This document shows, piece by piece, positions 1 to 64,000 of a stretch of DNA of 64,000 nucleotides (positions within the stretch are counted from its first letter, which is position 1; every line of letters starts with the position of its first letter). The notes beneath the pieces are model-generated. The model worked only from the letters and a program-made list of their open reading frames with translations, searched no databases and had not been told where the DNA came from. Position numbers and translations under genes: made by a program. The stretch is from the NCBI GenBank assembly GCA_023266935.1, contig JAHFOF010000002.1, positions 4,469-68,468 of the forward strand, in the 5' to 3' direction. This stretch comes from a bacterium (GTDB lineage Bacteria > Patescibacteriota > Minisyncoccia > Phycocordibacterales > Zambryskibacteraceae).

Positions 1-110
1 AAGGCGTTCTATGCACTCAAGTGGTGTTTCCCCAAGATTTTTATAAAGCTTTAGAATTTCGCCCTTTTCAGTCATTTTATTCATATTACACGAAATGCTA
101 TACTTTTCTC

Positions 111-911
111 ATGTCAAAACTTGATACCGCTCCATACAAGGGCGTCCGTGATTTTTATCCGGAGGATATGAAGATTGAGAATTATATCTTCAACACATGG
201 CGCGAAGTTGCCAAAGAATTTAATTATCAGGAATACAACGCATCTCCACTCGAATTAACTGAGATTTACACAGAAAAGAGCGGTAATGAGATTGTGAACG
301 AACAAACATTTACCTTTATTGATCGTGGCGGACGCTCAGTAACTCTCCGGCCAGAAATGACACCGACACTAGCACGAATGATAGCAGCCAAGAGAAGATC
401 TCTTGTATTTCCATTACGTTGGTATTCAATACCAAATCTTTTTCGCTACGAAAGACCTCAGAAAGGCAGGAGGCGTGAACACTATCAACTCAATTGTGAC
501 CTAATTGGAATTGATAATAATACTGAAGAAAATGATGCAGAAATAATCCGAATTGCTCACAAAATCATGCATAAATTTGGTGCCGAAAATAAAGATTTCG
601 AAGTCCGACTCAATTACCCGAACGGCTCTCCGGATGATTTAAAAAGCTTAATTGAACGATTAGAAAAAGATGGAATCACTAATACTAAGATTGATGAGAC
701 TCTCGCTCGAGGACAAGCTTACTACACAGGAATAGTGTTTGAAATTTTTGATACCGATGCAAAAAATCCGAGAGCTATCGCGGGTGGAGGAAGATATGAT
801 AATCTCTTGGAAATTTTCGGGGTCGAGTCAATACCGATGGTAGGATTTGGGATGGGGGATGTCACTATCCGAGATTTCCTCGAAGCACACAAGTTGGGTC
901 CGTATGCGTAA
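111..911 (+). CDS. Histidyl-tRNA synthetase-like class II catalytic core. It ends ~35 aa after motif 3 with no anticodon-binding domain. The ORF track starts at 21, but the likely start is M at 111.
   Basis: Motif 2 FRYERPQKGRRREHYQ and motif 3 GGGRYD are recognisable, with a typical HisRS N-terminus (DFYPED). The stop follows the GFGMG segment, where full HisRS continues into a ~100 aa anticodon-binding domain. Confidence 0.6.
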   Translation: MSKLDTAPYKGVRDFYPEDMKIENYIFNTWREVAKEFNYQEYNASPLELTEIYTEKSGNEIVNEQTFTFIDRGGRSVTLRPEMTPTLARMIAAKRRSLVFPLRWYSIPNLFRYERPQKGRRREHYQLNCDLIGIDNNTEENDAEIIRIAHKIMHKFGAENKDFEVRLNYPNGSPDDLKSLIERLEKDGITNTKIDETLARGQAYYTGIVFEIFDTDAKNPRAIAGGGRYDNLLEIFGVESIPMVGFGMGDVTIRDFLEAHKLGPYA

Positions 912-1479
912 AATCACTTTCGACATAGAGACTAGAAATTTCTTTTCTGACGTGGGCAAGAATGACCCTACCTTATTGGATATTTCTATTGTAGCTATCC
1001 ATGATTCAGAAACAGATACTTATTCTTCGTTTCTTCAAGATGAGTTGCATAAACTTTGGCCAATCATCGAACGAGCAGATATGCTCATCGGATTTAATTC
1101 TGATCACTTTGATATCCCTCTGTTGAACAAATATTACCCCGGTGATTTAACCAAAATAAAAAGCTTAGATATTTTGAAAGAAATTCACACCTCATTTGGA
1201 CGCAGAATGAAATTAGACCAACTAGCCGAAGGCACCTTGGGTAAAAATAAAATCGGACACGGCGCAGATGCGACGAACTGGTGGAAAAATGGTGAAATAG
1301 AAAAAATTCGAGAATATTGCATCGACGATGTCCGAATCACTAAAGAAATTTATGATTATGCAATTCTGAACCAAAAGCTAATTTTTAAAGAAGGTGGAAA
1401 CTTAAATGAAGTGAAACTCGATACGGGTAAATGGGAAGAACCCAACGAACACAAATTAACTTTCACCCTGCCGTTTTAG
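904..1479 (+). CDS. DEDDy-type 3'-5' exonuclease (DnaQ/RNase D-like fold), overlapping the HisRS-like stop by 8 nt
   Basis: Exo I motif FDIET lies right after the start MRKITFDIET, and Exo III motif YCIDDVRITKEIYDY is near the C-terminus. The ATG at 904 is in frame with track ORF 847..1479. Confidence 0.6.
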   Translation: MRKITFDIETRNFFSDVGKNDPTLLDISIVAIHDSETDTYSSFLQDELHKLWPIIERADMLIGFNSDHFDIPLLNKYYPGDLTKIKSLDILKEIHTSFGRRMKLDQLAEGTLGKNKIGHGADATNWWKNGEIEKIREYCIDDVRITKEIYDYAILNQKLIFKEGGNLNEVKLDTGKWEEPNEHKLTFTLPF

Positions 1480-1493
1480 GTTATAATATACAT

Positions 1494-1961
1494 ATGAATG
1501 CCCTACTTATTTTTGGAGCGAAATATTTGTTCGTTTTTTCTATTTTGATTGGATTAATTTATTTTATCAATGTTCCAAATTTGCTAAAGATGAGAGCTCT
1601 GATTTTTAGTTTATTTTCACTGGCTCTAACCTTGCTTCTTGGCAAATTAGCTTCGTACTTTTTCTACAGTCCCAGACCATTTGTTTCTGAACACATCACT
1701 CCATTAATCCAACATATCGCTGATAACGGATTCCCTTCTGATCATACTCTACTAGTCTCTTCCATCGCGACAATTGTTACTTTCCACAACAAAGAGGTGG
1801 GGTTTCTTTTGTGGCTTATAGCCATTATTGTTGGAGTATCAAGAGTCTATGTCGGAGTTCATCATGTGGTAGATATCATGGGTAGTATCTTTATTGCACT
1901 ATTTGCCACGACTGTTGTCTATATAGTTCAAAAGAAAAGATTGAATGCTATAATTTCATAA
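1494..1961 (+). CDS. PAP2-family membrane phosphatase (undecaprenyl-diphosphatase-like)
   Basis: Several TM helices. PAP2 motifs KxxxxxxRP (KLASYFFYSPRP), PSDH and SRVYVGVHHVVD are present. The start is chosen at the internal ATG (MNALLIF). Confidence 0.6.
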   Translation: MNALLIFGAKYLFVFSILIGLIYFINVPNLLKMRALIFSLFSLALTLLLGKLASYFFYSPRPFVSEHITPLIQHIADNGFPSDHTLLVSSIATIVTFHNKEVGFLLWLIAIIVGVSRVYVGVHHVVDIMGSIFIALFATTVVYIVQKKRLNAIIS

Positions 1962-1978
1962 CTACTAAATTTAAATAT

Positions 1979-2683
1979 ATGGACAGCACAAATAACACTC
2001 AAAACAATAACCAGCTTATCCCTTTGGCTATTATCGTGGCCGGCCTTCTCGTTGCTGGAGCAGTTTATTTTGGTGGCAACAAAGTTTCTGAAAGAAGTTT
2101 GACAGGAACAGAACCGACAACCAACACATCGGGCACTGTCGCTCCTGTGACAGATAAAGACCATATTCTTGGATCAAAAGATACTCAAGTAATAATCGTT
2201 GAATACTCTGATTTTGAATGTCCATTCTGTAAGGTTTTTCACAACACCCTGCACCAAATTTTAGGTATATATGGAGATAAGGTAGCTTGGGTTTATAGGC
2301 AATACCCTATTGCTCAGCTTCATTCTAAGGCAACCAAAGAATCTGAAGCCAGCGAATGTGCTACAGACCAAGGAGGTAACAGTGCTTTCTGGAAATATGC
2401 AGACAAGATTTTTGAAGTCACCACTTCAAACAACACCTTGGATTCAACCCAACTTCCTGCCCTTGCTGGATTAATTGGTTTAGATGTTAACGTTTTCAAT
2501 GGTTGTCTCTCAAGTGGTAAACACACGAGTGAAATTCAAGCAGATATAGTAGCCGCAGGCAAAGCAGGAGCTTTAGGCACACCTTATTCTGTGATATTAG
2601 TGAAAGGTAAAATCGTCGGAACCATAAATGGAGCCCAGCCGTTTGCTCAAATCAAGGCTCAACTCGACGAAGTTATCAAATAA
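1979..2683 (+). CDS. DsbA/BdbD-like thiol:disulfide oxidoreductase, membrane anchored
   Basis: N-terminal TM segment, thioredoxin-fold CPFC active site (EYSDFECPFCKVFH), and a cis-Pro region (GTPYSV). Confidence 0.7.
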   Translation: MDSTNNTQNNNQLIPLAIIVAGLLVAGAVYFGGNKVSERSLTGTEPTTNTSGTVAPVTDKDHILGSKDTQVIIVEYSDFECPFCKVFHNTLHQILGIYGDKVAWVYRQYPIAQLHSKATKESEASECATDQGGNSAFWKYADKIFEVTTSNNTLDSTQLPALAGLIGLDVNVFNGCLSSGKHTSEIQADIVAAGKAGALGTPYSVILVKGKIVGTINGAQPFAQIKAQLDEVIK

Positions 2684-2726
2684 TATTGAACTGGCAATAC
2701 AGAGCGGGCCGGAGTAGACTCTTGGT

Positions 2727-4265
2727 ATGAGTTTAACTTTATCTAAAACTGATTTTATTTCATATAGAGAGTGTGCGAAAAATGTCTGGGTCAAATGGCA
2801 CAAACCTGGTATATATAGCAATTTTCCTATTTCTGACTTTGAAAGATCTCTCGGAGAGATGGGAAATGAGGTAGAAAAACTGGCTCAAGGAATGTTTTCT
2901 GAAGGAATCTTGATAAAAGGTAGAGGACCAGAGGCTCAAAGAAAAACAAAAAAAATAATCAAGGAGGAGACACCGGCTATTTTTCAAGCCGTGTTTGAGA
3001 CAACCAAATATCTTGCTGCGACTGATGTTTTAAAGTGGAACAACGAAAATAAATCTTATGATTTGTATGAAATCAAAATGTCCTCAACAGAAGAAAGTGA
3101 CACAAATGGAGAAAAGAAAATAAACAAAAAGAAAGAAGAGCAGTATGAATACGACCTAGCTTTTCAAACCAATGTGGTTGAAAAAAGTGGAATTAAATTA
3201 AATAAAAAATATTTGGTTAGATTGAACAAGGATTATGTCCGCATGGGCGAGCTTGATTTTAATGAAGGTGCTTTGTTTATTATCGAAGATAAAACTGAAA
3301 CCGTAGATAATATCCGCAGTGAAGTAGAAAATGAGATGGAGGATGCCTATGAATATTTATCCAAAGAGAGAGAGCCTGTTGGACCTTGTTCTTGTTTTTA
3401 TAAGGGTCGTTCAGCACATTGCACCACCTTCTCGTACAATAACCAAACGATGAATGTTCCAGAATATAGTGTCCATGATTTGAACAGGATCGGTCAAAGT
3501 AAAAAATACCTCACAGAATTACTCGATTCAGGGATTTTACATATCAAGGATGTACCTATAGACGATCGATTAAAAAACAAAAAACTTAATCAGGTATTGG
3601 TTCATAAATCTGGCAAACCGATAATCAATGGGGAAACTCTCAAAGAAGAATTAGATCAATTAACTTTTCCTCTATATTTTCTCGACTACGAGACATACCC
3701 AACTGCCATTCCTCCATTCAGTGGATATAAGCCGTATCAACATATTGTTTTTCAATATTCTCTTCATGTTTTAGAATCCGCTGATTCTGTGCCCCAACAT
3801 TATGAATGCCTAATTTTGGATGGAGATCCAGCTGAAAGGATTGCCGAGAGTTTGCATAAAAATATTGGTAATAAAGGCAGTCTCATCTCTTGGTATGCAA
3901 CATTTGAAAACTCTAGAAATAAAGAGTTGGGCAGAATGTTACCTCAATACAAAAAGTTTTTTGATGATTTAATCGCCCGAACATATGACCTAATGAAAAT
4001 CGTCGAAGACCAACATTATGTTCACCCAGATTTCCACGGTCGTTCATCCATAAAAAAAGTTTTGCCCGCATTGATAAAAGATTTGTCTTATAAGACCTTA
4101 GAAATACAAAGCGGAACTGAAGCTATAGAGGCCTATAAACAAATCACCACTGGAGAACTCAAAGAAAAAGAAGTAGATAAAAAAAGAAAAGAGATGCTCG
4201 AATATTGCAAACTCGATACAGAAGCAATGCTTCGTTTGTGGAGATTTTTTAAAGGTTTGGTTTAA
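2727..4265 (+). CDS. DUF2779-like nuclease. It combines an N-terminal PD-(D/E)xK/Cas4-like module with a Cys cluster and a C-terminal DEDDy 3'-5' exonuclease domain.
   Basis: The N-terminus SKTDFISYRECAKNVW resembles DUF2779/RecB-like starts, and a Cys cluster PCSCFYKGRSAHC follows. The C-terminal half carries Exo I LDYET and Exo III YCKLDTEAMLRLW. Confidence 0.5.
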   Translation: MSLTLSKTDFISYRECAKNVWVKWHKPGIYSNFPISDFERSLGEMGNEVEKLAQGMFSEGILIKGRGPEAQRKTKKIIKEETPAIFQAVFETTKYLAATDVLKWNNENKSYDLYEIKMSSTEESDTNGEKKINKKKEEQYEYDLAFQTNVVEKSGIKLNKKYLVRLNKDYVRMGELDFNEGALFIIEDKTETVDNIRSEVENEMEDAYEYLSKEREPVGPCSCFYKGRSAHCTTFSYNNQTMNVPEYSVHDLNRIGQSKKYLTELLDSGILHIKDVPIDDRLKNKKLNQVLVHKSGKPIINGETLKEELDQLTFPLYFLDYETYPTAIPPFSGYKPYQHIVFQYSLHVLESADSVPQHYECLILDGDPAERIAESLHKNIGNKGSLISWYATFENSRNKELGRMLPQYKKFFDDLIARTYDLMKIVEDQHYVHPDFHGRSSIKKVLPALIKDLSYKTLEIQSGTEAIEAYKQITTGELKEKEVDKKRKEMLEYCKLDTEAMLRLWRFFKGLV

Positions 4266-4270
4266 CTCTT

Positions 4271-4299
4271 GACTTTATTATCTTATTATGCTAATATAT
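4271..4299 (+). promoter_or_regulatory. Sigma70-type promoter TTGACT-17-TAATAT upstream of the small ORF
   Basis: -35 TTGACT, a 17-nt spacer and -10 TAATAT, about 40 nt upstream of AGGAG-N7-ATG. Confidence 0.5.
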
Positions 4300-4341
4300 A
4301 AGTAGTCAAACACACTGTCTTTCTTCTTCAGGAGAACACTG

Positions 4342-4521
4342 ATGTGGCACTGGATCTTTACCCATCTGACGTATCACCAGTTCGTGTTTGTTTGCGTTTA
4401 CCTCGTGGTCATGACGTTCGTGCTTAGGCACAAGATGCTCGCTGATCGACGACTCCGGATGCTGGGCGAGGTGCCTCGCGAGATTGGTGAGGTTTTTCAT
4501 TGGGACGATCACAGAGCGTAG
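4342..4521 (+). CDS. Small His/Trp-rich membrane protein, 59 aa (MWHWIFTHLTYHQFVFVCVYLVVMTFVL...), GC-enriched; below the track's 60-aa cutoff
   Basis: Consensus promoter, SD AGGAG 7 nt upstream, one predicted TM helix, and a perfect intrinsic terminator immediately downstream. Local GC (~55%) is well above the flanks. Confidence 0.45.
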   Translation: MWHWIFTHLTYHQFVFVCVYLVVMTFVLRHKMLADRRLRMLGEVPREIGEVFHWDDHRA

Positions 4522-4540
4522 TCCCAAGCTCGAAGACAAA

Positions 4541-4580
4541 AAGGGCGGGTCCAAACAGATCCGCCCTTTCTTCTATTTTT
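4541..4580. terminator. Bidirectional intrinsic terminator (stem AAGGGCGG/CCGCCCTT, 12-nt loop, T-run). It serves the small ORF on the plus strand and rpoD on the minus strand.
   Basis: A perfect 8-bp GC stem read directly. It is followed by TCTTCTATTTTT on the plus strand and a T-run on the minus strand, 2 nt from the rpoD stop. Confidence 0.6.
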
Positions 4581-5808
4581 AATATCCTCTCAACCTATTT
4601 ATTTTGTCGTGTTGACGAATTTTTTCATGAGCTTTAGCTTCGATTTGTCTAATACGTTCTCGAGTGACACCAAAAACTTTACCCACTTCTTCGAGGGTGT
4701 GAGTATATCCATCTGTCAATCCGTGTCTCATTTCTAGAATTTTTCTTTCTTTCGGAGGAAGGTCATTTAAGATTTCTTTCACTTGATCTTGAATAATCCG
4801 ACGCGATGATTCCATGTCTGGAGAAATAATTTTATCATCTGCGAGGAAATCCCCAAGTTTGGATTTTCCATCATCTCCATCATCTCCCACGGGGCTTTCG
4901 AGCGACACAGTCGATTGGTCTATCTTTTCAATTTGATACACTTTCTCAACATCAAGGTTCATTTCAAGCGCTACTTCTTCAGCCAAAGGTTCCCGACCGA
5001 GGTCTTGGGTTAACCTGCGCACAACTTGTTTATATTTAGCAATCGTTTCTACCATGTGCACTGGTACACGAATCGTTCGAGATTGATCCGCGAGAGCACG
5101 AGTAATGGCTTGCCTTATCCACCATGTGGCATAAGTAGAAAATTTGTAACCCTTGGTCCAATCAAACTTATCGACTGCCTTAAACAACCCAAGATTCCCT
5201 TCTTGGATAAGATCGAGGAGAGTAAGATCTGGACTTCGATTCGCATATTTCTTGGCTATAGAAACTACCAAACGCAAGTTCGCCTTGGCCAATAGATTTT
5301 TCGCTTCTTCATCACCTTGTTCAATTCTTTTGGCTAATTCTTTCTCCATAGAACCTGGGATAAGTGGGTATTGCCCGATTTCTTTCAAATACATCTGAAT
5401 AGAATCATAAGCCGAGTCAGATTTGTTATATGAATACTTTTTACCAGTTTCTTCAACAGGCATTTCAAGTAATCCCCCTCCCTCGAGGATATCTATCCCC
5501 AGAGCATTCAAACGTTCATACAACTCATCCAAAAAGATGATGTTGAGCTCAATATTCGGAAATTCTTTTAAAATTTCATCATAAGTAACAAAACCTTTAT
5601 CCTTGCCTCTTTTAACCAAACGTTCAACTTTAATCAGTTCGTCTGTGGATTTTTTAGTAACTTTGGCTCTGATTGGTTTAATTATTTTCTTAGAAACTTT
5701 TTTATTTATCTTTTTTGAAACCTTCTTTCTTGAAACGGGCTTTCTCTTGGCTACTTTTTTAGAGTTGGCCTTGTGCCCTTTATTTTTTTGTTTTTTAGTT
5801 TTCTTCAT
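4579..5808 (-). CDS. rpoD: RNA polymerase sigma-70 factor RpoD with a Lys-rich N-terminal extension
   Basis: Regions 2-4 are recognisable ([16 protein letters not shown], region 4 [22 protein letters not shown]). Confidence 0.9.
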
Positions 5809-5841
5809 TAAGTTTACTTGTGGTGAGTTTATCGGACCATC

Positions 5842-7467
5842 TTACACTATTTTTCTTTTCTCTTCATCTATCTTCTGACTCAGAGCATGAATTTTCTGCA
5901 CAAGCTCCTCGATTTCGTTCGGCCCTCGAGCGAGCTCTGCCTGCAAACCGGACCGTTCTTCTTCAAGAATAGTAATGGTCAAACGTTGTTTGAGTTCAAC
6001 TTCTTCTTTTTGAGAAATTTCAAATTCTTTGGTCGATTCGTCTACCTGACCTTTCCAAAAACTGATTTCTTCCAATCTTTCTTCGATTTGTTCCCGACGA
6101 GTATGAACCTTATCTTTTTTTTCTTCTTGAATATCTTCAGTTTGCTGAACGTTTTTTATTTGAAGAATATCTGGAATTTTTGATTTTCTCAAATCATCCC
6201 AAATAATTTCTTCTTTTAATCCTGATTTTTTGGATATAAGAGAAACAAAGTGAGAGCGTTCTATAGAACTTTCCAATAAAGTAAGCAATGGCAAAACTTT
6301 TGCATTTATGGCTTTACCTAATTTTCTATCATCCTTCTCGTTTTTAATTATTTTATTAAGAACAAATTCAATACTGTGGGTGGATTTTCGAAGTACTTCT
6401 TTCCATTCTTCTGGGTCTTTTTTGGACAAATCTGCTGGGTCTCTTCCTTCGGGAAGTTCAGCAATCTTAACCTCCATACCCAAAGAAAGACCTAAAATAG
6501 AGCTTTTTTCAGCTGCTTTTTCCCCCGCCAGATCTCCATCAAACGCCAGAATCAGCCTAGGAGAAAGTCTTTTTAATCTTTCCAAATGAGTTTGAGTAAA
6601 GGCTGTGCCAGACGAAGCTACAACATTTTTCACACCGACCTGATGAGAAAGGACCAAATCTAATTGTCCTTCAACCAAAACAGAATAATTTTTCTTTCGA
6701 ATTTCATCCTTGGCTTTGTCTAGCCCATACAACACTTCACTTTTTATAAACAAACTTGTTTCTGGAGTATTTAGATATTTTGGTTCTGTATCTTTTTCCA
6801 ACGCTCGTCCAGAAAAGGCAATCACCTTACTGTTTACATCAAAGATAGGGAAAATAATTCGACCTCTGAAAACATCATATGGTGTTCCTTCTCCAGAGAT
6901 TTGTGGATTTTCTTTTTCTTCTTTTTGTGGTTGTTTTATTAACCCCGCCTTTAACAAAACCTCCTTGGAATAACCCACTGCACTCAGATGAGAAAAAATA
7001 GAGCGCCATTCTGATGGAGCGAAACCGAGTCTCCATAATTTAATGGAGTCTTTAGAAACCCCTCGAGATTCTAAATATTTTAAGGCTTCAGTATTTTTCT
7101 CTAATTCAGATTGGAAGAAAATGGTGGCATCTTCGAGAGCATTGTAGAATTTATCTTTTTCAGATTTTGATTCTCCTCTATTAGAATATTCTAATTCTAC
7201 ACCTGCTCGTTCGGCTAAAGTTTTTAATGCTCCTTTAAAATCAACTCCCTCCATCTCTTCGACAATACTAAAAATATCTCCTTTCGCCCCGCAACCAAAA
7301 CAGTAATAACTTTGCCTTGAAGGCGACACGAAAAAGGATGGAGTTTTTTCATTGTGGAACGGACATTTACCTTTGAAGTTCTGGCCCGCTTTTTCGAGTT
7401 TGAGGTATGAGCTTACAACTTCAACGATATCTAGTCGTTCTTTGATTGAATCGACTGTGCTTCGCAT
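5842..7467 (-). CDS. dnaG: DNA primase DnaG
   Basis: Zn-ribbon CPFHNEKTPSFFVSPSRQSYYCFGCG, TOPRIM motifs EGQLD and DGD, and a coiled-coil C-terminus. The N-terminus overlaps the rpoC 3' end by 37 nt. Confidence 0.9.
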   Translation of the reverse strand: MRSTVDSIKERLDIVEVVSSYLKLEKAGQNFKGKCPFHNEKTPSFFVSPSRQSYYCFGCGAKGDIFSIVEEMEGVDFKGALKTLAERAGVELEYSNRGESKSEKDKFYNALEDATIFFQSELEKNTEALKYLESRGVSKDSIKLWRLGFAPSEWRSIFSHLSAVGYSKEVLLKAGLIKQPQKEEKENPQISGEGTPYDVFRGRIIFPIFDVNSKVIAFSGRALEKDTEPKYLNTPETSLFIKSEVLYGLDKAKDEIRKKNYSVLVEGQLDLVLSHQVGVKNVVASSGTAFTQTHLERLKRLSPRLILAFDGDLAGEKAAEKSSILGLSLGMEVKIAELPEGRDPADLSKKDPEEWKEVLRKSTHSIEFVLNKIIKNEKDDRKLGKAINAKVLPLLTLLESSIERSHFVSLISKKSGLKEEIIWDDLRKSKIPDILQIKNVQQTEDIQEEKKDKVHTRREQIEERLEEISFWKGQVDESTKEFEISQKEEVELKQRLTITILEEERSGLQAELARGPNEIEELVQKIHALSQKIDEEKRKIV

Positions 7468-10400
7468 ATAAGTTTTTCTTTATACCCACCTTTGAAGCCG
7501 GTTCCCGCAGGAATCATGCGCCCGATAATAACATTTTCTTTGAGTCCTAGTAATTCATCTTCAGCGCCTCGTATAGCCGCTTGGATAAGAACACGGGGAG
7601 TATGCTGGAACGAAGCTGCTGAAAGGAATGACGAACGAGAAAGAGAAACTTCAGAAATACCCATGATAACCGCTTCAGCTTTCGCTTCTTCCTTGTCATT
7701 CTCTCTGGCTTTGTTGTTCACATCTACAAAATCTGAAACTTCGACAATATCCCCTCGGGTGAACATCGTGCTTCCGGCTTCTCGAATCTTTCTTCGAGAA
7801 AACATCTGACGAACAATCAATTCAATGTGTTTGTGAGATACGGCTGCGCCTTGAAGTTCATAGAGCTTAGAAACTTCGTGAATAATATAGTTCTCTGCTT
7901 TTTCTCGACCCGCATATCTGAACAATTCATCTAAGTCTGCTGAGCCATCAGTCAAGAATTCTCCCTTTTTCACAGTATCTCCCATTTTAACCAAAATTGT
8001 TCTATTTGGACCGATAGAATATTCGTTATCAAGCTTTTTCGCCTTAGTTTCTCCTAATTCTGGAGTAAGAATAATGGTACGATCTGTTCCTTCAATTCTT
8101 ATTTCACTCACTAGACCATCGAGATGAGAGATGGTCGCTGGATTCTTTGGTTTTCTCTTCTCAAAGATTTCTTCAACACGAGGAAGACCCTGGGTAATGT
8201 CTCCGGCAGCAGAAGCCACTCCTCCAGCATGGAATGTTCGCATCGTGAGTTGTGTCCCTGGTTCACCGATGGCTTGAGCAGCCACGGTTCCAACCGCTTC
8301 ACCAAGTTCAACAATTTTGTTTGTACCCAAATCCGCACCATAACACTTCACACAGACTCCATGGAGTGATTTACAGGTCATCGGTGAGCGAACCTCAACA
8401 CTTTCGATGTTAGCGTTCTCAATGATAACGGCATCATTTTTTGTGACAAAATGTCCTTTCTTAAACAGAATTTCGCCCTTTGCATCTGTGACGTCTTTGG
8501 CCAAAAAGCGACCTTTAATAGTTTTGGATAAAGGTATTTCGATTCCCGATGCTGTTTTCTTGGAGATGATTGTGCTCTCTTTAGTACCACAATCATCTTC
8601 GCTCACAATTTCATCTTGAGCCACATCGAAGAGACGACGAGTAAGATAACCCGCCTTCGCTGTGTTGAGAGCTGTATCAGTTAAACCCTTTCTAGAACCG
8701 TGAGTAGTAATGAAGTATTCGAGAGGAGTAAGACCTTCTTTGTAACAAGAAAGGATTGGGAATTCGAGAGATTCTCCAGCCACATTTTGAATAATACCGA
8801 TCATGCCAGCCATCTGGTTTATTTGACCAAGAGATCCTCTGGCTCCAGAACGAATAAGATCATGAACAGACCCTTTGTCTCCTAGAGTATCCGGAAGAAG
8901 AGCTTCAATTTCACCTCTGACTGATTGCCATTTTTCAACTGTTTTTTGAATTCTTTCTTGTTCAGTTAGAAGACCTCCATCGTATTGGTCTACAACCTTT
9001 AGAACGTCTTCCCTTCCACCTTGAATCAAAGCTTCCTTAGCACTAGGAATCTTTACATCAGTTAGACTCCAGGTTGTTCCGGAGCGAGTAGCATATTTGA
9101 ATCCGAAAGCCTTAATCTTGTCTATGATTGAAGGAATTTTTTCAAGACTATAGTGTTCGATAAGATCATCGATTAAACTACCCATCTTTTTGCTATTCAT
9201 CTCATAGTTTTGGAATGGATAATCTTTTGGAAGAACAGAGTTGAAGAGTAATCGACCGACTGAGGTCTCAAACAATTTTCCATCGAAAGCTTTATACTTT
9301 GGAGTATCTGTTGGAAGAACTTGAATCTTCGCTCTCAAACTCAAAGCATCGAAATCAGTAGCAAGTATCGCGCTATTCGGAGAAGAGAAATATTTTCCTT
9401 CCCCCTTCTCACCATTCACGATTCGAGTAGCCCAATAACTTCCTAAAACCAAATCCAGTTTATCAATAGAAAGGACGAGGTTCCCATTTCCAGGTTTTAG
9501 AATGTTTTTATCTGCAGCCATGATAAAACGTGCTTCGGCTTGGGCAGCGTCTGATAGAGGTACGTGGACAGCCATTTGGTCTCCGTCGAAATCGGCATTG
9601 AATGCGGTACATACAAGTGGATGAAGTTGGATAGCATTTCCTTCAATCAACGTTGGTTGGAAAGCTTGAATACCCAAACGGTGGAGGGTGGGTGCGCGGT
9701 TGAGAAGAACGTACTTACCAGCAATAATGGTTTCAAGGATTGACCAAACTTCTGGGATAGCATCTTCAATTAATCTTCGAGCACCTGGGATGTTATAAGC
9801 TAATTCTCTCTTCAAAAGTTCTGAAATAATAAACGGTTTGAAGAGTTCAAGGGCCATGTGTTTGGGTAAACCACACTGATGAAGTTTAAGTTCTGGACCA
9901 ACAACGATTACCGATCGTCCAGAATAATCCACGCGTTTCCCTAAGAGATTTTGTCTAAACAATCCTCTTTTGCCCTTGAGATTATCCGAAAGTGATTTAA
10001 GCGGCCGACGTTGTGATTGGCTTCCAGCAGCTGTACCGTGTCGAATAGTATTGTCGATGAGAGCATCTACTGCTTCCTGTAAAATTCTCTTTTCGTTGCG
10101 CAAAATAACGTCTGGAGCTGAAATTTCTTTAAGCTTTTTTAGACGATTATTTCTGTTTATCACACGACGATATAAATCGTTTACATCTGAAGTAGCATAT
10201 CGACCACCATCGAGAGGAACCATGGGACGAATCGCTGGTGGAATAACTGGAATACGAGTCAAGAACATCCATTCTGGTCTGATATTAGCGAGCCTCATCC
10301 ATTGGATGGTACTAATTCGCTTATTGAGTCTAGAAATTTCTGTTGAAGGAGCTGTCTCGAGTTGAATTTCAAGTTCTTTCTGGAGTTTAACTAAATCCAC

Positions 10401-11090
10401 TGTCTTCAAAATATTGTGAATAGCTTCTGCACCAATTCCCGCTTCGAACACTGATGAATATTTTGAACTAAATCGATGATATTCAACTTCATCTAATACT
10501 CGGCCTAGAGTAATCGATTCTATGTCTCTTTTAGTAGCAAGGGCAAGTTCTTTCAAGGCTTCTTTGCTCTTTTCATCTTTAAGATTTTTTATTTTAGCTT
10601 TAAACTCCGAATCAAGATCTTTCAATAAACGAGTTTTCTCTGCTTCGGAAACATTGGTAACAATATATCCAGCAAAATAAATAACCTTTTCAAGATCAGC
10701 TACAGGAATACCCATGACTAATGAGATTCTTGAAGGAACATTTTTGAGGAACCAAATGTGAGCTACTGGTGAAGCCAATTCAATGTGACCCATCCTTTCT
10801 CGACGAACAATCGAACGAGTGATTTCCACTCCACACTTTTCACAAACAATACCTTTGTATCTAATGCCCCGATATTTTCCGCAATAACACTCAAAATCTC
10901 GATCTGGTCCAAAGATTTTTTCATCAAACAATCCGTTTCTTTCACTTCTTTGAGTTCTGTAATTTATGGTCTCTGGTTTGGTTACTTCTCCATATGACCA
11001 CTCTCTGATTCTTTCAGGGGAAGCTAATTTAATAACAATGCTTTCGAAGTTAGTGGTGTCTATATTTTTATTTTTTGGAATTGAAGACAT
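7431..11090 (-). CDS. rpoC: DNA-directed RNA polymerase beta' subunit
   Basis: NADFDGDQMAVHVP catalytic motif, Zn-binding CxxC pairs, and expected length. The start is placed at the internal Met (MSSIPKNK) so it does not overlap rpoB. Confidence 0.95.
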   Translation of the reverse strand: MSSIPKNKNIDTTNFESIVIKLASPERIREWSYGEVTKPETINYRTQRSERNGLFDEKIFGPDRDFECYCGKYRGIRYKGIVCEKCGVEITRSIVRRERMGHIELASPVAHIWFLKNVPSRISLVMGIPVADLEKVIYFAGYIVTNVSEAEKTRLLKDLDSEFKAKIKNLKDEKSKEALKELALATKRDIESITLGRVLDEVEYHRFSSKYSSVFEAGIGAEAIHNILKTVDLVKLQKELEIQLETAPSTEISRLNKRISTIQWMRLANIRPEWMFLTRIPVIPPAIRPMVPLDGGRYATSDVNDLYRRVINRNNRLKKLKEISAPDVILRNEKRILQEAVDALIDNTIRHGTAAGSQSQRRPLKSLSDNLKGKRGLFRQNLLGKRVDYSGRSVIVVGPELKLHQCGLPKHMALELFKPFIISELLKRELAYNIPGARRLIEDAIPEVWSILETIIAGKYVLLNRAPTLHRLGIQAFQPTLIEGNAIQLHPLVCTAFNADFDGDQMAVHVPLSDAAQAEARFIMAADKNILKPGNGNLVLSIDKLDLVLGSYWATRIVNGEKGEGKYFSSPNSAILATDFDALSLRAKIQVLPTDTPKYKAFDGKLFETSVGRLLFNSVLPKDYPFQNYEMNSKKMGSLIDDLIEHYSLEKIPSIIDKIKAFGFKYATRSGTTWSLTDVKIPSAKEALIQGGREDVLKVVDQYDGGLLTEQERIQKTVEKWQSVRGEIEALLPDTLGDKGSVHDLIRSGARGSLGQINQMAGMIGIIQNVAGESLEFPILSCYKEGLTPLEYFITTHGSRKGLTDTALNTAKAGYLTRRLFDVAQDEIVSEDDCGTKESTIISKKTASGIEIPLSKTIKGRFLAKDVTDAKGEILFKKGHFVTKNDAVIIENANIESVEVRSPMTCKSLHGVCVKCYGADLGTNKIVELGEAVGTVAAQAIGEPGTQLTMRTFHAGGVASAAGDITQGLPRVEEIFEKRKPKNPATISHLDGLVSEIRIEGTDRTIILTPELGETKAKKLDNEYSIGPNRTILVKMGDTVKKGEFLTDGSADLDELFRYAGREKAENYIIHEVSKLYELQGAAVSHKHIELIVRQMFSRRKIREAGSTMFTRGDIVEVSDFVDVNNKARENDKEEAKAEAVIMGISEVSLSRSSFLSAASFQHTPRVLIQAAIRGAEDELLGLKENVIIGRMIPAGTGFKGGYKEKLICEAQSIQSKND

Positions 11091-11094
11091 GTGT

Positions 11095-14000
11095 TTATGA
11101 ATTATTGGCACCACTAGTAATATCTTTCGAAGCTGGCAAAGGTTTCGGACCTTTGCTCTTAAGTTCTAGATCAAGGCCGAGCCCGCGAAGATTGTTTAAG
11201 AGAACATTGAACGAAGCCGGAGTTCCTGGTTCACCAATTTTCTCTCCCTTTACAATCGCATCGAAGGCTGCTGAACGACCAAGGATGTCGTCAGATTTGA
11301 TAGTCAACATTTCTCGTAGAGTGTGCCCTGCCCCGTGACCAAGCAACGCCCAAACTTCCATTTCTCCAAATCTTTGTCCTCCGTTCTGTGCCTTTCCTCC
11401 AAGTGGCTGTTGGGTAATAAGAGAATAAGGTCCGATAGAACGCATGTGAATCTTGTCTTCAACCATGTGGTGAAGTTTGAGGATGTACATATAACCTATA
11501 GCTACATCTTGATCAACAGCTTCTCCAGTTCGACCATCAAAGAGTTTGACTTTACCTGTTTTATTGAATCCTGCACTCTCGAGTTCGTTTCTAATTTCTT
11601 CTTCTGTTGCTCCAGCGAACGGAGGAACAATCGCTTGATAGTTCAACGTGTGTGCTGCTAATCCAAGATGCATTTCCAGGATTTGTCCGAGGTTCATACG
11701 GCTAGGCACACCGAGCGGTGTGAGAATAATATCTATAGGAGTGCCATCTGCCATATAAGGCATGTCTTCCACAGGAAGAATCTTTGAGATAACTCCTTTG
11801 TTTCCATGTCGTCCAGCGAGTTTGTCTCCGACCGAAACATTTCTTAATTCGGCAACTTGAACGTGAATTTGTTTAAGAATTCCCGAATCAAGTTTGTCTC
11901 CATTTTCTCTAGAAAAGATTTGAACAGAGATAACTCGACCTCTTTTGCCTCCTTCCATTCTTTTCGAAGTATCCTTTACATCCCTGGCTTTCTCACCAAA
12001 AAGAGAACGGAGTAATCTTTCTTCTGGAGTAAGTTGTGATTCTCCTTTTGGAGTAATTTTCCCAACCAAAATATCTCCTGGGCGAACTTCTGCTCCAACA
12101 CGAATCACGCCATCTTCAGCCAAGTTCTTGAGCTTGCCCTCACCGACGTTTGGAATGTCGCAAGTAGTCACTTCTGGCCCGAGTTTAGTATCACGAACAT
12201 TCACCGTGAAATCTTCAATGTGAATTGAAGTAAATTTGCTGTTTTTAACCAATCTTTCTGAAACAATAATAGCGTCTTCATAGTTTGCTCCTGACCAAGA
12301 CATGAATGCCACGAGGATGTTTTGACCGAGAGCCATTTGACCATGTTCGCTCGATGAAGTATCTGCGAGGACATCACCCTTATCTACTTTCTGCCCAACT
12401 TCAACTGAGGGTCGTTGATGAAATGCGGTAAAACCATTTGTCATCGAGAAATTAACCAATTTGTGTTCATGCTCCTTGCCCGAACTAGTTTTAACTTTTA
12501 TTTTTTTACCATCTACATAAGTTACTGTGCCGTTCACTTCTGATAAGACAAGTCGACCTGTGTCTCTGATAGCTTTATCTTCAACTCCGGTTGCAACAAG
12601 AGGAGCTTCGGGAGTGATACAAGGAGTAGCTTGTTTCTGCATGTTCGAACCCATCAAAGCTCGGCTCGCGTTGTCATGGTTAAGAAATGGAATCATTGAT
12701 GTCACTATAGAGAATGCTTGATTTGTGGCTACATCGATAAAATGCACGTGATCTCTATGAACAGTAACGGGGATACCTTTAGATCGAACTTCAACTATTT
12801 CGGGTATAAGAGAATCATTTATTACTGGAGTCGCAGCGTGAGCAATGTTGTATCCCTCTTCTTCGAGAGCGTTTAAGAATTTTATTTCACCTGTTATCTT
12901 GCCATTCTTCACCACAGCATAAGGTGTCTCAACCATTCCAAAACTGTTCACTCGAGCATAAGAAGCGAGGCGCAAGATAAGTCCGATGTTTGGACCTTCT
13001 GGAGTTTGGATTGGACAAAGTCGTCCATAGTGAGAAGGATGCACATCACGTACTTCATATCCCGCTCGAGCACGATTTAAACCACCAGGTCCAAGCGCTG
13101 AGAGAGTTCGTAGGTGTTCAAGTTCCTCAAGAGCATTTGTCTGTTGCATGAACTGAGAAAGTTGGTTCGTAGTAAAGAACTCTTTCATCCTGGCTTGAAG
13201 TGGCTTTGGGGAAATAAATTGAACTGGAAGAGTAACATCTGTATCAATGGTGGACATTCTGTTTTGAATGTTTCTCTTGATTTGAGCCATACCGACTCGA
13301 ATCTTTTGTTGGAAAAGTTCACCGACATATCGAACTCGACGACTACCAAGGTGATCTATGTCATCCGCCTTCGCACCAGGAGTACTGTTGAGAACTGCGA
13401 TTTGAGCCACGATCATAACCAAATCATCAATAGAAAGTGTTCGACGTTCTATTTCTTTTGGAGTTTCTTTCAAACCGAATCGACGAATAAAAGCATAGCG
13501 TCCAACTTTGTGGATGTCATATCTTTCTGAATCAAAGATAGAGCGCACGAATTCTCGAGCGTTATCTGCAGAAGCGAGGTCTCCATCTCGAAGTCTCTTG
13601 TGAATTTCTATCGCCGCATCATCTTGAGTGAGAGTGTGATCTTTAGCTAAAGTTTTCTCTATAAAGTGTTTAGCTTCTGGTTTCTCTGCAAACAAAGCGA
13701 GAATCTTGTCGTTCGTTGAAGCTCCGAATGCTCTGAAAAGGACAGATACGGGAAATTTTCTTTTTCTATCAATTCGAACATAGATGGTACCGTCTAAATC
13801 TGTCTCAAATTCAATCCAGGCTCCACGACCAGGAATAATCTTTGCTCCAAATGTAGTTCGACCTTTTAATTCTTGAGAAGTAAAGAAAACACCGAAAGAA
13901 CGAGCAAGTTGTGGAACAACTACACGTTCAATACCAGAAACAATAAATGTTCCGTGTGAAGTCATGAGAGGAAAATCTGCCATGAAGATTTCTTGCTCCT

Positions 14001-14337
14001 TCTCAGTCTTCATAATCAGGTTTTTCAAACGCAAACGAACTTTGAGAGGAGCCTCGTAAGAAAGTTTGTTATCCTTGGCTTCATATTCATTGAACTTTGG
14101 TTCAGCTAATTCAAAACCAACAAAATCAAGCTGGAACTTCCTTTCAGAAAAATCTTTGATTGATGAGAATTCTTCAAAAACCTCTTTCAAACCCTTCTCA
14201 ATCAGCCACTTGAATGATTCGACTTGAGAAACCACAAGGTTAGGCATCTCGGTTAGAGGAGCGCGGAACTTCCCGAAATATTTCTTCTCTCGAACACCGC
14301 TTTTGGTGATTTTGCCCTTCACTTTTAATGTATCCAT
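11095..14337 (-). CDS. rpoB: DNA-directed RNA polymerase beta subunit
   Basis: Full-length beta subunit homology throughout (rifampicin-cluster region, C-terminal GGQRFGEMEVWAL). The start is at MDTLKVKG. Confidence 0.95.
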   Translation of the reverse strand: MDTLKVKGKITKSGVREKKYFGKFRAPLTEMPNLVVSQVESFKWLIEKGLKEVFEEFSSIKDFSERKFQLDFVGFELAEPKFNEYEAKDNKLSYEAPLKVRLRLKNLIMKTEKEQEIFMADFPLMTSHGTFIVSGIERVVVPQLARSFGVFFTSQELKGRTTFGAKIIPGRGAWIEFETDLDGTIYVRIDRKRKFPVSVLFRAFGASTNDKILALFAEKPEAKHFIEKTLAKDHTLTQDDAAIEIHKRLRDGDLASADNAREFVRSIFDSERYDIHKVGRYAFIRRFGLKETPKEIERRTLSIDDLVMIVAQIAVLNSTPGAKADDIDHLGSRRVRYVGELFQQKIRVGMAQIKRNIQNRMSTIDTDVTLPVQFISPKPLQARMKEFFTTNQLSQFMQQTNALEELEHLRTLSALGPGGLNRARAGYEVRDVHPSHYGRLCPIQTPEGPNIGLILRLASYARVNSFGMVETPYAVVKNGKITGEIKFLNALEEEGYNIAHAATPVINDSLIPEIVEVRSKGIPVTVHRDHVHFIDVATNQAFSIVTSMIPFLNHDNASRALMGSNMQKQATPCITPEAPLVATGVEDKAIRDTGRLVLSEVNGTVTYVDGKKIKVKTSSGKEHEHKLVNFSMTNGFTAFHQRPSVEVGQKVDKGDVLADTSSSEHGQMALGQNILVAFMSWSGANYEDAIIVSERLVKNSKFTSIHIEDFTVNVRDTKLGPEVTTCDIPNVGEGKLKNLAEDGVIRVGAEVRPGDILVGKITPKGESQLTPEERLLRSLFGEKARDVKDTSKRMEGGKRGRVISVQIFSRENGDKLDSGILKQIHVQVAELRNVSVGDKLAGRHGNKGVISKILPVEDMPYMADGTPIDIILTPLGVPSRMNLGQILEMHLGLAAHTLNYQAIVPPFAGATEEEIRNELESAGFNKTGKVKLFDGRTGEAVDQDVAIGYMYILKLHHMVEDKIHMRSIGPYSLITQQPLGGKAQNGGQRFGEMEVWALLGHGAGHTLREMLTIKSDDILGRSAAFDAIVKGEKIGEPGTPASFNVLLNNLRGLGLDLELKSKGPKPLPASKDITSGANNS

Positions 14338-14563
14338 TAGAAAATTTGAAATGATAGAAAATTCAAACAACACCCAAAAAGGCATTGCTTGTCTTATAAA
14401 TTAAACTTTATTTAGAAACTGTGCAGAAACGAAGTCTTAACAAATCGCCTTGTCACCGCCTCGGCGGGACCCCGCTAAAAGCGGTGGTTTATAGCCATAT
14501 TTTGACTATTTTTGCTTCGGTTCAATCATAACACAATCAGTTCGAAGTACCCAAGAGTCTATA

Positions 14564-15340
14564 TTAATAGCCATTTTCTGTCAATCTGTTATCCCCAGAT
14601 GACTTTTTTGAGATAACTGCAAGAGATACCCCGAATGGGAAATTTATTTTATGAAGAAGAATGGATTCGAATTTAAAAATATAATAGAAAACTTTGTTTA
14701 TAAAACGATTGCCCAATCTGGTCTCATCTTCTGGTTTATATTTATTAGGAATCAATCGGCTGATTAATCGAACAAATAAAATGGGAGGAAATAAAAAAGT
14801 ATTAAAATAAGTTGAGCGAATAATCTTAAAATCTGATTCTTTTAATTTAGAGACCAATTCACTTTTTGTGTATCTTCGAAAATGTTGACTGACTTCATCA
14901 GTTATCCCCCACAAAATCATAAACGCAGGGACGAAGGAGATGAGAATACCATCTGGCTTTAAGACTCTGTGTAGTTCTTTAATCGCCTTTTTATCATCTT
15001 CAATATGTTCGAGCACATCCAACACGAGCACAACATCAAACTGATTATCATTATAAGGAAGTTTCTCCCCCACGCCCTGAACTACATTTTTTAAACCTCT
15101 CTCTTTACAATATTCAACTGCCTTGTAAGAAAAATCTATACCCGAAGCGCGACCATATCTTTCAAGTTCTCCAGTGAGTACCCCTGTCCCACAACCAACA
15201 TCGAGAATTTCTAAATTAGAATTAACTACATCTAATGCGGAATATTTATTTATTAAAAAATGCACTAGTTCCCTTCTCACCTTAAACCACCAGTGATCCT
15301 TTTCTGCCTTATAGTATGAGTCATAATACGATTCTCTCAT
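14564..15340 (-). CDS. Class I SAM-dependent methyltransferase
   Basis: Motif I LDVGCGTGVLT and an acidic motif II (VLDVLEH). Confidence 0.7.
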   Translation of the reverse strand: MRESYYDSYYKAEKDHWWFKVRRELVHFLINKYSALDVVNSNLEILDVGCGTGVLTGELERYGRASGIDFSYKAVEYCKERGLKNVVQGVGEKLPYNDNQFDVVLVLDVLEHIEDDKKAIKELHRVLKPDGILISFVPAFMILWGITDEVSQHFRRYTKSELVSKLKESDFKIIRSTYFNTFLFPPILFVRLISRLIPNKYKPEDETRLGNRFINKVFYYIFKFESILLHKINFPFGVSLAVISKKSSGDNRLTENGY

Positions 15341-16059
15341 CCTTTGAGTCTATACTGAATGAGGTTTTTTATAAACTCATATATGGCTGACAGTTTGACA
15401 TACGAAACTCGATTCTCGTGCTGAAGAAATACGGTTGGGACTTGAGATATTTTAAACTTTAGTTTGGTTGCCTGAATCACAATTTCTGCATCTATAAACC
15501 AATCATCAGAGACTAGATTGAGTTTTTCTAATGCACTACGAGTAAATATTTTTGGTTTAGAGTTCGCATCTAAAATCTTTATATTTGGAAACAGAATTTT
15601 AAAAAAGATATTGTAAATTCTAGAATTGAGTAATCTTTGTAACCCATCTCCGCGCTTGACTCTATATGTTTGGGCCATGTCACCTTTATTCTCAATCAAA
15701 GAATCATACACTCGGACCACATCTTCTGCAGGATTCTGTCCGTCTCCGTCTATGAACAAGACCGTTTGCCCCCTTGCTTCCTTTAACCCCATTCGAACAT
15801 CCCAACCGAATCCGCCTTTTTTTTCTTTGGACACTGGTTTGATATGTGAATCATTTTGGGCTAAATTCTTTAAAATATTCGGTGTCTCATCAGTATCACC
15901 AGGATAAAAATTAGAAACTGGGATTATCTCATACGACACCCCTTTAGCTTCTACCGCTTTTTTAATTTTTGAAAGAAAATCAACTATGGGTTTACCCTCT
16001 TTATAACAAAGAACAACTACAGAAATATCTGGACTCATTTTTTTCTTTTCTTCTTCCAT
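15337..16059 (-). CDS. Family 2 glycosyltransferase (polyprenyl-phosphate sugar transferase-like)
   Basis: GT-A signature ISVVVLCYKE and DxD-like FIDGDGQ. Its stop overlaps the methyltransferase start by 4 nt. Confidence 0.7.
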   Translation of the reverse strand: MEEEKKKMSPDISVVVLCYKEGKPIVDFLSKIKKAVEAKGVSYEIIPVSNFYPGDTDETPNILKNLAQNDSHIKPVSKEKKGGFGWDVRMGLKEARGQTVLFIDGDGQNPAEDVVRVYDSLIENKGDMAQTYRVKRGDGLQRLLNSRIYNIFFKILFPNIKILDANSKPKIFTRSALEKLNLVSDDWFIDAEIVIQATKLKFKISQVPTVFLQHENRVSYVKLSAIYEFIKNLIQYRLKG

Positions 16060-16676
16060 TCGTCAATATTAGCACGATGGCCTGAAAGCAAAATTTTCGG
16101 CACTTTATAAATCTTACCCTTATATTGAAACGCCTCTGGGCGAGTATACGAATCTCCGCCAATACGTTTTTCTTCTAGTGAATCGAAGTTGCCGAGCACT
16201 CCTTCAACTTGTCTGCTGATAACATCGATTAAAAGCATCGCGGGGAGTTCCCCGCCGGTCAGAACAAATGGCCCAACCGAAACTTCTTCTGTTTTAAATA
16301 TTTTTTTTACTCGTGCATCTATACCTTCGTATCGACCACACACGATGATGATATCTTTGAATTTATTGACAACATTCTTTGCATAAGGATTATTAAACTG
16401 TTTTCCGCCTGGAGAAAGAAAAATTATTTTTGGTTTTGATTTAGATTTCTTAACTGCATTTTCAATCGCCTTTATTACTGGTTCAGCTTGGATAACCATC
16501 CCCGGCCCTCCTCCGTATGGTGATCGATCGACACGAGCAAATTTATCCTTAGTGAAATCTCTAGGATTGTAGAAAGAAACTTTTATTTTTTTGTCTTCAA
16601 TTGCCCGTTTCAAAATAGATTCTCCGAGGTACGAATCAAAAGACTTTGGGAATAGAGTAATAATATGGAAATGCAT
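16035..16676 (-). CDS. trmD: tRNA (guanine37-N1)-methyltransferase
   Basis: N-terminus MHFHIITLFPKSF and a SPOUT-fold GGG loop (GGELPAMLLIDV). Confidence 0.85.
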   Translation of the reverse strand: MHFHIITLFPKSFDSYLGESILKRAIEDKKIKVSFYNPRDFTKDKFARVDRSPYGGGPGMVIQAEPVIKAIENAVKKSKSKPKIIFLSPGGKQFNNPYAKNVVNKFKDIIIVCGRYEGIDARVKKIFKTEEVSVGPFVLTGGELPAMLLIDVISRQVEGVLGNFDSLEEKRIGGDSYTRPEAFQYKGKIYKVPKILLSGHRANIDEWKKKRKK

Positions 16677-16691
16677 TTTCTTTTTTTTGGT

Positions 16692-17075
16692 TTAATCCAA
16701 ATTCAAGTCTTCCATCGCCTCGTCGAGTGATTTGGAAGCAACAGGAGTATTCGACGGAGCACTTCGAATATAAGATTCACGTGGGACACCGCCTGCTGGT
16801 TCAGCGATTTTCAAATTCACTCGAGCGTTATTCTTCATACCCACAACACGAAGAAGAATACGAATTGCTTTCGCTGTGTTTCCCGCTCGACCAATCACTT
16901 TACCCATATCATCTGGGTGCACGTCGAGAGTCATCAGCACACCCATCTCATCTACTGTTCTTTTTATTTTGACATCGTTTGGATGTTCAACAAGAGCTTT
17001 CACTACAAATTCAAGAAATTGTGTATCGTCAATCATACTGAAGATCATTAAGGAATAATCTGGATTCGGGAACAA
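16692..17075 (-). CDS. KH-domain RNA-binding protein (KhpA/YlqC-like) in the rpsP-trmD cluster. The start may be an internal Met.
   Basis: KH GxxG loop VIGRAGNTAKAI, and the conserved position between rpsP and trmD. Confidence 0.65.
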   Translation of the reverse strand: MFPNPDYSLMIFSMIDDTQFLEFVVKALVEHPNDVKIKRTVDEMGVLMTLDVHPDDMGKVIGRAGNTAKAIRILLRVVGMKNNARVNLKIAEPAGGVPRESYIRSAPSNTPVASKSLDEAMEDLNLD

Positions 17076-17077
17076 CT

Positions 17078-17470
17078 TTATTCTACCACGGGTTCTGCGG
17101 GTGTTTCAGCTATGGGTTCGGGAACTACTTCTGGCTCTGCTTCCTTGGGTTCATTCACTACGGCTTCAGCAACTACTGGTTCTTCTGCTTTTATTATAGG
17201 TTTTTTCTTTGGGAGCACGTTTATTTTCTTCGCATCAATTATTTTATGAGCCACGAGGAGATTGTGGACAGTGTCTGTGGCAGAAACACCTTTCGCCAAG
17301 AGATCCTTGACTCGACCAACATTAAAAGCCTCTGAGGTCTTACGAAAATCGAAAGAACCGATGATTTCTTTGAATCGTCCGGATTTAGTAGAATTCTTTG
17401 AGTCAGTGAGAACAAGACGAAACGATGGTTCGTGCTTGCGTCCTACCCTTTGAAGTCTCATTTTTAGCAT
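17078..17470 (-). CDS. rpsP: 30S ribosomal protein bS16 with a C-terminal extension
   Basis: MLKMRLQRVGRKHEPSFRLV is a canonical bS16 N-terminus. Confidence 0.85.
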   Translation of the reverse strand: MLKMRLQRVGRKHEPSFRLVLTDSKNSTKSGRFKEIIGSFDFRKTSEAFNVGRVKDLLAKGVSATDTVHNLLVAHKIIDAKKINVLPKKKPIIKAEEPVVAEAVVNEPKEAEPEVVPEPIAETPAEPVVE

Positions 17471-17528
17471 GGGTCATATAGTAGCAATAAAGTAGAACGA
17501 GGTCAATAAGTCTGCTATAGTTAGAAAA

Positions 17529-19451
17529 ATGCCGAAAGAATTAGAAAAACTAAAAGGAATCATAAAAGTCACGGGTAAGGGTGTAGGATACTTCCCTAAC
17601 CCCAAGGACGAAAACAACGATTTTGAAATCCAACCAGAAAGAATAAAAACTGCTTTGTCTGGAGACACTGTCATGGTTAATCCTCTGGGCATAGAAGTTT
17701 ATGGTCGTCAGCAAGCCGAGGTAATTGAAATTGTTGAACGTAAGAAACTTGAATTCGTGGGGACCTTAGAAAAGTCTGCCGAGGGATTTTTTTTCATCGC
17801 CGATGATAAAAAAATGTATAGGGACATTTCTGTTCCTTCAAACAAATCTGCTGGGGCCAAAGACGGAGACAAGGTCCAAGTGAAGATAACTGAATGGACA
17901 GACGCATCAAAGAGCCCGGTTGGAGAAGTCATCCGTCTCATCGGACGCAAGGGTGAACACAACGCTGAAATGCTCGGTATAGTACTCGAACGAGGATTCG
18001 ACGTGGATTTCCCCGCTGATGTAGAAGCCGAAGCAGAATCTTTGAAAAAAAATTTTGCTACAGAGGATCATTTGAAAGATAGACGAGATATCCGAACTAC
18101 TACCACCTTCACCATCGATCCAGCGGATGCCAAAGATTTTGATGATGCGATTTCTTTTAAAAAAATTGATGAAAATAGTTTTGAGATAGGTATTCACATT
18201 GCAGATGTCTCTCACTTTGTTGTACCCAATACAGCTTTGGACAAAGAAGCTCTGCACAGAGGTACGTCCATTTATCTAGTTGATCGTACTATCCCCATGC
18301 TTCCAGAAATCCTTTCAAATGACCTCTGCTCTTTGAATGCAAACGAGGACAAATATGCTTTCTCTTCAATCTTTGTTTTAGATAAAAATGGAGGAGTGAA
18401 AGAAAGATGGTTTGGACGAACACTCATAAATTCAGATAAACGATTTACTTACGAAGAAGCTCAAGAAATTTTGGACAACAAATCTGGAATGTTTTTTGAA
18501 GAACTAAACACTTTGAACCAAATCGCCTATAAACTCAGAGAAGAAAAGTTTAGAAATGGAGCTATAGAATTCGAAACAGAAGAAGTGAAGTTTGAGCTCG
18601 ATTCCCTCGGCAAACCGATTCGAGTTTATAAAAAAGCTCGCAAGGACACGCACAAACTGGTTGAAGATTTTATGTTGCTAGCCAACAGAGAAGTGGCCAA
18701 AGTTCTCGATAGTGCCACAAAGAAAAATGGTAAAGCAGCTGGAGTTTATAGAATCCATGATGCTCCAGATAAAGAAAAGATAGAAAACCTCGCCGAATTT
18801 GTGAAGGCACTCGGATTTGAATTAAAACACAAAAAGGGCGAGACCACCGGTGAAGAAATCTCTAAAATGCTCAAATCAGTCGAGGGAACACCGGTAGAAA
18901 CTCTTATAAAAACAGCCGCTATTCGAAGTATGTCTAAAGCAGTTTATTCTACTTCAAACATCGGACACTTTGGATTGGCTTTTGAATATTATACCCACTT
19001 CACTTCTCCGATTCGTCGATATCCTGATGTGATGGTTCATCGTCTGCTTCAAAGATTCATAATTAATGGGAAAATTGAACAAGATGAAATTTTAAAATAC
19101 CAAAACCTTTGTGATAAAGAGAGTGAACGAGAAATCGAAGCAGCAGATGCTGAACGAGCTTCTATAAAATACAAACAAGTTGAATACATGCAGGAACATG
19201 TAGGTGAAGAATTTGAAGCAATCGTTTCCGGAGTTAGTGAATGGGGTATGTATGTTGAAGAAAATAACACGAAGGCAGATGGGATGGTGAAGCTTCGTGA
19301 TATGACTGATGATTTCTACGAACTTCAACCGAAAATCTATGCGGTGGTTGGTCAAAAAACTGGCAAAAAATATTCTCTTGGAGACAAAGTCCGAGTGAAA
19401 TTAATCTCCGCCGACCCAGAACGCAAGACTCTTGATTTCGTGTTGAGATAA
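17529..19451 (+). CDS. rnr: Ribonuclease R / RNase II family exoribonuclease (RNB domain plus C-terminal S1)
   Basis: RNB catalytic region (DPADAKDFDDAISF, IHIADVSHFV) and a C-terminal S1-like domain. Confidence 0.85.
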   Translation: MPKELEKLKGIIKVTGKGVGYFPNPKDENNDFEIQPERIKTALSGDTVMVNPLGIEVYGRQQAEVIEIVERKKLEFVGTLEKSAEGFFFIADDKKMYRDISVPSNKSAGAKDGDKVQVKITEWTDASKSPVGEVIRLIGRKGEHNAEMLGIVLERGFDVDFPADVEAEAESLKKNFATEDHLKDRRDIRTTTTFTIDPADAKDFDDAISFKKIDENSFEIGIHIADVSHFVVPNTALDKEALHRGTSIYLVDRTIPMLPEILSNDLCSLNANEDKYAFSSIFVLDKNGGVKERWFGRTLINSDKRFTYEEAQEILDNKSGMFFEELNTLNQIAYKLREEKFRNGAIEFETEEVKFELDSLGKPIRVYKKARKDTHKLVEDFMLLANREVAKVLDSATKKNGKAAGVYRIHDAPDKEKIENLAEFVKALGFELKHKKGETTGEEISKMLKSVEGTPVETLIKTAAIRSMSKAVYSTSNIGHFGLAFEYYTHFTSPIRRYPDVMVHRLLQRFIINGKIEQDEILKYQNLCDKESEREIEAADAERASIKYKQVEYMQEHVGEEFEAIVSGVSEWGMYVEENNTKADGMVKLRDMTDDFYELQPKIYAVVGQKTGKKYSLGDKVRVKLISADPERKTLDFVLR

Positions 19452-19496
19452 GAGTAATGTTTATTTCGGAAGTTTCCCCTTTCGTACAGGTGTACT

Positions 19497-19640
19497 ATGG
19501 CCTACAAGAAAAAGGCTCCGAGCAAGGCCTACTTGGCCAAACTCAAAGCAAAGAAGAGCAAGAAGAGGCGTCGGGTTTCTCGGCGGCCTCGTGCCCAGCT
19601 AGTAATCACCATCTACGTTGTAGTCAAGAAGGTGAGATGA
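19497..19640 (+). CDS. Small polybasic protein, 47 aa (MAYKKKAPSKAYLAKLKAKKSKKRRVSRRPRAQLVITIYVVVKKVR), GC-enriched, not in the ORF track. Coordinates are +/-1 nt.
   Basis: ATG is preceded by an AGGTG SD-like element, with a plausible TTGATT-17-TAATGT promoter in the rnr 3' end. The stop is followed 8 nt later by a clean intrinsic terminator. GC is ~50% against a ~37% background. Confidence 0.4.
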   Translation: MAYKKKAPSKAYLAKLKAKKSKKRRRVSRRPRAQLVITIYVVVKKVR

Positions 19641-19647
19641 TTCACAG

Positions 19648-19670
19648 CCCGCTAACCAGCGGGTTTTTTA
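19648..19670 (+). terminator. Intrinsic terminator (CCCGCT-AACC-AGCGGG plus TTTTTT)
   Basis: A 6-bp stem, 4-nt loop and 6-T run read directly. Confidence 0.6.
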
Positions 19671-19709
19671 TTTGTTAAATTCAACTTCATCATTAAGCCC
19701 AAATTTTAT

Positions 19710-19729
19710 CACTACATTATAATGTAGTG
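19710..19729. promoter_or_regulatory. Perfect 20-bp palindrome CACTACATTATAATGTAGTG centred on TATAAT (operator-like), downstream of the YerC-like regulator gene
   Basis: The sequence equals its own reverse complement. A second copy, matching 19 of 20 positions, sits at 20200..20219 in the regulator's promoter. Confidence 0.6.
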
Positions 19730-19786
19730 TATTAAGGTTTTGTAATACGAAATAGTTAGATAAACAATGGACACAATCAACGGGGA

Positions 19787-20188
19787 TCACTTCCTCCCCC
19801 ATGATTTCCAATGCCCCCTTCCATATCTCGGTGGCATGCCTATGAGTATAAATTTTTCGATTTGTTCAAGAATATCTTTCTTATATTCTCCTGTGATATT
19901 TAAAGTGGCTTTATATTTGTTATTCTCAATTTTCATAGCCAATTTAGAGACAGTCGTTGGACTCACATGCAAACTTTCAGTTATTACGTGTTGAGGGATT
20001 TCCTTAGCCAGTAGAAATATTATAGCGAGCCGTTTAGCGAGCATCACTTTCTCAGTTCTAGTAAATAATTCTCCTGCCATATACTTGAATTTACCTTGCT
20101 TTCCAGCTTTTTCTATTGATTTTATAAATTGATCAAAGAGCTTATTAAAAATTTCTTTGCCCAACTTCTTATTTGACACATGAGTCAT
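19787..20188 (-). CDS. TrpR-like YerC/YecD-family HTH DNA-binding protein
   Basis: The segment TRTEKVMLAKRLAIIFLLAKEIPQHVITESLHVSPTTVSKLAMKIE fits the YerC/TrpR HTH pattern (MLxxRLxxxxLLxxGxxxxxIxxxxxxSxxTISR). Palindromic operators flank the gene. Confidence 0.55.
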   Translation of the reverse strand: MTHVSNKKLGKEIFNKLFDQFIKSIEKAGKQGKFKYMAGELFTRTEKVMLAKRLAIIFLLAKEIPQHVITESLHVSPTTVSKLAMKIENNKYKATLNITGEYKKDILEQIEKFILIGMPPRYGRGHWKSWGRK

Positions 20189-20199
20189 AATGTCAATAT

Positions 20200-20219
20200 T
20201 ACTACATTATAATGTAGTG
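20200..20219. promoter_or_regulatory. Second copy of the palindromic operator (TACTACATTATAATGTAGTG), 12 nt upstream of the regulator start codon and inside the divergent intergenic region
   Basis: An 18-bp perfect inverted repeat ACTACATTATAATGTAGT with TATAAT at the dyad. It lies between divergent genes 19787..20188 (minus) and 20311..20544 (plus). Confidence 0.6.
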
Positions 20220-20310
20220 ACAACAAATGTATAAGATGCAAAAAACTTGATTTCGTATTAGTACAAGAGTAGGGTGTTTCTAGACAAAATACTCAAACTA
20301 TGAGGTTCCG

Positions 20311-20544
20311 ATGCCGAAGTATCGAATAGAGTATTCAAACCATCCTTCGTTTACATATGACTTGAAAGGTGACACAGAGGCATATGATCTTTTTTCTGAA
20401 ATATACCACGATTATCTTATCTGCTTGCCAGGAGTTGGTAAGCCTAAGTGTCTAGTAAAAATCTTTGACGGTACAGAAATTGAAATATACAGCAGAATAT
20501 TTGGATATGTTCACAATATCCTGGATACAACTCTACCTGACTAG
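20311..20544 (+). CDS. Hypothetical 77-aa protein, divergently transcribed from the YerC-like regulator
   Basis: GAGGT SD 6 nt upstream of the ATG. No recognisable domains. Confidence 0.45.
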   Translation: MPKYRIEYSNHPSFTYDLKGDTEAYDLFSEIYHDYLICLPGVGKPKCLVKIFDGTEIEIYSRIFGYVHNILDTTLPD

Positions 20545-20553
20545 TAGAGTTTT

Positions 20554-22773
20554 TTATTTAGCCACCTCGACTGCTTGGGTGAATTCGATAGAGAGAAGTT
20601 TGGAGATGCCGGTTGAACCCATAGTCACACCGTATATTATTCCCGCTCGACTCATGGTTTCTCTGTTGTGTGTGATTAAAATTAGTTGAGAATGTTTTGA
20701 AAGTTTTTCTACCAAATCTCCATAAATCCTCGAATTGGCTTCGTCGAGCGCAGCATCTGTCTCATCAAGAATAATAAAAGGGGGAGGATTCACCGCAGAA
20801 ATAGCAAACAATAACGCAATAGATGTTAAGGCTCTCTCTCCACCAGAAAGCATCATCAAACCCTTTATCTTCTTCCTCGGCAAATTCACGGCGATGTCTA
20901 ACCCTTCTTCAACAATCTCCTCATCATCTAAGGCATCTTCAACCATCTCTGTCTCCCCTTCTTCGAGCATTACTTCGGCCTTGCGTTTTTTATCTTTAGT
21001 CAAAATGAGTCTTGCATCTCCCCCGCCGAACATTGAACTAAACAGTTCACCAAACTCTTTATTAATTTTAGTAATACCAGAAGAAAATTCTACAGCCAAT
21101 CTTTCTTCCAAATCTTTCACTAATGTTTTTAAAGATTCGGCAGATTTATCCAAATCCAAAAGTTCTCGAGCGAGGAACTGGTCACGCTCGCTCACATCTT
21201 TGTACTCCTTCATCACTTCTCCTGACCCCACTACACCCGAATCTTCCAGACGAATCTTTAGTTTCCCTATCTCACGTTTCTTCTCTTCTTGAACATTTCT
21301 ATTTTCTTCTAAAATATTAATCGCGGTTTTAAAATCTTTAAAATGTAAGGCGTCTGCCCCTACAAGTGCTCCAACCTCAGTCATTTCCCGCTTAAATTCT
21401 TCATCTTCTTTCTTGAGTATCTCTTCTTTGGATTTAATCAGATTCAGTTTTGAAATGAGTTCATTTTCTTCGGACATAATTCTGAATACGGCTTTCTCTG
21501 CATCTCGACTCGAATCTTTTTCCATCTCAATCCCCTTCTTTAATTCTTCGTATCGCACACGAAGGGCCTGCTCCTTTGCTCCAGCTGTCTCAATTTCTTT
21601 TTCTATATTTTCCTTTTCTTTAATTAATTCTCTAACAGATTTTTCAGCATCAAGAAGAACAGAAGAATCCGCAGAATACTTTTGATTTTTAATAAACTCT
21701 TTTATCTTATTAAAAACATCCACCAATGTTCCGAGGAGTGACACTTCTGAATATAAATCTTCTATATCCTTTAACCGAACAAGCTTATGTTCGTCTGAAG
21801 TAGCTAACTCTTTTTGCTTTCTAATAATTCTCTCTTCTGCGTCAATCGAACCTTCGACCTTGCCCAGATTTCTAACCAAAGCATCTTTATGAACTCTCAC
21901 CCCACTCATCTCTGACTCAAGGTTCAAAACCAAATAATCTTTCTTTTCTTCTTTGGCCACATCTTCAAGAATTTTCCTTGCATCAGCTAATTCTTTTGAA
22001 AGTTTCTGGAGTTGTTCATCGATTGGTTTTTTCTCCTCACCTGACATCTTCTTCGATAAACTAATATACTGGTCTTCATGATAAAAATAATCTTTAGCCA
22101 ACTCTATAAGACTCGTTTTCATGCTTTCCATCTTCTCTAGTTTCTCAACTTGTTTATGAAGAAACTTTAAATGAGGAGCAATTTCTTTTCTCAACAACTC
22201 TACTTGAGCAATGTTCTCAAAAGTTTTTTTTAATTTACGCTCACTTTCTAATCTTTTGTATTGATACAGACGAAGTCCGAGGGCATCTTCTATCATCGCT
22301 TTGCGTTCCTTTGTAGAAGCATTGAGTATCTTATCTGCTTCTCCTTGGGAAATAATGTGGTGCCCCGATGCACCGATGTGTGCTTGGAGAAGAAGCTCGA
22401 CCACATCTTTCAAGCGAACAGTAGAACCATTTATAGAATAATCATTTACCCCGTCTCGATGCACCACACGTTCGATAACTACTTCAGGAAAGTCTACAGC
22501 GAAGGTTTTGTCTTTATTATCAAACGTCACCTTAACTGATGCCCTGTTTGCCCTAGATTCTCCTCCGGCTCCATTAAAGATGAGGTCTTCTCCTTTCTTG
22601 CCTCGCAGAGATTTGATTGATTGCTCACCCAAAACAAATCTAAAGGCTTCAGCCACATTTGATTTACCAGAACCATTTGGTCCAACTATAGAAGAGATGG
22701 GGGAATTAAATTCGAGAGTACTCAACTTGGCAAACGATTTAAATCCCGAAAGTTCGATTGATTTTAAATACAT
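20554..22773 (-). CDS. smc: SMC-family chromosome segregation ATPase (short form, 739 aa)
   Basis: Walker A GPNGSGKSN at the N-terminus, a long coiled-coil, ABC signature LSGGERALTSIAL, and Walker B/D-loop ILDETDAALD. Confidence 0.75.
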   Translation of the reverse strand: MYLKSIELSGFKSFAKLSTLEFNSPISSIVGPNGSGKSNVAEAFRFVLGEQSIKSLRGKKGEDLIFNGAGGESRANRASVKVTFDNKDKTFAVDFPEVVIERVVHRDGVNDYSINGSTVRLKDVVELLLQAHIGASGHHIISQGEADKILNASTKERKAMIEDALGLRLYQYKRLESERKLKKTFENIAQVELLRKEIAPHLKFLHKQVEKLEKMESMKTSLIELAKDYFYHEDQYISLSKKMSGEEKKPIDEQLQKLSKELADARKILEDVAKEEKKDYLVLNLESEMSGVRVHKDALVRNLGKVEGSIDAEERIIRKQKELATSDEHKLVRLKDIEDLYSEVSLLGTLVDVFNKIKEFIKNQKYSADSSVLLDAEKSVRELIKEKENIEKEIETAGAKEQALRVRYEELKKGIEMEKDSSRDAEKAVFRIMSEENELISKLNLIKSKEEILKKEDEEFKREMTEVGALVGADALHFKDFKTAINILEENRNVQEEKKREIGKLKIRLEDSGVVGSGEVMKEYKDVSERDQFLARELLDLDKSAESLKTLVKDLEERLAVEFSSGITKINKEFGELFSSMFGGGDARLILTKDKKRKAEVMLEEGETEMVEDALDDEEIVEEGLDIAVNLPRKKIKGLMMLSGGERALTSIALLFAISAVNPPPFIILDETDAALDEANSRIYGDLVEKLSKHSQLILITHNRETMSRAGIIYGVTMGSTGISKLLSIEFTQAVEVAK

Positions 22774-22797
22774 ATTACCAAATTATTATAGCAGACC

Positions 22798-23502
22798 TTA
22801 ATCCCAACCCTTATTTTTTAATGCATTCCGAGCCGCTTCTTGTTCTGCGTCTTGTTTAGATTTTCCATCACCTTGTCCGACCAATTCATTTCCTATATAA
22901 ACTCCAATAGTAAATTTTTTATCGTGATCTGGACCAGATTCGTATAAAGTTTTGTATGAAGGGGTGGTGTTCTCGTGCTCTTGCGCTTTTTCTTGAAATA
23001 GACTTTTGGCATCTATCCACGTTCCTTTCTCTATAATTCCTTCAGTTAATGGGGTAATGTGAGCAAGGATAAATTTTTCTGCCGAATCAAATCCTTGGTC
23101 CATATAAATCGCACCGATAAAGGCTTCGAGAGTATTCGCAAGGATATATTGTCTAGCTCGTCCGTTATCTTTTGATTCTCCTTTTGAGAGAAGGAGAAAA
23201 TCATTGGCACCAAGTTTCTGAGCGACCTCTGCGCAAGTATCCGCATTCACCAATGCTGAACGAAGAGAAGTTAATTCTCCTTCGTTCATTTCTGGAAATT
23301 TTTTGTATAAATAATTTGTGATAGCCAGTTCTAAAACTGCATCTCCGAGGAATTCGAGTCGTTCGTTGTGTTCTAAACCAGAAGCACGATTCTCATTTAT
23401 ATATGAACGGTGAATAAACGCCTGTTTCAAAAGCGCCTTATCTTTGAATTCAACCCCCGCTGTTTCTTCAAATTTACTGAAATCCATCGCTTGTATATAC
23501 AC
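22798..23502 (-). CDS. rnc: Ribonuclease III
   Basis: RNase III signature ERLEFLGDAVLEL and a C-terminal dsRBD. Confidence 0.9.
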   Translation of the reverse strand: MYIQAMDFSKFEETAGVEFKDKALLKQAFIHRSYINENRASGLEHNERLEFLGDAVLELAITNYLYKKFPEMNEGELTSLRSALVNADTCAEVAQKLGANDFLLLSKGESKDNGRARQYILANTLEAFIGAIYMDQGFDSAEKFILAHITPLTEGIIEKGTWIDAKSLFQEKAQEHENTTPSYKTLYESGPDHDKKFTIGVYIGNELVGQGDGKSKQDAEQEAARNALKNKGWD

Positions 23503-24417
23503 TTATGAATGCTTTTCTGCAAGGAGAGTAATCGCCTTGGTTACAATGGGCAAAATATCGTCATAAAAATTTAAATCCAAAATATCTGCTAACTTGAACC
23601 ATCGAACATCGTCCAAACCTCCTTTTTCTTCCTTTTTTTCCAGAGTTAAATCGTGGTATTCTGCTTCAGCCAAAAAATAAGTAATTTGTTTTTTAATTTT
23701 ACCTTTTTCTGGATGAAAAGTGGTGTAAGCATTTTCTCCTAACTTTACCCCAACTTTTATTGGTATCCCGATCTCAAGCGGAACTTTTCGCACTAAACAT
23801 GCTTCATTGGTTTCTCCTTCAGCCAATTTTCCTTTGGTTAATGTCCAGTGCCCAAAAACATCATGAACTAAAGCCAAATAAATATTTCCTTCATGATGGG
23901 CAAAGACAACGGCTCCAGCCAACCTTTCGAGTGGAAGCTGGTCGTCTGGGATATTGCCATACTTTTTCTTCGGACGAGGTTGGTCGTCTTTGCCTGGCTC
24001 ACCCATTTCTTTATAAACTGCGCCCAACACGCCGTTCACAAACCTACCAGAAGTGTCCCCACCAAAGCTCTTGGCAAGCTCTATGGCTTCGTTTATGGCC
24101 ACTTTTGGTGGAACTTCTTCCCTATCTGAAAAAAGTAATTCTGCTAAGCCGATACGCAAAATATTTCTATCAACAATCGAAATTTTCTCTAATGGCCAAT
24201 CCGGAGCTGCTTTTTCTATCAATAAATCTATATCTTTTTGTTTATCTACAACCGAATAAAGAAGCGCTTCCATAAACGGCTTATCGTTCGAACCACCAGC
24301 AAATTCTTTAAAATTACGCTCAAATATTTTATCTATCTTATTGTTTCTACTAGTATCAAAATCCCACTCAAAGAGTGTTTGGAGAACCACCGATCGTGAA
24401 AGGTGTCTGTTGGCCAT
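23503..24417 (-). CDS. nusB: NusB-like antitermination factor fused to a C-terminal Nudix hydrolase domain
   Basis: N-terminal NusB motifs (RSVVLQTLFEWDF, NILRIGLAELLF). The C-terminal Nudix box GKLAEGETNEACLVRKVPLEIGI fits Gx5Ex7REVxEExGI. Confidence 0.7.
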   Translation of the reverse strand: MANRHLSRSVVLQTLFEWDFDTSRNNKIDKIFERNFKEFAGGSNDKPFMEALLYSVVDKQKDIDLLIEKAAPDWPLEKISIVDRNILRIGLAELLFSDREEVPPKVAINEAIELAKSFGGDTSGRFVNGVLGAVYKEMGEPGKDDQPRPKKKYGNIPDDQLPLERLAGAVVFAHHEGNIYLALVHDVFGHWTLTKGKLAEGETNEACLVRKVPLEIGIPIKVGVKLGENAYTTFHPEKGKIKKQITYFLAEAEYHDLTLEKKEEKGGLDDVRWFKLADILDLNFYDDILPIVTKAITLLAEKHS

Positions 24418-24642
24418 ATTAAAAAGAACAAAAAACTTTTTATTTTGTTTTGCCGACCTTGCGTCCTCGATACATACCTGTCTTTGGGTCCATTCTGTGT
24501 CGAAGATGCGTGCTGGTACCAGCCTTGGTTAAGCTTGGTTTAGCTAGGCCATGATGAGATCGACGTTGTTTCGTCTGTGATCTCGTATGTCTCATTCGTA
24601 CTACCATAAACCAAGCTTATCAAAGATATTTGTAAATGAAAA

Positions 24643-24677
24643 GCCCCGCTCAGACCAAAGTCTTCGCGGGGCCAACT
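24643..24677 (-). terminator. Intrinsic terminator for the Nudix gene (GCCCCGC..GCGGGGC stem with an inner AGAC/GTCT stem, then T-run on the minus strand)
   Basis: A 7+4 bp hairpin overlaps the last codons of 24650..25150 and is followed on the minus strand by TTTTCATTT. Confidence 0.5.
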
Positions 24678-25150
24678 GCTTCCTCTCCAAACTTCTCGGC
24701 AAAATACTTGTGTACACCGAGAAGAAAGTTGAGATGGAACTTGTTTCTGTCAGTGTTGAAAACCTTCTTCAACGCATCATCGAGCGAAATCCCATACGGC
24801 CGTGACAGAGACGAATTTCCATCGATGAGAGTAGCTGTCCGAAGCGTTCCTCTGCAACCAGAACGAGGGATAACAAACCCCTCCTTCAGATGTCCATTCT
24901 TGTCCCTGCGTGGACGATAGACGGAAATCGGTTTAACTCTGTGTTTAACCGAAAGCCCTGTCTCTTGCTTCAACTCCCGCAGAACAGTATCCACGGTTGT
25001 TTCTCCATCTTCACTTCTACCTCCAGGACATTTGCTTTGTATCTTTTGGTCAAATCCTGGATTTTGGGGGGTGGCATCAATGAAAAGAAGATGAACCACC
25101 CCATTCTCAAGCCACCAAATGGCGACGGTTGAGAAATGGTTCTGGTTCAT
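24650..25150 (-). CDS. Nudix hydrolase
   Basis: Nudix box GGRSEDGETTVDTVLRELKQETGL. Confidence 0.7.
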   Translation of the reverse strand: MNQNHFSTVAIWWLENGVVHLLFIDATPQNPGFDQKIQSKCPGGRSEDGETTVDTVLRELKQETGLSVKHRVKPISVYRPRRDKNGHLKEGFVIPRSGCRGTLRTATLIDGNSSLSRPYGISLDDALKKVFNTDRNKFHLNFLLGVHKYFAEKFGEEAVGPAKTLV

Positions 25151-25226
25151 GCTTTTTCTCCTCTGGGTTGGCCCATATTGGGTATTTCTAATTCTCCTTA
25201 CATACTAGCACAAGATAAGTAAAAAG

Positions 25227-25805
25227 TCAAATGTTCTTCAAAAAGCTTTTCCTATGAACCATACTTGCTCCAAATTTGCGTATCGTCTTCCTATGATCTA
25301 GTGTTCCATAACCTTTGTGTTTATGGAAATTATATTCTGGATATTTTTTGGAAAGTTTAGTCATGTATATGTCTCGAGTAACCTTGGCACAAATTGAAGC
25401 TAGAGAAATAATCGCTACCTTCTCATCCCCTTTTATAATCGTCTTTTGGTTTTTAAAATTCTTCGGAGCTTTTATTCCTCCGTCCAGAAATATTTTCGAG
25501 TCTCGTGGAACTTTTAATTTTATCAAACATTTCTTAATCCCTAGATTTATCGCATAAACGATTCCCTTTTTATCAATAATTTTTTCTGAAATCAAACTCA
25601 CTGCAAACTCAAGTTCCCCTTTTTTCTGCATTTCTTTAGCCAAAGAGAACCAAAATTCTCGTTCTTTGAGTTTGAGCTGTTTTGAATCTTTAATTCCCCT
25701 AAGAAATTTTTTATTGGATGAATCGACTAGTTTAACTGCCCCCACTGACACTGGGCCAGCGAGTGGTCCGCGCCCAGCTTCGTCTATACCGACTATATAT
25801 CTCAT
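25227..25805 (-). CDS. rnhB: Ribonuclease HII
   Basis: IVGIDEAGRGPLAGPV catalytic motif. The start is placed at the internal Met (MRYIVGIDEAG). Confidence 0.85.
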   Translation of the reverse strand: MRYIVGIDEAGRGPLAGPVSVGAVKLVDSSNKKFLRGIKDSKQLKLKEREFWFSLAKEMQKKGELEFAVSLISEKIIDKKGIVYAINLGIKKCLIKLKVPRDSKIFLDGGIKAPKNFKNQKTIIKGDEKVAIISLASICAKVTRDIYMTKLSKKYPEYNFHKHKGYGTLDHRKTIRKFGASMVHRKSFLKNI

Positions 25806-25823
25806 TTGTATTATAATGACCTT

Positions 25824-28800
25824 ATGAATCGATTTGTCCATCTCCACACTCACTCTCACTACTCTCTTTTGGAAGCTCTACCCAAGATTCCAGACTTGGT
25901 AAAAAAAGCCAAAGATTTAGAGATGAAAGCTCTCGCCCTAACTGACTCTGGAAACATGTACGGAGCAATAGAATTTTATAAAGAATGCGTAGATGAAGGA
26001 ATCAAACCGATTATCGGAGTTGATGCTTATGTGGCCAAGAGAACCAGATTTGATAAAGAAGCTCGCATAGACAATACTCGATCCCGCCTTGTTTTGTTAG
26101 CCGAAAATGAGACTGGTTATAAAAACTTGATTAAACTCGTCACCGCTTCTCACCTTGAAGGATTTTATTATAAACCTCGAATCGATAGGGATTTAATAGA
26201 AAAATATCATGAAGGATTGATCTGTATTTATCCATCGTTTGCTAAGGAGCGCAGTGAAGAAATAATCTCTTGGTATAAAAACATCTTTGGTGCAGATAAA
26301 TTTTTTATAGAAATTACTCATCATCCAGAAATTAATGGCCATGAAGAGAGACAAAAAGAACTAATCGAATTAGCCAAAAAAACCCAGACGAAATTGGTCG
26401 CTTCTCACGATGTGTATTATCTAGAACCCGAAGACAAGCCGGCTAGAGATACGATGCTTTCTATCCAAGGCCATATGGGTAAAGAAATTACGAGTAGTTT
26501 TGATGGAAATGAGGAAAACTTTTCGTTCATTAGCTCAGAAATAGCAGAAGAATATTTTAAACCCATACCAGAGGCTTTAGAAAATACAAAAAAAATCGCA
26601 GATATGTGCAACCTCGAACTTAAACTTGGTTCGTGGGTCTTCCCAGAATTCGTAGTAGAAAAAGGCAAAACTTATAACGAAGCTCTAGCTGATTTGGTAG
26701 AACAAGGATATAAAAATAAAAGTGTAGAAAAAACTAAAGAAAATGAAGAAAGGGCGAAATACGAATTAAGAATTATTGGAGAAAAAGGTTATTCACCTTA
26801 CTTTCTCGCGGTGGCTGACCTCTTGAGTCATGCTCGTAAGGTTGGGATACTAACCAACACCAGAGGTTCGGCTGCGGGTTCGTTTGTCTCATATCTTTGT
26901 GGTATCACCACTGTAGATCCGATTAAATACGATTTACCTTTTGAACGTTTTTTAAATCCTGATCGCCCATCCCCACCCGATATAGATATAGACATCGCCG
27001 ATAATCGTCGAGATGAAATGATTGAATATGCCAAGGATAAATACGGAGCTGATCGAGTAGCTCAAATCGGAACATTTGGAACCATGATGGCTCGTGGAGC
27101 AGTCAGAGATGTTGCTCGTGCGATGAATTTCGCTTACATAATCGGAGACAGAATTGCCAAACTGATACCCTTAGGTGCACAGGGATTTCCTATGACTCTT
27201 GACCGAGCCATGAATGAAAATCCTGATTTAAAAAAACTATACGACGAAGATGAAGATACGAGAACCATAATAAACATGGCCAAAAAGATCGAGGGTTGCG
27301 CTCGACACATTTCTGTTCATGCTGCGGGTGTGGTCATCGCTCCGGGACCACTCGTGGATTATTGTCCACTCCAATTTGATACAAAGGGTGACAACAAAAT
27401 TATTACCCAATACGACATGTATTCCATCGAAGAAGCTGGACTTTTAAAATTCGATTTTCTGGGCATAAAAAACCTTTCCATTCTCGCAGATGCAGTTGAA
27501 CGTATCAAAAAAATTGAGAACAAAGAAATTGATATAGAAAGGATTCCACTCGATGATAAAAAAACTTTTGAAATGTTGAGTCGAGGAGAGACCGAAGGAA
27601 CGTTTCAGTTAAATGGACCAGGTATGACCAAAGCACTGATAGAACTCAAACCGAACAAAATCTTTGATATCAATGTGATGGTCGCCCTTTATCGTCCGGG
27701 CCCGATGGACAACATCAATGAATACATCGCTCGCAAACACGGCAAGAAAAAAATCTCTTATCTCCATCCAAGTATGAAAAAATTTTTAGACAAGACTTAT
27801 GGAGTGCTCGTGTATCAAGACGATCTTTTGATGACGGCTATTGAAGTCGCTGGATATACCTGGGGCGAAGTGGATAAATTTCGTAAGGCAGTTGGAAAGA
27901 AAATACCAAAGGAGATGGCCAAACAACATGTCATTTTCGTCGAGGGATGTATGACTCACGGTAAAATGACTAAACAAAAAGCCGAGGAACTTTGGGATTT
28001 ATTTGAACCGTTTCAAGGCTACGGTTTCAACAAAGCGCATGCTGCGAGCTATGGCTTCACGGCATATCAAACGGCTTATCTTAAAGCCAATTTTCCTGCG
28101 ATATATATGTCCGCAGTCCTAACCGCTGATTCAGGGGACGTGGAAAGAATCGGGGTAATGATTAATGAATGTAAAAAAATGGGCATTAGTGTGCTTCCTC
28201 CTTCGGTGAATGAGAGCTTTTCACAATTTACAGTCATCAAAGATGAGGATAATGTAAATCAGCCTTATAAAATCCGTTTTGGATTAGTCACCATAAAAAA
28301 CTTTGGGCAAGGTATTTCTACCTCGATCATCGAAGAACGCAAGAAAAACGGAAAGTTTAAATCCTTGGCTGATTTTCTAGATCGAATAAAAGATAAAAAT
28401 TTAAATAAGAAATCACTTGAAGCCTTGATTCGGAGTGGAGCGATGGATGAGTTTGGTGACCGTGGAGTGTTGGATGCAAACATCGAAGGACTATTGTCTT
28501 ATAATCGTGAACATTTAAATCGTCCAAAAGATCAGGATTCGCTTTTTGGTTCGATGTCTGATACTTCAACCATTCCTACTCTCCGCCTTTCAGACGCCTC
28601 GCCTGCAACTCAAACAGAAAAATTAAAATGGGAAAAAGAATTACTCGGTTTGTATATTTCTGGTCATCCACTTGAGGCCTACAAAGATAGATTGAGTAAT
28701 AATCAAACAAACATAAAAAAACTGGTTGATTTAAAAGAGGGTGACCTCGTAGTCATCGGAGGTATGATCGAAGATATTCGAGATGTTTTGACCAAGAAAA

Positions 28801-28985
28801 ATGAACGTATGGTTTTTATGAAAGTAGAAGACCTGACTGGTTCTATAGACACGGTTATCTTCCCCAGAGTCTTCGATGAATTTAAACAATTCATTGTCTT
28901 AGAAGGATGTATCGCCATAAAGGGCAAAATTTCAAAAAGAAACGGCGAAACCAGTTTGATTGTAGACAAAATAAAAGCTTTGTAA
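25824..28985 (+). CDS. dnaE: DNA polymerase III alpha subunit (PHP-Pol-OB architecture, compact 1054 aa)
   Basis: PHP motif HLHTHSHYSLLEA, polymerase core homology throughout, and a C-terminal OB-fold. The track ORF begins at a TTG at 25806, but the ATG at 25824 (MNRFVHLHTHS) is the likelier start. Confidence 0.9.
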   Translation: MNRFVHLHTHSHYSLLEALPKIPDLVKKAKDLEMKALALTDSGNMYGAIEFYKECVDEGIKPIIGVDAYVAKRTRFDKEARIDNTRSRLVLLAENETGYKNLIKLVTASHLEGFYYKPRIDRDLIEKYHEGLICIYPSFAKERSEEIISWYKNIFGADKFFIEITHHPEINGHEERQKELIELAKKTQTKLVASHDVYYLEPEDKPARDTMLSIQGHMGKEITSSFDGNEENFSFISSEIAEEYFKPIPEALENTKKIADMCNLELKLGSWVFPEFVVEKGKTYNEALADLVEQGYKNKSVEKTKENEERAKYELRIIGEKGYSPYFLAVADLLSHARKVGILTNTRGSAAGSFVSYLCGITTVDPIKYDLPFERFLNPDRPSPPDIDIDIADNRRDEMIEYAKDKYGADRVAQIGTFGTMMARGAVRDVARAMNFAYIIGDRIAKLIPLGAQGFPMTLDRAMNENPDLKKLYDEDEDTRTIINMAKKIEGCARHISVHAAGVVIAPGPLVDYCPLQFDTKGDNKIITQYDMYSIEEAGLLKFDFLGIKNLSILADAVERIKKIENKEIDIERIPLDDKKTFEMLSRGETEGTFQLNGPGMTKALIELKPNKIFDINVMVALYRPGPMDNINEYIARKHGKKKISYLHPSMKKFLDKTYGVLVYQDDLLMTAIEVAGYTWGEVDKFRKAVGKKIPKEMAKQHVIFVEGCMTHGKMTKQKAEELWDLFEPFQGYGFNKAHAASYGFTAYQTAYLKANFPAIYMSAVLTADSGDVERIGVMINECKKMGISVLPPSVNESFSQFTVIKDEDNVNQPYKIRFGLVTIKNFGQGISTSIIEERKKNGKFKSLADFLDRIKDKNLNKKSLEALIRSGAMDEFGDRGVLDANIEGLLSYNREHLNRPKDQDSLFGSMSDTSTIPTLRLSDASPATQTEKLKWEKELLGLYISGHPLEAYKDRLSNNQTNIKKLVDLKEGDLVVIGGMIEDIRDVLTKKNERMVFMKVEDLTGSIDTVIFPRVFDEFKQFIVLEGCIAIKGKISKRNGETSLIVDKIKAL

Positions 28986-28986
28986 T

Positions 28987-29013
28987 AAAAAAGACCCTCA
29001 ATATTTGAAGGTC
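28987..29013. terminator. Bidirectional hairpin between dnaE (plus) and the small membrane protein gene (minus)
   Basis: Stem GACCCTCAA/TTGAAGGTC with a TATT loop. An A-run lies upstream on the plus strand, which reads as a T-run on the minus strand. Confidence 0.45.
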
Positions 29014-29020
29014 CAACAAG

Positions 29021-29245
29021 CTAATCCCAGCCGAGAATTTCGTCACTATTACCTGTCTCGACACCAGCCCAGACAAGTAGCAGGGTAGCAACAAATGTAA
29101 TAGCTGTTGCCACGATAGTACGAGTCATATCATAACCTTCGGCATGTCTTGCGGTGAAAAATGCAATCACCGCCGGGACAGACACAATTCCGAAGGCAAT
29201 CGTAGCTTTCATCAAATTGATTAAGAACTTCCTAGAACCAATCAT
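29021..29245 (-). CDS. Small two-TM membrane protein (74 aa)
   Basis: Strong SD GGGAGG 4 nt upstream of the ATG. Two hydrophobic helices. A terminator lies downstream. Confidence 0.5.
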   Translation of the reverse strand: MIGSRKFLINLMKATIAFGIVSVPAVIAFFTARHAEGYDMTRTIVATAITFVATLLLVWAGVETGNSDEILGWD

Positions 29246-29369
29246 GCTTCCTCCCGTTGGTGATATCTATAAATAAAGTACCCTTATTGAAATTAATGTC
29301 AAGGTCTAACTTCTTTAAAAAGAAAGCTGCCTGAGATAATCCAAGCGGACTTTCCCAGACGGCAAGTAT

Positions 29370-29585
29370 TCACAGTGGCCTACGTGAACGTTCGAAAAAC
29401 TTCGGCCAGAGCTCGTTCAGCTCCTTCTCCGAAAGCAGATTGTGCTTGAGTTCGAACATGGCACGCAACATCCGATCGTTCTCCTTACAAACGGAGTGAA
29501 CGATGACTTTCATGTTGATGATGATGAGTAGTTCGAGTATTATGAAACTGTATACAATCAGCGCTGGCACAGACAAGGTCAACAT
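29370..29585 (-). CDS. Hypothetical small protein (71 aa) with an N-terminal TM helix
   Basis: An SD-like GAAGG 5 nt upstream. No recognisable domains. Confidence 0.3.
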   Translation of the reverse strand: MLTLSVPALIVYSFIILELLIIINMKVIVHSVCKENDRMLRAMFELKHNLLSEKELNELWPKFFERSRRPL

Positions 29586-29703
29586 ATCGCCTTCTGGCGA
29601 TGAAGTAGTAGTTCATTCTTACTTAGGGATAGAATACTAAATATATAAAGTCAAGTGTAAATAAATCCTTTGATTGCTAGGTTTTTATTGATACTATTGA
29701 ACA

Positions 29704-31440
29704 ATGCAAGATATTGAAAAAGTACGACACTCACTCGCCCATTTGCTTGCGGCAGCAGTTTTAGAACTTTATCCAGACACTTTAAATACGATCGGCCCAG
29801 CCGTGGACAACGGCTTTTATTATGATTTTGAATTCAAAGAACCACTCAAGGATAGTGATTTGAAAGAGATAGAGAAAAAAATGAAAAAGCTTTCTAACAC
29901 TTGGACAAGCTTTGAGAAAAAAGACGTCTCGACAGATGAAGCAAAAGAAACTTTTAAAAACAACCCGTATAAACTTGAATTGATTGAAGAAATTTTAACC
30001 AAAGGTGAACCTCTCACTCTCTACACATCGGGCAACTTCACCGATCTTTGCCGAGGAGGACATGTGCAGAACATGAAAGATGTTTCTATGGATGCTTTTA
30101 AACTTTCTCGCATTGCTGGTGCTTATTGGCGTGGAGATGAGAAGAACAAAATGCTCACTCGCATTTATGGTTTGGCTTTTAATACTAAAGAAGAATTAGA
30201 TGAATACGAAAAGCTTCAGGAAGAAGCCCGGAAACGCGACCATCGAAAATTGGGTAAAGAATTAGATCTTTTCACTTTCTCTGATTATGTGGGCAGTGGA
30301 CTCCCCCTCTACACTCCACGAGGAGCATTGATCAGAAGACTTTTGAACGAATATGTCGAATCTCTTCAAACCGAAGCCGGATATACTCAAGTCTGGACTC
30401 CGCAGATAGCCAAAGCCTCGCTCTTCAAACAATCAGGTCACTACGAAAAATACAAAGATGACATGTTTCGTGTAGTTTCAAATTATTCTGATGAAGAATT
30501 TTTCTTGAAACCGATGAACTGTCCCCAACATACCCAAATCTATGCAAGCCAAATGAGAAGCTACCGCGACCTCCCTATCCGCTACACCGATTTCGCCATG
30601 TTATACAGAGATGAACAACCAGGACAACTTTCTGGTCTCGCTCGCGTTCGTTCATTCTCTCAAGACGATTGTCATATTTTCTGCAGAGAAGACCAAGTAG
30701 ATAAAGAGATAGATGTCGCTTTGAAAATGACTAAACAAATTCTCGAAACTTTTGGTTTGAAATATAAATATAGACTTTCTACTCGTGATCCAGAGAAAAA
30801 AGATAGCTATCTTGGAGACCCGAAGATTTGGGACAAAGTTGAAGAGTGGGCAGAAAAAATCATGAAGCGAAATAAAATTGAATTCGTGCCCGGACCAGGA
30901 GAAGCCGCTTTCTATGCGCCCAAGATGGACCTCATCGCCACAGATGCCTTGGGTCGAGAATGGCAACTTTCTACCGTGCAGATTGATTATGTGATGCCCG
31001 AAAGGTTTGATCTCACTTATACAGATTCAGACGGCAAACAAAAGCGTCCTGTGATGCTCCACCGAGCCATCATCGGTTCAGCCGAAAGGTTTATGATGAT
31101 TATCCTCGAACATTTTGCTGGCAATCTCCCTCTGTGGCTCTCTCCTATACAAATAAAGGTTATTCCTGTTCGCACAAACCACAATGAATACGCAGAAAAA
31201 ATTGTAAAAATCTTAGAACAAAATGGTGTTCGAGTTGATTTTGATAATAAAGATGAAAACTTGGGTGCAAAAGTTCGAGATGCCAAGAATCAAAAAATTC
31301 CCTATTGGGTAGTCATTGGAGACAAAGAAATTGAATCAAACAAAGTTACCCTTGAATCTCGAGATGCTGGAAACTTGGGACAGATATCCACTGAAGATCT
31401 CGTATCAAAAATCAATAAGGAAATAGAAAATAAAAACTAG
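29704..31440 (+). CDS. thrS: Threonyl-tRNA synthetase lacking the N-terminal TGS domain
   Basis: It begins at the editing/second additional domain with the HxxxH motif (RHSLAHLL). Class II motifs are present (FRDEQPG motif 2 region) along with a C-terminal anticodon-binding domain. Confidence 0.9.
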   Translation: MQDIEKVRHSLAHLLAAAVLELYPDTLNTIGPAVDNGFYYDFEFKEPLKDSDLKEIEKKMKKLSNTWTSFEKKDVSTDEAKETFKNNPYKLELIEEILTKGEPLTLYTSGNFTDLCRGGHVQNMKDVSMDAFKLSRIAGAYWRGDEKNKMLTRIYGLAFNTKEELDEYEKLQEEARKRDHRKLGKELDLFTFSDYVGSGLPLYTPRGALIRRLLNEYVESLQTEAGYTQVWTPQIAKASLFKQSGHYEKYKDDMFRVVSNYSDEEFFLKPMNCPQHTQIYASQMRSYRDLPIRYTDFAMLYRDEQPGQLSGLARVRSFSQDDCHIFCREDQVDKEIDVALKMTKQILETFGLKYKYRLSTRDPEKKDSYLGDPKIWDKVEEWAEKIMKRNKIEFVPGPGEAAFYAPKMDLIATDALGREWQLSTVQIDYVMPERFDLTYTDSDGKQKRPVMLHRAIIGSAERFMMIILEHFAGNLPLWLSPIQIKVIPVRTNHNEYAEKIVKILEQNGVRVDFDNKDENLGAKVRDAKNQKIPYWVVIGDKEIESNKVTLESRDAGNLGQISTEDLVSKINKEIENKN

Positions 31441-31456
31441 CCATCCTTTCGGATCG

Positions 31457-31666
31457 CTAGGTTAAAGCCGACTGATCACCACCCTTGTTGTTTGATTGCT
31501 CTTCGAGAAGACCGTGACTGATATAAAAACTAATCCTAGAAAATGCTGACATCTTGAACGGACACGGTTCACGTCCGCATGTTGTCACAGCACCCTCTGG
31601 GACTGCCCGATGACAAACCCTACAATTTTCTGTCTTCTTCTCGTTCCCGTCCTCCAATCGAGACAT
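31457..31666 (-). CDS. Small Cys4 zinc-ribbon protein (69 aa) immediately downstream of gyrB
   Basis: Ideal SD AAGGAGG-N5-ATG. CxxC-x11-C-x4-C spacing (CRVCHRAVPEGAVTTCGREPC). GC-enriched. Confidence 0.5.
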   Translation of the reverse strand: MSRLEDGNEKKTENCRVCHRAVPEGAVTTCGREPCPFKMSAFSRISFYISHGLLEEQSNNKGGDQSALT

Positions 31667-31717
31667 CTGAACCTCCTTTGGGTGATCCTTCTTTTTAGGA
31701 TACTAAAACACTATGCC

Positions 31718-33784
31718 TTAAACATCAAGTGTTGCTTTCTTTGCGTTACTCTGAATAAATGATTTTCTAGACGGAACATCTGTGCCCATGAGGATATCGA
31801 AGACTTTGTCTGCATCGCGTCCATCTTCTACATTGACCTGTTTCATAATGCGGACTTTTGGATCCATGGTAGTTTCCCAAAGTTCATCTGCATTCATTTC
31901 TCCGAGACCTTTGTAGCGTTGAATAGAAATTTTGGCTTCGCGTTTCTTGGCTCCTTTTGTTTCTTCTCCCTCTTCTTCGATCTCTTCGGATGATTCCTCA
32001 ACTTCAACTATATCTTCGAGGTTTACATCCTTGCCAACTTTTTTGTTTTTTTCTTCATCCGAATATGCATACAAAACTTCTTTGCCTTTTTTGATTTTAT
32101 AAAGCGGAGGTTGAGCGATATAAACAAAGCCCGCATCAATCAGAGGGCGGAAAAATCTATAAAGTAAAGTAAGAAGAAGAGTTCGGATGTGAGCTCCATC
32201 CACATCAGCATCTGTAGCTATAATAATTTTATGATAACGAAGTTTCGAAATATCAAATGTGTCGCCGATCGCAGTGCCGAGTGCAACCACCAAGTTTTTT
32301 ATTTGTTCTGAACCAAGCATTCTGTCCAAACGAGCTCGTTCGATGTTCAATATTTTTCCTCGAAGAGGAAGGATGGCTTGTATTCTCCTGTCACGTCCCA
32401 TTTTCGCTGTACCACCGGCTGAATCTCCTTCCACAATAAATAATTCTGATTCTTCTGCACTCTTTGACTGGCAATCGGCCAATTTACCTGGAAGAGTCAT
32501 CCCTTCCAAAGCTCCTTTGCGTAGAACAGAATCCTTGGCCGCCTTGGCCGCCTTGCGAGCTTTGAGAGCTAGTACTACCTTTTGGATAATCGCCTTGGCA
32601 TCATCTGGATTTTCTTCAAGAAACATGCTGAAAGCATCCCCAAAAATCGTAGTGACCATGCCTTGTGCCTCGACCGAACCAAGCTTGCCTTTGGTCTGAC
32701 CTTCGAATTGAATTTCGCGGAGTTTAATAGATATAACCGCAGTCAAACCTTCTAAGACATCATCTCCAGTAAAGTTGTCTTCCTTTTCACTAACCAAATT
32801 ATTCTTGCGGGCATAAGTGTTTAAAGTTCTCGTGAGAGTCGTTTTGAATCCTGTCACATGAGTTCCCCCTTCAGAGTTATAAATATTGTTCGCAAATGGG
32901 AGAATGCGCGATGAAATATCGTCTACGTATTGTAAGGCTACTTCAACTGTCTCATAATCATTACCGTTCGCTGGTTTTTCCACATAAAAAATATTTTTGT
33001 GTATTGGTTTCTGGAGATGATTCTCAAACCGCACCAAAGACATCAATCCCCCTTCAAAATAAAATGACACCGATGGTGTTTCTAATCCAAGTTCTCGAAT
33101 ATAAAATACTTCTGTATCTTTTATTTTTTCTTCTGCTCTGGCATCAATGATAGAAACGCGCATGCCTTTGACCAAATAGGCTTGCTGTCTAAGGTGGTTG
33201 ACAATTCGTTCATAACTAAAATTTATTTCAGGAAAAATCGATGGGTCTGGTTGGAAAGTAATGATAGAACCGGTGTTCTTTGTTGAACCAACTTTTTTTA
33301 CCGCAGATTTTTTCTTGCCCAAACTGTATTCTTGGGCATAAACACCGCCGTCTCTATGAATTTCAGCTCTACAGTAAACAGAGAGAGCATTCACCACTGA
33401 AGCTCCCACCCCGTGTAAACCTCCGGAAACCTTATATCCTTCTCCACCAAATTTTCCTCCTGCATGGAGTGTGGTCATGATAGTTTCCAGTGCGGAAACT
33501 TTTGTTTGTTTATGAATATCTACGGGGATACCTCGACCATTATCCACAACTCGAATCTTAGAATCAGGTAAAAGGGTAACCTCTATGTCGTTGGCAAAAC
33601 CCCCCATCGCTTCGTCCCGTGAGTTATCGAAAATCTCCCATACAAGGTGATGAAGCCCATCTGGGCCAGTAGTTCCTATATACATCCCAGGACGCTTCCT
33701 GACAGGATCTAGGCCTTCTAGAACCGTGATATCTGCTGCCCCGTAGCTACCTGTTTTCTTCTTTTCTGGACTATCTTTGGCCAT
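31718..33784 (-). CDS. gyrB: Type IIA topoisomerase ATPase subunit, most likely DNA gyrase subunit B
   Basis: GHKL ATPase N-terminus (LHHLVWEIFDNSRDE), TOPRIM EGDSAGG, and C-terminal PLRGKILN. gyrB cannot be distinguished from parE here. Confidence 0.8.
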   Translation of the reverse strand: MAKDSPEKKKTGSYGAADITVLEGLDPVRKRPGMYIGTTGPDGLHHLVWEIFDNSRDEAMGGFANDIEVTLLPDSKIRVVDNGRGIPVDIHKQTKVSALETIMTTLHAGGKFGGEGYKVSGGLHGVGASVVNALSVYCRAEIHRDGGVYAQEYSLGKKKSAVKKVGSTKNTGSIITFQPDPSIFPEINFSYERIVNHLRQQAYLVKGMRVSIIDARAEEKIKDTEVFYIRELGLETPSVSFYFEGGLMSLVRFENHLQKPIHKNIFYVEKPANGNDYETVEVALQYVDDISSRILPFANNIYNSEGGTHVTGFKTTLTRTLNTYARKNNLVSEKEDNFTGDDVLEGLTAVISIKLREIQFEGQTKGKLGSVEAQGMVTTIFGDAFSMFLEENPDDAKAIIQKVVLALKARKAAKAAKDSVLRKGALEGMTLPGKLADCQSKSAEESELFIVEGDSAGGTAKMGRDRRIQAILPLRGKILNIERARLDRMLGSEQIKNLVVALGTAIGDTFDISKLRYHKIIIATDADVDGAHIRTLLLTLLYRFFRPLIDAGFVYIAQPPLYKIKKGKEVLYAYSDEEKNKKVGKDVNLEDIVEVEESSEEIEEEGEETKGAKKREAKISIQRYKGLGEMNADELWETTMDPKVRIMKQVNVEDGRDADKVFDILMGTDVPSRKSFIQSNAKKATLDV

Positions 33785-33845
33785 GTGTTTTATGCCCCTT
33801 ATTATAGCAAATTAGGGTCCAAAATGGAAGCCCTAAAACGGTGAA

Positions 33846-34352
33846 TTAATCTATAAAAATAGCCATTTTTCGCCACTCCTTCTCAAAGGTTTTTATATCA
33901 ACAAATCGAGCATTCCTATCCCTATCATTTGAAGTACTTTCTGGATCATGAAAATAGAATCCCGAGACACTCCCCTCCGCTTCTTCGTAACCAGTAAGCA
34001 CAACCGTATGAAACTTTGTTTGTCCTAAGATAAATTTAATTATAGAAACTATGACAGGACTATTTTTGTCCAAAGAATTTTTTAGAGATTCAATGTTTTC
34101 AATCTTTTCTGCTCGATAAGATTCTAGCCCATATCCTTTGGCTAGATTTACAATCGAATCATGGAACCATCCTGATTTTCCATATCCGCCTTCTGTCTCT
34201 CCCTTTTTAATTAATTCTATTATGGGAACATTTTCTGCCTTGTGTTTAAAACTTAAAATCATTTTTAAACAAGTAGGTAAACAAGCACGGGGCATCCAGA
34301 ATTTATCTTCCACGTCTACAAATTGCGAATAGTATGGAACAGAGAGTTTCAT
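33846..34352 (-). CDS. Peptidase C39-like (PF13529-type) papain-fold cysteine peptidase
   Basis: VPYYSQ start, catalytic Cys context PRACLPTCLKMIL, and a His in HTVVLTGY. Confidence 0.6.
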   Translation of the reverse strand: MKLSVPYYSQFVDVEDKFWMPRACLPTCLKMILSFKHKAENVPIIELIKKGETEGGYGKSGWFHDSIVNLAKGYGLESYRAEKIENIESLKNSLDKNSPVIVSIIKFILGQTKFHTVVLTGYEEAEGSVSGFYFHDPESTSNDRDRNARFVDIKTFEKEWRKMAIFID

Positions 34353-34924
34353 TTGCTTAATTCTTTTATTAAATTATCTTTTTGTTTTAGATCAATTCTA
34401 TTTTCTGGAATTTCCACTACAAACCTTTTTTCTTTTATATTTGCTACTCGGCCATAACCAACTATGTTTTTAAAGGATGGACTCTCATCAAGATTTTCAA
34501 TCAAAACTAGACCTTTATACCATTTTCCTGATGCTTGGATAATCTTTCCGTCATCCAAATACATTCCTACATGGTTCGGGGATTTTTTATCATCACCTTC
34601 ATTATATGAATAAACAAAATCCCCAAATTTTAATTCTTCTTTATTAATAGGTTGGGTAAAGGAAAACTTTTCTATCACCAAACTCGGCATCCACACGCCG
34701 GCAAATGTATATAAATAACTTAAGAGAGACGAGCAACTAAAATAATCTGAGGCATCTTCTCGCATTGAGGTGTTAAATTTATACGGTTTGCCTAAAGTCT
34801 CCTCAATATGAGCCCTGAGTGCTGATTCAACTTCTACGTGTTGATATTTTAGACCACTCTTATTTAATGCTTCTTCATTCGTTTCCTTTTCTGATAACCC
34901 CACTCTGTATATCCAACTATTCAT
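34349..34924 (-). CDS. NlpC/P60-family cell-wall peptidase
   Basis: Catalytic Cys in YFSCSSLLSYLY and His in NHVGMYLDDGKII. The stop overlaps the C39-like start by 4 nt. Confidence 0.65.
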   Translation of the reverse strand: MNSWIYRVGLSEKETNEEALNKSGLKYQHVEVESALRAHIEETLGKPYKFNTSMREDASDYFSCSSLLSYLYTFAGVWMPSLVIEKFSFTQPINKEELKFGDFVYSYNEGDDKKSPNHVGMYLDDGKIIQASGKWYKGLVLIENLDESPSFKNIVGYGRVANIKEKRFVVEIPENRIDLKQKDNLIKELSK

Positions 34925-36072
34925 TAGGCAAGGCGAATTATGCCTCCGAACTCTTCGGTCGTAGATTCTTCAAGTTTAGAATGCAATTCATTTACTTCTG
35001 CATTCGTCAGGGTTTTATCCAAATGTCTATAAGTAATCCTGAAGGTATAGCTAATTTTTCCTTCTCCGAATTTCTCTGCATTTTCGTATTTATCCAAAAG
35101 AGCCACTTCCTCAACCATCGCACCTCCGATGTCTCGAATGTGATCAAAATAGTCATTTAAAATGAAATCTTCTTTCTTCACTACAAATGAGATATCTCTA
35201 ACCACGGGTGGAAATTTGCTAACTTCTTTAAATTTATGTCCCAAGACAAGCTGTTTTTTCACTCGTTCATCGTTCGACCAAAGGAGTCGAATATCTGGAA
35301 GTTCCATACTGACTATGGCCAATCTTTCCAATCCAAAACCGAAGGCCCAACCAGTATATTCATCTGGATTAACTCCAAAGTTTTTCAAAACTTCTTTCCT
35401 GACTATTCCACCGCCCAAAACTTCGACCCATTTTCCATCCTTCTCTATTTCCATTTCTATTGATGGGTCCGTGAATGGAAAAGAATCAACATTGAATCTA
35501 ATTTTTGTTTCTGGCCCAAAAATAGATTTGGCTATATCACTCAAAACACTTTTTAAATCTTCTTCGGTAATAACTTTTTCTGACTTTGGGGCAAGGTACC
35601 AACCATCGAGCTGGTGAAAAACATTCATATGGTGACGGTCTATCTCATCCTTGCGATAAACTTTTCCAAAACTAACTGAACCAACAGATTCACCTCGAGC
35701 AATCTTTTCTTTAACTTCTGGATCCTGTAGATAGTAGTACCACATCACAGTTGTGTGCGTGCGAAGAATATTTTTATCATTTACATAATATGTATCTGAT
35801 TTACTTCGCGCTGGATGGTCGGGAGCGAAGTTAAATAAATCAAAACTTATGTCTGTGGGTACGATTTCTGGTGCTTCGATAATATCTAAATTATTTAAAC
35901 TCGGAAGGTTGATGGCCCTGTCTATCATATCTTTTATAGGACTCCCTTCTAACCTCGAAAGGTCTGGCATGCTTAGATAACGTTTGATGCGCTCACCTTC
36001 TACGTCGTGTCTTTGATCAAGTTCTTTGATCAAACGTTTCTGTTCGTCTAGATTTACGGTGATATTCTTCAT
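34924..36072 (-). CDS. pheS: Phenylalanyl-tRNA synthetase catalytic (alpha-type) domain fused to a C-terminal FDX-ACB anticodon-binding domain, a monomeric mitochondrial-like architecture
   Basis: Class II motifs HPARSKSDTYYV, VYRKDEIDRHHMNVFHQLDG and GFGLERLAIV. A C-terminal ~95 aa segment (DISFVVKKEDF...GKISYTFRITYRHLDKTLTNAEVNE) matches the FDX-ACB fold normally found in PheT and mitochondrial PheRS. Confidence 0.75.
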   Translation of the reverse strand: MKNITVNLDEQKRLIKELDQRHDVEGERIKRYLSMPDLSRLEGSPIKDMIDRAINLPSLNNLDIIEAPEIVPTDISFDLFNFAPDHPARSKSDTYYVNDKNILRTHTTVMWYYYLQDPEVKEKIARGESVGSVSFGKVYRKDEIDRHHMNVFHQLDGWYLAPKSEKVITEEDLKSVLSDIAKSIFGPETKIRFNVDSFPFTDPSIEMEIEKDGKWVEVLGGGIVRKEVLKNFGVNPDEYTGWAFGFGLERLAIVSMELPDIRLLWSNDERVKKQLVLGHKFKEVSKFPPVVRDISFVVKKEDFILNDYFDHIRDIGGAMVEEVALLDKYENAEKFGEGKISYTFRITYRHLDKTLTNAEVNELHSKLEESTTEEFGGIIRLA

Positions 36073-36139
36073 AACTTCTAATTATACAGAAAGCTTGAAA
36101 AAACTGAAATAATGGCTTATAATCTGATTTCTCTTAGAT

Positions 36140-37390
36140 ATGTCGGTTGCCCAATCCCTCATCTTGTATTTCACCCTTTTTGTCTCGCTTTTTTTCGAGA
36201 TTTTCCTTTTAATAACCTATATTGAGACCCGCGAGAAGATAAAATTAGAGAAAGCAGAATGCGACCGTAATACTGATCATTTCCCCACTGTTACTATTAT
36301 CGTCCCTTGTTTTAACGAAGCTCCAACAGTTGAAAAGACCGTTGAATCTCTTTTTAATCTAAATTATCCACAAGACAAACTTTCTCTCTTGCTTATTGAT
36401 GATGGTTCTACAGACGACACCTTGAAAGTTTTAAAAAGATTTGAAAATAATCCTCAAGTAAAAGTTTTTTCTAAAGAAAATGAAGGGAGTAAATACTCTG
36501 CTCTAAATTTTGGATTAACTAAAATAGATAGCGAATTCGTTGGTTGTCTCGATGCAGATTCATTTGTAGGCAGTGAGGCTTTAAAAAGAATTGTGCCATT
36601 TTTTAGAGATTCGAGCATCATGGCAGTCACCCCTTCAATCAGAGTGCACGACCCAAAAACCATACTTCAGTATGTTCAGAAAGTTGAATACAGTTGGGGT
36701 GTTTTCCTTCGTCGAATGCTTTCGGCCATCGGAGCCCTCTATGTCACTCCTGGACCATTCTCTATCTTTAGAACCCAAGTATTTAAAGATTTAGGACACT
36801 ACAAAGAGGGGCACCACACCGAAGATCTGGAGTTAGCTCTGCGTATGCAAAAGCATAGATACAAAATCGTTAACGCTGTTGATGCTTATGTCTTCACCGT
36901 AGCCCCAAGGACTTTAAGGCCACTCCATAAACAACGAGTGCGTTGGACGTATGGATTTTTAAAAAATGCTTATGATTATAAAGAAATGTTTTTAAATAAA
37001 AAGTATGGTAATGTCGGTTTGTTTATTTTGCCCATAGCCACCTTCTCAATATTCTCTTCTCTTTATTTGGCTGGAACTTTTATTTGGAGTAGCGTTGGTA
37101 AAATCACAAATCAAATAGTTAAATATCAAGCCGTGGGCTGGACTTGGCCGTTCACTCATCTTTCTTTTGATTGGTTCTTCATCAACACTGGAGTTTTTTA
37201 TATAGTTTCTACAACCACATTTCTTTTGGCTCTCTTTCTTCTCTTTACCGCCATCCGACTGACCAACGGTAGATTCAAATTTGGTAGAGACATCGTATAT
37301 TACCTTTCGATATACGTTTTCATCGTGCCTTTGTGGTTAGCCAAATCTGTGTATAATATTGTTCTTGATAGAAAAATTAGCTGGAGATAA
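36140..37390 (+). CDS. Processive family 2 glycosyltransferase, membrane-integrated (PgaC/HAS/cellulose-synthase-like)
   Basis: An N-terminal TM helix, GT-A VTIIVPCFNE and DDGSTD motifs, the QRVRWTYG (QxxRW) motif, and C-terminal TM helices. Confidence 0.75.
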   Translation: MSVAQSLILYFTLFVSLFFEIFLLITYIETREKIKLEKAECDRNTDHFPTVTIIVPCFNEAPTVEKTVESLFNLNYPQDKLSLLLIDDGSTDDTLKVLKRFENNPQVKVFSKENEGSKYSALNFGLTKIDSEFVGCLDADSFVGSEALKRIVPFFRDSSIMAVTPSIRVHDPKTILQYVQKVEYSWGVFLRRMLSAIGALYVTPGPFSIFRTQVFKDLGHYKEGHHTEDLELALRMQKHRYKIVNAVDAYVFTVAPRTLRPLHKQRVRWTYGFLKNAYDYKEMFLNKKYGNVGLFILPIATFSIFSSLYLAGTFIWSSVGKITNQIVKYQAVGWTWPFTHLSFDWFFINTGVFYIVSTTTFLLALFLLFTAIRLTNGRFKFGRDIVYYLSIYVFIVPLWLAKSVYNIVLDRKISWR

Positions 37391-38046
37391 TGGATAATAA
37401 AAAATACATCTTTGCGTTTCTCATTACCATAGCCATCTTTGTTGTGGCCATCTTTATGTCAAATTATTTGGGGCAAAAGAAACTCGAGGATGTCCGAGCA
37501 GTAGAAAACCAGCTTTCGCTCGACATCCTTTCGAGTGAGACCCAATCAACTCTCCTAGAAGAAACTTCTTGTAGCGATGTGAAAAACAACTACTTGTCTG
37601 GACAATTAGCAGAATTGGGAGACAAACTTTCTTATGCCGCCAGTCAAAACAGCGCCAATAATGCAGATATAAAAAATCTAAAAGAATATTATTCTCTTTT
37701 GGAAATCAAAGATTATTTGTTAATGAAAAAAATCACAACCAAGTGTGGAAGTCATCCAACCTTTATCCTTTATTTTTATGCAAACACAGACAAATGTCCT
37801 GATTGTGAAAAAACTGGTTTTGTCCTCGACGCTCTAAGACAAAAATACCCTTCGATTAGAATCTACTCCTTCGACTATCAACTAGACCAGGTCGCGGTTA
37901 AGACCCTGATCTCCGTTTATCACTTAAATGGCATCCTCCCAGCCCTTATTATCAACGGAGATCCTTATTATGGTTATCAGAGCTTGGATGAACTGGAAAC
38001 GACTGTTCCAGCCCTTCAGCGCCTCAAATACAGCCTTTCAAACTAA
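37390..38046 (+). CDS. Membrane-anchored protein with a thioredoxin-like CPDC motif, translationally coupled to the GT2 synthase
   Basis: The ATG overlaps the TAA of the upstream gene (ATAATGG). An N-terminal TM helix and the segment FILYFYANTDKCPDCEKT. Confidence 0.45.
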   Translation: MDNKKYIFAFLITIAIFVVAIFMSNYLGQKKLEDVRAVENQLSLDILSSETQSTLLEETSCSDVKNNYLSGQLAELGDKLSYAASQNSANNADIKNLKEYYSLLEIKDYLLMKKITTKCGSHPTFILYFYANTDKCPDCEKTGFVLDALRQKYPSIRIYSFDYQLDQVAVKTLISVYHLNGILPALIINGDPYYGYQSLDELETTVPALQRLKYSLSN

Positions 38047-38048
38047 AC

Positions 38049-38124
38049 TGGAGCCACCTCCCAGATTTGAACTGGGGACCTTCGCTTTACAAAAGCGTTG
38101 CTCTACCAACTGAGCTAAGGTGGC
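38049..38124 (-). tRNA. tRNA-Thr (anticodon UGU) with an encoded CCA
   Basis: The minus strand reads GCCACCTTAGCTCAGTTGGTAGAGCAACGCTTTTGTAAAGCGAAGGTCCCCAGTTCAAATCTGGGAGGTGGCTCCA. It has a 7-bp acceptor stem, D-arm GCTC/GAGC, anticodon loop TTTGTAA, and T-arm CCCAG-TTCAAAT-CTGGG. Confidence 0.85.
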
Positions 38125-38130
38125 GTATTC

Positions 38131-38529
38131 TTACTCTACCAAATCCTTACCATTTTGAGAATCTCCATTTTCTTTATCAGAAAGATTCTTAAAAAATTCT
38201 GATATCCCATCATTCTTTTTATTAAGAATTTTGGTGTTTCGAATATCACCCAAATACTTCTCTATTTTTTCTTTAACCAAAGATTCGGTTTTATAATAAA
38301 CATTCTTTGTATGAAGTGGGAGTTGTTTCTTTATAAGAAAACCGCTTTTTTCTTTTAATTCAGAATAATGCTGAGTAGCAAGGTGTGTGGCCTCTTTAAT
38401 TCTGTGATCGCTTTTAGAAATAAAATTCAAAGGGAAAACAGATTTTTTATGTTTTAATTCAAACATCTTGGTCGCAAGCAACACCACCAAACAAACGCCT
38501 GAGATTGCAAAGATGGTTGTTAGAATCAT
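38131..38529 (-). CDS. Hypothetical membrane-anchored protein (132 aa)
   Basis: An N-terminal TM helix and a Lys-rich soluble part. No recognisable domain. Confidence 0.4.
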   Translation of the reverse strand: MILTTIFAISGVCLVVLLATKMFELKHKKSVFPLNFISKSDHRIKEATHLATQHYSELKEKSGFLIKKQLPLHTKNVYYKTESLVKEKIEKYLGDIRNTKILNKKNDGISEFFKNLSDKENGDSQNGKDLVE

Positions 38530-38538
38530 TTAAGTAGA

Positions 38539-39129
38539 TTATTCAGAAACAGAAAACCTAGCGAAACGTCTGATCTCTGTCCTTTCTCCAAATTTCTGTA
38601 CCGCCCCGTTCACCAAATCAATAATTTTTTGATCAGGATTTTTAATAAAAGCTTGCTCTAAGAGAACTTTATCTGCAAAGTATGAATCAACTTTTCCTGC
38701 CAAGATTTTCTCCTGCATATCCTTTGGTTTGTCTTCTACTTCGGTTTTAAACGTTTCAGCCACTTTATTTCTGTCTTCCTCTGAAATGTCTTCTCGTTTA
38801 AGGAAGGATGGATTGGTCGCCGCTACTTGCATGGCTATATCTCTGGCTATAGCTTGAAATTCTGGGTTTTTTGCCACGAAGTCTGTCTCACAAGAAAGCT
38901 CTACCATGGTAGCTATATTGCCCGATGCGTGAATATAAGCAGACACGGTGCCTGATCCGAGGGTCCTGTCGCCCTTCTTTGCGGCTATCTCTCCACCCTT
39001 TTTTTGGAGCATGATTCTGGCTTTTTCTTTATCTCCTCCAGCATCCTCAAGAGCTTTTTTGCACTGCATTATAGAAAGTCCTGTTTCGTCCCTGAGAGCT
39101 TTGATTTCAGCGGTAGTGATGGTGGTCAT
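38539..39129 (-). CDS. tsf: Elongation factor Ts
   Basis: UBA-like N-terminus ITTAEIKALRDETGLSIMQCKKALEDAGGD. Confidence 0.9.
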   Translation of the reverse strand: MTTITTAEIKALRDETGLSIMQCKKALEDAGGDKEKARIMLQKKGGEIAAKKGDRTLGSGTVSAYIHASGNIATMVELSCETDFVAKNPEFQAIARDIAMQVAATNPSFLKREDISEEDRNKVAETFKTEVEDKPKDMQEKILAGKVDSYFADKVLLEQAFIKNPDQKIIDLVNGAVQKFGERTEIRRFARFSVSE

Positions 39130-39164
39130 TTTATTAAAGTACTTACAAACTTACACTAATAAAT

Positions 39165-39896
39165 TTATTCCTTTTTTGGTTCTTCGGTTGGTTTTTGTTT
39201 AGAAAGACCCATCTTATAAGCAGAAACGATTTCTCCTATGATATATGAGATGCTGGCTTGACTTGAATCATTGGCTGGTATCGCGAAATCTACAGAATAC
39301 AAATCACAATCAGAACCGGCGAGAGCGATCACTGGGATTTTCATTTTTTGTGCTTCAGAAACAGCAATGGATTCTTTTTTGGGATCAACAACCACAACGA
39401 TTTTTGGAAGAGCTTTCATGGTGGCTAGACCAGCAAAATAAATATTGAGGTTTTCTATCTCTCGATCAATCAAAAGTCTTTCTTTTTTGGTATATTTACC
39501 CAGCTCTCCTCGTTCCTTCTGGCCCATCAAATCTTCCATCTTCGCAATTCTTTTTTTGATTTCAGAAAAGTTTGTGATCGATCCTCCAATCCATCGTCCT
39601 GCAACGAACGGCATCCCAAGTTCTTTGCCCGCCTTCTCTACTGCCTTTCGAGCTTCTGATTTGCCTCCAACAAAGAGAACTGACGCTCCGGTAGAAGCTT
39701 TGTCCTCTACAAATTTTAAAGCCTTCTCGAGTGCTGTTTTAACCTTTTCGAGGTCAAAGATTTCAATCTTGTTTTTGATACCAAAGATATATTCCTTGGC
39801 CGAAGGGTGTCGGCGGGATTTTACAAAACCAAAATGAGCTCCTGCTTTGAAGAGCTCGTTGATTTTTGGGTCATTTGAAGCCGTTTTGTCTGTCAT
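39165..39896 (-). CDS. rpsB: 30S ribosomal protein uS2
   Basis: uS2 core (LFKAGAHFGF, VLFVGGK) with the usual rpsB-tsf order. Confidence 0.9.
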   Translation of the reverse strand: MTDKTASNDPKINELFKAGAHFGFVKSRRHPSAKEYIFGIKNKIEIFDLEKVKTALEKALKFVEDKASTGASVLFVGGKSEARKAVEKAGKELGMPFVAGRWIGGSITNFSEIKKRIAKMEDLMGQKERGELGKYTKKERLLIDREIENLNIYFAGLATMKALPKIVVVVDPKKESIAVSEAQKMKIPVIALAGSDCDLYSVDFAIPANDSSQASISYIIGEIVSAYKMGLSKQKPTEEPKKE

Positions 39897-39976
39897 AAAC
39901 GTCCGAGTATTCTACCAAAACACTATAGTTTTTGCAATAAAAATCCTCAAGCACTACCCAGAGCTTGAGGATTTTC

Positions 39977-40414
39977 CTACACGAGGCGGGGCAACGAATC
40001 ACGAATAATCTTTAACGCTAACCCAGTTTCTCGAGTCCTTGGAATGACAAGGATACCAAGACGGAATGCGAGTTCAATCTCGCGCTTCATTCCATCGGTG
40101 ATTCTGTCACCATAGAGCCAGAGCTCATCAATGAAACCGCGCCTGAAATACTCTTTGTTTACGCTTCTTTCGAGCCTTTTGTCTCTCTTGCTGTTTCCAA
40201 GATAGCGTCTCCAAACGAGACTCGGAAAAACTGGAATGACGCGTGAAGAATGGATTCGAAGGCAAATCTCGATAACCTTCTGCGTATTACCCTCGATATC
40301 TCCAGACATCGGATGGGCAACAAAAACCATTTTTTTGGCCACAACAACCTCAAGGTTGAAGAAATTCGAACTATCTAAATCATTGATACCAAAATTTATA
40401 ATCGGAGTCAACAC
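39977..40414 (-). CDS. DUF4406-family protein (nucleoside 2-deoxyribosyltransferase-like fold). The likely true start is the internal ATG at ~40330 (MVFVAHPMSG).
   Basis: The segments VAHPMSGD...LYGDRITDGMKREIELAFRLGILVIP fit the DUF4406 pattern (IAGPMTG...PGWExSxGAxxExxxAxxLGxPV). The track ORF starts at a GTG. Confidence 0.5.
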   Translation of the reverse strand: MLTPIINFGINDLDSSNFFNLEVVVAKKMVFVAHPMSGDIEGNTQKVIEICLRIHSSRVIPVFPSLVWRRYLGNSKRDKRLERSVNKEYFRRGFIDELWLYGDRITDGMKREIELAFRLGILVIPRTRETGLALKIIRDSLPRLV

Positions 40415-40431
40415 GATTGACGAGGTCCTAC

Positions 40432-40459
40432 CTTGTCATAATTTTTATAAAAAGAAACC
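40432..40459. repeat. Direct repeat module A, copy 1 (CTTGTCATAATTTTTATAAAAAGAAACC). It contains the 12-bp AT palindrome TTTTTATAAAAA.
   Basis: Near-identical to 41082..41110 (26/26 core identity), read directly. Confidence 0.7.
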
Positions 40460-40460
40460 C

Positions 40461-40983
40461 CGTAGTCATGTAGACCTACGGGGGTTGAATGTATTGCACC
40501 TCCCAGATTCGCACGACTCTTTCCATATGTGACTAAAGTCGGTCATCTTGGTGCTATGGGTCTTCCAGAACTCTCCGAGGAGAGATGATTTAAATCGATT
40601 TGCAGTATTCATGCAGTGACTATTCAATCCTCTTGTCACTACACTACACCCGCAAACCTAAAAAACCGCCAGTGGCCTAGTAGGTACCAAGTTTGAGAAC
40701 TACCTGAACTCTCAAACTTATGAGGATTTACCTACTGCTCGAATTACGAGGGTTTATTCTTCACTCTCCGAAGAGAGATTGGAATCTCGCTCCCAAAACC
40801 AATATATACAACTTAGTTATGAGAGCCTTGGAATCCGGAATGTTCACGGTCGACCTTGGATGGTTGCGTGGTCTCGGCTAGACTAGTTTCACCTCATGCC
40901 ACGCATTCCATCGAGCCAGATCATGTAACTCCATTCAGTGATTCTAATACTCGTTCTGTTTCTAGCCTAGCATAACAAATCAT
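40461..40983. ncRNA. Candidate structured ncRNA, unit 1 (~520 nt, unique sequence, no credible ORF). Strand is uncertain, with the minus strand favoured.
   Basis: It is bounded by repeat modules A and B. It has many long perfect stems (e.g. AAGTTTGAGA..TCTCAAACTT, CTCGAATTACGAG). On the minus strand it shows two copies of a CTCTC-(T/C)TCG-GAGAG hairpin, one with a canonical cUUCGg tetraloop. GC is higher than in neighbouring CDS. Confidence 0.4.
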
Positions 40984-41058
40984 AAATGTCAAGCAAATTA
41001 TCATTTCATATTGCTTAATAGTCAAAAAACAGCTCTATTGAGCTGTTTTTTGGGAGCT
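40984..41058. repeat. Direct repeat module B, copy 1 (~75 bp). It has a conserved 30-nt segment AATGTCAAGCAAATTATCATTTCATATTG followed by a bidirectional intrinsic terminator at 41024..41051.
   Basis: About 85% identical to 41408..41480. The hairpin CAGCTC-TATT-GAGCTG is flanked by an A6 run and a T6 run. On the minus strand the module ends with TTGACA (a -35-like hexamer) preceded by an AT-rich UP-like tract. Confidence 0.65.
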
Positions 41059-41081
41059 AATTTAGAATAGTGAGCCCCTGT

Positions 41082-41110
41082 CTTGTCATAATTTTTATAA
41101 AAAGAAAACC
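41082..41110. repeat. Direct repeat module A, copy 2
   Basis: CTTGTCATAATTTTTATAAAAAGAAAACC, matching 40432..40459. Confidence 0.7.
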
Positions 41111-41407
41111 GCAGTCGTTTGACTGGGTTGTTTGATACCCGGAGGCACCTGGCCTCTCAAGCTGAATCTTGAGGCCAGATGTCTGCGGGTTGTTCTACGG
41201 CGCGCCGGCGGAGTGCTTACTCGCCGCGTGCGGCCGTCGAGAACGTCGCCGTGTGCACGTGAGCCAATTCGTACATGGACCTGCTGTTCTGGGTGCCATC
41301 GCGGACCCTGTGCATGTTGCCTCTCGACGTTGAGGGTAGAAGAGCATGTCGGTCACATAGGGAGCGTCCCTTGACCTGACCTTTTTATCGTAGCACAGTA
41401 TAAAAAT
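41111..41407. ncRNA. Candidate structured ncRNA, unit 2 (~295 nt, ~60% GC in a ~37% GC genome). Strand is uncertain, with the minus strand favoured.
   Basis: Very GC-rich with extensive helices (CTGGCCTCTCAAG..CTTGAGGCCAG, CGTCGAGAGG..CTCTCGACG, CGGCG..CGCCG). The only ORF (41132..41374) is Arg/Cys-rich, which looks like a composition artefact. On the minus strand TTGACA-17-TACGAT lies ~7 nt before the first G of GGTCAGGTC. Confidence 0.4.
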
Positions 41408-41480
41408 AATGTCAAGCGAATTATCATTTCATATTGTATAGTTACCAAAAAACAGCCCTGTTGAGCTGTTTTTTGAAAGC
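41408..41480. repeat. Direct repeat module B, copy 2, with an intrinsic terminator at ~41446..41476
   Basis: AATGTCAAGCGAATTATCATTTCATATTG followed by AAAAAACAGCCCTGTTGAGCTGTTTTTT (hairpin with one mismatch, A-run and T-run). Confidence 0.65.
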
Positions 41481-41494
41481 TGATTTTAATTTTG

Positions 41495-42472
41495 TTATTC
41501 CTCCCCTTCTCCCGTGCCGAATTCTTTGGCATTTTGGAGCGCATCGATGATTGGATCCATATAGCCGAGGAAGATTTTTTCTATGTTATGCCAATTTTCT
41601 TTTATTCGGTGATCTGTAATGCGATCTTGGAGAATATTATAAGTACGAATCTTTTCTGAACGGTCGGCTGTGCCTATCTGATCCTTCCTGTTCGCTGAAT
41701 GTTTCGCTGTTTCTTCTTCATCATGTTTGGCTTGAAGCTTGGCTATTAAAATAGACATGGCCATCTCTCGATTCTTCAACTGATTCCTCTGTGAAGTTGA
41801 ACGCACATCTATACCTGTGGCTTTATGAATAATCCTCACCGCTGTCTCAACCTTGTTCACGTTTTGCCCGCCCGCACCTCCTGAACGAGAAGTTTCTATC
41901 TCGATGTCTGTTGGTTTTATCTCTATAGTCGTCTTTTTCCTGATGGGCAGAATAGCCACAGAAGCAGTCGATGTGTGCACTCGACCCATCTTCTCTGTGG
42001 CCGGCACACGTTGAATACGATGAACGCCTGTCTCAAACCTTAGATTTTTATAGACCCCCATACCTCGGATTTCAAACGCTGCTTCTTTGTACCCACCTAT
42101 GGATGTTTCTGAAGTATAAATTGTTTCCACTCCCCAACCCTTTAACCGAGCATATTTGATATACATATCAGCCAACTTTTGAGCAAAGAGAGCTGCTTCT
42201 TCTCCACCTGCTCCAGCACGAACTTCCAGAATGATTTCATTTGGAAATTCCTCATCCTTTTCTTCCTCCTTTAATATTTCATCCATTTGTTTAAGGAGAG
42301 TTTCTTTTTCTCGAACAAAATTAGACAACTCTTCATCGGCCAACGCTTTCATCGATGGATCTCCGGCCGAAATAGTTTTTAGTTCTTCTTCATCCTTTTC
42401 TAAACGTACATAAGTCTCCGCGAGGTAAGCGGTCTTTGGGTTGTTTTTATATTTTGATAAATCAGAGTTCAC
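41495..42472 (-). CDS. prfA: Peptide chain release factor 1
   Basis: GGQ motif [11 protein letters not shown] and the RF1-type PxT tripeptide ([14 protein letters not shown]). Confidence 0.8.
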
Positions 42473-42757
42473 TTATTTCTTGCTGGTCTTCTTTGCCTTC
42501 TTTGGAGTAGCTTTGGCTTGTTTCAATTTAAATCTTTCTACACGACCAGCTGTGTCGAGAACCTTGTCTAGACCAGTATAAAACGGATGAGAGCTCGAAG
42601 AGATTTCGATATTAAAAAGCGGATATTCTTTCTTATCAATCTTGGATTTCTTAGTTTCTTTGGTAACTACAGTCGAAGGTATGATAAATTCTACACCGTT
42701 TGAAGAGTCGACAAATAGTACTGGTCTATAAGTATTTGGGTGAATATCTTTTTTCAT
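42473..42757 (-). CDS. rpmE: 50S ribosomal protein bL31 (type B, no zinc motif) with a Lys-rich tail
   Basis: MKKDIHPNTY start, typical of bL31. Confidence 0.8.
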   Translation of the reverse strand: MKKDIHPNTYRPVLFVDSSNGVEFIIPSTVVTKETKKSKIDKKEYPLFNIEISSSSHPFYTGLDKVLDTAGRVERFKLKQAKATPKKAKKTSKK

Positions 42758-42780
42758 TAGGTATGAACTATAGCAGAGAA

Positions 42781-44193
42781 TTAGATGCCCTGCAATGGGT
42801 CAATCATGGTGGTTTGAATCTTGGTAGCGAGAGCCATAACCGAGTTTCCATACGAATTCGCATAGCTCGTCTTACAACTCGAACCAGAATAATATCGGCA
42901 AGCAGCATTTTTCTGTGCTGTATAACTTGTTGAATTTGCTCCTAGGTCACCAAGGTAAATCGCTGAAGCGAAGAGAGCATCTCGGGCATTCCAAGGATCA
43001 GGATTGTTGTGTCCAGATAAAGAAGCAATCCGATTGGAGAAAAGTTTCCATGTAGAAGGAATAAATTGAGCAGGTCCCATCGCCCCACCCCAACCAATAG
43101 GATTCTTTTTTGAATCGTACAGTGGTTGCCAGCATGAGACACGAGTATTGTATGGGTCACCTCCAACTTTTGAAAGGATATCTATAAAGATCGGGATATC
43201 TCTCGTTGGATTCATCACTCTTGATTTTGGAGTTCCCGTATTGGCACCCTTTCCATCTCCAGTATTAGTATCAGTGATATAACAAGACCCAACATTTTGT
43301 CCGAGATTAGATTCTTGGGTCAAGATGGCTAAAAGAAATGCTGGGTCAACCCCAGTTTTCGCTCCAGCTTCTTGGGCATATTGAAGAGCTGTACCGAAAG
43401 GAATGGCCGCTGTGTCTCTAAGGCCGAACAGGGCTGCGCGAATTTGAGCCGCTTTGGCTTGCTTGTCTGCGATGACTGTCGAATATGTTTTTTCTCTATT
43501 CTGACTTTCGGCTAAAAGAGTTTTCTTTTGAGCTTGATTTAATTCAACTTGTTTTTTCGCTGTCTCTATGGCCGCTCGAGCATCTGCTTCTTCATCTTGT
43601 TTTTTCTTTAGAGCATCCTTTTCTTGTTGGGTTTGTATCTTTACTCCACGCAATTCAGCAAAGACATTTTCCAAAGCATGACTCGTCGCAGAATAAGTAT
43701 CTATGTCCACAAAAAATTCAGAGAAATCTTTATTTGAAAGGATTGTTTCTGGTAAGGTATATTCGTCTATTAAACTAGTCTTCCTCAGAATTTCGGCGAG
43801 AGTGGCTCGTCCGGTTTCGATTTTGTTATCCAAAGTAGTAATAGTGGTTTGCTTGGCTACGATGTCTTTACCCAAATTGGCTATGGCTATGTTTTTTGCT
43901 TTGATATTTGTTTGGGCAATATTTATTTTTGCCGTCAAAGCAGCGACTTCTTGGGCAAAAGATGCGCTGTCTTGTTTGGTGCTATTTAAAATCGCTGTCC
44001 ATTTATCTATTTCTGCCTGACAAGCGTCTTGAGCAACGAGGAGTTGAGCTCGACTTTGACCAGAAATATCTCCACTACAAGGATCAGTGGCCGCCTGAAT
44101 TATAGGAATACGAAAAGAAAAACCAAATAGGATTGTGATGAACGCTATGAAAAATCTAAATGAGCGTAAGGTGAACATAAGAAAAATCTTCAA
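42781..44193 (-). CDS. Secreted coiled-coil protein with a C-terminal lytic transglycosylase (MltB/SLT-like) domain
   Basis: Signal/TM N-terminus, a long coiled-coil, and C-terminal motifs LAILTQESNLGQN and GAMGPAQFIPSTW. Confidence 0.6.
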   Translation of the reverse strand: MKIFLMFTLRSFRFFIAFITILFGFSFRIPIIQAATDPCSGDISGQSRAQLLVAQDACQAEIDKWTAILNSTKQDSASFAQEVAALTAKINIAQTNIKAKNIAIANLGKDIVAKQTTITTLDNKIETGRATLAEILRKTSLIDEYTLPETILSNKDFSEFFVDIDTYSATSHALENVFAELRGVKIQTQQEKDALKKKQDEEADARAAIETAKKQVELNQAQKKTLLAESQNREKTYSTVIADKQAKAAQIRAALFGLRDTAAIPFGTALQYAQEAGAKTGVDPAFLLAILTQESNLGQNVGSCYITDTNTGDGKGANTGTPKSRVMNPTRDIPIFIDILSKVGGDPYNTRVSCWQPLYDSKKNPIGWGGAMGPAQFIPSTWKLFSNRIASLSGHNNPDPWNARDALFASAIYLGDLGANSTSYTAQKNAACRYYSGSSCKTSYANSYGNSVMALATKIQTTMIDPLQGI

Positions 44194-44198
44194 GAAGA

Positions 44199-44861
44199 TT
44201 ATTCTGCTTTTGGAGTCTCTGTTGTTTCTGCACCATCTTCTACAACTTCGTCTTTGCCTTTCTTCTCTACTTCTATAGCTTCAAGGTCAATAGGTGCGAC
44301 CTCCTCTTCTTTTTCTTGTCGAGGTTCGGCTACAAGTGCCACCACTTCTTCTGGATTTTCAAGCAAGGTGACACCTGCGGGCAAAACGATGTCTTTGGCC
44401 AAAACGTGACTGTGGAAATCTACGAGCGGAGTAACGTCAATCTTCAAATCGTGCGGGAGGTCTTTGGGCATCGCTTCAATCTTCAAGGCATGAATAACTT
44501 TGACCAAAGTTCCTCCCAAATCTTTTACCGCAAGAGAAACTCCGTCAAATTCAAGAGGAACCTCGACCTCAACTTTGTGGCCCTTTTCGAAAACATAGAA
44601 ATCTGCGTGCCTAGGAGTGCCTTTCACTGGATCAAAGTCTATATCATGGATAAGAGACTCCTTTTCGCCTTCTGGGGTTTCTAGGACAACCACAGAAGAT
44701 TCTCCGGCTTGCTTCCAAACCTTGAGGAAATCGACCATATTTAGAGAAATAGAGGTCGAAGGTTCCTTTTTGCCATAAAAGACTGCGGGCATTTGTCCCG
44801 CTTTTCGAATTGCCTCTGGAGATACGCTTTGGTCGCGTAACTGGGCCTTTAAAGTAATCAT
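44199..44861 (-). CDS. rplY: 50S ribosomal protein bL25 / general stress protein Ctc form
   Basis: MITLKAQLRDQ...AVFYGK N-terminus and an acidic C-terminal extension. Confidence 0.8.
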   Translation of the reverse strand: MITLKAQLRDQSVSPEAIRKAGQMPAVFYGKKEPSTSISLNMVDFLKVWKQAGESSVVVLETPEGEKESLIHDIDFDPVKGTPRHADFYVFEKGHKVEVEVPLEFDGVSLAVKDLGGTLVKVIHALKIEAMPKDLPHDLKIDVTPLVDFHSHVLAKDIVLPAGVTLLENPEEVVALVAEPRQEKEEEVAPIDLEAIEVEKKGKDEVVEDGAETTETPKAE

Positions 44862-44870
44862 CCCTCTATT

Positions 44871-46505
44871 CTACTCGATTGCTATGTGATTTTCAAGATA
44901 TTCGATAGTTCCACCTACTTTTTTGCCTGGATTAAAGATATTCAGAGGGTCAAAGATTTCTTTGGTTTTTTTAAATAATTCCAAGATTTCTGGTTTAAAC
45001 ATCTTGTTCAAATACGGAGTTCGGACTATGCCGTCATTGTGTTCACCTGTAATGGAGCCTTTGTATTCGGCCACGAGGTCATAAATCTTGTCTCCCACTT
45101 CCTTTATCACTCTGATATTTTCCTTTTTATGCATATCCATGAGTGGGATGATGTGAAAATTCCCATTGCCCGCATGACCAGAAATGGTATAAACCAATTT
45201 ATAATCATCCAAAATCTTTTTCATTTTGGGCAAGAAGGCGGGCATGTCTTTCGGCTGGACCACCACATCATCCACGAACGGAGCCGTGCGTGAACCGTGA
45301 ATATGTTTGCGAAGGAGGCTAAAGCTCTCTCGACGAATAGTCCAATACTTGTTCGACTCTTCTTCAGATTTAGTTTTCCTCATGATGAATCCGAAATGAG
45401 CAATTTTATTTTCCAAATCATCCAATTTTTTGTTGACTTCTGGTTCTGTCTGACCGGCATATTCCACGAGAATAATTAATTTTGGTAATCCAAGACTACG
45501 AATCATCATGAAGGCTTCGGGAATAAATGAGAGGATAAGTTTAAAGAAATTTTTGACTTTCATAGTCTTTAACATTTCTGGGAAGAATTTAAACGCGAGC
45601 ATCATCGTCGCATCATCATAAGTTTCCAAACTCTCTGGATTGGTGGGTAAAATTTCATTCACCACATCTGCGAGGTGAGTCATATCTTTCAAAAAGATGA
45701 CAAAGAGTTTCGAAACTGGTTCGATAGGAACAAGTTTAACCTTCGCTTCGGTAACCAATCCGAGTGTACCTTGAGAACCGACGATGAGTTTATTTAAATC
45801 AAAAGTTTTCCCATCCCATACATTCCAGAGATAATAACCCGCAGAATTTTTTGAAACATTTGGTTTAGCTTCGATTATTATCTTTTTATTCGTTTCGATT
45901 AAATCGAAAACATTTTTATAAATATTGCCTTCAAAATCGTTCTGCTTTATTTTAAAATCTAATTCTGGTTTGAGAAGTGGTCGAATGGTATATTCGTTCC
46001 CATCAGAGAAAACTACTTTTGATTCGAGAATAAAGTTTTCCATCTTGCCGTAGCGCAAAGTTTTCTCTCCTGCACAGTTGTTGCCTATCATCCCTCCCAA
46101 AGCATTCATATTTTTCGAAGCCGTAAAACAAGGTAAAATAAGGCTTTTTTCAAGGGTTTTGGGTTCAAAATCTCTATAAAACACCCCCGGTTCGACTACT
46201 GTCCCATCCTTTTTTATCTCCCCCATCTTGTTCATGTATTTCATCACGTCTACGATGATTGATTCTCCAAGTGGTCCTCCAGCCATGCACGAACCCGCCG
46301 CACGAATAGTGATCGAGAGGGTCGGATCATTTTTTTTGTTTTCATTGACCCATCGCACTAAATTTTCTAAATCCTTTGCATCTTTGGGGAACACTACTAA
46401 TTTGGGTTTTACTTCAAACAAACTTGCATCGTGACTATAGAGCTTTAAAGTTTCTTCATCGTCCTGCACATCTCCCTTAAAAAATTTCCGGATTTCTTCT
46501 TTCAT
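44871..46505 (-). CDS. FAD-linked oxidase (GlcD/D-lactate dehydrogenase-like, PCMH-type FAD-binding)
   Basis: FAD-binding domain motifs (RAAGSCMAGGPLGESIIVD, GGMIGNNCAGE) and a C-terminal FAD-oxidase domain. Confidence 0.7.
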   Translation of the reverse strand: MKEEIRKFFKGDVQDDEETLKLYSHDASLFEVKPKLVVFPKDAKDLENLVRWVNENKKNDPTLSITIRAAGSCMAGGPLGESIIVDVMKYMNKMGEIKKDGTVVEPGVFYRDFEPKTLEKSLILPCFTASKNMNALGGMIGNNCAGEKTLRYGKMENFILESKVVFSDGNEYTIRPLLKPELDFKIKQNDFEGNIYKNVFDLIETNKKIIIEAKPNVSKNSAGYYLWNVWDGKTFDLNKLIVGSQGTLGLVTEAKVKLVPIEPVSKLFVIFLKDMTHLADVVNEILPTNPESLETYDDATMMLAFKFFPEMLKTMKVKNFFKLILSFIPEAFMMIRSLGLPKLIILVEYAGQTEPEVNKKLDDLENKIAHFGFIMRKTKSEEESNKYWTIRRESFSLLRKHIHGSRTAPFVDDVVVQPKDMPAFLPKMKKILDDYKLVYTISGHAGNGNFHIIPLMDMHKKENIRVIKEVGDKIYDLVAEYKGSITGEHNDGIVRTPYLNKMFKPEILELFKKTKEIFDPLNIFNPGKKVGGTIEYLENHIAIE

Positions 46506-47360
46506 TTATATTCGATTAAAAACTTTCAGTTTGGCCCGAACAATTTTTTTCATTTCTTCTACACCTTCGGCCATGAATTTATAAGGAGCTATTTCATCCG
46601 AACTCATGATACCCTTCTCGATTCCCTTTTTATAAGCCAAACGAAGTTCAGTATTTATATGAACCACACTGATACCCGCTTCTATCGCCTTTCTTACTTC
46701 TTCATCAGTATTTCCAGAAGCCCCGTGGAGAACTAAAGGCACTCCGACTGCTTTATGAATTTTTTTGATTAAAGGGATGTTTAATTTTGGTTCACCGGTT
46801 CGAATCAAACCATGCACATTTCCCACCGACGGAGCGAAGAGATCAACCATCGTTTCCTCTACAAACTTTTGAGCATCTTCTGGATGAGTTTGAGTAGCTG
46901 GAGAAACTCCATCAGGAATTTCATCTCGAAGAGTTGAACCAGAACCAATAAAGCCGAGCTCTCCTTCTACAAGAATGTTTGGATTTTTTTCTTTGGCATA
47001 TTTAACAACCTCTATGGTCATCATTTCATTTTCAAAAAATGGTTTCTCTGCTCCATCTATGATGACTGAATCAAAATTATTATTTATGGCTTCTTTAGAC
47101 GCTTCCACCGAATAAGTGTGGTCTGCATTCAGAAAAACGGGCTGACCTTTTTCTTTTTCTACTTGAACCAAAGCTCTGATTTCTGCCACACCCAAAAAAC
47201 TTCGTTCATTCTCCGAGACCCCAATAATTACTGGTACCCCGAGTTCTTTGGCTGACTCCACTACTGCCTTGAATCCTTCTGAATCAGAAACATTAAAATG
47301 CCCTATAGCAATTTTCTTTTCTTCAGCTTCTTTGATGTATTCGAGTAGGGATTTCATCAT
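46506..47360 (-). CDS. fba: Class II fructose/tagatose-bisphosphate aldolase
   Basis: AIGHFNVSD start region and Zn ligands in LVLHGASGNTDEEV. The track ORF runs 72 nt further 5' into IS-adjacent sequence; the start is placed at the MMKSLLEY Met pair. Confidence 0.8.
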   Translation of the reverse strand: MMKSLLEYIKEAEEKKIAIGHFNVSDSEGFKAVVESAKELGVPVIIGVSENERSFLGVAEIRALVQVEKEKGQPVFLNADHTYSVEASKEAINNNFDSVIIDGAEKPFFENEMMTIEVVKYAKEKNPNILVEGELGFIGSGSTLRDEIPDGVSPATQTHPEDAQKFVEETMVDLFAPSVGNVHGLIRTGEPKLNIPLIKKIHKAVGVPLVLHGASGNTDEEVRKAIEAGISVVHINTELRLAYKKGIEKGIMSSDEIAPYKFMAEGVEEMKKIVRAKLKVFNRI

Positions 47361-47379
47361 GATGATAATTTTAGCATAG

Positions 47380-47402
47380 AAAAAACCCACCATTGCTGGT
47401 GG
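47380..47402 (-). terminator. Intrinsic terminator on the minus strand (CCCACCA-GCAA-TGGTGGG plus T-run) between the IS-like insertion and fba
   Basis: A 7-bp stem read directly. The T-run on the minus strand is the complement of AAAAAA at 47379..47384. Confidence 0.45.
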
Positions 47403-57368: not shown

Positions 57369-58367
57369 TTATACCAGCAATTTTTTGACTGCCTTTAGTA
57401 TATCTTTCTCCCCCATCCCATAATGTTCTATGAGCTCGTCTGGGGTACCAGATTGACCAAATTGATCTCGCACTCCAATAAACTCAATAGGTACTGGATA
57501 TTTTGAAGACAAGCATTCGGCCACGGCTGAACCCATGCCTCCAGCGATCTGATGCTCTTCGACAGTCACCACTCTACCCGTCCTCTTCACTGCATTTATA
57601 ATAGTTTCTTCATCGAGAGGTTTAATAGTTGAAAGATTCACCACGATACTGCCGATGTTTTCTGCTTCCAAACTTTTTGCAGCTAAAAGTGCTTTATAGA
57701 CCAATGCTCCTGTGGCAATGATTGTCACTTTGTGGTCCTGCCTACCGGCAGGCAGGTTTTCTGATTCATAAAATATTTGGGCCTTGCCTATTTCAAACAG
57801 AGTTTCTTCTGTGGTCATCACCGGAGTTTTCTCTCGAGCCAGACGAATATAAACTGGCGCATCAACTTCTACGCAAGCAATCGTCGCTTTCTTCGCTTCA
57901 ACTGCATCGCACGGAGAAATCACAATCATTCGAGGAATAACACGAGTGAGAGCGATGTCTTCTATGGCTTGATGGGTTCCTCCATCGGGCCCAACAGAAA
58001 CTCCAGAATGTGAACCGATGATTTTTACTGGGCGATTGTTGTAGCAAATTGTTGTCCTGATTTGTTCCCAATTTCTGCCGGGAGAAAACATCGCATAACT
58101 GGCGATAAAAGGAATCTTGCCCATCGCTGACATCCCACTCGCCACACTGGCAAGATTTTGTTCAGCTACCCCCATCTCTATAAATCGATTTGGAAACTTT
58201 TCTTTAAAAGCCAGCACTTGAGCGGATTCAGTCAGGTCTGCACAGAGAGCTACTACTTGAGGGTTTTTCTCTCCAGCGACGACCAATCCTTCTCCAAATC
58301 CTTTGCGAATAGGAATCTGTTCACAATCCTTATCAAATATTTTTTTGTTTAGGGTTTTGTTAAGCAT
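57369..58367 (-). CDS. Transketolase, C-terminal subunit (split transketolase)
   Basis: Pyrimidine-binding and C-terminal domains (FIEMGVAEQNLASVASGMS, GSHSGVSVGPDGGTHQ). Confidence 0.85.
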   Translation of the reverse strand: MLNKTLNKKIFDKDCEQIPIRKGFGEGLVVAGEKNPQVVALCADLTESAQVLAFKEKFPNRFIEMGVAEQNLASVASGMSAMGKIPFIASYAMFSPGRNWEQIRTTICYNNRPVKIIGSHSGVSVGPDGGTHQAIEDIALTRVIPRMIVISPCDAVEAKKATIACVEVDAPVYIRLAREKTPVMTTEETLFEIGKAQIFYESENLPAGRQDHKVTIIATGALVYKALLAAKSLEAENIGSIVVNLSTIKPLDEETIINAVKRTGRVVTVEEHQIAGGMGSAVAECLSSKYPVPIEFIGVRDQFGQSGTPDELIEHYGMGEKDILKAVKKLLV

Positions 58368-58391
58368 TTCATTTATAGTGAGCTAGTCGAA

Positions 58392-59258
58392 CTACTCGTG
58401 TTCAGATTTTATTTTTCCGCCTAATGTTCTTAATTCTTTTAGTGCTTGTTCCGCTTCTTTGGGTGAAGGTGGCTTACCATGCCAGCGATAATCTCGTTCA
58501 AACTCTTTCACTCCCTTGCCTGGGATAGTGTGAGCGATGATGACCGTGGGCTTCTCAAAAATTGTTTTACTCATTTCAAACGCATCAGCGATTTCTTCCA
58601 TATTGTGCCCATCAATCTCTATCACATGCCAATTAAAGGCGCGCCATTTATCCGAAAGAGATTCGAGAGGCATGATGTCTTCAGTAAATCCGTCTATTTG
58701 AATATTGTTTCTATCTACTACAGCTACTAAATTATGGAGTTTGTTTTTCCCTGCGAGCATAACTGCTTCCCAACTTTGACCTTCATCGAGTTCTCCGTCA
58801 CTCATCAAACAATAAATTCTCCTTTGTCCATCTTTAATATCTATTTTGTCTGCGAGCGCCATCCCTACCGCTTGAGAAAGTCCTGAACCGAGTGGGCCAG
58901 AACTTGTCTCAAGCATTGAGAGATAATCTCTGTGGGGATGACCTTGTAAACGTGAACTGAATTTGCGCAGAGTTAATAATTCTTCTTTAGGGAAATATCC
59001 AGCATAGGCCATCGTCGCGTATAAAACCGGGCAAATGTGCCCGTTCGAAAGCACTAATCTATCTCTATCTTCCCAAAATGGATTCTTCGAATCGTGTTTG
59101 AGTGTATGAAAATATAAAACGGTGAAGATATCCGCCATCCCAAGCGGTCCAGCCGTGTGTCCGGAGCCTGCTGTGACCAACATCTCTATAATTGATTCAC
59201 GAATATCATTCGCTGTTTCTTCGAGTTTTATTTTCTTTTCTTCAAAAAGATCTTTCAT
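58392..59258 (-). CDS. Transketolase, N-terminal TPP-binding subunit (split transketolase)
   Basis: TPP-binding motifs (GSGHTAGPLGMADIF, GDGELDEGQSWEA). Confidence 0.85.
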   Translation of the reverse strand: MKDLFEEKKIKLEETANDIRESIIEMLVTAGSGHTAGPLGMADIFTVLYFHTLKHDSKNPFWEDRDRLVLSNGHICPVLYATMAYAGYFPKEELLTLRKFSSRLQGHPHRDYLSMLETSSGPLGSGLSQAVGMALADKIDIKDGQRRIYCLMSDGELDEGQSWEAVMLAGKNKLHNLVAVVDRNNIQIDGFTEDIMPLESLSDKWRAFNWHVIEIDGHNMEEIADAFEMSKTIFEKPTVIIAHTIPGKGVKEFERDYRWHGKPPSPKEAEQALKELRTLGGKIKSEHE

Positions 59259-59259
59259 T

Positions 59260-59964
59260 TTAATTTGTAAGTTCTTGAAAATCTAACAAAGCTTCTTCGG
59301 GATCACCAGATGTGAAGATGGCCGAGCCGATGATGAGACGGTTCGCGCCGGCTTCGATTAATTCACTCGCATTTTCTAGATTAATCCCCCCATCGACTGA
59401 TACAATCGTTTCTGGAAACTTCTCTTTTAGCTCTTTAATTCTATCAAATATTTTCTGATCGAATGGATGGCCTTGCTCACCAATCTTCTCTATACTCATG
59501 AGGTGAATAAAATCTGCTTCGAGGACATGCGGATAAATTTTCTCCATTTGAGTTTCTATGTTCACCGCGAGCCCCACTTCTACCCCGAGGTGACTGTTGT
59601 TTTTACTAAATCTGTTTTTTAAAATAGAGAGTGTTCGACTGAGTTCATCATCATCAAATGATTCAAAATGAATGATGATTCTTTCTGCACCAGCAAGAAT
59701 CCAATCTTCAATAATCTCTTTTGGATTCTTCACCATCAGATGCACTTCGAAACTTGTTTCTTCCCAAAAAGGAAACCCTTCTACTTCGTTCACAATTTTC
59801 AAAAAATCTGTTTGATCTCCATCATACGGCCAATTAGATTTTGGAGTCAAAGTACTATTCGTCACATCTATGTGAACCATCGGTGCATGCCCAACCACGA
59901 GAGAAAGCTTTTCTTCTAAATCAGAAAAATCTTCGGGTAGAATCGCTGGGATAATCTCAACCAT
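59260..59964 (-). CDS. rpe: Ribulose-phosphate 3-epimerase
   Basis: TIM-barrel motifs MVHIDV..., HLMVKNP and VSVDGGIN, plus pentose-phosphate context. Confidence 0.75.
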   Translation of the reverse strand: MVEIIPAILPEDFSDLEEKLSLVVGHAPMVHIDVTNSTLTPKSNWPYDGDQTDFLKIVNEVEGFPFWEETSFEVHLMVKNPKEIIEDWILAGAERIIIHFESFDDDELSRTLSILKNRFSKNNSHLGVEVGLAVNIETQMEKIYPHVLEADFIHLMSIEKIGEQGHPFDQKIFDRIKELKEKFPETIVSVDGGINLENASELIEAGANRLIIGSAIFTSGDPEEALLDFQELTN

Positions 59965-60421
59965 TTAATTCATTCATCTTATTTATCCTCCTCACATGTC
60001 GTTCATCACCAGAAAACGGAATTTCTAACCAATCTTTCACTGCACTGAACGCTTCTTCTTCGGTTATGAACCTTGCTCCAAGGGCTAGGATATTTGAATC
60101 ATTATCATTTCTTGTCGCTTTAATAATAGAAGTATTAGTGTTTGGTCCATAATACACGCTTGCCCGAACGTCTTTAAACTTGTTTGCGACCATCGCCTCA
60201 CCTTGGCCAGAACCACCCAGAATAATCCCTCGAACCTCTGTAGAATTTGGATTTTTTGAAACCTCTTCGGCCACTTTCTCCATAAAGTCTGGGTAATCAT
60301 CATAAGCATCATATTCGAATGCTCCCTTATCTACGACTTCGTGTCCTAAATTTTCTAAGAATGGAATCAATTTACCCTTGAGTTCGAAACCCGCATGATC
60401 TGCCCCAATAAAAATTTTCAT
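59957..60421 (-). CDS. rpiB: Ribose-5-phosphate isomerase B (RpiB/LacAB family)
   Basis: MKIFIGADHAGFELK N-terminus and a GILIxGSGxG-type motif (GIILGGSGQGEAM). Confidence 0.85.
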   Translation of the reverse strand: MKIFIGADHAGFELKGKLIPFLENLGHEVVDKGAFEYDAYDDYPDFMEKVAEEVSKNPNSTEVRGIILGGSGQGEAMVANKFKDVRASVYYGPNTNTSIIKATRNDNDSNILALGARFITEEEAFSAVKDWLEIPFSGDERHVRRINKMNELNG

Positions 60422-60422
60422 A

Positions 60423-61448
60423 TTATTTTGATTTACCCACTTCTAATACATGTAGAAGCAGGGTGTGAGTATACCCCATCTCGTTGTCATACCAAGCGAG
60501 AACTTTTACTAAATTCCCCCCTACCACCCTAGTGAGAGAAAGGTCGGCCACCGAACCGAATTCAGAACCTATGATATCTGATGAAACAAGCTGTTCCGTA
60601 GTCACCGCAAACACCTTCGACCATCTTGGTTCAAGAGATGCTTTGTTCAAAATTGAATTCACTTCTTCAACTGTTGTATTTCTCTTGGCGATAAAAGTCA
60701 CATCGACAATAGAACCAGCGATGACTGGCACACGCATCGCTATCCCATCAAACAAACCTTCGAGTTTGGGGAAAGCCTTGGTCACCGCGATGGCTGCACC
60801 AGTCGAAGTAGGCACGATATTATACGCCCCTGCCCGTCCTTCACGAACATCGCGTTTGTTCGCTGAATCTACGATGGTTTGATTAATCGTATTAGCATGA
60901 GCAGTATTCAAAACTGCTTTCTCTATCCCAATCCCTTCGTCGAGAATAGCGATGAGAGGTGAAGCGGCGTTCGTTGTACAAGATGCATCCGAAGTAATGA
61001 GACACCCATTGAATTTACTTTCATTCACACCCATCAAAACTGTAGCCCCAGCGATCCCAGCAGGATCATCTTTCATCGGAGCGGTCACCACCACCCTTTT
61101 TGCTCCCGCTTCCAAATGAACCTTGGCTTTTTCATATGTAGTGAACAACCCAGTGGATTCTACAACTACATCGATGCCTAAATTTTTCCACGGGAGTTTT
61201 TGCGGGTCCTTTTCAGACAAATAAATAATTTCTTTTCCATCTAAAACTAGTTTTGTTTTATCAGAAGAAACAGAGGATGTGAACTGTGCTGGACCATAAA
61301 CCGAATCATGTTTAATGAGATAAACGATATTATCTATATCTGCAAGGTCATTCACCGCAACTACTTCAATTTCTGGATTATTTAGAGCAAGCTTCACAAA
61401 GCTACGGCCTATTCGTCCTGCGCCGTTCACGGCAACTCTTATTTTCAT
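60423..61448 (-). CDS. gap: Glyceraldehyde-3-phosphate dehydrogenase
   Basis: Rossmann NGAGRIGR and the catalytic SDASCTTNAASP. Confidence 0.9.
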   Translation of the reverse strand: MKIRVAVNGAGRIGRSFVKLALNNPEIEVVAVNDLADIDNIVYLIKHDSVYGPAQFTSSVSSDKTKLVLDGKEIIYLSEKDPQKLPWKNLGIDVVVESTGLFTTYEKAKVHLEAGAKRVVVTAPMKDDPAGIAGATVLMGVNESKFNGCLITSDASCTTNAASPLIAILDEGIGIEKAVLNTAHANTINQTIVDSANKRDVREGRAGAYNIVPTSTGAAIAVTKAFPKLEGLFDGIAMRVPVIAGSIVDVTFIAKRNTTVEEVNSILNKASLEPRWSKVFAVTTEQLVSSDIIGSEFGSVADLSLTRVVGGNLVKVLAWYDNEMGYTHTLLLHVLEVGKSK

Positions 61449-61485
61449 ATCATTATGATATCATATGCCACCCTCTGTTTCAGGA

Positions 61486-63801
61486 TTAAGAAGTGACGAC
61501 TTGTTGAGAAATTTCTTCGACTTCACAGACCCCACCCGCACAAGCGAGTTCTTTTTTTGCTTCGGTCTCATCGGTCAGTTCGTAGGTCATAATCTTGGAA
61601 AAATCGATGTTTTCAAATCTCTTTAAAAGTTCTTTATAGTGTTTCTCATCTATGGTCTCATAAGGAGCGAGTTGATAAACATGGTTTTCTCGAGGAAGGA
61701 ATGAAAGTCCACCGACGAGGTCCCAATTCTCATAAATCCAATTTGCCACGACGATCCACTCGTCTTCTCCGATAGAGATGGTGACCGAAGGATTATGTTC
61801 AGTAAAATATTGTTTAACCATTTTCCAATATTCTAATTGATCTATGGCCGTGAGGTCATTCTTGAATACTTTTGTGCTCGTGGGTGCTTTCACTGGGAAA
61901 TCGATAACAAACGTCGTAGCGTTCTCCATCGACTGACCAACTTCTGGATGATAAGGCACACCTTGGTCACGAAGCATTTTGAACAAAGCATCTGTAGAAG
62001 CAATACGAACACGACGAATATAATACGGTGCGTGTCGAGGATGCATGCCTGATGAACAATCAAAGGTTTGTGAACCATTGCCGTTCGGTTTTACACAAGT
62101 GATAGAGGTTGATCCGTTTATACCAAACTTCTTCGCATAAATTTTATTGATTCTAATGGTTTCTTTTTTTAATTTGTCGAAAGTTTTTGGATTACGCAGA
62201 GCGGGACAATCCCACTGACCAGTGACAGAAACTCCGAGGAGTCGCTCTTTCTCACAGTTTTCTTTCCACTCTTTAGAAAGATACGGGAAATAAGTTAAGG
62301 TAGATTGGAAAGTTCCGATAATCGTGGCGATCCTGATTTTACGCAACAAACTTTTTTCGGTGTCGTTCTCTCTGGCTATTGTTTCTGTGAGGTTACAAAA
62401 TTGTTTTGATTGAAGATATATTTCGCCACAAGGATTCGTCCCAATAGGTGGCATGTCTCCAACTTTCCACTGAGCCAGACGACGTTCGGGCATAGTTTTT
62501 GGTAGAGAACCTCTGTTGAATATTCCTCTCTCGCCCGAACCGGACTTCATTAGAGCCACCCACTCTTCCATAAACTGTGCGGCGGTTGGTTTCTCTTCAT
62601 AGACAGCTGAATTGTTCGCCAGCATTCTTTGGGGATCGGTGTTCCAGAATTGACCTTTCTTTGCATCACGAATATCGTTGTCATCGAGGTCAGAAAGTGA
62701 AATCATGGCTGAACGACGTACTCCACCAGATACCACAATATCAGCGATGGTTGTGATGATATCGTGAACATCGAGGTTGGAGAGTCGTTTTCCTTGCTTG
62801 GCGAGCATTTTCCTTCTAGTAAAGGTAAGTAACTGACGAAGTGGGTCTGGTCCACTCGATTTACCACCCATCGTAGAGAGTCGAGCCCCAGAAGGACGAA
62901 GTAGAGAGAAATCGAACTTTACATCTGCACCTTTCGCCCAAGTTTCCATGCCGTAAATAAAGGCATCACACCATCCTTCTTTCGAATCTGGGATAACAAA
63001 AGTTGGTGTCATCTTGCCTGTTTGTCTTTTTATTTGAGGAAGTTTGCCAATGTTCTCACTCTGCACCTGAAATCCAACACCAGCACCACACATCGAGATG
63101 TACATTATCTCTGCGATGTCTCTCCAACTTTCTGGAGCAGTGAATGAACAATTATAAGCACAAACATTTGTAGTTCGCGCCGCTTTACCCGCAAACTGGA
63201 AAAGTCGCATCGAGGGCATCGCTTCTTGTTTAAGGATTGATTCTCGAATTTCTGCGTACTCATTCTCTTTAAGTTTCTTACCTAAATTTTCTTTCATGAA
63301 ACTCATATATCGATCGACTGTTTCTATCCAAGTTTCTCTTCTGTTCTCTTCTGGTATCCAACGCGAGTAAGTTCTGTAGTAAACAAACTCTCCAAGTGGA
63401 TTTCTAAAATATTTTTTTGAGTCGGTCGCCAGTTTTTTTACTTTCTCAGGGACTTCAATGCCTTTGTATCGAATCGAATTTCTTTTTTCTCTGTATAAAA
63501 TGTAAGCCTTCGCAGTAGTGACGTATTCAGAGAGCATCAATTGTTTTTCTACAGAATTTTGAACCCCTTCAACAGTAGGAACAAAACTCGTATGCTTCTT
63601 AGAAATGCGAACGAGGTCTGCATAAACCCCGTTGGCAATAATTTCTGCTTCTTCTGATGAACCTTCACCCGTGGCTATCATTGCTTTATTCACCGCGTTC
63701 GCAATACGATCTATATCAAAGGAGACAATTTGTCCGTTTCGCTTTTGAACTTGTTTGATGAGCGAAACTTTTTTCATCGGGTTTTTTGTCGCCTTGGCCA
63801 T
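61486..63801 (-). CDS. nrdJ: Class II (adenosylcobalamin-dependent) ribonucleotide reductase with an N-terminal ATP-cone
   Basis: ATP-cone (VQKRNGQIVSFDIDRIANAVNKAM), the catalytic NPCGEI motif and a C-terminal Cys pair (CAGGVC). No glycyl-radical motif. Confidence 0.75.
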   Translation of the reverse strand: MAKATKNPMKKVSLIKQVQKRNGQIVSFDIDRIANAVNKAMIATGEGSSEEAEIIANGVYADLVRISKKHTSFVPTVEGVQNSVEKQLMLSEYVTTAKAYILYREKRNSIRYKGIEVPEKVKKLATDSKKYFRNPLGEFVYYRTYSRWIPEENRRETWIETVDRYMSFMKENLGKKLKENEYAEIRESILKQEAMPSMRLFQFAGKAARTTNVCAYNCSFTAPESWRDIAEIMYISMCGAGVGFQVQSENIGKLPQIKRQTGKMTPTFVIPDSKEGWCDAFIYGMETWAKGADVKFDFSLLRPSGARLSTMGGKSSGPDPLRQLLTFTRRKMLAKQGKRLSNLDVHDIITTIADIVVSGGVRRSAMISLSDLDDNDIRDAKKGQFWNTDPQRMLANNSAVYEEKPTAAQFMEEWVALMKSGSGERGIFNRGSLPKTMPERRLAQWKVGDMPPIGTNPCGEIYLQSKQFCNLTETIARENDTEKSLLRKIRIATIIGTFQSTLTYFPYLSKEWKENCEKERLLGVSVTGQWDCPALRNPKTFDKLKKETIRINKIYAKKFGINGSTSITCVKPNGNGSQTFDCSSGMHPRHAPYYIRRVRIASTDALFKMLRDQGVPYHPEVGQSMENATTFVIDFPVKAPTSTKVFKNDLTAIDQLEYWKMVKQYFTEHNPSVTISIGEDEWIVVANWIYENWDLVGGLSFLPRENHVYQLAPYETIDEKHYKELLKRFENIDFSKIMTYELTDETEAKKELACAGGVCEVEEISQQVVTS

Positions 63802-63896
63802 AAATTCTTTGGATAAAATTAGTGATAATATTTACTTATATTTGGTTATTCTACGGAAAATTAGGATGAAAAAACTGTGGATAACGATTTCTTTTT

Positions 63897-63934
63897 CATA
63901 AAAAATTAAATCTCCCACCTTGTAAAGTGGGAGG
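63897..63934 (-). terminator. Hairpin (CTCCCAC-CTTGTAAA-GTGGGAG) with a T-rich run on the minus strand, upstream of nrdJ
   Basis: A 7-bp stem read directly. It probably terminates a minus-strand gene beyond the window edge. Confidence 0.35.
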
Positions 63935-64000
63935 TCAAACGAGGGCTTTGTAGCGACTCAAAAAAAGACAGATTTCTAAAATTTTATAAACCCGTCGAGA

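Follow-up and report, generated by a model that had tools for sequence, protein, structure and literature searches.

Between a gene for a predicted DUF2779 nuclease and the convergent rpoD gene, the window (the whole 64,000-nt stretch of DNA that was analysed) holds a short, GC-enriched segment in which no gene has been called. The question raised by this locus is whether the segment, at 4266-4580, is a gene in its own right and, if so, what kind of product it encodes. An initial annotation had read it as a mini-gene for a single-transmembrane (TM) peptide and had named a promoter-to-terminator small RNA as the alternative. Its main interpretation is supported by the comparisons described here, and the promoter, the AGGAG-N7-ATG start, the 59-codon open reading frame (ORF) and the terminator all lie at the positions that it had given for them.

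Upstream, on the same strand, is the gene for a 512-aa DUF2779 protein (2727-4265, + strand; Pfam PF11074, E=1.6e-37). DUF2779 has been described as a predicted Cas4-like plus RNase H-like exonuclease (PMC3985635, PMC13621843). Downstream, the gene for the 409-aa RpoD (4579-5808, − strand; stop codon at 4579-4581) converges on the segment and is followed by dnaG and rpoC. The candidate promoter of the mini-gene is of the sigma-70 type (4269-4297, + strand) and consists of TTGACT at 4269-4274, a 17-nt spacer and TAATAT at 4292-4297. It agrees with the consensus at 9 of 12 positions and carries a TGc extension (4289-4291) before the −10 element, and its −35 box begins 3 nt past the DUF2779 stop codon. 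Promoter-like sites number seven in 1.2 kb against an expected 2.4 ± 1.7, and such a match, taken alone, lends weak support to a mini-gene. The pattern TTGACT-N14-TGc-TAnnnT stands right behind the DUF2779 stop codon both in the window and in four other loci (L087, L088, L092 and L081). Moreover, the position of the promoter, of the CU-rich 5'UTR and of the start codon is kept in four related loci.

Transcription would start at about 4304, which gives a putative 5'UTR at 4304-4341 (+ strand) with a CU-rich tract at 4319-4329 and, at 4330-4334, the Shine-Dalgarno (SD) sequence AGGAG, which a 7-nt spacer separates from the ATG start codon at 4342. Pairing between the CU tract and the SD is possible as a 6-bp hairpin (UUCUUC/GGAGAA), which is present in both the minimum-free-energy (MFE) and centroid structures, and the corresponding CTTC-GGA(G)A motif is kept in L087, L088 and L092; this hairpin could temper translation. 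The ORF itself (4342-4521, + strand; 59 codons) has exactly the sequence quoted by the initial annotation and would encode a small bitopic membrane protein. It is followed by an element that reads as a bidirectional intrinsic terminator (4540-4579, both strands), comprising a hairpin at 4540-4569 and then CTTCTATTTT. With a T-rich tail on the + strand and an A-run at 4535-4539 that becomes TTTTT on the − strand, the hairpin appears to serve both the mini-gene and the convergent rpoD. Its service to rpoD had been proposed before and is kept as a reading; the "perfect 8-bp" stem then described is in fact a stem of 12 pairs, of which seven are G-C and one is G-T, closed by a 6-nt loop and 92% complementary.

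Neither the 59-aa ORF nor the 82-aa ORF on the opposite strand (4306-4554, − strand) has ever been called as a gene in the protein collection. The 59-codon ORF was skipped by the gene callers in the source record, and its counterparts in L087, L088 and L092 are likewise uncalled. The antisense ORF is present as had been listed and has no Pfam match and no promoter or SD in that orientation. The antisense frame stays open because the GC3-rich sense codons avoid TTA, CTA and TCA, and the ORF is interpreted as a shadow of the sense gene rather than as a gene.

Relatives of the peptide are hard to reach by direct search. No match to the 59-aa peptide was found in a collection of 5.8 billion proteins searched by word index, or in JGI metagenome and viral contigs searched with 8-mer patterns. 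Plasmid and phage collections gave no DNA similarity to the segment, and tblastn of the peptide against them gave nothing or E=0.7. Among family models, the peptide matched no Pfam-A family at E<=1 and nothing in PADLOC; its only hit in PHROGs, at E=0.03, was to a family of unknown function, and PDB sequences held no meaningful match. Because word-index and 8-mer searches cannot see relatives at 30% identity, a route through synteny was needed. The window belongs to a Zambryskibacteria-like metagenome-assembled genome (MAG) of the Parcubacteria/Paceibacteria, and exact look-ups of its own DUF2779 and rpoD proteins found neither on record. A search with rpoD yielded at least 80 related loci at 69-90% identity from Parcubacteria/Paceibacteria MAGs, many of them labelled Zambryskibacteria, and Pfam sigma-70 domains were found in the syntenic rpoD genes. 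In the 80 rpoD-anchored loci listed (out of at least 80, from GTDB genomes), no sequence similar to the segment was seen by blastn, tblastn or nhmmer; closer genomes may lie beyond that listing. The gene order is kept in relatives, running from a hisS-like gene through exonuclease, PAP2, DsbA and DUF2779 genes to the convergent rpoD-dnaG-rpoC block.

Following the DUF2779 gene instead of the peptide led to four syntenic loci, and a profile search then added one further database protein; each has a related ORF of 48-73 aa. At the aligned ATG the ORFs are 60 aa long in L087/L089, 50 aa in L088 and 48 aa in L092. L087 and L092 stem from Hainich groundwater samples (ERZ1292632). A 73-aa ORF in L091 is identical to P0121; this protein and P0122, both listed at JGI as "hypothetical proteins" and both 73 aa long, are extended by 13 residues at the N-terminus. 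P0122 (...GHWVLNDMTYAQFFAICFV...IGKLLLWD), which lies on a JGI contig of 3,541 nt, was recovered by a profile search with five sequences. The relatives lie directly downstream of the DUF2779 gene wherever DNA was at hand, except that the L091 peptide comes after an extra peptide gene and has its own promoter. A common N-terminus links the window peptide (MWHWIFTHLTYHQFVF...) with those of L088 (MWNWILVHMHDPDYQVVF...), L092 (MLNWILAHFHDP...) and L087 (MFGNITHWILSHSYQQFINF...), and the 73-aa ORF of L091 carries GHWVLNDMTKLQFIM. The family pattern can be written as an aromatic N-terminal segment, HW(I/V)(L/F)-x3-5-(Y)xQF, one TM helix and a K/R-rich C-terminal flank, often with a terminal W(D/S). 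The peptides of L088 and L092 are without the long tail.

The family has six members in all, each of them short, and the window peptide shares 18-38% pairwise identity with its relatives. Its strongest pairwise match is to P0122 (Smith-Waterman score 66, z=10.5, with 0 of 5000 shuffles as good), over residues 3-55 in an alignment that takes in the C-terminal IGxxxxWD. The z-scores against L091, L087, L088 and L092 are 6.8, 6.2, 4.2 and 3.4, respectively. When a profile was built without the window peptide, it retrieved the window ORF at E=5e-5 as the best non-training match among 21,563 six-frame segments, and the next match had E=0.14. With a profile trained on only four sequences, the window ORF was found at E=0.026, and leave-one-out profiles did not significantly retrieve L087 or L088. 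Because several of these leave-one-out tests fail and the members are few, short and diverged, the family rests partly on slot position. The comparison places the 59-aa peptide in a hitherto undescribed family, whose members are 48-73 aa long and diverge rapidly.

The members share one membrane-spanning segment. In the window peptide, a predicted N-terminal interfacial segment, WHWIFTHLTYHQF, precedes a TM helix at about residues 12-28 (17-residue Kyte-Doolittle mean 2.17), and a C-terminal tail follows; the K/R count is 0 on the N side of the helix and 7 on the C side. AlphaFold2 run without an alignment predicts one helix over residues 2-54, with a pLDDT of 96-98 over residues 1-30. In the five members with DNA, there is one TM segment each (17-residue Kyte-Doolittle means of 1.8-2.6) and a C-terminal flank with 4-7 K/R, and the N-terminal flank is free of K/R in four of the five members measured. 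The His/Trp-rich single-TM character proposed by the initial annotation divides into two parts: the TM segment is family-wide, but the His/Trp richness belongs to this allele only, with one His, one Trp and the QF pair recurring. The positive-inside rule is well established for membrane proteins. Because of this rule, and because K/R occurs only C-terminal of the TM segment in the window peptide, the product is predicted to be a single-pass membrane protein with its N-terminus outside and its C-terminus inside.

Is the frame, then, translated, or is the segment conserved for another reason? L088 and L092, the closest pair of homologous loci, can be aligned over 48 ungapped codons with 60% nucleotide identity and amino-acid identity at 23 of 48 positions. 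In the sense frame the BLOSUM62 sum of this pair is 129; the other five frames reach at most 61, four of these with stops, and the antisense frames reach at most 56, also with stops. The pair has dN 0.43 and dS 1.72, so that the Ka/Ks check suggested at the outset gives a dN/dS of about 0.25. More generally, pN is lower than pS in 10 of 10 pairs, although pairs that include the window peptide are near saturation (pN 0.44-0.52, pS 0.65-0.86). A conserved Ile is encoded by ATC, ATT, ATA and ATT across four loci. From the fixed ATG, an ORF this long survives in 3-11% of shuffles per locus; multiplied over five loci, the survival is about 2e-6, or about 2e-5 with the two closest counted once. Loss of the frame in homologous loci had been proposed as the observation that would speak against a gene. 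In those loci it is the frame that is kept, along with the TM segment and the asymmetry of charge, whereas neither the DNA nor any of the other five frames is conserved. Because frame, TM segment and charge pattern are kept, and because in L088 and L092 only the sense frame is conserved, the + strand ORF is read as a protein-coding gene.

The same data bear on the small-RNA alternative, in which a non-coding or dual-function transcript of about 275 nt would run from promoter to terminator, with the GC content reflecting structure and the ORF being incidental. In an AT-rich genome, a GC-rich island that carries a promoter and a terminator of its own is a classic signature of such an RNA, and the gene callers had passed over the ORF. 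However, conservation tracks the protein frame and not the nucleotides, and GC is concentrated at codon positions 3 (0.68) and 1 (0.61), with position 2 at 0.31. Single-sequence folding gave z-scores of −1.85 for the + strand and −0.87 for the − strand, and RNAalifold on four homologous DNAs (289 columns) gave a consensus of −5.6 kcal/mol with no helix supported across the body. At gathering thresholds, Rfam found a single tRNA in the whole window. In an E-value scan of 4000-4900 with Rfam 15, the six matches were weak and fell well short of their gathering scores; five lie on the minus strand over the terminator hairpin and match terminator parts of the models, and apart from such look-alikes no Rfam family was found at E<=1. 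ARAGORN found no tmRNA at the mini-gene. An RNA gene with an incidental ORF is thus highly improbable.

The base composition of the segment raises a further question. In 150-nt windows over the ORF, GC is 0.53-0.57 (peak 0.567), about 2.9 standard deviations above the mean of the whole window (0.402, sd 0.057). The local GC of about 55% noted earlier, far above the surroundings, is thereby borne out, although the island is not unique: three other islands in the window are as GC-rich or richer. Neither the GC island at 41 kb nor an IS110-like gene in the window has sequence similarity to the mini-gene. ORFs of the length seen here are not rare in GC-rich DNA, and antisense frames are open there too. 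The rise in GC starts at the ORF and not in the promoter or 5'UTR, and the ORF has the GC1 and GC2 already given with a GC3 of 0.68. Against a GC3 of 0.35 ± 0.065 for 46 long host ORFs in the window, the only other outlier is the IS110-like transposase, also at 0.68.

Relatives show this trait to differing degrees. The peptide genes of L087 and L091 have a GC3 of 0.78 and 0.77, against 0.43 and 0.50 for the adjacent nuclease genes, and those of L088 (0.54) and L092 (0.44) are near host level. Convergent GC3-rich small TM ORFs, unrelated in sequence, also follow rpoD in L003, L005, L007, L011, L041 and L043. A GC3 twice the host level suggests cassette exchange. GC-rich donors exist within the clade, since the GC of the locus ranges there from 0.29 to 0.60. 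There are two candidate causes of the GC3 excess: the cargo may have been exchanged for that of GC-richer Paceibacteria donors, with recombination taking place in the conserved flanks, or a recombination hot spot may have undergone GC-biased gene conversion. GC-biased gene conversion is a process that has been described for bacteria.

A foreign origin could also mean that the segment is functionless debris, that is, a fragment of GC-richer foreign DNA (for example, a piece of a leucine-rich-repeat (LRR) gene) that landed behind a resident promoter, with an ORF open by chance. The GC3 equal to that of the IS110-like transposase would fit, as would the emptiness of the same position in close relatives, and ORFs of such length arise in 8% of shuffles. 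The C-terminal tail also resembles an LRR unit. This likeness came from an exhaustive phmmer search of 1.84 billion representatives, which returned two matches, an LRR protein and a tandem-repeat artefact; both were rejected as repeat-inflated. The tail DRRLRMLGEVPREIGEV--FHWDDHR shares 14 identities over 24 aligned positions with the LRR unit DLRNNQLGEVPAEIGQLTNLHWLDLR (raw score 60). The likeness is taken as chance because the E-value sums four repeated stretches and chance alone would yield tens of thousands of single stretches of about 28 bits in 2.4e11 residues. Against debris, moreover, peptides of other genomes have the same N-terminal motif, TM segment and charge pattern and even share the C-terminal IGxxxxWD, and there is no target-site duplication or terminal inverted repeat around the segment. 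Chance debris is accordingly very unlikely. As the best explanation of the evidence as a whole, 4342-4521 with its signals is probably a genuine, unannotated small-protein gene, and its product is most likely a membrane-spanning small protein.

How such a gene came to lie here can be approached by surveying the span from the DUF2779 stop to the rpoD stop on the contigs of the closest DUF2779 relatives (DUF2779 65-79% identical). In five loci (L084-86, L110 and L111), this slot is empty, with the terminator only or 40-90 nt. In three others (L081, L082 and L090), it is occupied by a 133-aa ORF, and in L083 by an unrelated 137-aa ORF with a GC3 of 0.70. L088 combines its 50-aa peptide with a 128-aa homologue of the 133-aa ORF. 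In L087/L089, the 60-aa peptide is overlapped (ATGCCTGA) by a second TM peptide of 56 aa. L092 has its 48-aa peptide alone, and L091 has a 51-aa TM peptide and then the 73-aa peptide with a separate promoter. Neither the relatives of the peptide nor the other cargo ORFs of the slot had a meaningful match in Pfam, PADLOC, PHROGs or PDB sequences. A small co-directional TM ORF follows DUF2779 in 8 of 15 JGI loci, which hints at a linkage between the two; ORFs of this sort abound in these genomes, however, and many loci have an empty slot. By this comparison, the DUF2779-rpoD junction is a variable slot in which the peptide is dispensable.

Around 4150-4700, no marks of a transposon- or integron-type insertion were found: neither terminal inverted repeats nor attC-like repeats nor a target-site duplication, and no recombinase gene next to the segment, whose neighbours are DUF2779 and rpoD; the IS110-like gene is 43 kb from the mini-gene. 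Homologous recombination through the flanking core genes would be enough to explain the exchange of cargo. A bolder reading would make the junction, in Zambryskibacteria-like Paceibacteria, a dedicated cassette-exchange hot spot with a resident promoter behind which GC3-rich genes, mostly for small membrane proteins, are swapped between lineages, perhaps assisted by the DUF2779 nuclease, with the peptides acting as strain-specific determinants of host or phage interaction. We consider this extended reading distinctly unlikely; if it were true, the window peptide would represent a single allele among those exchanged in these episymbiotic bacteria.

What the peptide does can be framed by its setting. 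The idea of an anti-sigma factor was considered and rejected: the gene and rpoD are convergent rather than co-transcribed, and in close relatives nothing occupies the slot. A holin or other phage small membrane protein was also looked for, and no phage gene context or phage-genome match was found; the flanks are core genes. Viral contigs searched with patterns from P0122 likewise gave no match. Because the gene is dispensable, strain-variable and fast-diverging and lies beside other small TM peptides, a role in conflict or interaction (exclusion, immunity or toxin-like) seems, with low confidence, somewhat more likely than that of a housekeeping regulator.

Within that range, a toxin of a type I toxin-antitoxin-like system would depolarise or permeabilise the membrane and would be restrained either by an antisense RNA or by the structure of its mRNA. 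A 59-aa product with a single TM helix and a charged tail would suit such a role, as would a dispensable, strain-variable gene in a hot spot, and the CU tract upstream of the SD can mask it by pairing. There are also two promoter-like sites on the minus strand (4321->4293 and 4309->4280, with 9 of 12 matches). However, these sites fire away from the mRNA, with their −10 elements upstream of the putative transcription start, and their hexamers are not conserved in L087, L088 and L092. A consensus scan, which a weak promoter could escape, gave no other such sites on the minus strand. Pfam-A, which includes models for Hok/Gef, Ldr, Fst and TisB, gave no match to a toxin family, and PADLOC and PHROGs gave none of meaning. 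Furthermore, the mRNA is not unusually structured by its z-score, and a near-consensus, TG-extended promoter with a good SD points to constitutive expression, which would be unusual for an unguarded toxin. We therefore regard a type I toxin as unlikely. The likeness to small membrane toxins or regulatory peptides that was first remarked upon holds for size and shape but does not extend to a match with any toxin, defence or phage family.

Taken together, the preferred reading is of a small-protein gene that would be transcribed from its own TG-extended sigma-70-type promoter abutting the DUF2779 stop and translated from AGGAG-N7-ATG, on a transcript that would end at the hairpin that would also terminate the convergent rpoD. 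The product would insert as a single-pass membrane protein (N-out, C-in), encoded by what comparison shows to be dispensable accessory cargo of a variable slot. As a best guess, the TM helix may be the part through which the peptide acts, with either the membrane or a larger membrane protein as its target.

The finding is a well-supported correction of annotation rather than a mechanistic discovery, and it overturns nothing. It brings to light a small protein family, familiar in kind, that had gone unrecognised, and the present ORF exemplifies how annotation of Candidate Phyla Radiation genomes systematically overlooks small membrane proteins. It also draws attention to a variable slot beside a housekeeping sigma-factor gene, whose cargo we regard as consistently GC3-richer than the core genome. 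For unculturable organisms, such a pattern may be of use to studies of accessory-gene flux and of recombination or GC-biased gene conversion.

Several known systems offer points of comparison. The only detectable relatives of the window peptide are P0121, P0122 and the uncalled ORFs of L087/L089, L088 and L092, none of which is named, placed in a Pfam family or functionally characterised. Among characterised proteins, MgrB, AcrZ, MgtS, KdpF and CydX of E. coli are small membrane proteins that modulate larger membrane proteins. The window peptide has no sequence similarity to them (Pfam), and its gene has no adjacent or co-conserved partner; in contrast to most of that group, it is also dispensable and varies very strongly among close relatives. 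Nevertheless, they share with it a length of less than about 75 aa and a single TM helix, are often unannotated, and sometimes have their own promoter and terminator. The type I toxins (Hok/Gef, TisB, Fst/Ldr, Ibs and ShoB) differ in that the window gene has neither a family match nor a conserved antisense RNA promoter, and its promoter and SD look constitutive; they resemble it as small, hydrophobic single-TM peptides with a charged end, carried as strain-variable cargo.

For the slot as a whole, the closest parallels are integron cassettes and phage "moron" genes, in which variable cargo is expressed from a fixed promoter. The slot differs from both in being without an integrase, attC-like repeats, a target-site duplication or terminal inverted repeats, and from the phage genes also in having no phage genes nearby and no matches in phage or viral collections. 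Yet the general arrangement is alike, in that a fixed resident promoter sits beside a conserved gene and interchangeable, compositionally foreign, terminator-ended small genes follow behind it.

The space between the DUF2779 stop codon and the rpoD stop codon, which in the window holds the 59-codon ORF, carries other cargo among relatives. In L087, a related locus with a 60-aa relative of the window peptide, a 56-aa TM peptide (2499-2669) follows, and its ATG overlaps the stop codon of the first peptide (ATGCCTGA); this overlap suggests that the two are translationally coupled. The slots of L088 and L081 share a single ORF family of 128-133 aa (2352-2738 in L088, 5608-6009 in L081), and that of L083 is occupied by an unrelated 137-aa ORF (5533-5946) with a GC3 of 0.70. 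Searches for Pfam, PADLOC, and PHROG assignments returned none for the slot cargo of these four loci.

Small TM ORFs also lie next to either flanking gene in other loci. By raw count, 8 of the 15 JGI/ENA loci (L089, L091, L092, L093, L097, L098, L102, and L106) have a co-directional small TM ORF of 48-114 aa directly 3' of the DUF2779 gene, and this ORF often has a promoter of its own. Such an arrangement may reflect a functional pairing, or just how densely these genomes are packed with ORFs of this type. In L113-L115, which represent a relative with a 65%-identical DUF2779, genes with Fic/RhuM and Bro-N domains (4184-6077) come after DUF2779 in place of rpoD, an indication that cargo of a mobile or defence type can likewise adjoin DUF2779. 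On the rpoD side, six more distant Paceibacteria loci (L003, L005, L007, L011, L041, and L043) bear convergent ORFs of 51-112 aa with TM segments, located past the rpoD terminator on the opposite strand, within ~300 nt downstream of the rpoD stop codon. These ORFs have a GC3 of 0.58-0.78, compared with a locus GC of 0.43-0.53, and show no sequence relationship to the window peptide. Throughout this clade, the region 3' of rpoD seems to be a generally variable site.

Two further features were observed within the 59-codon ORF itself. A second terminator-like hairpin of 7 pairs is found at 4473-4493 (GCCTCGCGAGATTGGTGAGGT then TTTTCATTGG); it could be a premature termination site or a coincidence. 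The C-terminal tail of the peptide (residues 35-58, window 4444-4515; DRRLRMLGEVPREIGEVFHWDDHR) looks like a single leucine-rich-repeat unit (DLRNNQLGEVPAEIGQLTNLHWLDLR) from P0123, a 706-aa repeat protein. Although striking by eye, this likeness was judged to be due to chance, on account of the large search space and a score inflated by the repeats.

Elsewhere in the window, two GC-rich regions were noted. Upstream of prfA, an intergenic segment (40959-41486) contains a core of ~320 nt (about 41064-41381) with GC as high as 0.65, bracketed by two direct-repeat copies of 105 nt (40959-41063 and 41382-41486; 78% identical), each of which includes a hairpin that resembles a terminator. Each strand of the core folds unusually well (z=-3.7 and -3.6; as good in 0/200 shuffles). 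Rfam at E<=1 returned only a terminator look-alike and one weak match for the segment, and its sole ORF, of 80 aa, was judged implausible. The segment is a candidate for an undescribed structured RNA or a small mobile insertion beside a terminator. The second region (47581-48880) holds a GC-rich 364-aa ORF on the minus strand (47695-48789; GC 0.58, GC3 0.68), which is foreign by composition against the 40%-GC genome. A scan of its flanks for Rfam RNAs found none; the ORF itself is IS110-like, with a match (E=1.4e-6) to Transposase_20, a domain of the IS116/IS110/IS902 family.

Follow-up and report, generated by a model that had tools for sequence, protein, structure and literature searches.

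The closest described relatives of the system presented here are TrpR and HisR, both of the Trp-repressor family. TrpR of E. coli acts as a dimeric helix-turn-helix (HTH) repressor; its operator, a palindrome of about 20 bp (GTACTAGTTAACTAGTAC), overlaps the promoter from which trpR itself is transcribed. HisR (YerC of Bacillus subtilis) is a TrpR-family histidine repressor of less than 100 amino acids, with a lineage-specific 20-bp palindromic operator (consensus cacTTTAnnnnnnTAAAgtg) and a regulon composed of the his operon and histidine transporters (PMC9413887). Both proteins bind 20-bp palindromes and autoregulate, and an upstream autoregulatory site is present at about half of the hisR genes; the passages of this source on hisR that were searched mention upstream sites only and no downstream operator (PMC9413887). 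In the literature searched, we found no account of the palindromes reported below or of a Trp-repressor family gene with an operator on either side.

The stretch of DNA analyzed here (64 kb, hereafter the window), from an ultra-small patescibacterium, encodes on its reverse strand (19787-20188) a TrpR-family HTH protein of 133 amino acids that belongs to a Patescibacteria subfamily. The preliminary description had called this regulator YerC/TrpR-like, and the TrpR part of that label held. The protein scores 37.9 bits against the Pfam profile PF01371 (Trp_repressor; gathering score 27), with residues 18-96 aligned to profile positions 3-84 of 88, and the precomputed PF01371 assignment is present in 36 of 37 homologs. 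Its AF2 monomer model (pLDDT 80) is all-helical with seven helices, and the top 17 Foldseek matches in the PDB were all E. coli TrpR (probability 0.94-1.0, target-normalised TM 0.65-0.72), and below these came a mixture of further TrpR chains and the HisR-like structures 3kor, 3frw, and 3g1c. As modeled, the fold is TrpR-like, and helices D and E make up the HTH. The YerC part of the label was imprecise, as the YerC/YecD NCBIfam model gave no match to the regulator at E <= 1 and the HisR-like chains of the PDB matched its sequence only distantly (2.7e-5 for 3kor to 5e-4). The TrpR equivalog TIGR01321 reached 23.1 bits, below its cutoff of 67.25. The regulator is neither a TrpR ortholog nor a YerC/HisR ortholog; it belongs to a large family of Patescibacteria, comprising about 1,500 clusters (50% identity, E <= 1e-10), whose members have additional sequence at the C-terminus.

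The HTH occupies residues 66-88 and is followed by extra helices (93-117) and a disordered basic tail (118-133), which make the regulator about 35 residues longer at the C-terminus than E. coli TrpR. The start codon is backed by the family-invariant N-terminus M-[T/P]-H-V-S. In an hhalign alignment to TrpR, residue 78 corresponds to the DNA-contacting residue Ala80, and Thr81, Arg84, and Arg54 of TrpR have the conserved equivalents T79, K82, and R53. Two residues of the TrpR ligand pocket, Arg54 and Thr44, are likewise represented, by R53 (invariant) and T43. No trp, aro, or his genes are linked to the regulator, whose neighbors encode RNase R (RNB, CSD2, and S1 domains), SMC, and, in other genomes, varied housekeeping functions.

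Both flanks of the gene carry ACTACATTATAATGTAGT, a perfect 18-bp palindrome. The downstream copy is part of the perfect 20-bp palindrome CACTACATTATAATGTAGTG (19710-19729; predicted operator D), located between two convergent gene ends and 57 nt past the stop codon of the regulator (gap 19730-19786). The upstream copy, TACTACATTATAATGTAGTG (20200-20219; predicted operator U), is 19/20 palindromic with a perfect 18-bp core at 20201-20218, lies 11 nt (20189-20199) 5' of the regulator ATG, and overlaps the predicted core promoter. The two dyads are 490 bp apart, and TATAAT can be read on both strands at each of them. The preliminary description had found both copies, although it gave the gaps as 58 and 12 nt; its 122-nt divergent intergenic region (20189-20310), with a GAGG Shine-Dalgarno sequence for the divergent ORF, was confirmed. 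The outer boundary of the region on the D side is an intrinsic-terminator-like hairpin with a T-run (19646-19665, forward strand) at the end of the convergent RNase R transcription unit. The only Rfam match, to Trp_leader on a terminator hairpin, was sub-threshold and judged spurious.

U and D are the two longest perfect palindromes of the window and the only matches with at most three mismatches, against 0.00 expected (100 shuffles). Weaker copies of the 16-mer core did not exceed chance in the 64 kb, with 1 found versus 2.65 expected at four mismatches and 17 versus 18.9 at five. We also searched four homologous loci of 16-20 kb each (about 77 kb in total) for further copies and found none; altogether the search covered about 5-10% of the length typical of such genomes. 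The preliminary description had stated that a generic repeat or MITE, or a protein failing the family HMM, would speak against its reading. Neither was encountered, as the window holds two copies, the four homologous loci none extra, and the protein passes PF01371. A metagenome scan with the exact 18-mer returned 66 stretches, none of which encoded a family member in the fetched DNA (tblastn, hmmsearch). About half of them came from one locus in an organism of the human gut, others were portions of longer, unrelated hairpins, and the scan gave no information on the regulon.

The bracketing of the gene is conserved across the family. Two matching palindromes flank it in 70 of 79 family loci, as compared with 1 of 129 neighboring control genes from the same loci (Fisher p = 5e-44). 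The palindrome itself varies from genome to genome: the U and D sites of one locus are alike at a mean of 21.8 of 24 positions, while sites of different loci are alike at 11.4 of 24. Palindromy is at least 0.88 out to position 9, stays at about 0.75 out to position 13, and falls to background by about position 17. In the 70 loci, the median distance between the upstream dyad and the ATG is about 20 nt (9-30 nt in most), and the two dyads are 432-602 bp apart; the median distance from the stop codon to the downstream dyad is about 22 nt. The family operator consensus is TACGATA/TATCGTA, the slash marking the dyad. Several genomes hold two paralogous units, and the operators of these paralogs usually differ.

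Variation in the palindromes is matched by variation in the protein. Among all residue-by-base pairs, mutual information was highest between residue 78 and base -4 (z = 17), followed by base -5 (z = 13). Serine at this position goes with CG in 34 of 36 loci, glutamine with TG in 11 of 11, and threonine with CA in 10 of 14. On a neighbor-joining tree built without the HTH columns, residue 78 and the bases changed on the same branch 12 times, against 2.5 expected (p = 1e-8). A direct comparison is offered by the syntenic orthologs L150 and L151, one of which combines SPTT with TACAATA and the other SPST with TACGATA, at both sites in each case. On these alignments, the identity of residue 78 follows that of the bases at 4-5 bp from the dyad, and the two have switched together repeatedly and independently. 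Because the recognition helix covaries with the half-site, the data strongly support the view, already put forward in the preliminary description, that the protein binds these palindromes as its operators. The bracket and the covariation together give computational evidence for what characterizes the TrpR family, namely a palindromic operator of about 18-20 bp read through the recognition helix.

We consider it fairly probable that the region is a self-contained autoregulatory operator-gene-operator module of a Patescibacteria-specific branch of Trp repressors, with U on the promoter and D as an auxiliary site. The 133-aa protein, which the analogy with TrpR and HisR suggests to be a homodimer and probably to need a ligand, would bind both palindromes (about 20-26 bp). 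Residue 78 would read the bases 4-5 bp from the dyad, residues 66-68 of the first HTH helix (near the equivalent of TrpR Arg69) would read bases 8-9, and the invariant N-terminal arm may read the TA/TA center. Occupancy of U, over the core promoter, would result in negative autoregulation. D would be an auxiliary operator that most likely cooperates with U through a DNA loop of about 0.45-0.5 kb, serves as a protein roadblock insulating the gene from read-through and from convergent transcription, or does both. Family membership, the conserved bracket, and the covariation of protein and DNA are what the analysis demonstrates, and from there we infer repression, ligand dependence, and looping or roadblocking; for D, the data are equally compatible with a loop, a roadblock, or another role.

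The regulator shares PF01371 with E. coli TrpR, which is also the closest predicted fold, and TrpR binds a palindrome at its own promoter, as proposed for the regulator at U. The operator of TrpR differs from the TACxxTA/TAxxGTA of the regulator, and the regulator family keeps a second predicted operator shortly after the stop codon. In the window palindrome, the outer cac...gtg resembles the HisR consensus cacTTTAnnnnnnTAAAgtg (PMC9413887). The inner half-site differs from that of HisR, as does the protein with its 133 residues, extra helices, and tail, and the HisR arrangement of such an operator upstream of his biosynthesis or transport genes was not found for CACTACATTATAATGTAGTG.

For D, the nearest parallels are repressors that loop DNA with the help of an auxiliary operator: LacI (O1-O2 at 401 bp), GalR (OE-OI), DeoR, and lambda CI (OL-OR flanking cI). 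Judged from sequence, the module likewise has two cognate operators, about 0.45-0.6 kb apart and one of them at a promoter, which corresponds to the spacing of tens to hundreds of bp typical of this class, and as in lambda the repressor gene lies between its operators. LacI, GalR, DeoR, and lambda CI have demonstrated tetramer or octamer interfaces, for which the family-specific helices 93-117 would be the candidate counterpart. The lambda operators both lie on outward promoters, whereas convergent gene ends often enclose the downstream site of the module. In the 70 loci, the distance between U and D showed no helical phasing (Rayleigh p > 0.2), which at such distances is weak evidence either way.

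A consensus scan predicted two promoter-like sites for the regulator on the reverse strand, matching at 10/12 and 9/12 positions. The first (20206-20233) consists of a -35 TATACA (20233-20228), a 16-nt spacer, and a -10 TATAAT (20211-20206) at the dyad; the alternative consists of TTGTCA (20223-20218), 16 nt, and TAATAT (20201-20196). Operator U would cover core promoter elements in either prediction. Genes of this genome generally have -10-like hexamers 5-15 nt 5' of the ATG, and Shine-Dalgarno sequences are rare. The consensus -10 at the dyad noted in the preliminary description is present in the window but is not general: the TATAAT center is confined to the lineage of the window (the window and locus L013), the commonest center among relatives being GATATATC, which is not a canonical -10, and others being TTTAAA, GTTAAC, or GCGC. 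The argument for promoter overlap is one of position, because no -35 element is conserved at a fixed spacing from the dyad across the family loci and the commonest center is not a canonical -10. As a test for leaderless mRNA, the depletion of Shine-Dalgarno sequences in family genes (1 of 70) does not discriminate, since the motif is rare in these genomes anyway (about 8% overall).

The palindromes could also be ordinary members of a larger regulon, with U controlling both the regulator and the divergent 77-aa gene and D an outward or antisense promoter, as the preliminary description suggested. TATAAT on both strands of both dyads would suit such an arrangement, as would the 77-aa ORF itself (20311-20544, forward strand), which has its GAGG 5 nt 5' of the ATG and a terminator-like hairpin at 20529-20551. 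Third or fourth palindrome copies occur within about 1.5 kb in 13 of the 70 loci (most within 1 kb), and in three loci, L039 (a methyltransferase), L058, and L009, a third copy brackets the adjacent gene as well. We nevertheless find this explanation unlikely. The 77-aa ORF matches nothing in Pfam, NCBIfam, or PHROG and has no homolog among 5.8 billion proteins, its single-sequence AF2 model (pLDDT 40) is uninformative, and the closest loci (L001, L002) have no room for it; it is an orphan that adjoins the module and stands outside the conserved unit, and its proposed co-regulation was not borne out. Across the family, both sites are kept although the upstream neighbor is divergent in only 24 of 67 loci and the downstream neighbor convergent in 31 of 66. 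Nor does D behave as the operator of an outward gene, since the consensus scan gave no promoter-like match at D in the window. The convergent downstream neighbor in 31 of 66 loci and the unrelated housekeeping character of the neighbors, the largest cluster of which covers 7 of 79 loci, indicate that D does not serve a neighboring gene. Synteny is seen within lineages, with the same SMC / RNase R context and orientation in the window, L001, and L002, and a pentose-phosphate context in L147, L150, and L151 that reflects lineage synteny only.

Within the 64-kb window and the approximately 77 kb around four homologs, the main detectable target of the module is the module itself, because no other site was found there; a wider regulon may exist elsewhere in the genome. 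This could be taken further, to a module without any targets beyond itself, an autonomous one-protein, two-site unit kept across much of Patescibacteria. Such a unit might have a structural or insulating role (a DNA loop bridged by the protein over about 0.5 kb, or paired roadblocks that serve as a chromosomal landmark or insulator), act as a ligand-sensing timer, or merely persist selfishly. We give this stronger version little credence.

It is very improbable that the palindromes are mainly RNA or DNA hairpins, such as stem-loops stabilizing or terminating the mRNA at its 5' or 3' end, or cruciforms, with protein binding secondary or absent. The palindromes are perfect and in some loci 40-62 bp long, far beyond the expected need of a single dimer, and at position 10 the U and D copies are each symmetric yet unlike one another in 9 loci, points that speak for a hairpin. 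The 3'-UTR segment of the window also folds somewhat better than shuffles (z = -2.85). However, G-T mismatches (G-U in RNA) are not in excess over A-C mismatches in the sense-strand arms, no T-run follows the downstream site, and in some loci only 9-12 nt separate the dyad and the ATG, where a 5' hairpin would abut the start codon. A pure hairpin role would also leave unexplained why a DNA-contacting HTH residue shows the strongest covariation.

Finally, there is only a very slight chance that the region is a mobile or selfish cassette with the palindromes as terminal recombination or transposition sites (cf. REP/RAYT, IS200/IS605, integron attC). REP/RAYT genes are likewise flanked on both sides by palindrome copies, the gene and its two palindromes are the sole conserved unit while neighbors vary by genome, several genomes have two such units, and L150 and L151 have a Y1 transposase gene at a distance of 2-7 kb. 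REP palindromes are dispersed in tens to hundreds of copies around a HUH/Y1 transposase gene, in contrast to the two copies in 64 kb, none of them dispersed, around the gene for an HTH protein whose modeled 133-aa TrpR fold has no catalytic domain. Y1_Tnp is absent from the window and 78 other loci, the differing operators of same-genome paralogs argue against recent transposition copies, the SMC / RNase R context and orientation are kept in three loci, and a cognate operator would be expected to covary with the recognition helix, as observed. A phage origin of the regulator was rejected, as no relatives were found in viral contigs or PHROGs.

To our knowledge, Patescibacteria have very few transcription factors, and we know of almost nothing on their gene regulation. 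The family described here is a large one in which the predicted binding site can be read from the genome beside each gene. Its recognition rule appears simple and appears to have evolved repeatedly, with Ser, Thr, or Gln at residue 78 corresponding to CG, CA, or TG, and its layout, in which operators bracket the gene, is unusual and strongly conserved. This raises the question of why a second operator should lie just past the stop codon of an autoregulated gene. The family is a natural source of orthogonal repressor-operator pairs, and if the self-targeting reading is true, the orthogonal specificities of same-genome paralogs would be non-cross-reacting protein-DNA pairs with a one-residue code.

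The regulator gene (19787-20188, minus strand) is bracketed by two palindromes. The downstream copy, D (CACTACATTATAATGTAGTG, 19710-19729), is a perfect 20-bp palindrome, and the upstream copy, U (TACTACATTATAATGTAGTG, 20200-20219), is identical to it at 19 of 20 positions and contains a perfect 18-bp core. This bracketing had been noted in the preliminary description and holds, with slightly corrected distances: 57 nt rather than 58 separate the stop codon from D, and 11 nt rather than 12 separate U from the ATG. The 122-nt divergent intergenic region and the GAGG located 5 nt ahead of a 77-aa ORF (20311-20544, plus strand) were also borne out. A scan of the 64-kb window allowing up to three mismatches returned just these two matches, and the same scan of 100 dinucleotide-preserving shuffles returned none. 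U and D are the two longest perfect palindromes of the window, and degenerate copies of the 16-bp core, sought in a more permissive scan, were no commoner than expected by chance. Two other perfect palindromes, ATTAGAATATTCTAAT (16 bp, 7180-7195) and AAGATAGCTATCTT (14 bp, 30800-30813), occur once each in the window.

The 133-aa regulator passes the Pfam Trp_repressor model (37.9 bits; gathering score 27) and fails the NCBIfam TrpR equivalog (23 vs 67), so it was rejected as a TrpR ortholog. It was likewise rejected as a HisR/YerC ortholog, as no YerC/YecD match was found with NCBIfam; of the earlier label "YerC/TrpR-like", only the second half is retained. An AlphaFold model built with 37 homologs (pLDDT 80) shows seven helices plus a basic tail that is disordered. 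In the PDB, E. coli TrpR takes all the top places among its matches (target-normalised TM 0.65-0.72), with the HisR-like structures 3kor, 3frw, and 3g1c coming next. Profile alignment with TrpR gave the equivalences T43/Thr44, R53/Arg54, H67/Arg69, P77/Ile79, T78/Ala80, T79/Thr81, S81/Thr83, and K82/Arg84, among which are the TrpR pocket arginine and the six DNA-contact positions given in PMC9413887. Homologs of 130-145 aa, from Patescibacteria MAGs, all begin with the invariant M-[T/P]-H-V-S and contain the motif TEKxMLAKRLA; an exhaustive profile search (E <= 1e-10) collected 1,528 cluster representatives of the family at 50% identity. Taken together, the model scores, the TrpR-like fold, and the homologs place the regulator in the TrpR family, within a separate and large branch that is lineage-specific and has an extended C-terminus.

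The main result is that the bracket is conserved. We fetched 80 loci carrying relatives of the regulator from species-representative genomes; the analyzable set, counting the window, was 79 loci. In 70 of these 79 loci, a palindrome just before the ATG is paired with a near-identical one just after the stop codon, whereas the same procedure found only 1 of 129 neighbouring genes from these loci to be bracketed (Fisher p = 5e-44). In the matched-pair loci, the median distance is ~20 nt from dyad to ATG, with a lower bound of 9-12 nt, and ~22 nt from stop codon to dyad; the U and D dyads are 432-602 bp apart, with no helical phasing of this spacing. The palindrome itself varies among genomes: the commonest core is TACGATA|TATCGTA, with variant half-sites (TACAATA, TATGATA, TACAGTA) and variant centres (GTTAAC, TTTAAA, GCGC). 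Copies within a locus agree at 21.8 of 24 positions, compared with 11.4 of 24 between loci. Symmetry is nearly complete up to 9 bp from the dyad, stays at about 75% to 13 bp, and reaches background by ~17 bp, a decay that sets the functional site at ~20-26 bp.

In a minority of sites, the palindrome reaches 40-62 bp. Some of the U and D copies of loci L013, L044, L038, and L059 are perfect palindromes of 36-62 bp, far exceeding a dimer operator. The two copies of L013 are unlike at their outer positions, yet each is still perfectly symmetric. L059 carries two interleaved palindrome types around one family gene (2799-3836), with type A (ATTGTATCGATATATCGATACAAT) at 2799 and 3332 and type B (AATTATGTCGATATATCGACATAATT) at 2875 and 3836; its upstream site of type A is perfectly palindromic over 62 bp, and the stretch 3332-3836 appears tRNA-rich.

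Covariation across the 70 loci connects the protein to these sites. Among all residue-by-base pairs, the highest mutual information was found between residue 78 and bases -4 (z = 17) and -5 (z = 13). The first position of the recognition helix to vary is residue 78 (motif S-P-[T/S/Q]-T-V): CG accompanies Ser in 34 of 36 loci, TG accompanies Gln in all 11, and CA accompanies Thr in 10 of 14. On a neighbour-joining tree of 138 branches built with the HTH columns excluded, there are 18 branches with a change at residue 78 and 19 with a change in the dinucleotide; both change together on 12 branches, compared with 2.5 expected (p = 1e-8), and the change from Ser to Thr with CG to CA occurred at least five separate times. 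Even the syntenic orthologs L150 and L151, located between transketolase and ribulose-phosphate epimerase genes, differ in this way, with SPTT and TACAATA in one and SPST and TACGATA in the other, at both flanking sites. Residues 66-68 of HTH helix 1, adjoining the Arg69 equivalent, covary with the outer bases -8/-9, which presumably agrees with the docking of TrpR on its operator. His3, in the N-terminal arm, associates with a TA|TA centre (Fisher 3e-7 over the 70 loci, a value not corrected for phylogeny), and in all 11 cases where the protein has Gln, Asn, Lys, or Arg in place of His3, the centre is a different one (TTTAAA, GTTAAC, TGCA, TCGA); this hints, and is only suggestive, that the arm may read the operator centre. 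From this covariation, the palindromes are predicted to be the regulator's own operators.

The palindromes could instead be pure hairpins, and the very long ones of some loci remain unexplained. However, this reading is disfavoured by the covariation with regulator residues and by the arm mismatches, whose lack of any G-U bias argues for a constraint at the level of double-stranded DNA and against one on an RNA hairpin.

In the 64-kb window there were no predicted operator sites besides U and D, and four longer homologous stretches (16-20 kb apiece, adding up to about 77 kb) likewise held no extra ones. Of the 70 loci, 13 had a third or fourth copy within 3 kb on either side, with a chance expectation below one. 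Most of these copies lie less than 1 kb from the gene (the furthest at ~1.5 kb), either in tandem to U or D or beyond one adjacent gene, which is then bracketed too. Such genes encode a SAM-methyltransferase-like protein in L039 (3453-4326) and unannotated ORFs of 258 aa in L058 (3464-4250) and 139 aa in L009 (2329-2966). Paralogs in the same genome usually have unlike operators. As far as the data reach (the 64 kb, the about 77 kb, and the locus flanks scanned), the sites are concentrated on the regulator gene itself. Matches to ACTACATTATAATGTAGT in metagenomes (L082-L146) comprise ~33 contigs, mostly human-gut, with the 18-mer at one conserved locus and no TrpR-like gene nearby; in L083, L101, L112, and L115 (groundwater, lake), it lies within palindromes of up to ~30 bp, and here too the DNA retrieved encodes no family member. 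Such matches may be hairpins of unrelated origin or orphan operators. The bracketed gene is unlikely to be a mobile cassette (REP/RAYT, IS200, or attC kind), given that the regulator has no catalytic domain and no viral relatives, that dispersed palindrome copies are lacking, that the genomic context is stable in the closest relatives, and that the Y1 transposase located near L150 and L151 is absent from the window and the 78 other loci.

The regulator gene has no conserved neighbours: the largest neighbour cluster is limited to 7/79 loci, and the adjacent genes are those for ThrRS, ArgRS, GyrB, RuvA, UvrB, IF-2, SHMT, transketolase, and SecF. Of the upstream neighbours, 43 run in the same direction as the regulator gene and 24 are divergent; of the downstream ones, 35 are co-directional and 31 convergent. 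Since both sites are retained whatever the orientation, D does not primarily serve a downstream gene, nor U a divergent one; the outward, antisense, or divergent-gene control proposed earlier is not general. In L147, L150, and L151, from related genomes, the family gene lies inside a transketolase/ribulose-P epimerase/RpiB/GAPDH cluster (at positions ~7-13 kb of each locus); the corresponding cluster of the window (57369-61448) is ~37 kb from the regulator.

For the divergent 77-aa ORF, a search of 5.8 billion clusters gave no homolog; it has no family match, and its AF2 model has a pLDDT of 40. It is missing from the closest loci, where the gap between the SMC gene and the regulator is merely ~75-117 nt. 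The ORF (region 20311-20551, plus strand) nevertheless has a GAGG Shine-Dalgarno motif, unusual here (3/37 other window genes), and a terminator-like hairpin with a T-run over the stop codon. It resembles an insertion, specific to the lineage, that separates the SMC gene from the regulator module. On the other side, an extremely basic 47-aa ORF (MAYKKKAPSKAYLAKLKAKKSKKRRRVSRRPRAQ..., 19497-19640, plus strand) without Pfam or NCBIfam match is flanked by the RNase R gene and a clean intrinsic terminator (19646-19665). An Rfam Trp_leader hit at 19613-19672 was rejected as sub-threshold (25 bits; gathering score 41) and seems to match the terminator hairpin only.

The consensus -10 hexamer reported at the dyad is present in the window but is not a general trait: besides the window, only L013 has TATAAT there. 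Operators of the Thr type hold good -10-like hexamers (TATAAT, TATATT, TATACT), whereas the majority centre GATATATC does not. In the window, two promoter-like matches fall at U: in TATACA-16-TATAAT the -10 coincides with the dyad, and in TTGTCA-16-TAATAT the operator extends across the spacer; D has none. Shine-Dalgarno-like motifs occur in only 3 of 37 window ORFs of at least 120 aa (start regions such as 22774-22793, 36073-36092, and 48994-49013), and at many of these starts a TATAAT-like hexamer precedes the ATG by 5-15 nt (tgcTATAATaatttggtaatATG ahead of the SMC gene is one case), which suggests that leaderless or very short-leader mRNAs may be the norm in the host genome. The 9-12 nt lower bound of the dyad-to-ATG distance fits such mRNAs.

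By its position, U is predicted to overlap the core promoter, and its occupancy should repress transcription of the regulator gene itself; PMC9413887 describes autoregulation of trpR and of many hisR genes. D is often located where two convergent genes end. Most economically, it would act as an auxiliary operator looping to U, for which the family-specific helices 93-117 would be a candidate tetramerisation surface, or as a roadblock insulating the unit.

Full-text literature searches found the work on HisR (PMC9413887) and nothing on the regulator's family or on gene-bracketing operators. Autoregulation in the TrpR family is itself already known. What appears to be new is a predicted autoregulator of this family whose gene is flanked by two conserved operators that co-evolve with the protein and whose recognition code can be read; gene regulation in its phylum is essentially unexplored.

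Follow-up and report, generated by a model that had tools for sequence, protein, structure and literature searches.

A NusB–Nudix fusion protein conserved across the Parcubacteria

Introduction

Among the Parcubacteria, a class of very small bacteria that have not been cultivated, the combination of NusB and a Nudix domain in one polypeptide is the rule. NusB ranks among the most conserved and best-studied transcription factors and, to our knowledge, consists of one small domain in every organism in which it has been investigated. Our literature search for a NusB–Nudix fusion found no paper describing it, and public annotation labels the fusion proteins as plain "NusB". Here, we analyze one such protein, encoded in a 64,000-nucleotide stretch of DNA from a member of the Zambryskibacteraceae (contig JAHFOF010000002.1, positions 4,469 to 68,468; hereafter the window), together with its relatives and their gene neighborhoods. 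The window protein is a normal NusB to which a Nudix-fold domain is tethered by a flexible Lys/Pro-rich linker of ~25 residues. The catalytic motif of the Nudix domain has lost two of its glutamates, and the domain has nevertheless been kept under strong constraint. We lean towards the reading that the protein is the lineage's NusB, carrying a tethered Nudix module that binds or scaffolds and that hydrolyses weakly or not at all.

Results

A complete NusB with a tethered Nudix-fold domain

The gene and its parts are as follows:

23503..24417, minus strand: nusB::nudix gene, 304 aa plus stop codon; matches Pfam NusB and NUDIX, and TIGR01951 above its cut-off
24004..24417, minus strand: NusB domain, aa 1-138; PF01029 over aa 7-136
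23923..24003, minus strand: Lys/Pro-rich linker (EPGKDDQPRPKKKYGN...), aa 139-165; low model confidence
23506..23922, minus strand: Ap4A-hydrolase-like Nudix-fold domain, aa 166-304; PF00293, PDB profile and Foldseek matches
23764..23832, minus strand: degenerate Nudix box GKLAEGETNEACLVRKVPLEIGI, G196-x5-E202-x7-R210-K211-V212-P213-L214-E215-I216-G217-I218

A preliminary description of this region, made from the sequence alone, had proposed a complete NusB N-terminal half followed by a Nudix domain, and a profile search of the 304-aa protein (an identical copy of which is present in public data, P0001) places both domains above their curated cut-offs. The NusB half scores 118.4 bits against PF01029 (cut-off 23.1) and 125.1 bits against the NCBIfam equivalog model TIGR01951 (cut-off 88.35), and it can be aligned over its full length with NusB chains of known structure (139-156 aa). 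In an AF2 model, residues 1-138 adopt the all-helical NusB fold with a pLDDT of ~85-90, and Foldseek matches this domain to NusB in the NusB-NusE-BoxA complex (3r2c/3r2d) with a TM score of 0.88-0.89 and an rmsd of 1.9 Å. By model, motifs, and fold, the N-terminal 138 residues are thus the same as full-length canonical NusB from E. coli, Aquifex, and Thermotoga (3d3b, 3r2c, 1tzt). The canonical protein is, however, a stand-alone chain, whereas the fusion protein adds a linker and a Nudix domain, together ~165 aa. From homology, we infer that in the rRNA antitermination complex the NusB half would be the subunit that binds S10 and BoxA RNA.

The C-terminal half scores 40.9 bits against PF00293 (gathering cut-off 21.1) over aa 169-284. 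Foldseek gives it over 400 matches in the PDB (E ≤ 0.001), and those listed are nearly all Nudix structures. Pfam, the AF2 model, and Foldseek therefore all identify a Nudix fold, which removes the concern that this half might be something else. The model rests on a 104-sequence alignment; an earlier 17-sequence alignment gave a pLDDT of ~40 for the Nudix half. Both domains are modeled with confidence, whereas aa 141-154 of the linker have a pLDDT below 50 and the whole-model pTM is 0.49. The linker sequence is nearly invariant in the close family, and the wider family keeps only part of it.

A related arrangement occurs in RsmB/Sun, the 16S rRNA m5C methyltransferase, which also has a NusB-fold RNA-binding module N-terminal to an enzyme fold acting on rRNA. 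There, however, the partner is a SAM methyltransferase rather than a Nudix domain, and the window protein reaches 51 bits against an RsmB cut-off of 319, a weak match of the NusB half.

The fusion is widespread and lies in a conserved operon

All of the best 240 database matches (240/240) carry both NusB and Nudix domains. A survey of related CPR genomes finds the fusion to be widespread, with relatives encoded by at least 569 species-level Parcubacteria/Paceibacteria genomes, the best 80 of which are all full-length, and the uninterrupted fusion ORF is seen in hundreds of independent assemblies (NCBI, JGI, ENA, Logan). In the face of these counts, we consider it next to inconceivable that two separate genes were joined artificially by an assembly error or a frameshift. 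An error of the opposite kind is in fact on display in the public contig L087, where one short "stand-alone" match that we examined is a fused gene split by a frameshift. High-identity short matches were considered as stand-alone ancestors of the fused Nudix subfamily and rejected; they sit on contigs of ~1 kb or less, and such copies are fragments or frameshifts. Unfused members of the subfamily are essentially never encountered, and of 1.84 billion representatives only 889 give any match.

The gene order rnhB-rpmF-nusB::nudix-rnc-smc is kept across the 80 loci compared, and also in members that are ~30% identical, though Pfam no longer detects the Nudix domain in these. The genes flanking the fusion on its two sides, apart from rpmF (see below), are:

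22798..23502, minus strand: rnc (RNase III), Ribonuclease_3 and dsrm (Pfam); directly downstream of the fusion gene
24634..24672, minus strand: intrinsic-terminator-like hairpin and T-run, GCCCCGC-GA-AGAC-TTTG-GTCT-GA-GCGGGGC then TTTTCATTT; ends the upstream Nudix gene
24650..25150, minus strand: MutT-like Nudix gene encoding a stand-alone protein of 166 aa with the box RELKQE; PF00293 33.5 bits, aa 9-81 only

The rnc gene is found downstream of the fusion in 78 of the 80 loci, as well as in very distant members, and is a conserved operon partner of nusB::nudix; its proximity is no more than circumstantial evidence for an rRNA role of the fusion. The second Nudix gene that had been noted upstream on the same strand, with its own terminator, is indeed there. 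Its hairpin was read directly from the sequence, the 16-nt interrupted loop having caused a simple terminator scan to miss it, and a GC-rich stem with a T-run upstream of the rpmF promoter is also kept in relatives. The stand-alone gene has a promoter-like site of its own (25230..25202) and a GC3 of 0.48 compared to 0.29-0.34 in its neighbors. It is detectable in 8 of 80 species loci and is a variable insert outside the conserved operon. We considered it as a duplicate or compensating partner of the fused domain and rejected this idea, because the two lack sequence similarity and the gene adjoins both box types of the fused gene (see below).

The upstream segment encodes L32 and carries a probable promoter

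The segment at 24418..24640 had been described as a GC-enriched regulatory leader or small RNA, free of ORFs, with long-range and nested complementary segments. It contains the following features:

24440..24607, minus strand: rpmF, encoding the 55-aa ribosomal protein L32; exceeds the cut-offs of PF01783 and TIGR01031
24614..24622, minus strand: TGATAAGCT, resembling an extended -10 promoter element, 6 nt upstream of the ATG of rpmF
24530..24619, minus strand: perfect 13-bp inverted repeat, arms TAAGCTTGGTTTA (24619..24607) and TAAACCAAGCTTA (24542..24530)
24423..24430, minus strand: TGTTCTTT, a BoxA-like motif that precedes the ATG of nusB by 5 nt; candidate site for autoregulation by NusB/S10

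The 55-aa ORF scores 33.4 bits against PF01783 (cut-off 21.3) and 34.3 bits against TIGR01031 (cut-off 22.6). Of the 80 related loci, 78 have a copy of rpmF directly before the fusion gene; beside the fusion gene it is often missed by gene callers, and the public records L084, L085, L088, and L089 call it as L32. Nor is the segment enriched in GC (0.399 compared to a window mean of 0.402; 0.464 for rpmF alone). In the window and in all 18 of the closest loci with an rpmF match, the pattern TGnTAnnnT precedes the ATG of rpmF by 6 nt (in one case by 7 nt); in more distant loci, hexamers resembling TATAAT stand 7-10 nt ahead of this ATG. Because the -10 element ends so close to the start codon, we infer that the rpmF mRNA would be leaderless or nearly so.

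The complementary segments are real: the outer one is the perfect 13-bp repeat, within which a nested pairing (GAGATC..GACG/CGTC..GATCTC) can form, and a 232-nt segment forms a more stable fold than shuffled versions of it do (z = -3.74). These properties are what a structured cis-regulatory leader or small RNA controlling nusB would have to offer, but the segment codes for L32, a search of the rpmF/leader segment against Rfam matched no family, and the fold z-score averages -0.68 over 78 loci. Moreover, the 13-bp outer stem is confined to this genome, being absent even in relatives at 84-86% protein identity; across relatives, 62% of the cells of the outer helix pair, its core G-C pairs form in the window sequence only, and no compensatory changes were seen among the relatives compared. 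The inner helix falls in conserved Arg-Ser codons of L32. The 5' arm of the repeat overlaps the -10 element and spacer and is therefore probably not transcribed. We judge the repeat and its nested pairing to be incidental, and a leader or small RNA at this position to be extremely unlikely; the segment is rpmF coding sequence and its probable promoter.

The spacer between rpmF and nusB contains the BoxA-like motif. We take the TGTTCTTT-type motif to resemble the BoxA of E. coli and B. subtilis; the 3' half of BoxA (AACAA) is weak in the window motif. The pattern TG[CT]TCTTT is present in 26 of 88 loci overall, mostly in the close subclade, against a background rate of 0.54% of 60-nt windows. 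In 23 of these 26, and in most of the close subclade, 0-5 nt separate it from the start codon. Furthermore, among the 59 ORFs of 120 aa or more in the window, nusB alone has this motif upstream. The motif may be an autoregulatory site for NusB, for which a NusB/S10 autoregulatory BoxA-like site provides a precedent (PMC5725501). No rRNA operon was found in the 64-kb window or in the fetched loci.

The Nudix domain is related to Ap4A hydrolases

A profile search of the PDB with the Nudix domain returned the Ap4A hydrolases 3i7u (1.4e-8), 4ilq, and 1kt9, as well as Ndx1, Dcp2, and NUDT2, and 3i7u takes ranks 1-2 in Foldseek with TM scores of 0.87-0.89. The nearest solved relatives by profile and fold are Ap4A/Ap6A hydrolases, MutT1, Dcp2, and NUDT2. 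The ApnA hydrolases (aq_158 from Aquifex, 3i7u; the C. elegans enzyme, 1ktg; Chlamydia CT771; NUDT2; Ndx1 from T. thermophilus; and mycobacterial MutT1) share the HWTxxKG and K-x-V-x-Y-[FW]-L-A motifs with the fused domain, as the alignment with the C. elegans Ap4A hydrolase illustrates. They have, however, a complete REUxEE and are stand-alone or have other partners; in the window protein, the box core is RKVPLE and the fusion partner is NusB.

The preliminary description had suggested an RppH-type fold. RppH (E. coli NudH; B. subtilis YtkD) does share with the fused domain the Nudix fold, a relationship to ApnA hydrolases, and possibly an RNA 5' end as substrate, but the fusion protein scores 18.3 bits against the RppH model NF001936 (cut-off 118), gives no match to the YtkD model TIGR02705, and has an incomplete set of catalytic glutamates. 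By sequence and fold, the fused domain is closest to Ap4A/Ap6A hydrolases and MutT1, and is not RppH-type.

The Nudix box has lost glutamates, but the domain is constrained

A C-terminal Nudix box had been noted. The motif is present at 23764..23832, but it reads G-KLAEG-E-TNEACLV-R-K-V-P-L-E-I-G-I compared to the consensus GX5EX7REUXEEXGU, so that its core is incomplete: RKVPLE replaces REUxEE, with K211 and L214 in place of the first two of the three glutamates, whereas E202, R210, and E215 are kept. Because of these two replacements, it is doubtful that the window protein is an active pyrophosphohydrolase. The remaining E215 presumably aligns with MutT E57, the glutamate most damaging when mutated, and in some Nudix enzymes the general base lies outside the box. 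Since E202, R210, and E215 are retained and the base need not be in the box, the window protein may have residual or altered chemistry.

A canonical RE.xEE box is present in 42 of 117 close homologues (~36%) and in 20 of 64 classifiable species loci, and hydrolysis therefore probably matters in at least part of the clade. Active-looking and inactive-looking natural versions coexist at ~75% identity. Among the 75 close homologues of the degenerate type, K-V-P-L is nearly invariant, with P213 in 75/75. Of the three glutamates of REUxEE, E215 alone comes close to invariance in 33 diverse fused representatives, which also show conservation of 90% or more at D186, W191, T192, K195, Y231, Y247, and W273. 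The pairwise identity of degenerate-type Nudix domains (77.7%) is similar to that of canonical-type ones (80.1%) and to that of their own NusB domains (78.6%). The fused Nudix domain and its replacement residues are thus under strong purifying constraint. Many lineages have A, G, V, K, S, or N in place of the first box glutamate, and very distant members keep the domain without a recognizable box. A single origin of the degenerate box was considered and gained no support, because both types are interspersed in NJ trees of the whole protein, of NusB, of Nudix, and of RNase III plus SMC as a species proxy; in NJ trees of such short sequences, recombination, repeated change, and poor resolution all give the same picture.

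As two glutamates of the box core are lost while the nucleotide-pocket residues are retained and the domain is as conserved as NusB, a binding or scaffold role with little or no hydrolysis is the most likely one. Two other readings must be weighed against it here. The first, put forward in the preliminary description as a coupling of antitermination to 5'-end processing, is that the C-terminal domain is an active RppH-like or ApnA pyrophosphohydrolase, which NusB brings to nascent transcripts to convert 5'-PPP or Np4 caps to 5'-P. It draws support from the Ap4A-hydrolase/NUDT2 neighborhood of the domain, given that NUDT2 trims PPP-RNA to P-RNA and in this resembles RppH (PMC8616924), from the canonical box in a good third of the close homologues and the three box residues kept in the window protein, and from the RNase III encoded next door. 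However, the window protein is without two of the three REUxEE glutamates, and equivalent changes abolish activity or cut it ~100-fold in NUDT9/TRPM2 (PMC6461439). The replacement of the first glutamate in many lineages, the loss of any recognizable box in very distant members, and scores far below the RppH cut-offs also count against it, and we consider this reading unlikely, though well worth keeping in mind.

The second is that the Nudix domain is an independent house-cleaning hydrolase, or the remnant of one, that became fused in a streamlined genome with no functional coupling to NusB. Gene fusions are common in reduced genomes, and both the flexible linker and the uncertain domain orientation fit independent domains. 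Yet the subfamily is essentially never unfused, the fusion is retained across all those species down to ~30% identity, and the domain remains as conserved as NusB after catalytic loss, which a house-cleaning enzyme would not tolerate. Such a lack of coupling thus seems very improbable.

Discussion

A Nudix domain that binds without hydrolysing would have counterparts in other systems. The NUDT9-H domain of TRPM2 and CF Im25 (NUDT21) are likewise Nudix folds in which two box glutamates are replaced and the ligand pocket is kept. Human TRPM2 NUDT9-H, with RILRQE and thus changes at the same two positions, binds ADP-ribose and is inactive, whereas invertebrate orthologues with a canonical box are active; an AILGEE mutant keeps ~1% of kcat (PMC6461439). 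The orthologues of TRPM2 are thereby split into canonical (active) and vestigial (inactive) boxes, as the fusion family is split into canonical and degenerate ones. CF Im25, which lacks two box glutamates, binds but does not hydrolyse Ap4A and ATP (PMC2425470), and it works inside an RNA-processing machine. The partners differ, being an ion channel and a eukaryotic 3'-end cleavage factor, respectively, and both domains belong to other Nudix subfamilies. A functional analogy may also be drawn with SuhB, which is reported to be a structural subunit of the E. coli NusB/NusE/BoxA complex with an inositol monophosphatase fold (PMC6614797, PMC6614801); that fold is unrelated to Nudix, and SuhB is a separate polypeptide.

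We propose the following model for the binding or scaffold role. The rnhB-rpmF-nusB::nudix-rnc-smc genes would probably be transcribed from the extended -10 promoter just before rpmF. The Nudix domain, presumably descended from Ap4A-hydrolase/NUDT2-type enzymes, would be carried by the NusB half on the NusB-S10-BoxA complex and would there hold a nucleotide-like ligand. Candidates for this ligand are an ApnA-type dinucleotide and the 5' end of the nascent rRNA leader with its three or four phosphates. Alternatively, the module may contact another subunit. In orthologues with the canonical RE.xEE box, hydrolysis of such a ligand may persist.

In a more specific form, which we put forward tentatively and hold to be possible rather than probable, the fused domain would be a ligand sensor or 5'-end clamp built into the rRNA antitermination machinery of the Parcubacteria, binding an ApnA/NpnN alarmone-type dinucleotide or the nascent rRNA leader at its 5' end, which would bear a triphosphate or a tetraphosphate (Np4 cap). 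If this were true, the function of the Nus complex, and the synthesis of NusB via the BoxA-like site, would be tied to the nucleotide or stress status of the cell, and hydrolytic RE.xEE and non-hydrolytic RKVPLE forms would coexist in close relatives, as in TRPM2.

The Parcubacteria have permanently attached a nucleotide-binding enzyme fold to NusB, have repeatedly shed its catalytic residues, and have kept the domain. Pairs of active-looking and inactive-looking proteins as similar as those found here provide natural material for biochemical tests. The fusion suggests a new input to rRNA transcription or processing in these organisms, which may be a nucleotide signal, an RNA 5' end, or a stand-in for a missing subunit.

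The NusB-Nudix fusion gene and its neighbourhood

The 304-residue product of nusB::nudix had been described from inspection as a fusion of the antitermination factor NusB to a Nudix hydrolase domain, and profile searches place both halves above curated thresholds. The NusB half (aa 7-136) scores 118 bits against PF01029, and the protein reaches 125 bits against the TIGR01951 NusB equivalog (cut-off 88); the NUDIX half (aa 169-284) scores 40.9 bits against PF00293 (cut-off 21.1). The gene is the fourth of an array that reads, in order of transcription:

25227..25859 (-), RNase HII (rnhB), first gene
24650..25150 (-), stand-alone Nudix gene, 166 aa, second gene
24672..24634 (-), hairpin and T-run terminator of the stand-alone Nudix gene, read from sequence
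24622..24614 (-), conserved extended -10 element TGnTAnnnT, here TGATAAGCT
24440..24607 (-), rpmF (ribosomal protein L32), 55-aa ORF, third gene; PF01783, TIGR01031
24430..24423 (-), BoxA-like motif TGTTCTTT in the 22-nt rpmF-nusB spacer, 5 nt before the nusB ATG
23503..24417 (-), nusB::nudix ORF, 304 aa, fourth gene; Pfam and TIGR01951
22798..23502 (-), RNase III (rnc), directly after nusB::nudix
20554..22773 (-), SMC, after rnc

Among 80 loci, one per species genome, rpmF lies directly upstream of the fusion gene in 78 and RNase III directly downstream in 78, with SMC usually next and RNase HII farther upstream. Distant members, whose Nudix half is ~30% identical and unseen by Pfam, keep the order dnaE(-), rnhB-rpmF-nusB::X-rnc-smc. 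The loci of the closest relative (the P0002 genomes, L081-L083) carry between rnc and smc a 344-aa gene (~4206..5240) with HATPase_c (weak) and DUF4325 matches; the window lacks it. As listed, the ORF of RNase III begins at a GTG straight after the nusB stop codon (23485..23502(-)); since relatives align only from residue 2-7 on, the true start may be the ATG at 23487 (MDFSKFEE...).

The fusion is genuine and widespread

A frameshift joining two genes, an artefact raised in the preliminary description, is excluded because the fused full-length protein recurs across independent assemblies and species. Both Pfam domains are present in all 120 best matches (74-100% identity), which come from independent NCBI, JGI, ENA and Logan assemblies, and a profile built from diverse members retrieved 120 further fused proteins (56-66% identity) with nearly flat scores (431-442 bits), which points to thousands of clusters. 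When one genome per GTDB species was scanned, relatives were found in at least 569 genomes, the best 80 all spanning residues 1 to ~302. The sole frameshift encountered acts in the opposite direction, splitting a fused gene on a 1-kb contig and thereby creating a spurious "stand-alone" Nudix representative. Searched by itself, the fused Nudix domain found matches in just 889 of 1.84 billion representative proteins (E <= 0.001). Long proteins in the top 150 are NusB fusions, and most of the short ones are fragments.

Informative record titles name Parcubacteria, Paceibacteria, Zambryskibacteria, Kaiserbacteria, Wolfebacteria, Nomurabacteria, Moranbacteria and Minisyncoccia. A contig labelled Nitrospira sp. 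(L038, JBEBJM010000013.1) has the Parcubacteria-type fusion and gene order and is probably mis-binned; many CAY.../CAZ... records labelled "uncultured Candidatus Saccharibacteria" have them too, and their labels look generic rather than accurate. Public databases hold the fusion proteins, annotated simply as NusB, and our literature search, including a clan-wide Nudix survey, found no mention of a NusB-Nudix fusion.

The Nudix half resembles Ap4A hydrolases

Closest in sequence among solved chains are MutT1 of mycobacteria (a diadenosine polyphosphatase), the Ap4A hydrolase of C. elegans and CT771 of Chlamydia. A family profile puts Aquifex Ap4A hydrolase at the top, then, in order, CT771, the C. 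elegans enzyme, Ndx1 (an Ap6A hydrolase), Dcp2 and human NUDT2. An AlphaFold model from a 104-sequence alignment has both domains confident (mean pLDDT 84); the linker (aa 141-154) falls below pLDDT 50 and the pTM is 0.49, so the model points to two folded domains joined by a flexible tether. For the Nudix half, the best Foldseek match is Aquifex Ap4A hydrolase (TM 0.87-0.89, rmsd 2.2-2.4 A), and MutT1, the NrtR Nudix domain, CT771, 1ktg and Ndx1 come next in that order. The NusB half matches NusB of the NusB-NusE-BoxA complex (TM 0.88-0.89); no solved chain has both domains. The label "RppH-type" initially given to the domain is unsupported, because the protein reaches 18 bits with RppH models, whose cut-off is 118. 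The RppH and ApnA-hydrolase groups are related nonetheless, and NUDT2 strips 5' phosphates off PPP-RNA (PMC8616924).

Two states of the Nudix box

Read against the reference GX5EX7REUXEEXGU, the box of the window protein is G196-KLAEG-E202-TNEACLV-R210-K211-V212-P213-L214-E215-I216-G217-I218, with the first two REUxEE glutamates replaced. Its 120 close homologues comprise 75 with RK[VI]PxE (or RAVPLE) and 42 with a canonical RE.xEE. In many lineages represented among diverse fused proteins and the species loci, A, G, V, K, S or N takes the place of the first glutamate, and in some members no box can be recognised; E215, the last glutamate, is the only one close to invariant. The surroundings are strongly constrained: D186, W191, T192, K195, Y231, Y247, G267, W273, L282 and Y285 reach 90% conservation or more in 38 sequences with a mean column identity of only 37%, and C. 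elegans Ap4A hydrolase can be aligned over the HWTxxKG and K-x-V-x-Y-[FW]-L-A segments. Pairwise identity is 77.7% for degenerate Nudix domains, 80.1% for canonical ones and 78.6% for the degenerate type's own NusB domain. The replacement residues are themselves fixed or nearly so (K211 74/75, V212 74/75, P213 75/75, L214 70/75), whereas position 213 varies freely in the canonical type. By these sequence measures the degenerate form is not decaying.

Canonical and degenerate states are interspersed on all four NJ trees, also among relatives at least 74% identical (P0001-P0120; loci L001-L019), and the identical KVPL state turns up at three or more positions among relatives with REAEEE. The whole-protein tree has 13 changes of state, the NusB-domain tree 24 (34 for permuted labels), the Nudix-domain tree 10 (35 for permuted labels) and the species-proxy tree (RNase III + SMC) 12 versus 14.4. 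Possible causes are recombination of the Nudix segment, an old polymorphism and limited resolution of the trees.

The upstream segment encodes L32

The segment 24418..24640 had been taken for an ORF-free, GC-enriched, structured leader. It contains rpmF (PF01783, 33.4 bits versus 21.3; TIGR01031, 34.3 versus 22.6), and its GC content (0.399) is that of the window (mean 0.402). The 55-aa gene is likewise left out of the public gene calls in L081-L083 and L086; it is called in L084, L085, L088 and L089, in the last two as 79 and 105 aa, which could reflect an extended L32 in distant lineages or a mis-called start.

The reported inverted repeats are present, but they do not amount to a conserved RNA structure. 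A 232-nt segment folds better than its own shuffles (z = -3.74) because of a perfect 13-bp repeat (TAAGCTTGGTTTA/TAAACCAAGCTTA) and the nested GAGATC/GATCTC pairing, whereas equivalent 161-nt segments from 78 loci have a mean z-score of -0.68, with only 10 below -2. Genomes with an 84-86% identical fusion protein have both arms of the outer stem altered with no compensation, and by formal count the window's own sequence is the only one in which the G-C core of that stem pairs. The inner helix of 6 bp hardly varies, as it falls within two conserved Arg-Ser codon pairs of L32. Rfam gave no match to the segment at the gathering threshold or at E <= 1. A regulatory leader RNA is therefore rejected for this rpmF-coding segment, whose stem and nested pairing fail comparison with relatives.

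The 5' arm of the outer stem coincides with the extended -10 element, which stands 6 nt (once 7 nt) ahead of the rpmF ATG in the window and in all 18 of the closest loci (L001-L019) with an rpmF match; more distant loci have TATAAT-like hexamers 7-10 nt ahead. Such proximity suggests that the rpmF mRNA is leaderless or nearly so. The 5' arm would then be mostly untranscribed promoter DNA, and the whole rpmF-nusB-rnc operon is probably carried on a leaderless or near-leaderless mRNA.

The upstream stand-alone Nudix gene, reported with a terminator of its own, does end in a hairpin and T-run; it also has its own promoter-like site. The gene was detected in 8 of the 80 species loci, has a GC3 of 0.48 versus 0.29-0.34 for neighbouring genes, and resembles a variable insert, acquired separately, that lies between rnhB and rpmF. 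No sequence similarity was found between its product and the fused Nudix domain. The likeness of this product to known proteins is limited to MutT-type boxes; its box, RELKQE, is also non-canonical.

A BoxA-like motif at the nusB start

TG[CT]TCTTT lies 0-5 nt ahead of the start codon in nearly all close-subclade loci, frequently in tandem (GTTCTTT-TGTTCTTT), against a background of 0.54% of 60-nt windows. It was found at the nusB::nudix start in the window, L001-L019, L081-L086, L039, L057, L075 and L080, with fuller matches in some distant loci (e.g. TGTTCTTTAACTAAA in L080 and GTTCTTTAAACAA in L075). The motif is not enriched within the window (7 matches, 10.3 expected) and precedes no other of its 59 ORFs of at least 120 aa. 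It resembles the BoxA core, for which E. coli rrn has TGCTCTTTAACAA and B. subtilis TGTTCTTTGAAAA. The motif is a candidate NusB/S10 site by which nusB::nudix may plausibly be autoregulated. E. coli suhB similarly has a BoxA beside its translation start, where NusB/NusE binding represses it (PMC5725501).

Proposed role

The fusion protein appears to be the NusB of its lineage and would therefore be expected, by homology, to bind BoxA RNA with S10 and to join the rRNA antitermination complex. Its tethered Ap4A-hydrolase-like domain, with a conserved pocket and crippled catalysis, most likely binds its ligand rather than turning it over. That ligand may be a dinucleotide of the ApnA type, the 5' end of the nascent leader in phosphorylated or Np4-capped form, or a further subunit. 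Contact with another subunit would parallel SuhB, an enzyme fold with a structural role in the E. coli antitermination complex (PMC6614797 and PMC6614801). Two precedents fit this binding role by analogy. Human TRPM2 NUDT9-H (RILRQE), without the same two glutamates, is inactive yet binds ADP-ribose, its invertebrate orthologues that have canonical boxes show activity, and an AILGEE mutant keeps ~1% of kcat (PMC6461439); CF Im25, part of an RNA-processing complex, also lacks two box glutamates and binds Ap4A and ATP without hydrolysing them (PMC2425470). The active RppH-like coupling of antitermination to 5'-end metabolism first proposed is less likely for the window protein but a live rival for canonical-box orthologues, which may hydrolyse the same ligand.

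What stands out is a clade-wide domain architecture of a classical factor, together with an unusual division of its catalytic boxes into a canonical and a degenerate kind. This architecture is well established and can be tested; the function is what we infer.

Follow-up and report, generated by a model that had tools for sequence, protein, structure and literature searches.

The 64-kb stretch of bacterial DNA analysed here (the window) carries a complete gene for a single-chain PheRS, which is followed on the same strand by two peptidase genes and gyrB. This part of the window contains the following features.

34924..36072, minus strand: single-chain PheRS gene, complete (ORF list; PF01409 and PF03147 matches; AF2 model at pLDDT 91.1)
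34349-34924, minus strand: NlpC/P60 peptidase gene, sharing base 34924 with the PheRS stop codon
33846-34352, minus strand: gene for a Peptidase_C39_2/C70 papain-like protein, the second gene after PheRS
31718-33784, minus strand: gyrB, co-directional and downstream of both peptidases
31718..34924, minus strand: co-directional block downstream of the PheRS gene (NlpC/P60, C39/C70-like, gyrB)
36073..36139, no strand: 67-bp intergenic region, read from the sequence, that separates the PheRS gene from a divergent GT2 glycosyltransferase gene

The original prediction described the two genes after PheRS as cell-wall peptidases. This holds for the NlpC/P60 protein, which by its family assignment is of the cell-wall hydrolase type. 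For the papain-like C39_2/C70 protein, a cell-wall role is only putative, which leaves the description half established. Of 80 related loci, 62 have gyrB next to the PheRS gene, but only 15 and 12 have the peptidases there; gyrB is the conserved neighbour, and the peptidase pair a lineage-specific insert. Housekeeping genes of the window include gyrB, thrS, dnaE, tsf, rpsB, rpoB/C, rpoD, and dnaG. Local GC is slightly low (0.359 vs. approximately 0.40). An IS110-family transposase lies 12 kb from the gene. In the intergenic region, a TGTATAAT element lies ahead of the PheRS ATG and stops about 8 nt short of it, and a promoter-like site on the plus strand (36095-36123) is predicted to serve the GT2 gene. 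Neither a T-box nor a pheM-type leader would fit into these 67 bp. The window PheRS has no match among the defence-system models of PADLOC, and a prophage or defence-island origin of the gene was ruled out by this absence together with context and synteny.

The ORF starts with ATG and encodes a product of 382 aa, whose translation includes both strings quoted in the original prediction, VRDISFVVKKEDF and ISYTFRITYRHLDKTLTNAEVNE. An identical protein is present in public databases on an NCBI contig of 132,652 bp. The gene is divided as follows, with all features on the minus strand.

35944..36072, minus strand: aa 1-43, an N-terminal extension in which the AF2 model has helices at aa 9-18 and 24-34; it carries RIKRYLxMPDLSR, a motif conserved in the clade
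35251..35943, minus strand: class II (IIc) PheS-type catalytic core, aa 44-274 (PF01409; aligned with E. coli PheS and human FARS2)
35602..35667, minus strand: motif 2, GKVYRKDEIDRHHMNVFHQLDG, aa 136-157, aligning with the E. coli and human counterparts
35461..35481, minus strand: Phe-binding strand FPFTDPS, aa 198-204, aligning with E. coli FPFTEPS and human FPFTHPS
35317..35352, minus strand: motif 3, GWAFGFGLERLA, aa 241-252, with the specificity alanine A243, aligning with E. coli GFAFGMGMERLT and human GWAFGLGLERLA
35221..35250, minus strand: linker at the fusion point, aa 275-284, from the alignment with E. coli PheS and the human enzyme
34933..35220, minus strand: FDX-ACB (ferredoxin-fold anticodon-binding) domain, aa 285-380 (PF03147), homologous to the last PheT domain, B8
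35080..35100, minus strand: LLDKYEN, aa 325-331, putative anticodon-contact strand, aligning with E. coli PheT LFDVYRG and human LIDKFVH

As had been proposed, a PheS-like class II core and a C-terminal FDX-ACB domain are joined in one chain, and the ORF and the two Pfam matches agree on this. The tRNA-synt_2d match (PF01409) covers aa 44-274 and profile positions 17-245 of 246, with an E-value of 2e-55. Compared with the E. coli and human enzymes, the window protein has an intact motif 2, Phe pocket, and motif 3. Among 44 homologues, 15 positions of motif 2 are invariant, as are F198, P199, T201, and S204 of the FPFTDPS strand, whose Phe-binding role we take from established PheRS structures, and W242, A243, F244, G245, G247, E249, R250, and A252 of motif 3. 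The identity of the C-terminal domain is confirmed by a PF03147 match over the full profile (aa 285-380, positions 1-94 of 94, E-value 3e-22, 79.3 bits against a cutoff of 31.1), which is far above chance, and by matches to the PheT C-termini in the PDB (E-value about 5e-6). Against the bacterial PheT model TIGR00472 (pheT_bact), the region matches only model positions 697-798 of 798, that is B8, at 70.7 bits (cutoff 402.65). The domain shows a beta-alpha-beta-beta-alpha-beta pattern in the AF2 model. LLDKYEN is likely to be the anticodon-contact strand; D327 is invariant and Y329 nearly invariant among the 44 homologues, and these presumably correspond to the G34-contacting Asp and Tyr of Thermus PheT.

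Textbook bacterial PheRS is an (alpha-beta)2 heterotetramer, and a monomeric core fused to FDX-ACB is regarded as a mitochondrial speciality. The window core shares ancestry with PheS (34% identical to the E. coli protein) and the C-terminal domain with PheT domain B8. In the alignment, the end of E. coli PheS (DLRFLKQFK) falls near aa 274 of the window protein, a few residues before the linker, and both the window and human chains continue after a short linker with SKFP/SKYP, the start of B8. However, of the bacterial B1-B8 set, to which the B3/B4 editing domain and B5 belong, the window chain matches B8 alone; it lacks B1 and B3-B7 and with them the editing site. The chain scores 167.2 bits with the bacterial PheS model TIGR00468, below the cutoff of 237.45. 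About 90 aa of the N-terminal region of E. coli PheS have no counterpart, and the long coiled coil is reduced to about 40 aa. Alignments with the window protein begin at aa 7 for TIGR00468 (model position 35), at aa 59 for SrmL, and at aa 70 for human mtPheRS. The extension of aa 1-43, in which L18, D23, R28, D37, L38, and R40 are invariant among the 44 homologues, is probably what is left of the N-terminal arm of bacterial PheS after shortening.

Of the solved proteins, human mtPheRS is the closest, with an E-value of about 3e-62 over aa 70-375 in a PDB sequence search; bacterial alpha subunits reach about 1e-36. The AF2 model of the chain (pLDDT 91.1, pTM 0.82) superposes over its full length on 3CMQ, the closed form of human mtPheRS, with TM scores of 0.75/0.71 and an rmsd of 3.7 Å over 389 columns. 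The top Foldseek matches are 3CMQ, 5MGV, and 8P8X (TM 0.75-0.76, about 390 columns). The fit to the open, tRNA-bound 3TUP is poorer (TM 0.58), and bacterial alpha subunits superpose over the core alone. Mitochondrial PheRS (human FARS2, yeast MSF1; TIGR00469) is likewise a single chain of a PheS-type core and a C-terminal FDX-ACB domain without an editing domain, and the human enzyme shares the identical fusion junction as well as the GWAFG and FPFTxPS signatures. This type is called PheRS-M in AARS Online (PMC11580382). The window protein differs in being bacterial, chromosomal, and housekeeping, in lacking a targeting peptide, and in retaining the PheS-like N-terminal helical remnant. A human insert of about 30 aa (between aa 162 and 194) is missing from the window protein, which has a 12-aa insert at aa 118-129 instead. 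Furthermore, its score with TIGR00469 (pheS_mito) is 247.4 bits, under the equivalog cutoff of 258.35; judged by sequence, the window PheRS belongs to a separate bacterial clade and is not a TIGR00469 equivalog. The term organelle-like is thus apt for the architecture, the best sequence and fold match, and the junction, but it does not extend to descent, given this score and a tree in which the protein groups with SrmL.

Single-chain PheRS is encoded in at least 228 GTDB species genomes. The best 80 loci of its relatives all come from Paceibacteria-type CPR bacteria, and the best 120 database matches all contain both domains, nearly all of them at about 350-400 aa. One homologue, on a 21-kb locus, comes from a complete genome (CP174359.1). 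Synteny is kept across Nomura-, Yanofsky-, Zambryski-, Giovannoni-, and Doudnabacteria, which are groups at the candidate-phylum level. Among the best 80 related loci, the median identity of PheRS is 64%, the same as that of GyrB; the values are 52% for ThrRS and 57% for both Tsf and RpsB. The window PheRS falls under every curated NCBIfam cutoff (pheS_mito, SrmL, pheS, and pheT_bact). Many NCBI records of single-chain PheRS are labelled 'hypothetical protein'. Among the full texts searched, no paper describes a single-chain PheRS in CPR bacteria, and pheS/pheT entries are likewise missing from the Minisyncoccus genome paper's supplements. The nearest report is a remark that many CPR PheRS beta subunits lack domain B2 (PMC5370408); other CPR lineages are thus reported to keep a beta subunit.

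In E. coli, pheS and pheT are adjacent. In contrast, the window gene has no pheT partner nearby, as originally stated, and none lies beside the PheRS gene in the 80 related loci (81 of 81 without). A tblastn search with E. coli PheT detected no PheT domain in the 64-kb window beyond the gene's own FDX-ACB, and a Pfam search of 31 of the 47 window ORFs of at least 150 aa, together with the gene table, detected none either. Neither a pheT nor a second pheS-like gene is present in the window and the 80 loci, approximately 1.3 Mb in all, a sample too small to decide on a randomly placed pheT. However, a PheT-like part does recur beside the gene in some relatives. In 11 of the 80 loci, a tRNA-binding OB protein of about 140 aa, similar to PheT domain B2, is encoded directly upstream on the same strand, and in one relative (P0114) it is fused to the PheRS chain, which links the enzyme to tRNA binding. 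A search with this B2-like protein did not reach a full-length Paceibacteria PheT; its best 120 matches are all standalone proteins of 123-173 aa.

The claim that only mitochondrial PheRS combines the core and FDX-ACB in a monomer does not hold for sequence space. The architecture is found clade-wide in Paceibacteria, in a CPR lineage with code 25 (UGA=Gly), in SrmL, and on huge-phage-like contigs. SrmL (PheS-related mystery ligase, NF051887) is also a bacterial single chain of core and FDX-ACB, and it forms the nearest clade to the window protein in a neighbour-joining (NJ) tree (bootstrap 79). The window protein, however, scores 244.5 bits with this model, below the cutoff of 300, whereas P0210 and P0253, which are true SrmL proteins, reach 402 and 376. 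In the single SrmL locus (L082) from which the genomic association was judged, the gene is accompanied by a defence-type reverse transcriptase (UG26/UG17/Drt9-like) and a DrmC-like PLD nuclease, in contrast to the gyrB and housekeeping block of the window. The huge-phage-like contigs (P0141, P0138/P0274) encode two-domain single chains of about 350 aa that, unlike the window protein, lie above the pheS_mito cutoff (264-308 bits) and lack the CPR N-terminal extension. These genes sit among phage-type genes on contigs of 160-340 kb, whose phage assignment is provisional. In GenBank phages, a full-length relative occurs in one record only (LR745206.1, 635 kb, uncultured), at 26% identity; the remaining matches cover the core alone and resemble ordinary pheS. 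SepRS, which is carried by Parcubacteria (PMC8762117), was considered and rejected: no SepRS is among the PDB matches, and the Phe-pocket residues are of the PheRS type.

We consider it probable that the gene encodes the housekeeping PheRS of a Paceibacteria-type CPR bacterium, a single chain that replaces the (alpha-beta)2 enzyme and works without PheT. We infer that it would be active as a monomer and would be the sole PheRS of its genome. Homology with human mtPheRS suggests how it may work. The class IIc core, with motifs 2 and 3, the FPFTDPS pocket, and the specificity alanine of GWAFG, would make Phe-AMP. The C-terminal FDX-ACB domain would read the GAA anticodon, swinging from a closed conformation at rest to an open one with tRNA bound, and Phe would then be transferred to A76. 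Since the B3/B4 editing domain is missing, no cis proofreading of Tyr-tRNAPhe is expected.

The protein might instead be the alpha subunit of a heteromeric PheRS, with a reduced pheT elsewhere in the genome and FDX-ACB as one beta domain that moved onto alpha. The reported beta subunits of other CPR bacteria, often without B2 (PMC5370408), favour this reading, as does the view of the source genome, which is limited to 64 kb. The separate B2-like gene kept beside the PheRS gene in some relatives points the same way, since a part of beta would thereby survive in trans. We nevertheless regard a heteromer as unlikely: pheS and pheT are normally adjacent (E. coli), yet none of the 81 loci has a neighbouring pheT; the anticodon-binding domain is already in the chain; only about 40 aa are left of the long N-terminal arm that PheS uses in the heterotetramer; and the full-length model resembles an enzyme known to work alone. 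A non-translational role as an accessory SrmL-type ligase beside a normal PheRS would agree with the nearly equal SrmL and pheS_mito scores (244.5 vs. 247.4 bits) and with the joint grouping of the CPR clade and true SrmL in the tree. It is made very unlikely by the distance from both the SrmL cutoff and the true SrmL proteins (376-402 bits), by a housekeeping context unlike that of the defence-type SrmL locus, by gyrB synteny in 62 of 80 loci with conservation equal to GyrB, by the missing PADLOC match, and by Phe-pocket and specificity residues of the PheRS type.

Close architectural relatives on huge-phage-like contigs, the low local GC, and the nearby IS110-family transposase could also indicate a recent horizontal acquisition from a eukaryote, phage, or mobile element, or a binning contaminant. 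This is highly improbable, as the gene sits between core genes on a contig that was independently assembled in ENA too, synteny spans many candidate-phylum-level groups, the core clade has a bootstrap of 100, and divergence tracks that of GyrB.

The housekeeping single-chain PheRS favoured here also touches on the origin of the mitochondrial enzyme. In the NJ tree, the window clade groups with SrmL and not with the eukaryotic sequences. The tree leaves the origin of the mitochondrial enzyme unsettled because E. coli PheS is its only canonical outgroup and its backbone is weak, with 48% for the mitochondrial-plus-phage group. It is conceivable, though doubtful, that single-chain PheRS is an old prokaryotic design, which in whole CPR classes (Paceibacteria and the UGA=Gly lineage) is the only PheRS, is carried by huge phages, and was co-opted as SrmL, and that mitochondria acquired theirs from such a bacterial or phage donor. 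A phage-type origin has also been proposed for the mitochondrial RNA polymerase and helicase.

The pheS and pheT models serve as bacterial marker genes, and if single-chain PheRS is the only PheRS of Paceibacteria, their genomes would fail them. Completeness estimates would then be affected together with annotation, as the protein lies under all curated cutoffs and many of its records carry no functional name. A compact bacterial PheRS of 44 kDa may also be a convenient engineering scaffold. If single-chain PheRS is an old prokaryotic design, a major bacterial radiation would live without cis-editing of Tyr-tRNAPhe. If it is the sole PheRS of Paceibacteria, the origin of the mitochondrial enzyme would become directly testable with prokaryotic and phage relatives. 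A large bacterial class would then translate with a minimal, editing-free PheRS, which would bear on how accurately ultra-small symbionts translate and on the shrinkage of aaRS complexes.

The gene under study is a real ORF on the minus strand (34924..36072), which opens with ATG, encodes 382 aa and yields a translation holding the strings quoted in the original prediction. The C-terminal FDX-ACB domain proposed there to share one chain with the catalytic core is borne out by a match to the full Pfam profile.

Domains of the PheRS-like chain
aa 44-274, minus-strand gene: PheS-type class II core (Pfam PF01409, E 2e-55)
aa 285-380, minus-strand gene: complete FDX-ACB (ferredoxin-fold anticodon-binding) domain (Pfam PF03147, profile 1-94 of 94, E 3e-22)

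Base 34924 is common to the PheRS stop codon and the start of an NlpC/P60 peptidase gene. Next on the same strand come a Peptidase_C39_2/C70-like gene and gyrB, and the predicted absence of an adjacent pheT holds. Over the entire 64-kb window, tblastn with E. coli PheT, the beta subunit, matches just the C-terminal domain of the PheRS gene itself. No B3_4, B5 or PheT-core domain is found in the window by Pfam scans (covering 31 of 47 ORFs with a length of 150 aa or more) or in the gene table. The same scans reveal CPR-type housekeeping genes (HisRS-like, rpoD, dnaG, rpoC, rpoB, trmD, RNase R, SMC, RNase III, nusB, a release factor and L25) and genes for glycolysis, the pentose-phosphate pathway and RNR, to which the gene table adds dnaE, thrS and gyrB. 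Upstream, a gap of just 67 bp (36073-36139) separates the PheRS gene from a divergent GT2 gene. The element TGTATAAT ends about 8 nt ahead of the PheRS ATG, and the 67-bp region shows no clear Shine-Dalgarno sequence. Translation may start from a leaderless mRNA or from one whose leader is very short, and the gap offers no room for T-box or leader-peptide control.

The best solved-structure matches are human mitochondrial PheRS (3CMQ, 5MGU and others; E ~3e-62, aa 70-375), followed by bacterial alpha subunits (E ~1e-36). For PheT chains the match is limited to the last 100 residues (E ~5e-6). An AlphaFold2 model built from 44 homologues is confident (pLDDT 91.1, pTM 0.82). It superposes over its full length on the closed human mtPheRS (TM 0.75/0.71, rmsd 3.7 A, ~390 columns) but fits the open, tRNA-bound 3TUP more poorly (TM 0.58); its fit to bacterial PheS is confined to the core. 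The catalytic motifs are conserved in a four-way alignment of the window protein, E. coli PheS, human FARS2 and the E. coli PheT C-terminus, and are invariant or nearly so across the clade (44 homologues).

Motifs conserved in the four-way alignment
Motif 2: GKVYRKDEIDRHHMNVFHQLDG
Phe-pocket strand: FPFTDPS
Motif 3 with the specificity alanine: GWAFGFGLERLA

In this alignment E. coli PheS ends near window aa 274, a few residues before the fusion point. The window and human chains cross a short linker there and enter SKFP/SKYP…RDISF/NDISF, where PheT domain B8 begins. The junction is therefore homologous with that of the human enzyme rather than convergent. The insert located between residues 162 and 194 of human mtPheRS is missing from the window protein, which has its own 12-aa insert (aa 118-129) and retains a short N-terminal helical segment, aligning to the bacterial alpha-subunit model (pheS) from position 35.

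Both domains are present in all 120 best matches from 5.8 billion proteins, nearly all of ~350-400 aa and 65-75% identical. Where named, their sources are Parcubacteria, Paceibacterota, Minisyncoccia or Zambryskibacteria; of those with an NCBI name, most are labelled 'hypothetical protein', and JGI uses 'alpha chain'. GTDB species genomes contain 228 stretches with relatives. The best 80 come from Nomura-, Yanofsky-, Zambryski-, Giovannoni-, Doudna- and Vogelbacteria-type MAGs and include a complete 721-kb genome (CP174359.1). The gyrB gene directly adjoins the PheRS gene in 62 of these 80 loci (e.g. L003, L006, L011), either co-directional downstream or divergent upstream, a linkage conserved in Paceibacteria-type genomes without obvious functional reason. 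The two window peptidase genes are an insert, present in just 15 and 12 of the 80 loci. Median identity across the loci is 64% for the PheRS chain, equal to GyrB (64%) and DnaE (64%) and above ThrRS (52%), Tsf (57%) and RpsB (57%), a level of constraint that would be expected of an essential gene.

In 11 of the 80 loci, a separate ~140-aa ORF lies 17-118 nt upstream on the same strand as the PheRS gene, with 29-41% identity to E. coli PheT residues 36-151 (the B2 tRNA-binding OB domain).

B2-like ORFs (related locus:coordinates)
L040:310-732
L025:9559-9972
L035:8350-8775
L047:3564-3956
L052:5104-5517
L055:9519-9887
L059:1130-1519
L066:2938-3360
L070:8694-9071
L071:9642-9983
L076:9557-9973

The family comprises more than 2,500 standalone proteins labelled 'PheRS beta chain' by JGI, and in one 507-aa relative (P0114) the B2-like protein is fused to the N-terminus of the PheRS chain. 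Relatives link the chain genetically to a tRNA-binding module, which has the appearance of a beta subunit reduced to a minimal, trans-acting remnant. The window itself lacks this ORF.

A search of 1.84 billion cluster representatives gave 282 related clusters at E <= 1e-30, and 92 of the best 150 have a full-length core plus FDX-ACB. The original prediction that only mitochondria have such a chain is wrong as far as sequence databases go. Full-length representatives sort into four groups: the CPR clade, SrmL (PheS-related mystery ligase, NF051887), ~350-aa proteins from large contigs, and eukaryotic mitochondrial enzymes, including Salpingoeca, Branchiostoma, Schizosaccharomyces Msf1 and Coemansia. 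The CPR group includes P0129 (456 aa, L086:9463-10833), whose gene adjoins an F-type ATP synthase operon and contains 13 in-frame TGA codons. Two of these occupy both glycine positions of motif 3 (GWAFGFG), which indicates genetic code 25 (Gracilibacteria/Absconditabacteria type) and an origin in a code-25 CPR lineage; the database translation had read TGA as Trp. True SrmL proteins score 376-402 bits on NF051887. In the one SrmL locus examined (L082:605-10565), the gene lies in a co-directional block that also encodes two unknown proteins of ~740 aa and one of 564 aa, a defence-type reverse transcriptase (UG26/UG17/Drt9-like) and a DrmC-like PLD nuclease, a setting that suggests SrmL belongs to an RT-based, as yet uncharacterised defence system. 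Two large-contig genes score above the cutoff of the mitochondrial model (pheS_mito).

Single-chain PheRS genes of ~350 aa
L083:10001-11065, on a 160-kb contig
L084:10001-11047, on a 340-kb contig

Both contigs are probably huge phages, because they carry many small unknown ORFs and give matches to PcfJ, phage metallopeptidase, ThyX, dCMP deaminase and phage-family helicase. With E. coli PheS as the root, a neighbour-joining tree gives the CPR core clade and SrmL a bootstrap of 100 each and joins them at 79. The two phage-like chains stand closer than the CPR clade to the eukaryotic mitochondrial enzymes, and the mitochondrial plus phage-like remainder has a bootstrap of just 48. The window protein scores below the cutoffs of pheS_mito (247.4 vs 258.35), SrmL (244.5 vs 300) and pheS (167.2 vs 237.45), and belongs to none of these curated families.

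Several other window features were observed. A HisRS-like ORF of just 296 aa (21-911, plus strand) aligns with the catalytic portion of the hisS model (243.8 bits vs cutoff 286.75) and shows no HGTP_anticodon domain; an RNase H-fold exonuclease ORF (847-1479) follows and overlaps it. The HisRS-like ORF may represent a further trimmed aaRS of this genome, or else a gene that is split or frameshifted. A 304-aa ORF (23503-24417, minus strand) is an unusual fusion of NusB (aa 7-136) and NUDIX hydrolase (aa 169-284) domains. An IS110/IS116-family transposase ORF (47695-48789, minus strand) coincides with the highest GC of the window (0.473 at 48001-50000 vs ~0.40), and the region is probably a mobile insertion. 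Two very large adjacent minus-strand ORFs, of 1,134 aa (49999-53403; no Pfam match) and 1,287 aa (53475-57338; sole Pfam match a C-terminal bacterial Ig, Big_7), probably encode surface or host-interaction proteins.

The best-supported reading, and a probable one, is that the window protein is a housekeeping PheRS that acts alone, has a mitochondrial-type design and lacks an editing domain; it would be an active monomer and the only PheRS of its genome. A heteromer completed by a pheT encoded elsewhere in the genome is considered unlikely; neither pheT nor a second pheS is found in any of the 80 related loci. Other CPR lineages do keep PheRS beta (PMC5370408). An accessory ligase resembling SrmL, the group that joins the CPR clade in the tree, is less likely still, as its score, genomic context and constraint all speak against it. 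Recent transfer or contamination is the least probable explanation, given synteny across many lineages.

A full-text literature search found no published description of single-chain PheRS in CPR bacteria. In the parts consulted, PheRS-M carries the label 'mitochondrial-like' in recent aaRS classifications, with no mention of bacteria (PMC10810186, PMC11580382). Mitochondrial PheRS may possibly descend from a prokaryotic or phage single-chain PheRS, a descent that the present tree does not establish. The mechanism is of the known mitochondrial PheRS kind, and the window protein is a bacterial, clade-wide member of that kind.

Follow-up and report, generated by a model that had tools for sequence, protein, structure and literature searches.

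Between a nucleoside 2-deoxyribosyltransferase-like gene and prfA, the window (the whole stretch of 64,000 nucleotides analysed here) contains more than 1 kb of DNA without any credible protein-coding gene, which raises the question of what this gap encodes. Almost nothing is known, to our knowledge, about the regulatory and structural RNAs of CPR/Patescibacteria, and because these genomes are so compact, a protein-free stretch of 1.1 kb equipped with promoters is unlikely to be idle. The explanation favoured by the sequence features described below, to which a probability of about 0.55 is given, is that the gap would hold two independent and co-oriented small-RNA genes, both on the minus strand in the direction of prfA and rpsB, and both accessory. 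New RNA families may be represented by these two RNAs and by a related one from a sister lineage.

Organization of the protein-free stretch

The protein-free stretch is the longest non-coding run within the 64-kb window, extending approximately from 40331 to 41494 once the start of the neighbouring gene is set at the ATG at 40330. Repeat search and alignment agreed with a preliminary description of this DNA, which had reported a gap of more than 1 kb lacking any credible ORF, with two modules, A and B, each used twice around unrelated bodies. The gap is divided into unit 1 (40422-41071) and unit 2 (41072-41494), which abut head to tail with joints of 8 nt, the onset of module B being located about 8 nt past the prfA stop codon (Table 1). 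Module A (CTTGTCATAATTTTTATAAAAAGAAA) is present in two exact copies (26/26 identical), and the copies still match at 87% over the 39 nt that include this core. The two copies of module B, each 105 nt long (40959-41063 and 41382-41486), are 78% identical and contain the 29-mer AATGTCAAGCRAATTATCATTTCATATTG, conserved at 28 of its 29 positions, and an A6-hairpin-T6 element. Both repeats are real, with cores of 26 and 29 nt instead of the 27 and 30 nt previously given. The 26-nt core of module A sits 3' of the U-tract and has no evident role in expression.

Table 1. Features of the gap and of the neighbouring gene. Promoters, terminators and transcription starts are predictions; positions are those of the window.
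Feature	Position	Strand	Remarks
DUF7768 gene, nucleoside 2-deoxyribosyltransferase-like	39977..40330	-	Own promoter-like site (about 40377-40405) and terminator; part of the same lineage-specific insertion
Module A1	40422..40460	-	39-nt repeat, 26-nt exact core 40432-40457
Unit 1 intrinsic terminator	40445..40483	-	Hairpin CCCCGUAG...CUACGGGG (40458-40483), then UUUCUUUUU; -16.1 kcal/mol
Body 1, 3' domain	40484..40568	-	Common to the L081 small-RNA gene (L081 7012-7098), 84% identity; predicted three-helix hairpin
Body 1, 5' and middle parts	40569..40957	-	Two CUCUC-YUCG-GAGAG hairpins (40763-40779 and 40570-40586); homologue search empty
Unit 1 extended -10, TGC-TAGGCT	40964..40972	-	Predicted transcription start about 40957; native promoter motif, read from sequence
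Module B1 29-mer	40985..41013	-	Includes -35 TTGACA (40992-40987)
Module B1 hairpin (A6-stem-T6), bidirectional terminator	41023..41052	-	13-bp perfect arms, -18.3 kcal/mol; upstream of unit 1 promoter
Module A2	41072..41110	-	39-nt repeat, 26-nt exact core 41082-41107
Unit 2 intrinsic terminator	41099..41125	-	Hairpin 41112-41125, then CGGUUUUCUUUUU tail
Body 2	41126..41380	-	255 nt, 60.8% GC, multi-hairpin fold, homologue search empty
Unit 2 extended -10, TGC-TACGAT	41387..41395	-	Predicted transcription start about 41380; native promoter motif
Module B2 29-mer	41408..41436	-	A/T-rich UP-like tract and -35 TTGACA (41415-41410)
Module B2 hairpin (A6-stem-T6), bidirectional intrinsic terminator	41447..41474	-	Limits approximate; minus fold -17.7 kcal/mol

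When other copies of the modules were sought, as had been suggested, both modules were located in the 64-kb window at the gap alone, with no third copy of either (0 chance matches expected). No genuine copy turned up in two scans of metagenomes or in several scans of viral sequences; the scan with a 21-mer of module B gave 2 chance matches, one of them in the queC promoter of an unrelated bacterium, and the viral scans gave nothing but one chance match in an ORF for a phage structural protein (capsid-like by eye).

The neighbouring gene, previously assigned to DUF4406, was identified by profile search as DUF7768 (PF24963, E 7e-15), and it also matched PHROG 355, a nucleoside 2-deoxyribosyltransferase. 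Since its homologues have 110-122 aa, the gene probably begins at the ATG at 40330. No RNA resembling units 1 or 2 was found near the DUF7768 genes of other genomes and viral contigs, and the association of the gene with the RNAs is therefore not conserved.

Promoters and terminators

Both units carry the sequence TTGACA-17-TGCTAnnnT, which matches the promoter motif of the window itself. The pattern TTGAC-N15-TGCTA was found 5 times in the window, with 0.11 expected; two of these occurrences are those of the units and the other three precede genes. The promoter of unit 2, TTGACA-17-TACGAT, shows 10/12 matches with the TG present, and the promoter scan agreed with the -35 and -10 elements, spaced by 17 nt, that had been proposed for it. 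The hairpins and U-tracts at the end of both bodies work on the minus strand only, the plus side of unit 1 having no T-run. The B2 hairpin is fully paired on the minus strand, where a G-U pair occupies the position of a C-A mismatch in the plus-strand version; the prfA transcript probably stops at this element, by which unit 2 is probably insulated. A host-consensus promoter, an intrinsic terminator downstream on the same strand and an ORF-free interval between them, which are the sequence features of a sigma-70 small-RNA gene, were found. The earlier proposal of two co-oriented minus-strand units reusing one promoter/terminator frame is supported by these native-motif promoters and minus-only terminators, as far as signals of this kind can be read from sequence.

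According to this organization, each unit would start with the A6-hairpin-T6 terminator, stopping transcription that reads through from prfA or the unit before it, and would continue with an A/T-rich UP-like tract and the TTGACA -35 element, which together with the hairpin constitute module B. An extended -10 (TGC-TAnnnT), the usual promoter form of the genome, would follow, and the unit would be completed by the densely folded body, its hairpin and U-tract terminator and a conserved A/U-rich tail (module A). The predicted RNAs would be about 280 nt (61% GC) for unit 2 and about 510 nt for unit 1.

Folding and coding potential of the bodies

The GC content of the window is 40.2%, and not the value of about 37% previously stated for the genome, with 60.8% in body 2 (255 nt) and 44.5% in body 1 (474 nt). 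The local alignment score between the two bodies was 19, with a shuffle mean of 18.3, and they are therefore unrelated. Both fold with a z-score of about -4.3, and none of 100 shuffled sequences folded equally well. In windows of 280 nt, z-scores ranged from -1.7 to -8.8 across the gap versus about -1.5 to +1.4 in prfA, rpsB and tsf, and were between -2.1 and -2.9 across the DUF7768 gene. The folding energy of unit 2 was -129.8 kcal/mol for the plus strand versus -117.4 kcal/mol for the minus strand with similar z-scores, and the strand is thus not chosen by folding. The predicted folds of both bodies are multi-branched and not rod-like. The CTCTC/GAGAG hairpins described earlier were recovered as a CUCUC-YUCG-GAGAG pair whose members are 193 nt apart.

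No significant Pfam match was obtained for the ORFs inside the gap, and when 5.8 billion proteins were searched with the 80-aa ORF of unit 2, no relative was found. Spurious ORF translations also served to look for homologous DNA: that of the 57-aa ORF in unit 1 matched translated tandem repeats alone, and its top match, a 186-nt satellite in a 1.18-Mb contig, apparently from a eukaryotic assembly, was rejected.

Search for known RNA families and homologues

The window was compared with the 4227 models of Rfam 15 at their gathering scores, and the gap and each body were searched separately with lax filters at E<=10. No match was obtained at the gathering score in the window, and none above noise at E<=10 in the gap or in either body. 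This led to the rejection of RNase P RNA (RF00010/RF00011), and also of OLE, GOLLD, ROOL, HEARO and raiA, which we take to be included among these models. ARAGORN detected only a tRNA-Thr in the window, and tmRNA was discarded with neither an ARAGORN nor an Rfam match. SRP RNA and 6S RNA were likewise discarded, given the lack of Rfam matches at lax thresholds and the multi-branched folds. The statement of the preliminary description that the bodies are unlike RNase P, tmRNA, SRP and 6S RNAs is thus borne out by both programs.

In 80 species-representative genomes, the DNA that follows prfA was searched with BLASTN and nhmmer and revealed no homologue of the units, and no collection searched contained a homologue of unit 2 or of the greater part of unit 1. 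A 47-nt match to the bidirectional terminator of a 735-kb phage, the sole match in the BLASTN search against phages and plasmids, was judged to be due to chance.

The prfA/rpsB junction in related genomes

The gene order rpmE-prfA-rpsB-tsf is conserved among the relatives, with a usual prfA-rpsB gap of about 50-140 nt as measured from tblastn ends. The junction is empty (24-33 nt) in five close relatives (L087, L088, L095, L096 and L100) whose prfA genes are about 78-84% identical, which means that nothing essential resides there and argues against RNase P RNA, an essential single-copy gene, at this locus. Other relatives have a filled junction: a 3.1-kb insert lies between copies of the 15-nt direct repeat GAAGAATTGCAATAA in L085, and a 273-nt spacer with a single sRNA-like gene, flanked by AGAAT, is found in the sister lineage L081. 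The junction inserts in this clade comprise a toxin-antitoxin-like module, a phage-type nucleoside deoxyribosyltransferase and RNA genes. These sequences show the prfA/rpsB junction of this Paceibacteria clade to be a hotspot for insertions, and the whole block of the window is, on the same comparison, a lineage-specific insertion at a conserved junction, which had not been foreseen. This insertion, of about 1.6 kb, is composed of the two units and the DUF7768 gene and lies between the prfA stop codon and the rpsB promoter. A candidate joint at the filled site is GAAGAAT/TGCAATAA. The location of the units in a variable insertion hotspot implies that the units are accessory and not housekeeping, and they probably arrived with mobile or phage-like DNA.

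The RNA gene of L081 has a promoter of the same type, in the direction of prfA, and its terminator is likewise one-directional. It shares with the 3' end of unit 1 a domain of about 85 nt that is 84% identical between the two lineages, with 76-80% for prfA, rpsB, rpmE and tsf and 44% for the third codon positions of tsf; the substitutions in L081 disrupt the reading frame. RNAalifold predicted 14 pairs from the two sequences of this domain, with 2 one-sided and 0 two-sided changes, and one C-G to U-A swap was noticed by eye between the two sequences in an AGAY/RUCU helix. When 53 loci were scanned with a covariance model built from the domain, the only matches were the two input sequences. The pattern of the domain gave 0 matches in the metagenome collection, in which the L082 JGI contig was also missed, the collection apparently lacking that sample.

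Origin of the frames and alternative explanations

In the explanation based on two small-RNA genes, the identical frames round unrelated bodies would be the product of recombination within the frames: a B-body-A donor recombining with a resident B-body-A would give B2-body2-A2/B1-body1-A1 with an 8-nt joint, which is the arrangement observed.

Among the alternatives, the one that survives best, and which we nonetheless consider unlikely, is that the units are mobile non-coding cassettes or MITE-like elements. Modules A and B would then be recombination sites or terminal repeats, and the units would move as DNA, with the 3' end of prfA as their specific integration site; the promoter and terminator signals would serve a cargo RNA or be secondary. 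Like MITEs, the units are short, non-coding and located in a hotspot, and unit 2 is bounded by an inverted repeat matching at 16 of 18 positions, CTTGACATTATTTTTATA and TATAAAAATTATGACAAG. The head-to-tail abutment with 8-nt joints close to the prfA stop codon, the other inserts at the same junction, one of them with a 15-nt direct repeat, and an IS110-family recombinase gene that lies 6 kb off and is missing from the relatives also agree with this possibility. However, modules A and B are confined to one locus in the window and the scanned collections, the inverted repeat is weak in unit 1 (10/18) and the L081 unit lacks it, and no target-site duplication is clearly visible in the window. The joint between A and B has no attC-like long palindrome and folds to the terminator hairpin alone. 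A link between the IS110-like element and the units was rejected, its ends having no k-mer of at least 10 nt in common with them. The inverted repeat of unit 2 overlaps the promoter -35 and the A/T-rich spacer and may be coincidental.

Somewhat less probable is that the block consists of decaying, non-functional remnants of a mobile element or of foreign DNA, whose signals are left over or incidental. Orphan bodies with empty homologue searches, the foreign-looking GC content of body 2 (61% vs 40%) and a hotspot that gathers miscellaneous inserts would fit such remnants, but decay would erode the frames, and these are exactly kept (26/26 and 28/29). The promoters that fit the native consensus, the strongly non-random folding, the empty Pfam search for gene remnants and a domain more conserved than the adjoining essential genes also argue against it.

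About as improbable as decay is the proposal, close to the cassette system of the preliminary description, that the units are mobile RNA-gene cassettes, that is, promoter-RNA-terminator modules recombining through their ends A and B, so that unrelated structured RNAs would be captured and stacked at an attachment site 3' of prfA in Paceibacteria. The head-to-tail layout and the hotspot fit that proposal; the modules without further copies in the window and the scans, the missing link to a recombinase and the lack of a unit 2 homologue in the searches do not. Integron cassettes are comparable in that variable bodies are lined up at a single place in the chromosome, with a conserved boundary element separating them. 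In contrast to them, the units have no attC-type imperfect palindrome at the joint, are non-coding and carry their own promoters, integron cassettes being normally promoterless; no intI integrase was noticed among the Pfam matches on the contig and in the neighbour genes of the relatives. If the shared frames are true recombination sites, RNA genes would be exchangeable as cassettes, and if the cassette proposal holds, the locus would correspond, with non-coding cargo, to an integron or to a defence-island hotspot; if the frames are not recombination sites, the locus still provides a clear case of small-RNA genes of the accessory kind.

It is very improbable that unit 1 acts in cis on the DUF7768 gene, as its leader or attenuator, or that it is one half of a convergent sense/antisense pair of the type I toxin-antitoxin kind with a plus-strand transcript running from the extended -10 TGTCATAAT in module A to the module B hairpin. 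Unit 1 is directly upstream of the gene on the same strand, a well-formed TG-n-CATAAT is present on the plus strand of module A and the hairpin of module B is a terminator for both directions. Nevertheless, the leader of about 550 nt that had been suggested finds no support, given the strong terminator of unit 1, a hairpin of -16 kcal/mol followed by UUUCUUUUU, the separate promoter-like site of the gene (TTGACT-17-TATCAA) and its homologues in other contexts with no such RNA upstream. The plus-strand motif has no -35 element, and a type I toxin-antitoxin pair or small peptide was rejected because short hydrophobic ORFs with a ribosome-binding site are absent from both strands of the gap.

A highly diverged RNase P RNA, tmRNA, SRP RNA or 6S RNA missed by standard models is the least probable explanation, since, despite the GC-rich structured islands in an AT-rich genome, the lack of any such RNA elsewhere in the 64-kb window according to Rfam and the recorded divergence of CPR RNase P RNAs, which can score below Rfam thresholds (PMC8172020), neither body alone gave a match at E<=10 with lax filters, ARAGORN found no tmRNA, the P4 and CR-I motifs were not seen by eye and five close relatives have an empty junction.

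Comparison with known small RNAs and possible role

The two small-RNA genes proposed here may be compared with tandem sibling small RNAs, such as PrrF1/PrrF2, OmrA/OmrB, LhrC1-4 and AbcR1/2. In both cases adjacent co-oriented genes have each a sigma-70-type promoter and an intrinsic terminator of their own, and near-identical promoter modules imply common regulation; however, the siblings share their bodies, of 60-150 nt, whereas those of the units are unrelated, measure 255 and 474 nt and are structured over nearly their whole length. With the small RNAs of islands and prophages and with GOLLD, ROOL, HEARO, OLE and raiA, the units have in common that they are long, GC-enriched and multi-hairpin and lie in accessory or mobile DNA. 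They differ from the latter five in having no covariance-model match and in being so far limited to two sister lineages.

Duplex-folding target prediction against 53 translation-initiation regions was uninformative at such RNA lengths. Given the length and the high GC content of the predicted RNAs, nearly all of whose bases are paired in the folding models, a folded protein-binding or otherwise structural role would be more likely for them than a short seed-pairing antisense function. The analysis of the units has also provided a promoter consensus for the lineage, TTGAC-N15-TGCTAnnnT.

Gene order and the prfA/rpsB junction

In the best-supported reading, the protein-free gap between prfA and the DUF7768 gene would contain two self-contained minus-strand small-RNA genes located in an accessory island. 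The genes of the minus strand are ordered as rpmE, prfA, the gap, the DUF7768 gene, rpsB, tsf and tRNA-Thr. By prfA, rpsB and adjacent genes the window is assigned to a metagenome-assembled genome of Paceibacteria/Parcubacteria (CPR), and the identical prfA protein is encoded on a 70,412-bp ENA contig that agrees in gene order and in the 1080-nt gap. Each unit in the gap consists of a module B, a body and a module A, and about 8 nt separate the prfA stop codon from the module B of unit 2.

Coordinates of the features in the window
Feature	Positions	Strand	Remarks
rpmE	42473-42757	minus	
prfA	41495-42472	minus	
Gap			1080 nt between prfA and the DUF7768 gene
Unit 2	41072-41494		directly abuts unit 1
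Unit 1	40422-41071		directly abuts unit 2
Domain shared with L081	40484-40568	minus	last ~85 nt of body 1
DUF7768 gene	39977-40330	minus	117 aa
rpsB	39165-39896	minus	
TTGAC-N15-TGCTA	4269-4293	plus	
TTGAC-N15-TGCTA	17482-17506	minus	
TTGAC-N15-TGCTA	25206-25230	minus	
TTGAC-N15-TGCTA	40968-40992	minus	unit 1 promoter
TTGAC-N15-TGCTA	41391-41415	minus	unit 2 promoter
62-aa ORF	4343-4531	plus	terminator at ~4538-4570
IS110-like element	47433-49013		
Transposase ORF	47695-48789	minus	364 aa
ORF-caller gap	912-1430		519 nt
Stretch without long ORF	31441-31717		277 nt, 47% GC

The order rpmE-prfA-rpsB-tsf is kept across Paceibacteria, with a usual prfA-rpsB gap of about 50-140 nt (measured from tblastn ends). 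The close relatives compared at this junction have prfA genes about 78-85% identical to that of the window. In five loci from other genomes (L087, L088, L095, L096 and L100) the junction is empty, with 24-33 nt between the genes, and in all of these except L096 prfA ends with ...GAAGAATTGCAATAA, overlapping the rpsB -35 (TTGCAA). Locus L085 has a 3.1-kb protein-coding insert (6952-10072) that looks like an integrated mobile element without recognisable integrase, because GAAGAATTGCAATAA, a 15-nt direct repeat, flanks both ends. Loci L081-L084 contain one small-RNA-like gene in a 273-nt spacer, and more distant Paceibacteria (L009, L002, L004, L014, L023, L001) carry unrelated protein-coding inserts of 0.4-1.7 kb. 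Since it is empty in some relatives and variously filled in others, the junction is an insertion hotspot, and the block in the window (about 1.6 kb, both units together with DUF7768) is a lineage-specific accessory insertion.

The L085 insert includes two small genes (69 and 86 aa) that by eye form a toxin-antitoxin-like module, a 622-aa protein lacking any recorded Pfam match and a ~430-nt terminator-bounded stretch (about 9510-9945) with short ORFs only. The L009 insert resembles by eye a REP-associated tyrosine transposase.

Composition, folding and coding potential of the bodies

Body 2 (255 nt, 60.8% GC) and body 1 (474 nt, 44.5% GC) do not resemble each other, and the window has 40.2% GC. 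Both fold far beyond shuffled controls (z about -4.3). In a sliding scan z ran from -1.7 to -8.8 in the gap; windows in prfA, rpsB and tsf on either side stayed between about -1.5 and +1.4, and those over the DUF7768 gene were at -2.1 to -2.9. The observation is real and beyond chance. No ORF in the gap had a significant Pfam match, combined a ribosome-binding site with a plausible product or was type I toxin-like, and the 80-aa ORF across body 2 was without relatives among 5.8 billion proteins. The length of the RNAs, their GC content and the pairing of almost every base favour, with low confidence, a folded RNA that binds protein or is structural in some other way over a seed-pairing antisense regulator.

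The stretch at 912-1430, a gap according to a crude ORF caller, yet reads as coding (exonuclease-like by eye) and is no second non-coding island.

Promoters and terminators

A promoter scan revealed TTGACA-17-TACGAT with an upstream TG in unit 2, and unit 1 has TTGACA-17-TAGGCT with TGC in front. The pattern TTGAC-N15-TGCTA was found five times in the window versus 0.11 expected. Each of the three sites outside the units immediately precedes a gene, so the pattern appears to be a strong native promoter and the consensus of this lineage, formed by a -35 and an extended -10 (TGC-TAnnnT). The hairpin and U-run closing each body are present on the minus strand only, and on this strand the B2 hairpin pairs completely through a G-U, where the plus strand has a C-A mismatch. 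The two strands of unit 2 were not separable by folding energy after allowing for base composition. Promoter motifs and minus-strand-only terminators point to minus-strand transcription of both units, as the preliminary description had read them; its account of two copies of each module, unlike bodies, strong folds and no credible ORF was also accurate.

The 62-aa ORF downstream of the strong plus-strand promoter is hydrophobic-looking by eye and has a ribosome-binding site; gene calling by longest ORF favours the other strand here.

Shared modules and their origin

Module A (26 nt) is found in the window in two copies exactly, with similarity reaching 39 nt. Module B is a 105-nt repeat (78% identity between copies) that includes a 29-nt core, differing only at an R position, and A6-hairpin-T6. 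Neither module has a further copy elsewhere in the 64 kb. Module B is best explained as a terminator that would shield each unit from transcription arriving from upstream, with an UP-like tract and the -35 behind it; it is considered promoter-like because a 21-mer from it has a chance match within the sigma-70 promoter of an unrelated bacterium. Module A would be a terminator U-tract plus about 20 more conserved nt.

We infer that the shared frames arose when a donor B-body-A unit recombined with a resident one, an event that would leave identical frames, unrelated bodies and a head-to-tail arrangement with an 8-nt joint. These same features fit the cassette system suggested previously, which is a minority reading: the modules are absent from every other sequence searched, the inverted repeat of unit 2 (16/18), weak round unit 1, overlaps promoter and A/T-rich sequence, no attC-like fold forms at the A/B joint, and no recombinase, including the nearby IS110-like gene, could be linked to the units. 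The proposed unit 1 leader for the neighbouring gene was not supported. DUF7768 homologues in other genomes occur in unrelated contexts without such RNAs and relatives are also present in viral contigs; the protein has a match to a family of phage nucleoside 2-deoxyribosyltransferases.

The IS110/IS116/IS902-family transposase (PF02371, E 1.4e-6) lies in an insertion that separates pfkB from the fructose-bisphosphate aldolase gene; L081, L085, L087 and L088 have these two genes side by side. Its ORF is flanked by 262 and 224 nt of non-coding sequence, and the upstream one of these flanks, in which Rfam had no match, may code for a bridge RNA.

Known RNA families and the domain shared with L081

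With Rfam 15 at gathering thresholds only tRNA-Thr was matched in the whole window, and at E<=10 the gap and each body alone, with laxer filters, gave only noise. ARAGORN found no tmRNA. RNase P RNAs of CPR are known to be diverged (PMC8172020). An essential RNA at this site is argued against by the empty junction of the five relatives. Both RNAs are outside every described family. Small-RNA genes carried as accessories by horizontally acquired DNA are a known kind of object; the unusual parts are the shared frames with variable bodies and the prfA hotspot.

Homology searches detected no relatives for any part of body 2, for the remainder of body 1 or for the L081 RNA in its 3' half. A unit 1 ORF matched L101 (GCA_019364655.1, an apparently eukaryotic 1.18-Mb contig) with 30% identity in a 186-nt tandem satellite at 5950-6685, an artefact because the query was a translation of non-coding DNA.

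Directly after the prfA stop, the L081 gene has a promoter of the type seen in the units (TTGACT-17-TGC-TAGTGT), and it closes with a one-directional terminator ahead of the rpsB promoter. Its first ~85 nt align to the end of body 1 with 84% identity. Because this value exceeds the 76-80% nucleotide identity of the flanking essential genes, either purifying selection or recent exchange would explain the domain; at the third codon positions of tsf, identity is 44%. A search of 53 loci with a covariance model built from the domain gave no additional copy. The differences break the reading frame, with ATG changed to ACG and a stop codon in L081. RNAalifold of the two sequences predicted a three-helix hairpin with two one-sided changes, and an additional AGAY/RUCU helix, recognised by eye, has a C-G to U-A swap between them.
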